Source: Chlamydiota bacterium
GTDB taxonomy: Bacteria > Auribacterota > JACPWU01
DNA length: 6,558 nt
Assembly (NCBI GenBank): GCA_016196885.1
Contig: JACPWU010000040.1
Coordinates: 1 to 6,558, forward strand
Reading direction: 5' to 3'
Shown: in pieces, positions 1-6,558 of the stretch
How the letters are laid out: each line of letters starts with the position of its first letter
How positions within the stretch are numbered: position 1 is the stretch's first letter
The notes under the pieces: model-generated
What the model was told of the DNA's origin: nothing
The model's input: only the letters and a program-made list of their open reading frames with translations
Databases searched by the model: none
Position numbers and translations under genes: made by a program

Positions 1-56
1 CGCATTTCATCTGAGAATAGTCTTTAGTTATTCTTATACAATAAGTTATGATGACT

Positions 57-103
57 TGTAGTCGCCCGATTCATCGGGCAGCCCCATAAATGGGGCGACT
101 ACA
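57..103. repeat. REP-like 47-nt double-hairpin palindromic element, copy 1
   Basis: The sequence is TGTAGTCGCCCGATTCATCGGGCAGCCCCATAAATGGGGCGACTACA. An outer stem GTAGTCG/CGACTAC encloses two small hairpins, CCCGA-TTCA-TCGGG and CCCCA-TAAA-TGGGG. An identical copy lies at 2113-2159 and the exact reverse complement at 5080-5126. Confidence 0.85.
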
Positions 104-147
104 AGGGTGATTTTCATCCCCCTTTGTGACTGAAAGTCATGTATGTT

Positions 148-310
148 TCTCATCAGATTTCGTCGTGAGTCCGCCTAAGGCGGATTGGATGCGAGGAAGA
201 CGACCGAGGCCATGCGAGGCATACCTGTAAGGTATGTCGAGATTTTCTGAAAGTTCAGATGGGCTAAGATGTTGCGTCTCGGTTCTCATTTTCTATCTCT
301 GTCCTTGGGT
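148..310 (+). repeat. C-element copy 1 (module A + module B + tail); candidate structured RNA or non-autonomous element
   Basis: Module A (about 148-219) ends in ACGACCGAGGCCATGCGAGG, the exact reverse complement of 4385-4404. Module B (about 218-278: AGGCATACCTGTAAGGTATGTCGAG..TTCTGAAAGTTCAGATGGGCTAAGATGTTGCGTC) aligns in the same orientation with 4601-4653 and 5451-5528. The tail TCTCTGTCCTTGGGT (296-310) recurs exactly at 3389-3403. Confidence 0.7.
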
Positions 311-348
311 TCGATGCAGATGGGATTATGACTGACGCCTGCACTGGG

Positions 349-678
349 TCAAGGGCCTACAATATCCAACAATCCTTCAATGATGCGATTAACCTCTTCC
401 TCTCCTAGATTTGAGAGTTTTTGGCCGAGGCGCTTGACGGAAAGGGTTCGGATTTGCCCAATTTTAACCCAAGAAGGTTTTGGCAATTGCTTTTCTTCTA
501 ATTCGTAGGTAAGGGGAAAAGGAATTTTTTGAGGTTGACTGGTAATGGCTAAAACAATCACAAGCTCTGAGCGACTGTTAAACATCTCGTTACTGATGAT
601 GAGTACAGGTCGGTGTCCTGCTTGTTCTCTACCCCTGGTGGGCTCAAGATCTGCCCAATAAATGTCTCCTCTTAGCAT
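349..678 (-). CDS. mazF: PemK/MazF-family type II toxin (sequence-specific endoribonuclease)
   Basis: The 109-aa ORF begins MLRGDIYWADLEPTRGREQAGHRPVLIISN... and continues ...PSWVKIGQIRTLSVKRL, which is the typical PemK/MazF N-terminal and core pattern and size. It has an ATG start at 678-676. Confidence 0.9.
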   Translation of the reverse strand: MLRGDIYWADLEPTRGREQAGHRPVLIISNEMFNSRSELVIVLAITSQPQKIPFPLTYELEEKQLPKPSWVKIGQIRTLSVKRLGQKLSNLGEEEVNRIIEGLLDIVGP

Positions 679-686
679 TCTAATCT

Positions 687-695
687 ATCATACCA
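687..695 (-). promoter_or_regulatory. extended -10 promoter candidate (TGGTATGAT) for mazF; would give a nearly leaderless mRNA
   Basis: The minus strand reads ..CCAAATGGTATGATAGATTAGAATG. TGnTATGAT ends 8 nt before the mazF ATG, and there is no Shine-Dalgarno sequence between them. This is a motif match only. Confidence 0.3.
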
Positions 696-886
696 TTTGG
701 TACAATCAAGATTTTTAATCTCGGAATCCTCAGCTACAAAAACTATCCAAATTTGTACACTCCCCTCTTTCTGTTCAGAAATGGCCGTTTATCCACAGAA
801 TCACTTCATCCTTCCATGAGTTCACTTATTTCTTATCTTATTCTTATAGAATTAGTTAAGAATTTTTATAAGATTGTTTTTAAACT

Positions 887-902
887 TGGCATGGGACTTT
901 CT
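887..902 (+). promoter_or_regulatory. weak sigma54-like -24/-12 candidate upstream of the REC-HD-GYP gene
   Basis: TGGCATGGGACTTTCT compared with the consensus TGGCAC-N5-TTGCW. The GG is in register, but the -12 element reads TTTC rather than TTGC. Confidence 0.2.
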
Positions 903-1006
903 ATATCAAGGTCTTGAGTGCTTCCTCGTTCCCACCCACAGGAAGGATGCCAAGAGAAAATGGATACTTCCTGTGGGGAAATTTTTGGTTGAAAAGGTCG
1001 GGTCCT

Positions 1007-2020
1007 ATGGAGAGTCATCAAAAGACCGTGCTGGTGGTGGATGATGAAGAGAGCATTCGCGAGTCTTTAAAGATGATTTTGGCGGATCGGTATAAAATTC
1101 TAACCGCCTCCAGTGCCGAAAATGCCCTCCAATTCCTTCAGCAAAATTCCCAAGATGTGGATGTGATTTTTTCGGACATTCTCATGCTTCAGATGAACGG
1201 CATTCAATTGCTCGAGGCCATTAAGAAATCGCATCCAAATTCTGAGACTATCATCATGACGGCTTATCCAACCTTGGATACGACCTTGGCTGCTTTGAAA
1301 TTGGGTGCCTCAGATTATATTTTAAAGCCTTTTGCCGTGGATGAAATTTTAGAGGCTACTCGGCGTGCCGTGGAGCGCAAGAAAACCGTAGTCCGCAATC
1401 AGGAAAAAATAAGAGAGTTGACCACGGCCATTCAAAGGAATTATGAAGGGACCACAAGGGCCTTGATTTCCGCGATCAATGCACGCGATCAATACACAGG
1501 CGGGCATTCCAATCGGGTCTCGAAGATGATGGGGCGATTTGCAAAATTTTTGAATTTGGATCCGGAAGTTTCTGAAAAATTGGAAGTGATTTCCTATCTT
1601 CATGACATTGGAAAGATAGGGGTTTCTCAAGAGATTCTGAATAAGACTGAGGAGCTCACCCCTGAGGAATATGAGGAGGTGAAGCTCCATCCTTTTATTG
1701 GCTATAAGATTTTGCAGCCAGTGGATTTCTTGAACGATTGTTTGGATGTGATGCTTTACCATCAGGAGCGTTTTGATGGGAAGGGGTATCCGGCCGGTCT
1801 CAAGGATTATGAGATTCCGTTGGGGGCTCGGATGCTTGGAATTGTGGATGCCTATGATGCCATGACCTCGACGAGGCCCTATCGAAAAAAATTAACGCAA
1901 GAGACGGCGTTTCGAGAATTGAAGGCCGAGGCGGGTTCTCAATTTGATCCGGAGTTGGTGGAATCTTTTATCAAAATGGTTTCGCAAGTGGGAGAGCCGG
2001 TGGTGGCGAAGACGGCTTGA
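1007..2020 (+). CDS. Response regulator with N-terminal receiver (REC) and C-terminal HD-GYP domain (RpfG-like cyclic-di-GMP phosphodiesterase)
   Basis: REC motifs are present: VLVVDDEESIRE, phospho-acceptor context VIFSDILM, IIMTAY and LKPF. HD-GYP motifs are present: GGHSNRVS, YLHDIGKIGV and HQERFDGKGYPAGL. I prefer the ATG at 1007 (MESHQKTVLVVDD) over the TTG at 914 given in the ORF track, because the extension has no domain content. Confidence 0.9.
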   Translation: MESHQKTVLVVDDEESIRESLKMILADRYKILTASSAENALQFLQQNSQDVDVIFSDILMLQMNGIQLLEAIKKSHPNSETIIMTAYPTLDTTLAALKLGASDYILKPFAVDEILEATRRAVERKKTVVRNQEKIRELTTAIQRNYEGTTRALISAINARDQYTGGHSNRVSKMMGRFAKFLNLDPEVSEKLEVISYLHDIGKIGVSQEILNKTEELTPEEYEEVKLHPFIGYKILQPVDFLNDCLDVMLYHQERFDGKGYPAGLKDYEIPLGARMLGIVDAYDAMTSTRPYRKKLTQETAFRELKAEAGSQFDPELVESFIKMVSQVGEPVVAKTA

Positions 2021-2051
2021 TAATAATATCAAAAATCAAAGATCAAATATC

Positions 2052-2159
2052 AATTTCAATGATCTTTCGAAATCATCGTGTGCGATGAAAGTTCTCCCCA
2101 TCATGCTTTTTTTGTAGTCGCCCGATTCATCGGGCAGCCCCATAAATGGGGCGACTACA
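2052..2159. repeat. REP-like element copy 2 (core 2113-2159) with ~60-nt conserved upstream flank
   Basis: The core is identical to 57-103. The flank AATTTCAATG-[hairpin]-CATCGTGTGCGATGAAAGTTCTCCCC-..T-run matches 5017-5079 (AATTTCAATG-[different hairpin]-CATCGTGTGCAATGAAAGCTCCACCC). Confidence 0.8.
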
Positions 2160-2337
2160 GAATGAGCTTCACTTTCATAGCAAAATGACGGATCAAAATT
2201 TAAAATGGTTCCGATGTTATTGCGTGGAGGGATTTTTGGATTTTGAATTAGAAATTAGTGTTGCCACTGGTCAACCTATTCATTCGTGCCAGTGATGTAA
2301 GGGTGAATGAGAAGCACATAAAAAAAAGGGGGGATAC

Positions 2338-3423
2338 GTGAAAAACTTCAAAGGGGGTTTTTTTCTTTTTTATTATTTTTGGTTGCTGATTTTCCTCTTT
2401 ATTTCCCTCCATGATGCCTACCCGATTTCCTTTCGTCTTTATGATGAAGGGGCCAAGGCCCAAGGCCAAGCAGGCGCCTTTACGGCTCAAGCGGATGATG
2501 CCTCTGCGCTTTATTATAATCCAGCCGCGATCACGCAATTGAAGGGGGATCAGGTTTTGTCGGGGACGGAATTTCTCCTTTTGAGTACGGATTATACGAG
2601 TACGAGTGGGGTCGAAGAATCGGACACCAATGATTGGGCGATTGTTCCTCATTTTTATGCGGTGCATCACGTGAATAAGAAGTGGGCGGTGGGCTTTGGG
2701 ACCTATTCTCTTTTTGGTTTGGCGACAGAGTATAGCGACACGGGTGTTTTTCGATATGTCGCGACCAGCTCGGAGTTGAGAACGATGACGATCAGTCCGG
2801 CGATCGCGTATCAAATCCTGCCGCAACTTTCCTTTTCAGCGGGGCCTACATTTATCGTGGGGACTTTGGATTTGAGGAGCAAAGTAGATTTTGGGGCGTT
2901 GGCGGGTTTATCCGGTGCTCTGGATGGGGACTCAAGATTAGCGGGGGATGGAGAGGGGTTTGGATTTCAGGTCAGTTTGCTTTTCGAACCCCATCCACAG
3001 CATCGGTTGGGACTGATGTTCTTGAGCCCTGTGGATTTTGATGTGGATGGCAGTGCCACGGTGTCCAATATTCCCTCCTTTGTGGGGGTTGGTTCTACGG
3101 TGACGGGCGATTTTTCGAGTGAATTAGATTTACCGGCGGTTTTGAGATTTGGCTATGCCTTTTTTCCGACCCATCGCTGGAAAATTGAATTTGATCTGGA
3201 TGGGTCGAATTTTAGTACATTCGAGGATCTTCCCATCACCAGCACCAATCCTTTGGTGGGTTCCCAGAGCGTTCCCAAAAATTATCAAGATGGGTATGTC
3301 TTTGCCTTGGGGACGGAGTATGAATTGAATGAGGATTGGACGGTGCGTTTGGGGTATGGGTATATAAACCTGTCTCTCGCATTCTCTTCTCTGTCCTTGG
3401 GTAAAAACTCCCTCTGGGAATGA
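2338..3423 (+). CDS. FadL/OmpP1/TodX-family outer-membrane hydrophobic-compound transport protein, apparently C-terminally truncated
   Basis: A GTG start is preceded by AAGGGGGG. The N-terminus is a hydrophobic signal-like segment. The family signature AKAQGQAGAFTAQADDASALYYNPAAITQL is present, followed by beta-strand-like alternating pattern. The ORF ends ...WTVRLGYGYINLSLAFSSLSLGKNSLWE*, lacking the last strands and the C-terminal aromatic residue, and its final ~55 nt are repeat-derived. Confidence 0.8.
   Translation: MKNFKGGFFLFYYFWLLIFLFISLHDAYPISFRLYDEGAKAQGQAGAFTAQADDASALYYNPAAITQLKGDQVLSGTEFLLLSTDYTSTSGVEESDTNDWAIVPHFYAVHHVNKKWAVGFGTYSLFGLATEYSDTGVFRYVATSSELRTMTISPAIAYQILPQLSFSAGPTFIVGTLDLRSKVDFGALAGLSGALDGDSRLAGDGEGFGFQVSLLFEPHPQHRLGLMFLSPVDFDVDGSATVSNIPSFVGVGSTVTGDFSSELDLPAVLRFGYAFFPTHRWKIEFDLDGSNFSTFEDLPITSTNPLVGSQSVPKNYQDGYVFALGTEYELNEDWTVRLGYGYINLSLAFSSLSLGKNSLWE
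3369..3403 (+). repeat. fragment of the C-element tail embedded in the 3' end of the FadL-like ORF
   Basis: There is a 15-nt exact match TCTCTGTCCTTGGGT (3389-3403 = 296-310). The upstream flank is also similar (GTCTC..CATTCTCT versus GTCTC..CATTTTCTA). Confidence 0.55.
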
Positions 3424-3431
3424 GGAAGGAA

Positions 3432-3836
3432 ATGAGGCTTCTCTCCTATATGAAAGCACAGCCTGTCGTGTTGATCGTGGATGATGAGCGTGGGCCCCGC
3501 GAATCTCTTAAAGTGATTTTGAGTGGTGAATACGAGCTTCTGTTGGCCTCGGATGGACGCCAGGCCTTGGAGTTGGTGAAAAATCATCCGGTGGATGTGG
3601 TGGTTTCGGATCTTAAAATGCCCGAGCTCACCGGCATTGATGTTCTAGAGGGTGTAAAGGCTTGGGATCCCACCATTGAAGTGATTCTCCTCACTGCCTA
3701 CGGTTCTCACGAAAATGTGGATGCTGCTATCGAGCGCGGTGTTTTTGAATTCTTAAGCAAACCCTATGATATTCACCGTGTGAGAGAGGCCGTTCGTAAG
3801 GGAATTGAGAAAAAACGCGGCCTTTCCTTGAGTTGA
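3432..3836 (+). CDS. Stand-alone receiver-domain (CheY-like) response regulator
   Basis: Motifs VVLIVDDERGPRE, VVVSDLKMPELTG, ILLTAYG and LSKPY are present. It is a paralogue of the REC domain of the 1007-2020 protein. The ATG at 3432 is preceded by GAGG at 6-nt spacing. Alternative starts are 3420 (ATGA overlap with the upstream stop) and 3450. Confidence 0.85.
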   Translation: MRLLSYMKAQPVVLIVDDERGPRESLKVILSGEYELLLASDGRQALELVKNHPVDVVVSDLKMPELTGIDVLEGVKAWDPTIEVILLTAYGSHENVDAAIERGVFEFLSKPYDIHRVREAVRKGIEKKRGLSLS

Positions 3837-3889
3837 TTTTTTCGCTTGAGGGTAAAAGATTCTTTCCTCATAGACTTCCTTTTCATAGA

Positions 3890-4342
3890 ATGGTTTCCAT
3901 GAAAGACCAAAAGCCTTTGATGGAACATCATGTCTCTGCCGGGGGCGTGGTGTACCAGAAAAATAATCAAGATATGGAAATCCTTCTCATTGCCAAAATG
4001 GCAAAAAAGGTTTGGTGTCTCCCCAAAGGGCATGTGGAAAGGGGAGAAAGTTTTGAAGAGGCGGCTCGGCGAGAGATTGAAGAAGAAACAGGGATTCAAG
4101 CTTCTCTCGTGAAAAGCCTGGGGGATGTCTCTTATCAATATGAAGACCGGTGGGAGAAAAAGAAAATCTCAAAGACGGTTCATTTTTACCTCTTTTCTTA
4201 TCTTGAAGGGATGTTAAAGGGCTCTGACCGTGAAGTAGAGGAGGTACGCTGGTTTAAGTTAGATGAGGTTCTTTCCTTCCTGACCTATTCCGGTGAGAGA
4301 GAGATTTTTAAGCGGGCGTTAGAGATTTTAAAAGGTCTTTAA
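3890..4342 (+). CDS. Nudix hydrolase
   Basis: The Nudix box GHVERGESFEEAARREIEEETGI (GX5EX7REUXEEXGU) follows SAGGVVYQ. The start is uncertain: ATGs at 3890, 3899 and 3920 all lack a clear RBS, and the ORF track's TTG at 3833 overlaps the upstream stop. Confidence 0.85.
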   Translation: MVSMKDQKPLMEHHVSAGGVVYQKNNQDMEILLIAKMAKKVWCLPKGHVERGESFEEAARREIEEETGIQASLVKSLGDVSYQYEDRWEKKKISKTVHFYLFSYLEGMLKGSDREVEEVRWFKLDEVLSFLTYSGEREIFKRALEILKGL

Positions 4343-4384
4343 AATTATTTATGATATAAATTATTCTTGTTGTAAAGTATAATA

Positions 4385-4687
4385 CCTCGCATGGCCTCGG
4401 TCGTGCAACCTTCCCTCCAAAGCGGACTCGGACGCTCTCGCAGTGGAAATTTGATGAGAGATGTGGGTTAACCCGAATAGGTGAGATTTTGATTCAACCC
4501 ATATTTTGCAATAGACGCGAGAACTCAAGAGCAAGAGCTTGAGCCAGACAGGCCTTTGCAGTCCCTGTGGGATTGGCCTGAAGAAAACGTAGGCATACTG
4601 TTCACCAGTATGTCGAGGCTTTCTGAAGGTCAAGATGGCCAAGATGTTGCGTCGAATTCCGCGGCCTATTGCAAATTCTGGGTTCAA
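4385..4687 (+). repeat. C-element copy 2: inverted module A (4385-4459) + structured M/B domain (4493-4687); candidate ncRNA in the tRNA-Thr leader
   Basis: 4493-4645 is identical to 5344-5496 apart from 2 substitutions. The long-range complementary arms CAACCCATATTTTGCAATAGACGCG (4495-4519) and CGCGGCCTATTGCAAATTCTGGGTT (4660-4684) close a ~190-nt domain. That domain contains hairpins CTCAAG..CTTGAG, CAGGCC..GGCCTG (inner TCCC-TGT-GGGA) and CATACTG-TTCAC-CAGTATG. Confidence 0.75.
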
Positions 4688-4706
4688 TAGGGAGTTTTGC
4701 GACGAC

Positions 4707-4778
4707 GCTGGCGTAGCTCAACGGTAGAGCACCTGATTTGTAATCAGGCGGTTGCGGGTTCAAATCCCATCGCCAGCT
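4707..4778 (+). tRNA. tRNA-Thr (anticodon UGU), no encoded CCA
   Basis: Manual cloverleaf: acceptor GCTGGCG/CGCCAGC, D arm GCTC-AACGGTA-GAGC, anticodon arm CCTGA-TTTGTAA-TCAGG, T arm GCGGG-TTCAAAT-CCCAT, discriminator T. The T arm has one C-A mismatch and one G-T pair. Confidence 0.9.
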
Positions 4779-4993
4779 AAAATGTCCATGTTTGATGGTT
4801 GCAAAGGAAGTTCAAGGAACTTCTTTTGAGGGCATCAAGAAGGATTTGAACAGGAGGCCCGACCTAATATTAGCCAATCTGCCGGTGGCAGATTGGCTAG
4901 TCCTTGAGAGGGCCGGGAGGCTACCGGAAGACGAGGCCTCGAGGCCGAGTCTGGAGGAGCCAAATCCCATCGCCAGCTAAAATGTCCATGTTT
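4761..4993 (+). mobile_element. T-loop-associated mini-element 1: ~167-nt insert bounded by 33-bp direct repeats of the tRNA-Thr(UGU) 3' part
   Basis: CAAATCCCATCGCCAGCTAAAATGTCCATGTTT occurs at 4761-4793 and again at 4961-4993, exactly 200 bp apart. The repeat starts at T-loop C56. A conserved 109-nt core (4852-4960) contains a perfect 13-bp hairpin, 4871-4883 paired with 4887-4899. Confidence 0.6.
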
Positions 4994-5016
4994 AAATAAG
5001 CAGGTTGCTGAGATTT

Positions 5017-5126
5017 AATTTCAATGGCCCTTTTGGGGGGCATCGTGTGCAATGAAAGCTCCACCCGCCTCCCTTATTTTGTAGTCGCCCCATTTATGGG
5101 GCTGCCCGATGAATCGGGCGACTACA
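5017..5126. repeat. REP-like element copy 3 (core 5080-5126, inverted) with conserved upstream flank
   Basis: The core is the exact reverse complement of 57-103 and 2113-2159. The flank 5017-5079 is in the same orientation as 2052-2112. Confidence 0.8.
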
Positions 5127-5218
5127 CAGGCTTGAACGGGAGAGAGGAATCCAACATCCATCATTCATGATCTATCATCCACTTTTATAACAAGAAGTAG
5201 GAAAAAAATAATTTTTTC

Positions 5219-5247
5219 TTGCCAGATTCTTTATTTTTTTGTATAGT
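5219..5247 (+). promoter_or_regulatory. sigma70-type promoter candidate for the C-element / tRNA-Tyr-Gly-Thr-tuf transcript
   Basis: TTGCCA, a 17-nt spacer, then TATAGT (5/6 match in each hexamer). It is preceded by an A/T-rich tract (AGGAAAAAAATAATTTTTTC). Confidence 0.5.
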
Positions 5248-5343
5248 TTCCAAAATTCAATAACTCTCTTAGGCACTAAAAAGTACCGTCTTTTTGTGCT
5301 TGAGGGAGTGTTTTTGCTTTTTATTTTCTGATGGATTCAAACG

Positions 5344-5562
5344 TTCAACCCATATTTTGCAATAGACGCGAGAACTCAAGAGCAAGAGCTTGAGCCAGAC
5401 AGGCCTTTGCAGTCCCTGTGGGATTGGCCTGAAGAAAACGTAGACATACTGTTTACCAGTATGTCGAGGCTTTCTGAAGGTCAAGATGGCCAAGATCTCA
5501 AGCTGTTATAGTCCCTGTGGGATGCGTCGAATTCCGCGGCCTGTTGCAAATTCTGGGTTCAA
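5344..5562 (+). repeat. C-element copy 3 (M/B domain only, with 26-nt internal insertion)
   Basis: It matches 4493-4687. CTCAAGCTGTTATAGTCCCTGTGGGA (5497-5522) replaces the GT at 4646-4647. The insertion repeats AGTCCCTGTGGGA from 5411-5423. Confidence 0.75.
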
Positions 5563-5691
5563 GGTTGGAGCAGATTCTCCCATCAATTTTTTCAGGGTTT
5601 TTTCGCTTCCAGGACCTTTATTCAATAAGTTAGGTATTTTAAGGTTTTGTCTGACCCTTTTTTTCTGATGTTGAGTCAGGAAGTTGAGCTA

Positions 5692-5773
5692 GGGCAGGTA
5701 CCAAAGTGGCCAACTGGGCCAGACTGTAAATCTGGTGGCTATGCCTTCGAAGGTTCGAATCCTTCCCTGCCCA
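5692..5773 (+). tRNA. tRNA-Tyr (anticodon GUA), long variable arm, no encoded CCA
   Basis: Acceptor GGGCAGG/CCTGCCC, anticodon arm CCAGA-CTGTAAA-TCTGG, T arm GAAGG-TTCGAAT-CCTTC. The layout parallels E. coli tRNA-Tyr. Confidence 0.93.
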
Positions 5774-5777
5774 AAAA

Positions 5778-5874
5778 GCAGGGTGTAGGGGTTAGGGTGT
5801 AGGGTATAGGGAAATAATGATTTTAATTAAGAACATTATTCCCTACACCCTAACCCCTACACCCTATTCCCTAC
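5778..5874. repeat. G-tract heptad palindrome 1 (long inverted repeat in the tRNA-Tyr/tRNA-Gly spacer)
   Basis: The left arm AGGGTGTAGGGGTTAGGGTGTAGGG (5780-5804) is perfectly complementary to 5841-5865. AATAATG (5813-5819) pairs with CATTATT (5834-5840). The loop is AT-rich and contains TTAATTAA. Confidence 0.85.
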
Positions 5875-5881
5875 TTTTATT

Positions 5882-5952
5882 GCGGGAGTAGCTCAATGGT
5901 AGAGTCCCAGCCTTCCAAGCTGGTCACGCGGGTTCGATTCCCGTCTCCCGCT
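5882..5952 (+). tRNA. tRNA-Gly (anticodon UCC), no encoded CCA
   Basis: Acceptor GCGGGAG/CTCCCGC, anticodon arm CCAGC-CTTCCAA-GCTGG, T arm GCGGG-TTCGATT-CCCGT. Confidence 0.93.
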
Positions 5953-5973
5953 CAAGGCAGAGCTTATATAAAA

Positions 5974-6080
5974 GCAGGGTGTAGGGGTTAGGGTGTAGGG
6001 TATGGGGAAATAATGAAAATAATGATTTTAATTAAGAACATTATTCCCTGCACCCTAACCCCTACACCCTATACCCTGCA
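5974..6080. repeat. G-tract heptad palindrome 2 (tRNA-Gly/tRNA-Thr spacer)
   Basis: The same 25-nt left arm (5976-6000) pairs with 6046-6070 with a single mismatch. A 9-nt tandem duplication (AAAATAATG) is present relative to copy 1. Confidence 0.85.
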
Positions 6081-6086
6081 TTTATA

Positions 6087-6159
6087 GCCGAGATAGCTCA
6101 GCTGGCAGAGCACGTCCTTGGTAAGGACGAGGTCACGGGTTCGATTCCCGTTCTCGGCT
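6087..6159 (+). tRNA. tRNA-Thr (anticodon GGU), no encoded CCA
   Basis: Acceptor GCCGAGA/TCTCGGC, D arm GCTC-AGCTGGCA-GAGC, anticodon arm CGTCC-TTGGTAA-GGACG, T arm ACGGG-TTCGATT-CCCGT. Confidence 0.93.
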
Positions 6160-6368
6160 CGTGATGAAAAGCTTAAAGGAATTAGTAAATTTAAGTCGGG
6201 TTCAGGTCTATAAGGTTTATGCAAGGGAATCGAATAGGAGGCCCGACTTATATTAGCAAATCATGCAGTGCATGATTTGCAATTCCTTAAGAGGGCCGGG
6301 TGGCCGACCGGAAGACGAGGCCTCAAGGCCGAGTCTGTAGGCGCCGATTCCCGTTCTCGGCTCGTGAT
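6142..6368 (+). mobile_element. T-loop-associated mini-element 2: ~179-nt insert bounded by 24-bp direct repeats of the tRNA-Thr(GGU) 3' part
   Basis: CGATTCCCGTTCTCGGCTCGTGAT occurs at 6142-6165 and again at 6345-6368. The repeat again starts at T-loop C56. The 109-nt core (6236-6344) is homologous to 4852-4960, with an 11-bp hairpin 6256-6266 paired with 6270-6280. Confidence 0.6.
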
Positions 6369-6418
6369 CAAATGCAGTGTTAAGCACTATTAACTGGTTT
6401 TAATGGGAGAAAAATTTC

Positions 6419-6558
6419 ATGGCCAAAGAGAAATTTGACAGAAAGAAGCCACACGTCAACATTGGAACGATCGGGCACGTAGATCATGGAAAAACGACCT
6501 TAACGAGCGCCATCACAAAAGTCCTATCGAAGAAGGGACTCGCACAGGCGAAAAGCTA
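6419..6558 (+). CDS. tuf: Elongation factor Tu, N-terminal fragment (continues beyond the window)
   Basis: It translates to [46 protein letters not shown] with the G1 motif GHVDHGKT. An RBS GGGAGA lies 8 nt upstream. Its position after a Thr-Tyr-Gly-Thr tRNA set matches the classical tufB context. Confidence 0.97.

Follow-up and report, generated by a model that had tools for sequence, protein, structure and literature searches.

We found that positions 4493–4687 and 5344–5562 of the window (the whole stretch of DNA that was analysed, 6,558 nt from a Chlamydiota-labelled groundwater MAG) are, with a probability of roughly 0.78, two recently duplicated copies of a non-coding, non-autonomous MITE that belongs to an undescribed family. 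The element represents a new family of MITEs, a known kind of repeat, and not a new class of RNA. It has several of the properties by which MITEs are recognized, namely a small and non-coding sequence, terminal inverted repeats, a duplication of fixed length, dispersed copies, and, in its relatives, presence/absence polymorphism at orthologous sites. The initial annotation had described positions 4385–4687 as an unclassified multi-hairpin domain and had included a non-autonomous mobile element among its candidate roles; that candidate is borne out by the multiple copies, the inverted repeats, the 5-bp duplications and the empty orthologous sites.

Repeat and folding analysis placed the first copy, E1, at 4498–4682 on the plus strand (185 nt, CCCATATT...ATTCTGGG). 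Its terminal inverted repeats of about 22 nt (CCCATATTTTGCAATAG... and ...CTATTGCAAATTCTGGG) occupy 4498–4519 and 4660–4682 on the plus strand, where self-complementarity and the predicted fold identify them as the 5′ and 3′ halves of a closing helix, and TTCAA lies outside them on both sides. The long-range closing helix proposed in the initial annotation was confirmed, as the arms at 4492–4514 and 4666–4688 are 87% complementary across 23 nt, and the MFE fold pairs them over 6 bp and, beyond a 3-nt loop, over another 10 bp, followed by further inward pairing. The region 4493–4687 folds at −80.4 kcal/mol (z = −6.1; 0 of 200 shuffles were equally stable), its minus strand likewise folds (−78.6, z = −6.6), and the whole unit is 64% self-reverse-complementary, i.e. 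an imperfect palindrome; folding on both strands together with this symmetry indicates a palindromic DNA element rather than a strand-specific fold. The MFE fold is mostly a rod with one side hairpin (4559–4575) and an apical hairpin (4592–4614). These are two of the at least three enclosed hairpins that had been described, but the third, at 4524–4543, is a possible local hairpin that goes unused in the MFE fold. Internal repeats revealed a nested 24-nt mini-hairpin module (AGGCCTTTGCAGTCCCTGTGGGAT; 4550–4573, plus strand), which is missing from another copy in the same MAG. Next to it lies an apical core common to E1 and its Acidobacteriota relatives (4575–4631, plus strand), comprising UGAAGAAAACG, the hairpin at 4592–4614 and GUCGAGGCUUUCUGAA, with a tandem G.A motif.

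Open frames are present on both strands of E1, and a coding hypothesis was considered and rejected. The apical loop varies across copies in steps other than multiples of 3 (lengths of 5, 6 and 9 nt), so that loop indels shift the frame, while substitutions are compensatory for pairing; the element is non-coding. The initial annotation had also counted 4385–4492 as part of the unit, but this stretch belongs to a fragment of a separate repeat, repeat M, which starts with CCTCGCATGG and spans 4382–4459 on the plus strand. It is 73% reverse-complementary to 148–222, rising to 96% over 23 nt. That inverted copy (148–222, minus strand), recognized by internal repeat comparison, abuts a truncated copy of the hairpin element, and blastn gave no further homologue of repeat M among the related loci compared. 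A hammerhead ribozyme, prompted by CUGAUGAG/UUGAUGAG in repeat M and by GACGAG...CGAGUC in tRNA-linked inserts, was also considered and discarded: the helix order and GAAA do not fit, and no Rfam ribozyme matched.

The second copy, E2, was located from repeats, fold and a covariance model at 5349–5557 on the plus strand (209 nt), between TTCAA repeats read in the sequence at 5344–5348 and 5558–5562. Its near-identity to E1, reported at the outset, was upheld at 98–99%. The differences, however, had been undercounted: instead of two substitutions in or beside a hairpin loop, there are four, only one of them in the apical loop, plus a 24-nt insertion in E2. From E1 to E2, 4593 G>A changes a stem pair from G-U to A-U, 4603 C>T falls in the apical loop, 4668 A>G changes a closing-helix pair from A-U to G-U, and 4647 T>A abuts the indel; the first three of these four substitutions preserve the structure. 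The extra 24 nt lie in the right arm (approximately 5497–5522, plus strand) and comprise CTCAAGCT, which pairs with AGCTTGAG in the left arm, along with a further occurrence of the mini-hairpin (AGTCCCTGTGGGAT, 80%). Because the flanks of E2 (TTCTGATGGAT and GCAGATTCTCCCATCAA) recall the 162-nt type of relative described below, we considered whether E2 had inserted between the arms of an earlier copy; a model search with filters off gave this idea no support, and it was dropped.

Besides the two full copies, the window contains one truncated and diverged copy, A (217–309, plus strand), which retains the apical hairpin and right arm up to the end ...CTCTGTCCTTGGG and has its left half replaced. 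Copy A is 78% identical to E1 over 4591–4653, and its right arm matches, in reverse complement, the left arm of L020, a metagenomic copy (77% over 88 nt, E = 8e-14). A candidate solo right-end fragment (TCTCGCATTCTCTTCTCTGTCCTTGGG; 3375–3401, plus strand) lies just past the stop codon of an outer-membrane-protein gene, with its last 14 nt equal to 296–309; it is only a lead, given that a 14-mer repeat in 6.5 kb is within chance by our estimate. Elsewhere in the same MAG there is at least one more diverged copy, which the spurious ORF P0001 (MBI1882749.1) translates; the ORF reads ELEPD-WPEEN, with the eight codons of the mini-hairpin at 4550–4573 missing. The count for the MAG is four copies or fragments, possibly five.

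The window was compared with other assemblies of the locus. Contig JACOUD010000013.1 (GCA_016178005.1, named "MAG: Chlamydiae bacterium" at NCBI) equals the window plus 238 nt at position 3365. This segment, which holds the 3′-terminal part of a gene for a FadL-type porin, is also present in both Logan contigs that span the site (in full in L033, and with a 244-nt head in L025), and a further Logan contig, L026, starts within it. The difference leaves the hairpin-element finding untouched. Logan unitigs from three samples stop 40 nt inside E1, as expected at a repeat, and a search for a strain variant of the locus through its Nudix protein cluster recovered only the same genome.

Relatives of the element occur well outside this MAG. 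A motif common to E1 and truncated copy A had 13 matches in genome contigs, which by estimate is about the chance expectation for 18 bases; seven of the 13, all in Acidobacteriota MAGs (Thermoanaerobaculia and Holophagae), mark a clear 162-nt homologue. A metagenome scan yielded seven further loci (L017–L023), of which six contain 162-nt relatives (L017 duplicates L004) and one, L020, a 233-nt copy with the window-type architecture. A single genome can hold several copies: JAIOSJ01 (GCA_021107705.1) has at least three, and CBDTUG01 has two. The two types are homologous: a covariance model (R1) built solely from 162-nt Acidobacteriota-type elements matched the cores of E1 (4575–4631, plus strand, E = 4e-7) and E2 (5426–5482, plus strand, E = 6e-7), and blastn of E1 against L007 and L009 gave matches of 94–110 nt (E = 2e-10 to 1e-8) that reach the right terminus. 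Shared between E1/E2 and the 162-nt elements are the 57-nt apical core, much of the right arm and the termini, and terminal inverted repeats are also present in the relatives. Searching spurious ORFs for more copies produced one match of the window type (P0001) and five of the 162-nt type, and locus L027 was obtained through a match of the latter kind. The family also includes an arms-only mini-copy (L022), and a GC-rich module of 70–200 nt is nested in the copies of L012, L019 and L023 and stands alone in L010; E1 and E2 contain small nested modules too, in the form of the 24-nt hairpin. Truncated, arms-only and nested-module copies are typical of mobile repeats.

The view in the initial annotation that no known RNA family is recognizable here was sustained. 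Rfam searches returned nothing but tRNAs on the window at E ≤ 1, no element match on the region 4370–5000 alone (631 nt) at E ≤ 10, and no element match in seven related loci at E ≤ 1. 6S RNA is a rod whose large central bubble imitates an open promoter, and a genome usually has one or two genes for it. It was rejected for this element, the consensus of which has only 1–3-nt internal loops across 64 bp, lacks a central bubble, and is present in at least three copies per genome. The negative result with Rfam 15 covers 6S, SRP, tmRNA, RNase P, T-box, riboswitches, ribozymes and HEARO, as well as Acido-1 and Acido-Lenti-1, both of which are Rfam families (PMC2864571). In addition, E1 had no blastn match among PLSDB plasmids or INPHARED phages, a pattern scan of viral contigs did not find the element, and a full-text literature search for the core sequence and for the assembly accession found nothing. 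The family is apparently undescribed, and is distributed across a Chlamydiota-labelled groundwater MAG and MAGs of Thermoanaerobaculia and Holophagae.

Evidence for mobility comes from the flanks and from orthologous sites. With the homologous CC...GG termini taken as the element ends, the two 5-bp flanks matched each other at 5/5 positions in L009 (TAGAT) and in E1 and E2 (TTCAA), and at 4/5 in four more copies. A match of at least 4/5 was found in 6 of 12 independent copies, compared with 8% of mismatched controls (permutation p ~0.002). For E1, the direct repeats read in the sequence at 4493–4497 and 4683–4687 may be a 5-bp target-site duplication or may instead belong to the inverted repeat as its outermost bases, and they are read as flanks on the basis of the 5-bp direct repeats at the homologous ends of relatives and the relatives' empty sites. 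The TTCAA/TTCAA pairs of both E1 and E2 could belong to the inverted repeat rather than to a duplication; TTCAA and TTGAA differ at one base. Two independent insertions would not be expected to have identical TTCAA flanks, unless the element inserts at a specific target, TTCAA is part of the inverted repeat, or E2 was copied from E1 together with its flanks.

The decisive evidence for mobility, presence or absence of the element, comes from the relatives, at a site upstream of fadB. A fadB-like gene lies 24 nt downstream of the element in L008 and L010, and its orthologues were compared for occupancy. L008, L010 and L034 (its protein 94% identical to the L010 query) have the element at this site. 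L029 and L035 (91% protein identity) and L030 (88%) have a clean gap there, of 161 nt together with one 5-mer. The sequence is ...TCAAA[161 nt]TTAAATATCAATGGG at the occupied sites and ...CGAAATATCAATGGG (CGAAACACAATGGG in L029), with a single 5-mer, at the empty ones. In the alignment, the sequence flanking the element is ...TCAAA[element]TTAAATATC where the site is occupied and ...CGAAATATC where it is empty, i.e. TCAAA...TTAAA versus a single CGAAA. The element is also absent upstream of fadB in L031 (87%) and L032 (84%), as judged by reading the region and scanning it with the model, unaligned. The empty-site MAGs of L030 and L031 carry the element elsewhere (L013; L007, L009 and L012), and in L035 a separate insertion lies ~245 nt upstream of the fadB-like gene.

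The AT-rich 5-bp duplications suggest that the copies are moved in trans by a DDE-type transposase, which would make 5-bp staggered cuts. Family ends follow the pattern CC(T/C)A...T(A/G)GG (CCTAAGAT... and ...ATCTTAGG or ...AATTTAGG), with termini CCTAAG, CCCAAA and CCCATA, and with duplications TAGAT, TTCAA and TCAAA/TTAAA. Ends starting with CC and AT-rich duplications of 4–5 bp are generally characteristic of the IS1380 family, and both features are found here. For ISEcp1, of the IS1380 family, CCTAGATTCTACGT is reported as the left inverted repeat, and its insertions make AT-rich direct repeats of 5 bp, TAATA and TAAGA among them (PMC6061673). The element resembles ISEcp1 in its CCTA-type ends and AT-rich 5-bp duplications, but it is without a transposase gene and the likeness is confined to the outermost 4–8 bases. 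We regard the link to IS1380/ISEcp1, as suggested by 4–8 terminal bases and the length of the duplication, as a lead and not as membership. No partner transposase or autonomous element with matching ends was found in the examined loci, where the sole transposase is an unrelated IS3-type pair in L018, and a blastn search for the parent insertion sequence with the 47-nt end sequence against plasmids gave chance matches only.

We assessed whether the hairpin is conserved as a structure using eleven 162-nt elements and a 64-pair rod. The rod is 97.2% paired across these elements, compared with ~40% in slid controls, and compensatory changes (on both sides) occur in 18 of the 64 pairs, a level reached by 0 of 500 shuffles. 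G-U cells number 69 versus 3 A-C cells, and each element is ~25 kcal/mol more stable on one (top) strand. The excess of G-U over A-C, together with this one-strand stability, indicates that in the 162-nt relatives one strand is constrained in its single-stranded form. Homology equates this strand with the plus strand of the window, which is also the tRNA strand; in the window-type copies (E1, E2 and L020) the asymmetry is missing. Ascertainment accounts in part for how little the core varies, because the database patterns required the core; L027, located through a spurious ORF instead, keeps the arms but has C-G/G-C pairs in place of the tandem G.A. The orthologous copies L008, L010 and L034 are 95.7%–97.6% identical, compared with 88.5% for the upstream flank and 90.8% for coding sequence. 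Among their 10 variable sites, six are unpaired, three change A-U to G-U, and one is pair-breaking. Slower evolution combined with kept pairing implies that the sense-strand structure is under purifying selection at this site. Judging from these sequence comparisons, the transcribed hairpin appears to matter in the relatives after insertion; its probable role is that of a 5′ stem-loop with an effect on the fate of the transcript, and not that of inert DNA.

These same data raise the question of whether the loci are true genes for a structured non-coding RNA (a multi-copy small RNA or a cis-acting 5′ element), in which case RNA function would be primary and mobility secondary or absent. We consider this unlikely, although it would accommodate the compensated and 97% paired rod, the G-U excess with its top-strand stability, the slow evolution of orthologous copies relative to their flanks with avoidance of pair-breaking substitutions, and a core conserved between the Chlamydiota-labelled MAG and Acidobacteriota. 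The arrangement of the loci is likewise suggestive, in that the constrained strand is sense to the downstream gene in ~10 of 13 loci, and several copies end 19–25 nt before a start codon or tRNA. However, three loci are antisense to both neighbouring genes, the neighbour genes are mutually unrelated, no terminator follows the element, and no Rfam family matches. The cleanly empty sites of close relatives, each with one 5-mer only, the separate insertion nearby, the flanking direct repeats, and the truncated and arms-only copies also run counter to RNA genes. The initial annotation had named a clear Rfam hit, or homologues without compensatory substitutions together with no stable transcript, as evidence that would count against a new structured domain; Rfam was negative, and the homologues do show compensatory substitutions. 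Covariation nevertheless does not separate an RNA gene from a hairpin mobile element, nor does it contradict mobility, because compensatory changes on both sides are common in REPINs, which are mobile REP doublets that form hairpins (Bertels & Rainey 2011, PMC3116915). A strand-specific hairpin, G-T-tolerant pairing and compensatory changes are REPIN traits (PMC3116915) that could reflect a single-stranded-DNA hairpin element moved by a HUH-type enzyme (REPIN/RAYT or IS200/IS605-like). GTAG-tagged double hairpins in the window (57–103, 2113–2159 and 5080–5126) and a CGTC-tagged hairpin (160–186) suggest that such systems may exist here. We nonetheless judge this mode of movement quite unlikely for the element: 5-bp target duplications were seen directly against the empty site, and IS200/IS605- or REPIN-type movement is not known to make any. 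Furthermore, the regions of highest conservation do not correspond to terminal REP heads, the ends have no GTAG/CGTC tag, and no RAYT or TnpA gene was found in the examined loci. Identity as a REPIN was rejected given the CC...GG ends and the 5-bp duplications.

The tRNA setting of the window copies invites a different interpretation. Both are oriented as the tRNA genes downstream of them, with tRNA-Thr(UGU) (4707–4778, plus strand) 19 nt downstream of the E1 flanking repeat, where about 20 nt had initially been given, and tRNA-Tyr(GUA) (5692–5773, plus strand) 129 nt downstream of the E2 flanking repeat. A perfect TATAAT is present upstream of E1 (4376–4381), and the sigma70 promoter reported before E2 exists as a promoter-like TTGCCA-17-TATAGT (5219–5247), but promoter-like matches in the region do not in total exceed the shuffled expectation. 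Position upstream of tRNA genes on their coding strand, along with these promoter-like sites, would suit a dedicated tRNA-operon leader or processing signal, or else a guide RNA relic (omega/bridge RNA) of a lost transposon, both of which the initial annotation had put forward and which we find highly improbable. Among ~12 related loci, only one (L013) is near tRNAs; the neighbours vary, with relatives upstream of fadB, pyrD, thrS and a kinase gene and others antisense inside operons, so that a leader role does not extend to the family, which as a whole has nothing tRNA-specific. As for a guide RNA, Pfam lists for the 14-kb contig JACOUD010000013.1 and the 21-kb L027 contain no TnpB, IscB or IS110, Rfam was negative, no segment varies with the flank as a guide would, and the element is bounded by inverted repeats and not by a transposon end. 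An omega or bridge RNA was accordingly rejected, no TnpB, IscB or IS110 gene being adjacent on these two contigs.

A mobile hairpin element remains our preferred reading, with the qualification that a DDE double-stranded-DNA mechanism alone does not explain the strand asymmetry of the relatives (69 G-U versus 3 A-C). A possible, if doubtful, extension is that the transcribed strand is a conserved protein-binding rod RNA (apical core, tandem G.A and purine-rich internal loop) that has been selected across two phylum-level lineages, either as a cis 5′ stem-loop that would set the stability or processing of mRNA and tRNA precursors, or as an RNA that would regulate its own unseen transposase. More generally, exaptation of the hairpin RNA is a residual possibility. 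As E1 and E2 run in the same direction as the tRNAs, the tRNA precursors would contain them in the orientation of the family's constrained strand, and tRNA 5′-end processing would take them off along with the 5′ leader.

Among described repeats, ERIC and Correia elements are 100–200 nt long, non-coding and intergenic, with terminal inverted repeats, and are often close to gene starts. ERIC is an imperfect palindrome over its whole length that forms an RNA hairpin when co-transcribed, both families have variants with extra internal insertions, and a TA target duplication is reported for them. The element is like both in size, non-coding nature, dispersal, inverted repeats, insertion variants and proximity to gene starts, and like ERIC in being palindromic, but it differs in its unrelated sequence, its hosts (a Chlamydiota-labelled MAG and Acidobacteriota) and its AT-rich 5-bp duplications instead of TA, and the 162-nt branch differs further in its very strong G-U strand asymmetry. 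ERIC/IRU and Correia (NEMIS) have been described as bacterial MITE-like intergenic repeats (PMC2229807, PMC3184786). The element shares with REPINs a long hairpin with compensatory changes, a conserved and persistent family, and singlet or truncated remnants, whereas two inverted REP heads, a RAYT link and presumed single-strand movement without target duplication are particular to REPINs. BOX elements of Streptococcus pneumoniae are modular small repeats in which the outer modules pair as a stem around variable inner modules, and they are transcribed (PMC3049150); the element is similarly modular, with a stem from the outer parts and variable inner modules, although sequence and host are unrelated and hairpin insertions are nested in a rod in place of BOX A/B/C modules.

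A strongly folding, covarying, Rfam-negative domain of 200 nt beside a tRNA resembles an RNA gene, and recognizing it as a mobile repeat averts a mis-annotation. The ends CC(T/C)AAG...CTT(A/G)GG, or CCCATATTTTGC...GCAAATTCTGGG, provide a handle for finding the mobilising insertion sequence. The family is a clear case of a MITE hairpin under strand-specific purifying selection after insertion, and thereby offers a usable system for studying the role of transcribed MITE hairpins, whether as a 5′ stabiliser, an RNase III site or a means of transposase control. The insertions themselves mark recent genome change in uncultivated lineages.

Besides the hairpin MITE, whose copies E1 and E2 lie upstream of tRNA-Thr(UGU) and tRNA-Tyr, the source genome carries other small repeats. 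A double-hairpin repeat of 47 nt and the form GTAG...CTAC (TGTAGTCGCCCGATTCATCGGGCAGCCCCATAAATGGGGCGACTACA) occurs in both orientations, at positions 57-103, 2113-2159 and 5080-5126 of the window and at 11696-11762 of L001, the source contig at NCBI; it is REP/REPIN-like, and Logan unitigs end at it. Repeat M forms an inverted pair (148-222 and 4382-4459, matching at 73% over 78 nt and at 96% over 23 nt) that begins with CCTCGCATGG, an end resembling that of the MITE, and includes a CGTC-tagged hairpin at 160-186. One copy of repeat M adjoins the truncated form of the MITE; the second is found immediately upstream of E1.

A PemK/MazF toxin gene on the minus strand (349-678) is closely followed downstream by the truncated MITE and by repeat M; upstream of the gene, no antitoxin ORF of at least 40 aa was found on the same strand. 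The 15-nt motif TTAT(A/T)(C/G)AAT(A/T)AGTTA, a possible regulatory site or one associated with promoters, was present in three intergenic regions (34-48, 844-858 and 5618-5632), one copy being located between E2 and tRNA-Tyr. At 3365, the window lacks 238 nt (L001 4235-4472) that both the NCBI contig and the Logan contigs spanning the site contain. The FadL/Toluene_X porin gene is cut short by this deletion, and the window thus seems to have been edited relative to the natural sequence.

Among the loci carrying 162-nt relatives of the MITE, a GC-rich module was identified at L012 2720-2790, L019 1105-1260, L023 1-56 and L010 5346-5402. It consists of several short hairpins with covarying stems and CGAAG-type loop caps (e.g. 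CAUCCGAAGGAUG). Three of the Acidobacteriota MITE copies carry it nested in their right arm, at two different positions, and it was also found alone. In these loci the module is the second small repeat, the first being the MITE-family element into which it inserts.

Long, near-perfect hairpins directly follow tRNA-Tyr (5775-5870) and tRNA-Gly (5970-6085). Their 29-nt arms are 93-97% complementary, the loop is AT-rich, and the hairpins are made up of G-rich heptads (GGGTGTA, GGGGTTA, GGGTGTA, GGGTATA) that look like telomere repeats; they could serve as processing or terminator hairpins.

Directly after tRNA-Thr(UGU) and tRNA-Thr(GGU) lie two mutually homologous inserts (4779-4993 and 6161-6368), each of approximately 170-180 nt and bounded by a direct repeat that takes in the last 18-19 nt of the host tRNA, from the T-loop onwards, together with 5-15 nt of downstream sequence. 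At an identical internal position, each contains an inverted 10-nt copy of the T-loop region of its own host (GGATTTGAAC versus GGGAATCGAA), for which pairing with the duplicated part of the tRNA is predicted. Both inserts also have one covarying hairpin and one invariant hairpin with tandem G.A; neither insert contained an ORF or matched Rfam. These inserts look like tiny elements that target tRNA genes and are integrative or guide-bearing, and they may be more unusual than the hairpin MITE.

What the first reader, a model, noticed from the sequence alone, without database searches (positions are those of the whole stretch)
4761..4993. Mini-element inserted at the T-loop of tRNA-Thr(UGU), flanked by a 33-bp duplication of the tRNA 3' part
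- The tRNA segment from C56 through the acceptor 3' strand, plus 15 nt of downstream spacer, is repeated exactly 200 bp later.
- Between the repeats lie about 167 nt with no credible gene.
- This interval contains a 7-bp hairpin followed by a T-run (4807-4823), a perfect 13-bp hairpin (4871-4899), and the nested stems CCGG..CCGG and AGAC-(GGCC-TCGA-GGCC)-GTCT.
- Direct repeats of a tRNA 3' part beginning in the T-loop are the hallmark of tyrosine-integrase attL/attR sites.
- The interior is about the size of bare attP arms. This would make it a CIME-like, integrase-less relic that could still be mobilised in trans, or a new kind of tRNA-targeting miniature element.
- It could also be processed out as a structured 3'-trailer RNA.
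Basis: partly seen in the sequence, partly recalled or inferred. Interest (0 to 1): 0.8.

Follow-up and report, generated by a model that had tools for sequence, protein, structure and literature searches.

The report
tRNA-linked structured RNA module
Behind each of two threonine tRNA genes sits a small folded non-coding module that ends in a second copy of that tRNA's own tail, the same puzzling build as the "tRNA-linked repeats" known from E. coli since 1978, and it appears to be common in bacteria and archaea.

Summary
A 33-nt exact direct repeat (4761-4793 / 4961-4993) starts at C56 of tRNA-Thr(UGU) and brackets 167 nt with no conserved ORF.

It is not a one-off. A homologous unit follows tRNA-Thr(GGU) at 6142-6375, and its terminal copy matches that tRNA instead. 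A third homolog lies after a tRNA-Met in another MAG that is probably Omnitrophota (L090).

The three cores share a fold: 35 pairs, all paired, 12 with compensatory changes. The closing helix joins an "anti-T-loop" segment to the start of the copied tRNA tail, so both arms are tailored to the local tRNA.

The nearest relatives available have identical tRNAs and no unit after either tRNA-Thr.

No integrase, TnpB, Cas or RT gene is in the window. Only 1 of 72 ORFs next to analogous units elsewhere is an integrase.

The build matches E. coli tRNA-linked repeats (RtT, RrA/B/F), but there is no sequence homology and no Rfam hit.

A scan for "T-loop, then inverted T-loop" hit its 120-locus limit. 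In 57 of 81 testable cases a further direct copy of the tRNA tail followed, against 0 of 81 after shuffling.

Verdict: a TLR-like structured trailer RNA module, a new variant of a known but unexplained kind. How it spreads is unresolved. The integrase/CIME reading is not supported.

The parts
4707..4778 (+). tRNA-Thr(UGU), intact, no encoded CCA
   Evidence: ARAGORN. Rfam tRNA 69.7 bits. Identical to the gene in relative L020.
4761..4793 (+). Unit 1, proximal copy of the repeat: tRNA C56 to 3' end (18 nt) plus 15 nt of trailer
   Evidence: the repeat finder D14, 100% identity.
4794..4841 (+). Unit 1, variable 5' spacer holding a weak terminator-like hairpin (GAAGTTC-AAG-GAACTTC, 4807-4823) and TTTT (4824-4827)
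   Evidence: Read from the sequence. Not alignable to unit 2. No significant similarity to the native spacer of L020. It fails the terminator scan because the T-run has only 4 T.
4842..4851 (+). Unit 1 anti-T-loop, GGATTTGAAC: reverse complement of tRNA 4758-4767. It is the 5' strand of closing helix P0, which pairs with 4961-4967
   Evidence: RNAalifold. Occurs only once in the window. Compensatory changes relative to unit 2 (helix 1).
4852..4960 (+). Unit 1 conserved core. P1 4856-4860/4910-4914. P2 hairpin 4871-4883/4887-4899. P3 4919-4921/4959-4961 plus 4924-4925/4956-4957. P4 4929-4932/4949-4952. P5 4935-4938/4943-4946
   Evidence: Folding z-score -4.5. Consensus structure. Covariation across three homologs. 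No Rfam hit at E<=1.
4961..4993 (+). Unit 1, distal copy of the tRNA 3' part plus trailer. The first 7 nt are the 3' strand of P0; the rest is a free tail
   Evidence: the repeat finder D14. RNAalifold.
6087..6160 (+). tRNA-Thr(GGU), intact
   Evidence: ARAGORN and Rfam. Identical to the gene in L020.
6142..6172 (+). Unit 2, proximal copy: tRNA C56 to 3' end (19 nt) plus 12 nt of trailer
   Evidence: the repeat finder D15, 94% identity.
6225..6234 (+). Unit 2 anti-T-loop, GGGAATCGAA: reverse complement of tRNA 6139-6148. GGGAAUCG pairs with CGAUUCCC at 6345-6352
6235..6344 (+). Unit 2 conserved core, homologous to 4852-4960. P1 6240-6244/6293-6297. P2 6256-6266/6270-6280. P3 6302-6304/6343-6345. 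P4 6313-6316/6333-6336. P5 6319-6322/6327-6330
   Evidence: the repeat finder D6 and D9. Alignment. Folding z-score -3.9. Model R1 scores it 167 bits, though it is one of the two sequences the model was built from.
6345..6375 (+). Unit 2, distal copy of the tRNA-Thr(GGU) 3' part plus trailer (first 24 nt exact). It lies 44 nt upstream of the tuf start codon at 6419
   Evidence: the repeat finder D15. Sequence.

Best explanation
The feature is one of two paralogous tRNA-linked-repeat (TLR)-like modules in the thrU-tyrU-glyT-thrT-tuf cluster.

Each module has three parts:
- A poorly conserved spacer of about 50 nt follows the tRNA. In unit 1 it holds a leaky-terminator-like hairpin.
- A core of about 120 nt follows. 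It has two branches (P1/P2 and P3-P5) closed by helix P0.
- A second copy of the tRNA's own 3' part plus trailer ends the module.

The 5' strand of P0 is antisense to the local T-loop. Its 3' strand is the first 7-8 nt of the copied tail.

Proposed working:
- The module is transcribed on the tRNA strand as part of the tRNA (unit 1) or tRNA-tuf (unit 2) precursor.
- Endonucleolytic 3' maturation of the tRNA frees the module's 5' side.
- The core folds, with P0 sequestering the T-loop-derived nucleotides.
- The duplicated acceptor 3' strand and trailer re-create the same processing context at the module's 3' side.
- A discrete structured RNA is therefore released, and the downstream RNA (the tuf leader for unit 2) keeps its usual 5' context.
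- This would make the insertion neutral for tRNA and tuf expression.

It is not an integrase att relic.

Shown:
- the anatomy;
- the paralogy and one homolog in another genome;
- the covariation;
- the locus-matched arms;
- absence from relatives;
- absence of associated genes;
- the same build in E. coli TLRs and in many other genomes.

Inferred:
- transcription and processing;
- any role of the released RNA;
- the way new copies arise.

The most likely route is repeated insertion at the tRNA 3' part, duplicating it, by an unidentified mechanism.
For: Anatomy and paralogy:
- Two homologous units follow two different tRNA-Thr genes. Each ends in a copy of its own tRNA tail starting exactly at C56.

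Third homolog:
- Covariance model R1 finds L090 3327-3495 at 37.7 bits, E 7e-8.
- It lies after an intron-containing tRNA-Met.
- Its own anti-T-loop is GGCAGGATTTGAAC and its own tail copy is CAAATCCTGCCCCCGCTACCA.
- One terminator precedes it and one follows.

Structure:
- Folding z-scores are -4.5, -3.9 and -5.5.
- On the three sequences, 35 of 35 pairs are kept and 12 pairs show changes on both sides.
- With the 3' partners slid by 1-3 columns, only 22-45% of cells pair and none show compensatory change.
- P0 co-varies with the tRNA: UA to AU and UA to CG.

Not coding: the ORF is not conserved.

Insertion status:
- L020 has the same synteny and identical tRNA-Thr(UGU) and (GGU) genes but no unit.
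- Relatives with 90-92% EF-Tu identity have tuf 70-95 nt after tRNA-Thr(GGU).

Co-transcription of unit 2:
- It sits between tRNA-Thr(GGU) and tuf.
- No promoter-like site was found between them.

Precedent:
- E. coli has 22 TLRs at 10 loci. [quoted passage not shown]
- The authors propose that this repeat is the RNase E processing signal.
- rrB lies between terminators T1 and T2 (PMC8144298).
- The Rfam RtT consensus closes with GgGaaGG paired to the tRNA-derived CCuuCcC.

Generality:
- The architecture scan reached its 120-locus limit.
- 73 of 95 tRNA-anchored hits carry a direct tail copy.
- With controls, the counts are 57 of 81 on the same strand, 6 of 81 on the opposite strand, 6 of 75 upstream and 0 of 81 after shuffling.
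- Unselected tRNAs with other T-loops show matched arms as well.
- The neighbouring genes are ordinary housekeeping genes.
Against: - There is no expression or processing data. The organism is an uncultured MAG.
- Only three homologs of this core were found, and the alignment used for covariation was fitted to the model.
- The core was not found by pattern scans of genome, metagenome or viral collections. Its copy number in the source genome is unknown.
- Rfam RtT does not match, so kinship with the E. coli TLRs is architectural only.
- The free tail does not form an acceptor stem. RNase Z, the expected enzyme for CCA-less tRNAs, would probably not recognise it. The processing step is therefore borrowed from the E. 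coli RNase E proposal.
- Conserved hairpins could equally act in single-stranded DNA.
- GGA motifs are not enriched. The one function proposed for any TLR, CsrA binding, gains no support here.
Confidence: 0.55

Rival explanations
1. It is a non-autonomous DNA element with a new kind of insertion chemistry. It targets the T-loop or 3' part of tRNA genes and duplicates 20-35 bp of target at each insertion. This would resemble a very long target-site duplication or a Cas1/casposase-type staggered integration. The conserved fold would serve the insertion machinery, in DNA or RNA form, rather than the host. This rival concerns how the module spreads and is compatible with the best explanation of what it is.
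For: - Homologous cores sit at three different tRNA species, each with locally derived flanks.
- Relatives have empty sites.
- The repeats start at the same tRNA position, C56, and have similar lengths (33, 31 and 21 nt).
- In Halobacterium L104, two different interiors lie in series. Each is followed by the tRNA-Met tail, as expected from successive insertions rather than unequal crossing-over.
- 9 loci carry arrays.
Against: - No known transposase makes 20-35-bp duplications together with an inverted copy of the target.
- No associated protein was found in the window or next to 72 analogous units.
- The core has no terminal inverted repeats of its own.
- Across the wider class the left edge of the duplication varies from G52 to C62. 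That argues against one precise cleavage site.
- No copy was seen away from a tRNA.
Confidence: 0.18
2. It is a relic or trans-mobilisable mini-element of a tyrosine-integrase system. The two 33-bp repeats would be attL and attR, and the interior would be what is left of the attP arms (CIME-like).
For: - Direct repeats of a tRNA 3' part that begin in the T-loop are typical of integrated elements. The literature ascribes partial tRNA copies to such integrations (PMC9897764).
- Units in series (L104) resemble tandem accretion at an att site.
- Relatives have empty sites.
Against: - The interior is 167 nt, and it is conserved as a fold with compensatory changes.
- One core family serves three tRNAs with unrelated acceptor strands. 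In the window units, trailers specific to the host locus are included in the repeats.
- The anti-T-loop arm changes with the tRNA.
- No dyad of core sites surrounds the junction (by eye).
- There is no integrase in the window, and only 1 of 72 beside analogous units.
- The known cases are 9-120 kb.
Confidence: 0.1
3. It is a by-product of DNA rearrangement with no function of its own. Snap-back or template-switch replication at the T-arm and terminator palindromes would create an inverted and then a direct copy of the tRNA 3' part. This is a small tandem-inversion duplication; the mechanism is cited from memory of the Salmonella literature. The interior would be filler that later diverged.
For: - Some units elsewhere are near-perfect long palindromes centred on the terminator loop, for example L065, L072 and L103.
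- Some have almost no interior, only 7-19 nt.
- The interval between the tRNA and the inverted copy is more self-complementary than shuffles across 97 loci: median 0.68 against 0.56.
Against: - In the window the same interval is no more palindromic than shuffles: 0.59 and 0.55 against 0.56.
- The core is conserved between loci and between genomes, with compensatory substitutions. Random filler would not be.
- The anti-T-loop lies 21 nt closer to the hairpin centre than a symmetric palindrome predicts.
Confidence: 0.1
4. It is a guide RNA for an RNA-guided DNA-binding protein of the TnpB/Cas12k type, like the delocalised crRNA that homes CRISPR-associated transposons to tRNA genes. The core would be the scaffold and the distal copy the guide. 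The target would be the tRNA gene, directly after a 5' GGTT motif.
For: - Formally, a scaffold of about 110 nt is followed by 24-33 nt identical to a DNA target. In both units that target starts directly after GGTT, a Cas12k/TnpB-like 5' motif.
- The mismatches in unit 2 are at guide positions 25 and 29, the distal end.
- Type V-K CASTs do home to tRNA genes with a delocalised crRNA (PMC11656645).
Against: - The first 7-8 nt of the would-be guide, the seed, are base-paired in P0, with covariation.
- There is no nuclease or transposase gene in the window or beside analogous units.
- No omega-RNA or crRNA family matches in Rfam.
- GGTT is simply the universal T-loop sequence.
- In the wider class the copy starts anywhere from G52 to C62.
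Confidence: 0.03

Closest known systems
E. coli tRNA-linked repeats (TLRs): RtT RNA of the tyrT operon (Rfam RF00391) and RrA/RrB/RrF of rrnA/B/D (Egan & Landy 1978 and Rudd 1999, as cited in PMC8144298)
   Same: - It lies directly downstream of a stable-RNA gene on the same strand.
- A homologous core recurs at different loci.
- The 3' end of each unit is identical to the 3' end of its own upstream gene: 18-19 bp in E. coli, and 18-19 nt of tRNA here.
- In rrB a terminator lies between the stable-RNA gene (5S rRNA) and the unit, as in L090 and, weakly, in unit 1.
- The 18-bp rrB repeat overlaps the 5S 3' end. By my recollection of that sequence it also takes in a few trailer nucleotides, as the window units do.
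- A closing helix uses the tRNA-derived 3' segment (RtT consensus; P0 here).
- The function is unknown.
   Different: - No sequence or covariance-model similarity: RtT gives no hit at E<=1.
- A different phylum, probably Omnitrophota rather than Enterobacterales.
- The repeat extends 12-15 nt into the trailer, because CCA is not encoded.
- There is a single unit per tRNA rather than an array.
- The closing helix uses T-loop nucleotides 56-62. In RtT it uses the T-stem and acceptor nucleotides.
attL/attR duplications of tRNA 3' parts made by tyrosine integrases (prophages, ICEs, genomic islands, CIMEs)
   Same: - A direct repeat of a tRNA 3' part that begins in the T-loop.
- An intact tRNA at the proximal copy.
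- The insertion is absent from relatives.
   Different: - The interior is 167 nt instead of kilobases.
- No integrase is present.
- The interior is a conserved fold.
- One core family is matched to three different tRNAs and, in the window units, to their trailers.
- There is an extra inverted T-loop copy.
3'ETS-leuZ and other sRNAs cut from tRNA precursors
   Same: It would be a small RNA derived from a tRNA operon trailer and released by the tRNA processing machinery.
   Different: 3'ETS-leuZ is a short native trailer that acts as a base-pairing sponge. It has no duplicated tRNA tail, no closing helix and no paralogs at other tRNAs.
Delocalised crRNA of type V-K CRISPR-associated transposons; TnpB omega-RNAs
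   Same: A structured RNA is followed by a segment identical to a tRNA gene next to a 5' GTT-type motif.
   Different: - No Cas12k, TnpB or Tns genes are present.
- The seed is paired.
- The unit lies 200 nt from its own "target".
- No Rfam match.

Membership tests
tRNA-linked repeats (TLR, E. coli type) | Lies immediately downstream of a tRNA or rRNA gene, on the same strand, inside the operon | tested here: met
   Unit 1 starts at the 3' end of tRNA-Thr(UGU). Unit 2 lies between tRNA-Thr(GGU) and tuf.
tRNA-linked repeats (TLR, E. coli type) | The 3' end of the unit is identical to the 3' end of the stable-RNA gene just upstream (18-19 bp) | tested here: met
   18 nt of tRNA plus 15 nt of trailer in unit 1, and 19 plus 12 nt in unit 2. 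21 nt including CCA in L090.
tRNA-linked repeats (TLR, E. coli type) | A homologous core at several loci, each with the tail of its own upstream gene | tested here: met
   Units 1 and 2 are 76-81% identical in the core and have different tails. L090 follows a tRNA-Met.
tRNA-linked repeats (TLR, E. coli type) | A closing helix between the unit's 5' part and the tRNA-derived 3' segment (Rfam RtT consensus) | tested here: met
   RtT consensus structure. P0 in RNAalifold and in the pair counts, with 2 compensatory pairs.
tRNA-linked repeats (TLR, E. coli type) | Sequence and structure homology to Rfam RF00391 (RtT) | tested here: not met
   cmscan at E<=1 gives no RtT match on the window. The same model scores 133-138 bits on the E. 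coli tyrT locus.
tRNA-linked repeats (TLR, E. coli type) | Transcribed with the operon and processed to a discrete RNA | not testable with these tools
   No transcript data. Only orientation and the lack of a promoter-like site between tRNA-Thr(GGU) and tuf.
Integrase att sites / CIME | Direct repeats made of the tRNA 3' part at both ends | tested here: met
Integrase att sites / CIME | A cognate tyrosine (or serine) integrase inside, adjacent to, or elsewhere in the genome | tested here: inconclusive
   None among the window proteins. 1 of 72 beside analogous units. The rest of the source genome could not be searched.
Integrase att sites / CIME | Inverted core-type sites around a 6-8-bp overlap at both junctions, and an element-borne tail that differs from or is independent of host flanks | tested here: not met
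   The distal junctions are GAGC|CAAATCC and GCGC|CGATTCC, with no dyad (judged by eye only). The repeats include trailers specific to the host locus and differ between the two units.
TnpB/Cas12-type guide RNA | A scaffold followed by a free 3' guide matching DNA next to a 5' TAM/PAM | tested here: not met
   The match and GGTT are present. However, the first 7-8 guide nucleotides are paired in P0, with covariation.
TnpB/Cas12-type guide RNA | An adjacent or associated nuclease gene, or a known omega-RNA/crRNA family | tested here: not met
   Pfam scan of the window ORFs. 72 neighbouring ORFs elsewhere. Rfam.
MITE | Fixed terminal inverted repeats, a short target-site duplication, and many dispersed copies | tested here: not met
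   The inverted arms are 7-10 nt and change with the local tRNA. The duplication is 31-33 bp. Copies were seen only after tRNAs.

The most novel reading that the evidence does not exclude
The window units would be members of a widespread, unrecognised class of small insertions in Bacteria and Archaea. These would settle behind tRNA genes, copy the tRNA 3' part once in inverted and once in direct orientation, and so build a closing helix tailored to each host tRNA. That would imply an unknown insertion or copying mechanism that reads the tRNA gene or its transcript, whether hairpin-templated, tRNA-primed or RNA-mediated. It would also give the first general explanation of the E. coli TLRs.
Probability: 0.3. 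Interest if true: 0.85.

Novelty: new variant of a known kind. Interest (0 to 1): 0.6.

Why it matters
- tRNA-linked repeats were described in E. coli in 1978 and still lack a known function or origin. In the searchable literature they have been treated as an enterobacterial curiosity.
- A non-homologous family with the same build occurs in a distant, uncultured phylum, and its fold is supported by covariation.
- The same three-part layout (tRNA, inverted T-loop, direct tail copy) follows many tRNA species in Halobacteria, Clostridia, Spirochaetes, Patescibacteria, Actinomycetota and others.
- The puzzle therefore becomes a comparative-genomics problem. One can now ask what generates locus-matched arms, whether the RNAs are released, and whether they matter for tRNA or tuf expression.
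- There is also a practical point. Short partial tRNA copies near tRNA genes are usually read as att sites of integrated elements. Many of them may be this instead.

Tried and rejected
Searches for more copies of the core:
- Exact or degenerate core patterns gave 0 hits in genome contigs.
- They gave 18 hits in metagenome contigs. All were TetR-like coding sequence in high-GC bacteria and irrelevant.
- They gave 0 and 2 random hits in viral contigs.
- BLAST against plasmids and phages found nothing.
- A looser family pattern in viral contigs gave 120 hits. The covariance model scored none of the 100 screened.

Other lines that led nowhere:
- NUDIX-based synteny look-ups (P0004, P0008, P0009) reached loci without the tRNA cluster.
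- Guide-RNA idea (GGTT as PAM): dropped once P0 was seen to pair the seed and no nuclease gene appeared.
- CsrA-sponge idea, borrowed from RrB: GGA motifs number 6, 3 and 6, no more than in dinucleotide shuffles.
- Small-protein idea: the 62-aa ORF is not conserved in unit 2.
- Integron attC idea: the AAC...GTT boxes resemble R''/R', but the distal junction lacks GTT, and the same build occurs in archaea.
- Snap-back palindrome origin: not supported for the window.
- Alignment of the variable spacers with the native spacers of L020 could not fix the exact insertion borders; scores fell within the shuffle range.
- Whether the acceptor 3' strand of the distal copy pairs with the variable 5' spacer: only weak matches by eye, not pursued.
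Full report
**1. The observation**

tRNA-Thr(UGU) lies at 4707-4778. The 33-nt string CAAATCCCATCGCCAGCTAAAATGTCCATGTTT occurs exactly twice, at 4761-4793 and 4961-4993 (family D14). The first copy runs from C56 of the tRNA through its 3' end and 15 nt of trailer.

The only long ORF across the interval (4792-4980) is disrupted by indels in the paralogous copy.

**2.

The window holds the classical thrU-tyrU-glyT-thrT-tuf cluster:
- tRNA-Thr(UGU) at 4707
- tRNA-Tyr at 5692
- tRNA-Gly at 5882
- tRNA-Thr(GGU) at 6087
- the EF-Tu start codon at 6419

A second unit follows tRNA-Thr(GGU).
- A 31-nt repeat lies at 6142-6172 / 6345-6375. It again begins at C56, and its first 24 nt are exact.
- It brackets an interior whose last ~110 nt are 76-81% identical to 4850-4960 (families D6, D9, D15).

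The terminal copy of each unit matches its own tRNA and its own trailer, not those of the other unit.

**3. Structure**

RNAalifold on the two units gives a two-branch fold closed by helix P0.
- In unit 1, P0 pairs GGAUUUG (4842-4848) with CAAAUCC (4961-4967).
- In unit 2, it pairs GGGAAUCG (6225-6232) with CGAUUCCC (6345-6352).

The 3' strand of P0 is thus the beginning of the copied tRNA tail. The 5' strand is a 10-nt inverted copy of the local T-loop. Where the two T-loops differ, both strands differ in a compensating way.

The long hairpin P2 also shows four compensatory pairs. Folding energies lie well below shuffles, with z-scores of -4.5 and -3.9.

**4. A third homolog**

A covariance model built from the two units finds L090 3327-3495 at 37.7 bits, E 7e-8. 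L090 is a MAG contig whose HemQ-like protein is closest to Omnitrophota proteins.

The L090 unit follows an intron-containing tRNA-Met and a terminator. Its own anti-T-loop is GGCAGGATTTGAAC. Its own tail copy is CAAATCCTGCCCCCGCTACCA, from C56 to CCA. A second terminator follows (z-score -5.5).

On the three sequences, all 35 modelled pairs are kept, and 12 have changes on both sides. With the 3' partners slid by 1-3 columns, only 22-45% of cells pair and none show compensatory change. Two caveats apply: there are only three sequences, and the alignment was fitted to the model.

**5. Source and relatives**

The window equals contig JACOUD010000013.1 of MAG GCA_016178005.1 (L023) at 100% identity, apart from one 239-nt segment that the window lacks. 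The best named protein hits are labelled "Chlamydiae bacterium" or Omnitrophota.

The closest genome with the same gene order is L020, whose NUDIX protein is 58% identical. It has identical tRNA-Thr(UGU) and tRNA-Thr(GGU) genes and no unit after either. Metagenomic relatives with 90-92% identical EF-Tu have tuf 70-95 nt after tRNA-Thr(GGU).

So the units are insertions, or were lost in every relative available. Those relatives are too distant to fix the exact borders.

**6. What it is not linked to**

The window ORFs are:
- a MazF toxin
- a response regulator with an HD domain
- a FadL-like outer-membrane protein
- a second response regulator
- a NUDIX hydrolase

There is no integrase, transposase, TnpB, Cas protein or reverse transcriptase. 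Rfam gives nothing on the units at E<=1. Pattern and BLAST searches for the core in genome, metagenome, viral, plasmid and phage collections found no further copy.

**7. The precedent**

E. coli K-12 has 22 "tRNA-linked repeats" at ten tRNA or rRNA loci. In each, 18-19 bp at the 3' end are identical to the 3' end of the gene just upstream. Their function is unknown.

For rrB, which lies between terminators T1 and T2 of rrnB, the authors propose that the repeat serves as the RNase E processing signal (PMC8144298).

At the tyrT locus, Rfam RtT matches four units. Each ends in AATCCTTCCCCCACCACCA, and the consensus structure closes by pairing GgGaaGG with the tRNA-derived CCuuCcC.

That is the same design as the window units: spacer, closing strand antisense to the tail, structured interior, tail copy. 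The RtT model does not match the window, so the resemblance is one of architecture, not of sequence family.

**8. How general is the design?**

I spent the last genome scan on the layout itself: GGTTCAAATCC, then 60-90 nt, then GGATTTGAAC. It reached its 120-locus limit.

- 103 matches begin in a predicted tRNA. In 6 of them the inverted copy lies in a convergent tRNA. Of the 97 remaining units, 95 could be scored for a tail copy.
- 73 of the 95 scorable units carry a direct copy of the tRNA's own 3' part within 350 nt.
- With controls at a local alignment score of at least 13, the counts are 57 of 81 downstream on the same strand, 6 of 81 on the opposite strand, 6 of 75 upstream and 0 of 81 after shuffling.
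- The copy starts anywhere from G52 to C62. C56 and A57 are common in bacteria, and G52 in haloarchaea.
- Interiors are 7-283 nt long, GC- and purine-rich, and fall into lineage-specific families.
- Nine loci carry arrays.

Hosts include isolates with complete genomes (Halorarius, Halosimplex, Halobellus, Halovalidus). They also include other cultured strains (Faecalibacterium langellae, Nocardioides) and many MAGs of Clostridia, Spirochaetes, Patescibacteria, Acidobacteriota and others.

Other tRNAs in the same loci were not selected by the pattern and have different T-loops. They show the same build with matched arms: L091 tRNA-Gly, L107 tRNA-Arg and L163 tRNA-Thr(GGU).

Rfam knows none of these interiors. 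The nearest ORFs are ordinary genes, and 1 of 72 is an integrase. The layout is rare in viral contigs, with 3 hits.

**9. Mechanism**

I commit to a TLR-like, co-transcribed structured RNA module.
- For unit 2, co-transcription is hard to avoid. The unit sits between tRNA-Thr(GGU) and tuf with no promoter-like site between them.
- The duplicated tail plus trailer would let the same endonucleolytic step that matures the tRNA also cut at the module's 3' side. A folded RNA would be released, and the tuf leader or downstream precursor would be unchanged.
- This step is inferred from the E. coli proposal. It has not been shown here.

How new units arise is open.
- Successive insertions are favoured. 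Homologous cores sit at three tRNA species, and in Halobacterium L104 two different interiors lie in series.
- Unequal crossing-over can explain arrays, but not these two facts.
- A snap-back palindrome origin fits some loci elsewhere but not the window.
- The locus-matched 5' arm requires either selection for pairing or templating from the hairpin partner.

**10. Rivals**

- The integrase att/CIME reading fails on several counts: a tail tailored to three tRNAs, trailer identity in the window units, a conserved fold, junction anatomy and the lack of integrases.
- The guide-RNA reading (GGTT plus a 24-33-nt match) fails because the seed is paired and no effector gene is present.
- A MITE reading fails on variable arms and the length of the duplication.
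- A CsrA-sponge role is not supported, because GGA motifs are not enriched.

**11. Verdict**

The feature is real and more extensive than reported. It is best filed as a new, non-homologous variant of the tRNA-linked-repeat kind, with evidence that this kind is widespread. The function of the RNA and the mechanism of spread remain unknown.

Noticed in passing
window 3365 (L023 4234-4473; L019 1210-1449): The window lacks 239 nt that are present at this point in the public contig of the same MAG and in Logan contigs. The missing stretch encodes the C-terminal part of the FadL-like outer-membrane protein. As a result, the window ORF 2338-3423 is truncated and runs into the response-regulator gene.
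   Followed up: partly
L023 about 1041, equal to the window end at 6558: The tuf reading frame in the MAG contig shifts by one base just at the window's end: ...GCGAAAAGCTA|GAAATAGAC, where AKSYEIDNAPEEK is expected. This is either an assembly error or a real frameshift.
   Followed up: partly
window 57-104, 2112-2159, 5079-5126; further copies in L023: A 48-nt double-hairpin repeat, TGTAGTCGCCCGATTCATCGGGCAGCCCCATAAATGGGGCGACTACA, occurs in both orientations. The copy at 5041-5126 shares an additional 38 nt with 2074-2159. It looks like a small dispersed palindromic repeat family (REP- or MITE-like).
   Followed up: no
window 4493-4687 and 5344-5562; partial copy at 232-278: A ~195-219-nt repeat (99% identical over 153 nt) with internal inverted arms lies just upstream of tRNA-Thr(UGU) and again upstream of tRNA-Tyr. 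The Logan contigs break inside it. It is absent from L020.
   Followed up: no
window 5774-5870 and 5970-6075: The spacers after tRNA-Tyr and tRNA-Gly are long near-perfect palindromes (AGGGTGTAGGGGTTAGGGTGTAGGG...CCCTACACCCTAACCCCTACACCCT), 93% alike. L020 has hairpin-forming spacers of unrelated sequence at the same places. They may be processing stems. Rfam miRNA matches there are sub-threshold noise.
   Followed up: no
L090 about 2400-3230: The tRNA-Met upstream of the homologous unit appears to be interrupted in the anticodon loop by a group I-like intron. The intron carries a PD-(D/E)XK endonuclease ORF (2559-3029, Pfam PDDEXK_5, E 3e-42). ARAGORN does not call this tRNA.
   Followed up: partly
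L104 (Halobacterium sp. CBA1126), downstream of tRNA-Met 2916-2991: Two units with different interiors follow one another. Each has its own inverted T-loop and a fresh copy of the tRNA-Met 3' part. The second interior (CTGGAAGTCGCA...GTCCGTCTTCCTCC) belongs to a family also seen after tRNA-Ala, Asp, Phe and Ser in other haloarchaea (L054, L106, L158, L071, L164).
   Followed up: partly
L065, L072, L103: In some bacteria the inverted copy covers the whole tRNA 3' part up to CCA. Together with the terminator it forms a perfect palindrome with arms of about 40 nt, centred on the terminator loop.
   Followed up: partly
window 349-678 (-): A MazF/PemK toxin gene with no obvious antitoxin ORF called next to it.
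   Followed up: no

Follow-up and report, generated by a model that had tools for sequence, protein, structure and literature searches.

The window analysed here comprises 6,558 nucleotides from an uncultured Chlamydiota bacterium whose genome abounds in other small repeats, and the right third of the window is a classical bacterial tRNA-tuf cluster. This contains genes for tRNA-Tyr (5692-5773) and tRNA-Gly (5882-5953), an intact tRNA-Thr(GGU) gene (6087-6160, plus strand; ARAGORN, and Rfam tRNA at 70.9 bits) that is nearly identical to its orthologue in relatives, and the start of tuf, encoding EF-Tu (6419-6558, plus strand; assigned by translation and homologues). The cluster also includes another intact threonine tRNA gene, tRNA-Thr(UGU), at 4707-4778 on the plus strand (ARAGORN, Rfam). 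Each of the two tRNA-Thr genes is followed by a short insert; the insert behind tRNA-Thr(GGU), which is now part of the leader of the downstream tuf gene, is referred to as E2, and the sister insert behind tRNA-Thr(UGU), its host gene, as E1.

The window was compared with contig JACOUD010000013.1 (13.7 kb) of the metagenome-assembled genome (MAG) GCA_016178005.1, whose proteins are labelled Chlamydiae/Chlamydiota bacterium by NCBI. The two sequences are the same except for 238 nt that are absent at window position 3365. The absent segment falls inside a gene for a FadL/Toluene_X-like outer-membrane protein, so that the open reading frame at 2338-3423 is artificially truncated in the window. 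Inspection of the tuf gene after E2 revealed that 4 nt (ATGA) are missing relative to three relatives (window 6556-6558; 13.7-kb contig 12657-12662), which shifts the frame past codon 46 and leaves the remaining ∼346 codons open and conserved in another frame; either the MAG consensus is in error here or this copy of tuf was inactivated very recently. At the opposite end of the window, a gene for a PemK/MazF-family toxin occupies 349-678 on the minus strand, and no antitoxin open reading frame of at least 40 amino acids was found on the same strand directly upstream of it (679-865).

The earlier note on this DNA, made from the sequence alone, had described a 24-bp direct repeat behind tRNA-Thr(GGU) that starts at the third base of the T-loop, and an equal boundary in two tRNAs of unlike sequence. 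Both claims were borne out by a repeat finder, BLAST self-comparison and the Rfam tRNA alignment. At E2, 6142-6165 recurs exactly at 6345-6368 (24 nt), and the match extends to 6172 and 6375 at 94% identity (31 nt, two mismatches), giving an attL-like left repeat at 6142-6172 and an attR-like right repeat at 6345-6375, both on the plus strand. At E1, the left repeat at 4761-4793 is identical to the right repeat at 4961-4993 over all 33 nt (100%; plus strand). BLAST E-values within the 13.7-kb contig were 6e-7 for the E2 repeat and 3e-12 for the E1 repeat, values at which the repeats are not due to chance.

Alignment to the Rfam tRNA family placed the start of both repeats at C56 (GGGTT/CGATT and GGGTT/CAAAT, the slash marking the boundary), within T-loops that read GGG-UUCGAUU-CCC and GGG-UUCAAAU-CCC. 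From this base, each left repeat covers tRNA positions 56-73, comprising the 3′ strand of the T-stem, the 3′ strand of the acceptor stem and the discriminator, and then continues into the trailer for 15 nt in E1 and for 5 exact or 12 near-exact nt in E2. Each right repeat has the same extent and consists of a displaced 3′ part of the tRNA from C56 followed by trailer. Each insert is therefore flanked by a copy of the last 18 bases of its own tRNA, at two different tRNA-Thr genes, and the cognate fragments lie in direct orientation at 6345-6363 for tRNA-Thr(GGU) and at 4961-4978 for tRNA-Thr(UGU). The T-stem of tRNA-Thr(UGU) contains a C50-A64 mismatch (GCGGG/CCCAT, window 4754-4770); the same A is present in the displaced E1 fragment, so the element is not the source of the mismatch.

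The interval between the repeats is 167-179 nt long and gene-less. It consists of a variable left part (E1, 4794-4841; E2, 6173-6225, plus strand) and a conserved core (E1, 4842-4960; E2, 6226-6344, plus strand) that adjoins the right repeat, and the similarity of E1 to E2 fades leftward from there. Sensitive BLAST aligned the two cores over 119 nt at 81% identity, and covariance model R1 scored the E2 core at 147 bits. The sequence AGGAGGCCCGAC begins at 6236 in E2 and at 4852 in E1, where AGGAGG also starts, and the distance from it to the right repeat is 109 nt in both cores, with one offsetting indel each, as the earlier note had stated; the homology reaches ∼10 nt further left. In the left parts (58 and 70 nt), no significant similarity of E1 to E2 was detected by global alignment (shuffle p ∼0.055). 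The architecture that the earlier note regarded as the same at both loci is thus shared in layout, length and core but not in the sequence of the left 58-70 nt. The left part of E1 forms an AT-rich hairpin of its own followed by TTTT in the full-length fold, a weak terminator-like feature that a terminator scan did not report; in E2, 6172-6200 is an inverted copy of the core segments bordering the central hairpin. The full-length folds of the two inserts accordingly differ in their left parts. Terminal inverted repeats were not found, the ends reading GATGGTTG.../...GGAGGAGC and GAAAAGC.../...TAGGCGC.

No open reading frame conserved between E1 and E2 was found, and a coding element was rejected on the grounds that the frame open in E1 contains stops in E2 and is shifted by indels. 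No Rfam 15 match at E ≤ 1 overlapped 4779-4993 or 6161-6375, and no promoter-like site was found in front of the core. Several further candidates were also rejected. A decayed tandem tRNA copy does not fit a core that is unlike tRNA positions 1-55, nor the fact that the cores are homologous and the tRNAs are not. A retroviral-type primer-binding site is contradicted by the genomic trailer within the repeat and by the lack of a CCA complement, and a T-loop intron by the fact that the tRNA gene is already complete in the first copy. No Rfam matches were obtained for known ribozymes, for group II domains, or for omega and bridge RNAs.

Folding revealed a common arrangement in both cores, with a stability far above that of shuffled sequences (z = -5.6 and -3.5). 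A GGCCC/GGGCC helix encloses a long perfect hairpin and is followed by an imperfect rod that ends in a GGCC-NNNN-GGCC hairpin; the UCCC of the copied T-arm takes part in the outer pairs of this second rod. Folding is almost as good on the minus strand. The central hairpin of E2, GCAAATCATGC-AGT-GCATGATTTGC (6256-6280, plus strand; also recovered as a self-inverted BLAST match), has 11 perfect pairs, and that of E1 (4869-4901) has 15 pairs, 13 of which are Watson-Crick pairs in an unbroken run. The small GC-rich stem of E2, AGAC-GA-GGCC-TCAA-GGCC-GA-GTCT (6313-6336, plus strand; supported by folds and pair counts), has its counterpart at 4929-4952 in E1.

Within the core, the central hairpin changes fastest (∼67% identity compared with ∼88% for the rest) and is still paired in both copies. 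On the two-sequence alignment, 4 of the 38 pairs have changed on both sides, and all four lie in this hairpin; the helices outside it never vary between E1 and E2 and are consequently uninformative. Every sequence statement of the earlier note is upheld, apart from the correction on architecture; this includes the high identity around the central hairpin, the hairpin arms that differ on both sides while staying paired, and the restriction of the small-hairpin difference to its loop (TCGA in E1, TCAA in E2). Its term “covarying” for this hairpin rests on two sequences and one helix. The paired changes are compatible with selection for an RNA or DNA hairpin, and also with a symmetric protein-binding site or with templated self-correction of the DNA palindrome; correction of this (quasipalindrome) type can likewise produce symmetric changes in a perfect palindrome when no RNA is under selection.

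The E2 site (thrT-tuf) was compared with that of relatives, traced through the closest EF-Tu sequences. Three distinct relatives, with EF-Tu proteins 90-92% identical, carry the same Tyr-Gly-Thr(GGU)-tuf order, and their Thr(GGU)-tuf spacers measure 69-95 nt and contain nothing resembling the element. The corresponding spacer in the window is 258 nt long, and subtraction of one repeat unit (203 nt) leaves 55 nt. The vacant spacers in all three relatives indicate that E2 is an insertion in this lineage, three losses being the less parsimonious alternative. The trailers of the relatives differ among themselves and from that of the window, and the trailer bases contained in the repeats are for this reason lineage-specific. 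A comparison of the E1 site was attempted in a close relative, which proved to be the same strain with its contig broken upstream of the tRNA. Overall, site-specific insertion into the tRNA T-loop is supported by the anatomy and the empty sites; the earlier note's view of an insertion at a defined tRNA position, as opposed to a random duplication, agrees with the own-tRNA 3′ parts, the shared T-loop start and the empty thrT-tuf site.

Other repeats surround the inserts. Both tRNA-Tyr and tRNA-Gly are directly followed by a G-rich/C-rich inverted repeat of ∼100 nt (5774-5872 and 5970-6077) that forms a very long hairpin; the two repeats are 89% alike, the spacers at these positions are unrelated in relatives, and the repeats account for all spurious microRNA-type Rfam matches. 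Taken with E1 and E2, they place a lineage-specific structured insert behind four of the four tRNA genes here. A MITE-like repeat of ∼195 nt, with terminal inverted repeats of ∼22 nt (TTCAACCCATATTTTGCAATAG/CTATTGCAAATTCTGGGTTCAA), occurs at 4493-4687, just upstream of tRNA-Thr(UGU), and at 5344-5562, upstream of tRNA-Tyr; the copies are 99% identical, and the second has an extra segment of ∼25 nt (5497-5522). A break within this repeat in a same-strain Logan assembly suggests that it is multi-copy. A REP-like unit of 48 nt, composed of two adjacent small hairpins (GTAGTCGCCCGATTCATCGGGC/GCCCCATAAATGGGGCGACTAC), is present at 57-104, 2112-2159 and 5079-5126, with one copy inverted, and a partial copy is located further upstream in the 13.7-kb contig (1949-1976). 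Finally, a mosaic repeat comprises an inverted copy of 4382-4460 (at 148-222) and a direct copy of 4608-4653, inside the MITE-like element (at 232-278). The mosaic repeat (148-278) and the core of the tRNA-associated inserts have the 9-mer GGAAGACGA and a CGAGGCC motif in common, which is probably chance.

The earlier note had proposed that the two copies belong to a recombining family, a view that it would regard as refuted if additional members were lacking. None was found beyond these two, which lie within 1.6 kb of each other in 13.7 kb of sequence, in searches of genome, metagenome, viral, phage, plasmid and protein collections and with a covariance model; the large collections were searched by exact pattern or BLAST, and distant parents could have been missed. 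Among species-representative genomes (one genome per species, the source MAG itself not among them), the pattern GGAAGACGAGGCCNNNNGGCCGAG gave two GC-rich matches, in Nocardia and in a Caulobacteraceae MAG, with no similarity beyond the pattern. In JGI metagenomes, CCGGAAGACGAGGCCNNNNGGCCGAGTC gave no match, and GAGGGCCGGGN{5,9}CCGGAAGACGAGG gave two, on GC-rich contigs that contain neither a tRNA gene nor any further part of the element. Four patterns run against IMG/VR viral contigs returned no match or chance matches, and the pattern matches in GC-rich sequence are likewise taken to be chance. BLASTN in distant mode found no match in phage and plasmid collections. A concatenated six-frame translation of both cores, aimed at open reading frames spuriously called over other copies, found nothing at E ≤ 10 among 5.8 billion proteins. 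The scan with a covariance model of the cores that the earlier note had recommended (model R1, 26 loci, ∼118 kb including the tRNA-tuf regions of relatives) recovered only the two training copies, and the search for recombinase genes that it had also recommended found no integrase or recombinase among the called genes of the 13.7-kb contig; Cas1, transposase and reverse-transcriptase genes were likewise absent from this contig. In the collections searched, the two copies have no close counterpart and any family is not widespread; a family, functional covariation and mobility are not established.

The arrangement can be explained by a model to which we give an even chance: E2 and E1 would be cargo-less, att-flanked derivatives of an element integrating into tRNA T-loops, at a sublocation used by tyrosine integrases. 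The model starts from the observed anatomy, the homology of the two cores and the empty orthologous site in relatives; from these we infer the type of recombinase, the function of the direct repeats as working att sites, the role of the core as an arm and any mobility today. Integration would have split the tRNA gene at about position 55/56. The element's own copy of positions 56-73 would have regenerated the gene and would now form the left repeat (attL), with the original 3′ part displaced downstream as the right repeat (attR). Sequence between the arms of the attachment site would since have been lost, or was never present. The ∼60-70 nt beside the intact tRNA would be equivalent to the P′ arm and the 109-119-nt conserved module beside the displaced fragment to the P arm, the arms and repeat together amounting to ∼200 bp, a size close to that of a minimal attP of the lambda type. 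The palindrome and GC-rich stem of the conserved module may represent the part needed by the recombinase or by accessory proteins. Encoding nothing, the elements would move only by way of an integrase acting in trans, and may now be fixed. E2 would be transcribed within the thrT-tuf leader and would not terminate it. Selection could plausibly account for its small size, since a full island in the tRNA-tuf leader would uncouple tuf from its promoter; such bias in tDNA usage is discussed in a Klebsiella preprint (bioRxiv 10.1101/2020.11.02.365908).

The T-loop is one of three known crossover sublocations, and integrase subfamilies keep their sublocation while changing their tRNA target (bioRxiv 10.1101/2020.11.02.365908). 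Related T-loop elements would therefore be expected to show a C56 boundary in two tRNAs and to carry, in each case, the 3′ part of the host tRNA itself. The att-flanked model is further favored by the intact tRNA and same-orientation 3′ fragment at both loci, by repeats of unequal length (33 versus 24-31 nt), as expected of att identity blocks, by the insert-free thrT-tuf spacer of three relatives, by the absence of a conserved open reading frame and of an Rfam family, and by core homology that reaches the right repeat and fades leftward. Elements that retain attL and attR and have lost their integration genes are, moreover, already defined as CIMEs (PMC5704250, PMC3146451). Against it stand the lack of an integrase in the 13.7-kb contig and of a full-length parent or third copy in the collections. 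The repeats also contain 5-15 nt of fast-evolving, lineage-specific trailer, and an attP acquired horizontally is not expected to agree with this, so that an origin within the lineage, gene conversion or a duplication mechanism is required. A 200-bp circle is as small as excision and integration can physically accommodate, and arm-type sites are not typically perfect palindromes. That two elements decayed independently to one layout is unlikely, but a single miniature ancestor would have needed to acquire a new tRNA target without an integrase of its own.

E1 and E2 might also be live miniature non-autonomous elements, each with little beyond one structured module of 110-120 nt, that insert at T-loop position 55/56 and duplicate the tRNA 3′ end and trailer, either through an attP-only minicircle and an integrase in trans or through an undescribed long-duplication mechanism; we consider this rather unlikely. 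A related explanation is a target-site-duplicating insertion, in which the enzyme inserting a small structured non-autonomous element would nick the top strand at C56 of the T-loop and the bottom strand at a point 24-33 nt further downstream, and gap repair would duplicate the tRNA end with its trailer, an outcome like the duplications of casposons or CRISPR repeats by Cas1-type enzymes or the variable duplications of target-primed reverse transcription. Repeats that copy local sequence down to the non-conserved trailer (15 nt in E1, 5-12 nt in E2) are consistent with such an event, which would account for the match to trailers that differ in relatives without a pre-matched attP, as are the C56 start common to two tRNAs of unlike sequence and the failure to find an att-bearing parent in the collections searched. 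The unequal repeat lengths (33 versus 24/31 nt), the lack of terminal inverted repeats and the lack in the contig of a gene for any of the enzymes concerned (Cas1, transposase or reverse transcriptase) argue the other way. Moreover, we know of no bacterial system that makes 24-33-bp duplications at tRNA T-loops, and the available data contain two copies; this explanation appears quite improbable.

It is also conceivable, though unlikely, that the core is a selected structured RNA derived from the tRNA operon transcript, with the copied 3′ part of the tRNA as a working piece. The UCCC of the copied part and a GGG of the core would then form a T-stem-like helix, leaving the acceptor-strand tail single-stranded, and the RNA could act in processing, in stability or in regulation of the thrT-tuf leader. 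Conservation of the core at 81% beside a left part with no significant similarity, folds that beat shuffles (z = -5.6 and -3.5), the same four helices in both copies and the four double-sided changes in the central hairpin are consistent with this proposal. In both minimum free energy folds, GGGA/GGGU of the core is paired to T-loop/T-stem bases from the right repeat, and expression of tuf requires transcription through the leader that contains E2. However, these are two sequences in which all helices but one are invariant and hence uninformative, the minus strand folds almost as well, and neither an Rfam match nor a promoter-like site before the core was found. At E1, the terminator-like hairpin sits between the tRNA and the core; the trailer bases of the repeat do not fit tRNA mimicry, no conserved partner exists for the acceptor 3′ strand, and the element is absent from the same site in relatives. 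An assembly artefact or chance repeat, such as a mis-join at a repeated k-mer in a bin of short-read metagenome data, might be suspected from the MAG source, from the repeat-rich region in which the same-strain Logan assembly breaks inside one repeat, and from the tuf 4-nt deletion, which may be an error. This is very unlikely given two independent loci of equal layout, each with its own, different tRNA sequence; in addition, a mis-join would leave one shared copy of a repeat, not two copies enclosing an unbroken insert of 167-179 nt, and repeats with E-values of 3e-12 and 6e-7 are far beyond chance. The readings are not fully exclusive, and a relic in the tRNA-tuf leader may well have gained an effect at the RNA level.

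If the att-flanked model is true, E1 and E2 would be among the smallest att-flanked elements described, each little more than an attachment site that was left in tRNA genes or moves between them, and would show how far an integrative element can be reduced with the host tRNA intact and, for E2, the tRNA-tuf unit unbroken. A core that is a selected RNA, or a true target-site duplication, would suggest a new tRNA-linked mechanism, which the evidence does not require. Fragments of tRNA and their companions of this kind are easily mistaken for pseudo-tRNAs or novel RNAs, which is relevant to annotation (PMC9897764).

Among known systems, islands and prophages integrated in tRNA genes by tyrosine integrases at the T-loop share several features with E1 and E2, namely a regenerated intact tRNA at one end and a displaced direct 3′ fragment at the other, an identity block running from the T-loop past the 3′ end, an orthologous site that is empty in relatives, and the use of one sublocation in different tRNA genes by related elements. 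Islander maps islands by an intact tRNA gene, a displaced 3′ fragment and a sublocation identity block, and found a 3′ tDNA fragment in 3760 of 3919 islands and a T-stem-region att site in 1836 (PMC4383910). By these measures, the present loci show an intact tRNA with a cognate same-orientation fragment, a block from a canonical sublocation to the 3′ end and, for E2, an empty site; no integrase gene was found in the interval or among the genes of the 13.7-kb contig. The differences are that the interval is 167-179 nt where islands measure kilobases, that neither an integrase nor any other gene is present, and that identity extends into the lineage-specific trailer.

MITEs resemble E1 and E2 in being small, non-coding, structured and non-autonomous, and further MITE-like and REP-like repeats occur in this region, but E1 and E2 lack terminal inverted repeats, are flanked by 24-33-nt repeats rather than by a 2-10-bp target duplication, hold a strict position in the tRNA T-loop and were found in two copies in the 13.7-kb contig. 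Casposons and CRISPR repeats, which depend on Cas1 integrases, duplicate a local target, over tens of bp in the case of CRISPR; casposons insert at the 3′ regions of tRNA genes with duplications of about 14-15 bp. Casposons are comparable in combining insertion at a tRNA gene 3′ end with a local duplication, and E1 and E2 differ from them in having no terminal inverted repeats, no cas1 and duplications of unequal length.

To our knowledge, the CIMEs described to date are kilobase-sized and recognizably derived from a known parent. No ICE, IME or prophage parent could be identified for E1 and E2, a homologue of the core being absent from the genome, metagenome, viral, phage and plasmid collections searched by exact pattern or BLAST. 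CIMEs are decayed ICEs or IMEs that keep attL and attR (PMC5704250), and E1 and E2 are like them in their att-like flanking repeats (100% and 94-100% identical), in the absence of integration or transfer genes, and in that, if mobile at all, they would need a trans-acting integrase or accretion with an incoming element; they differ in being near the size of a bare attP and in their strongly structured conserved module of 110-120 nt. [quoted passage not shown] Elements integrated in tDNA and flanked by att sites are known; what sets these two loci apart is their extreme reduction, with nothing between the ends.
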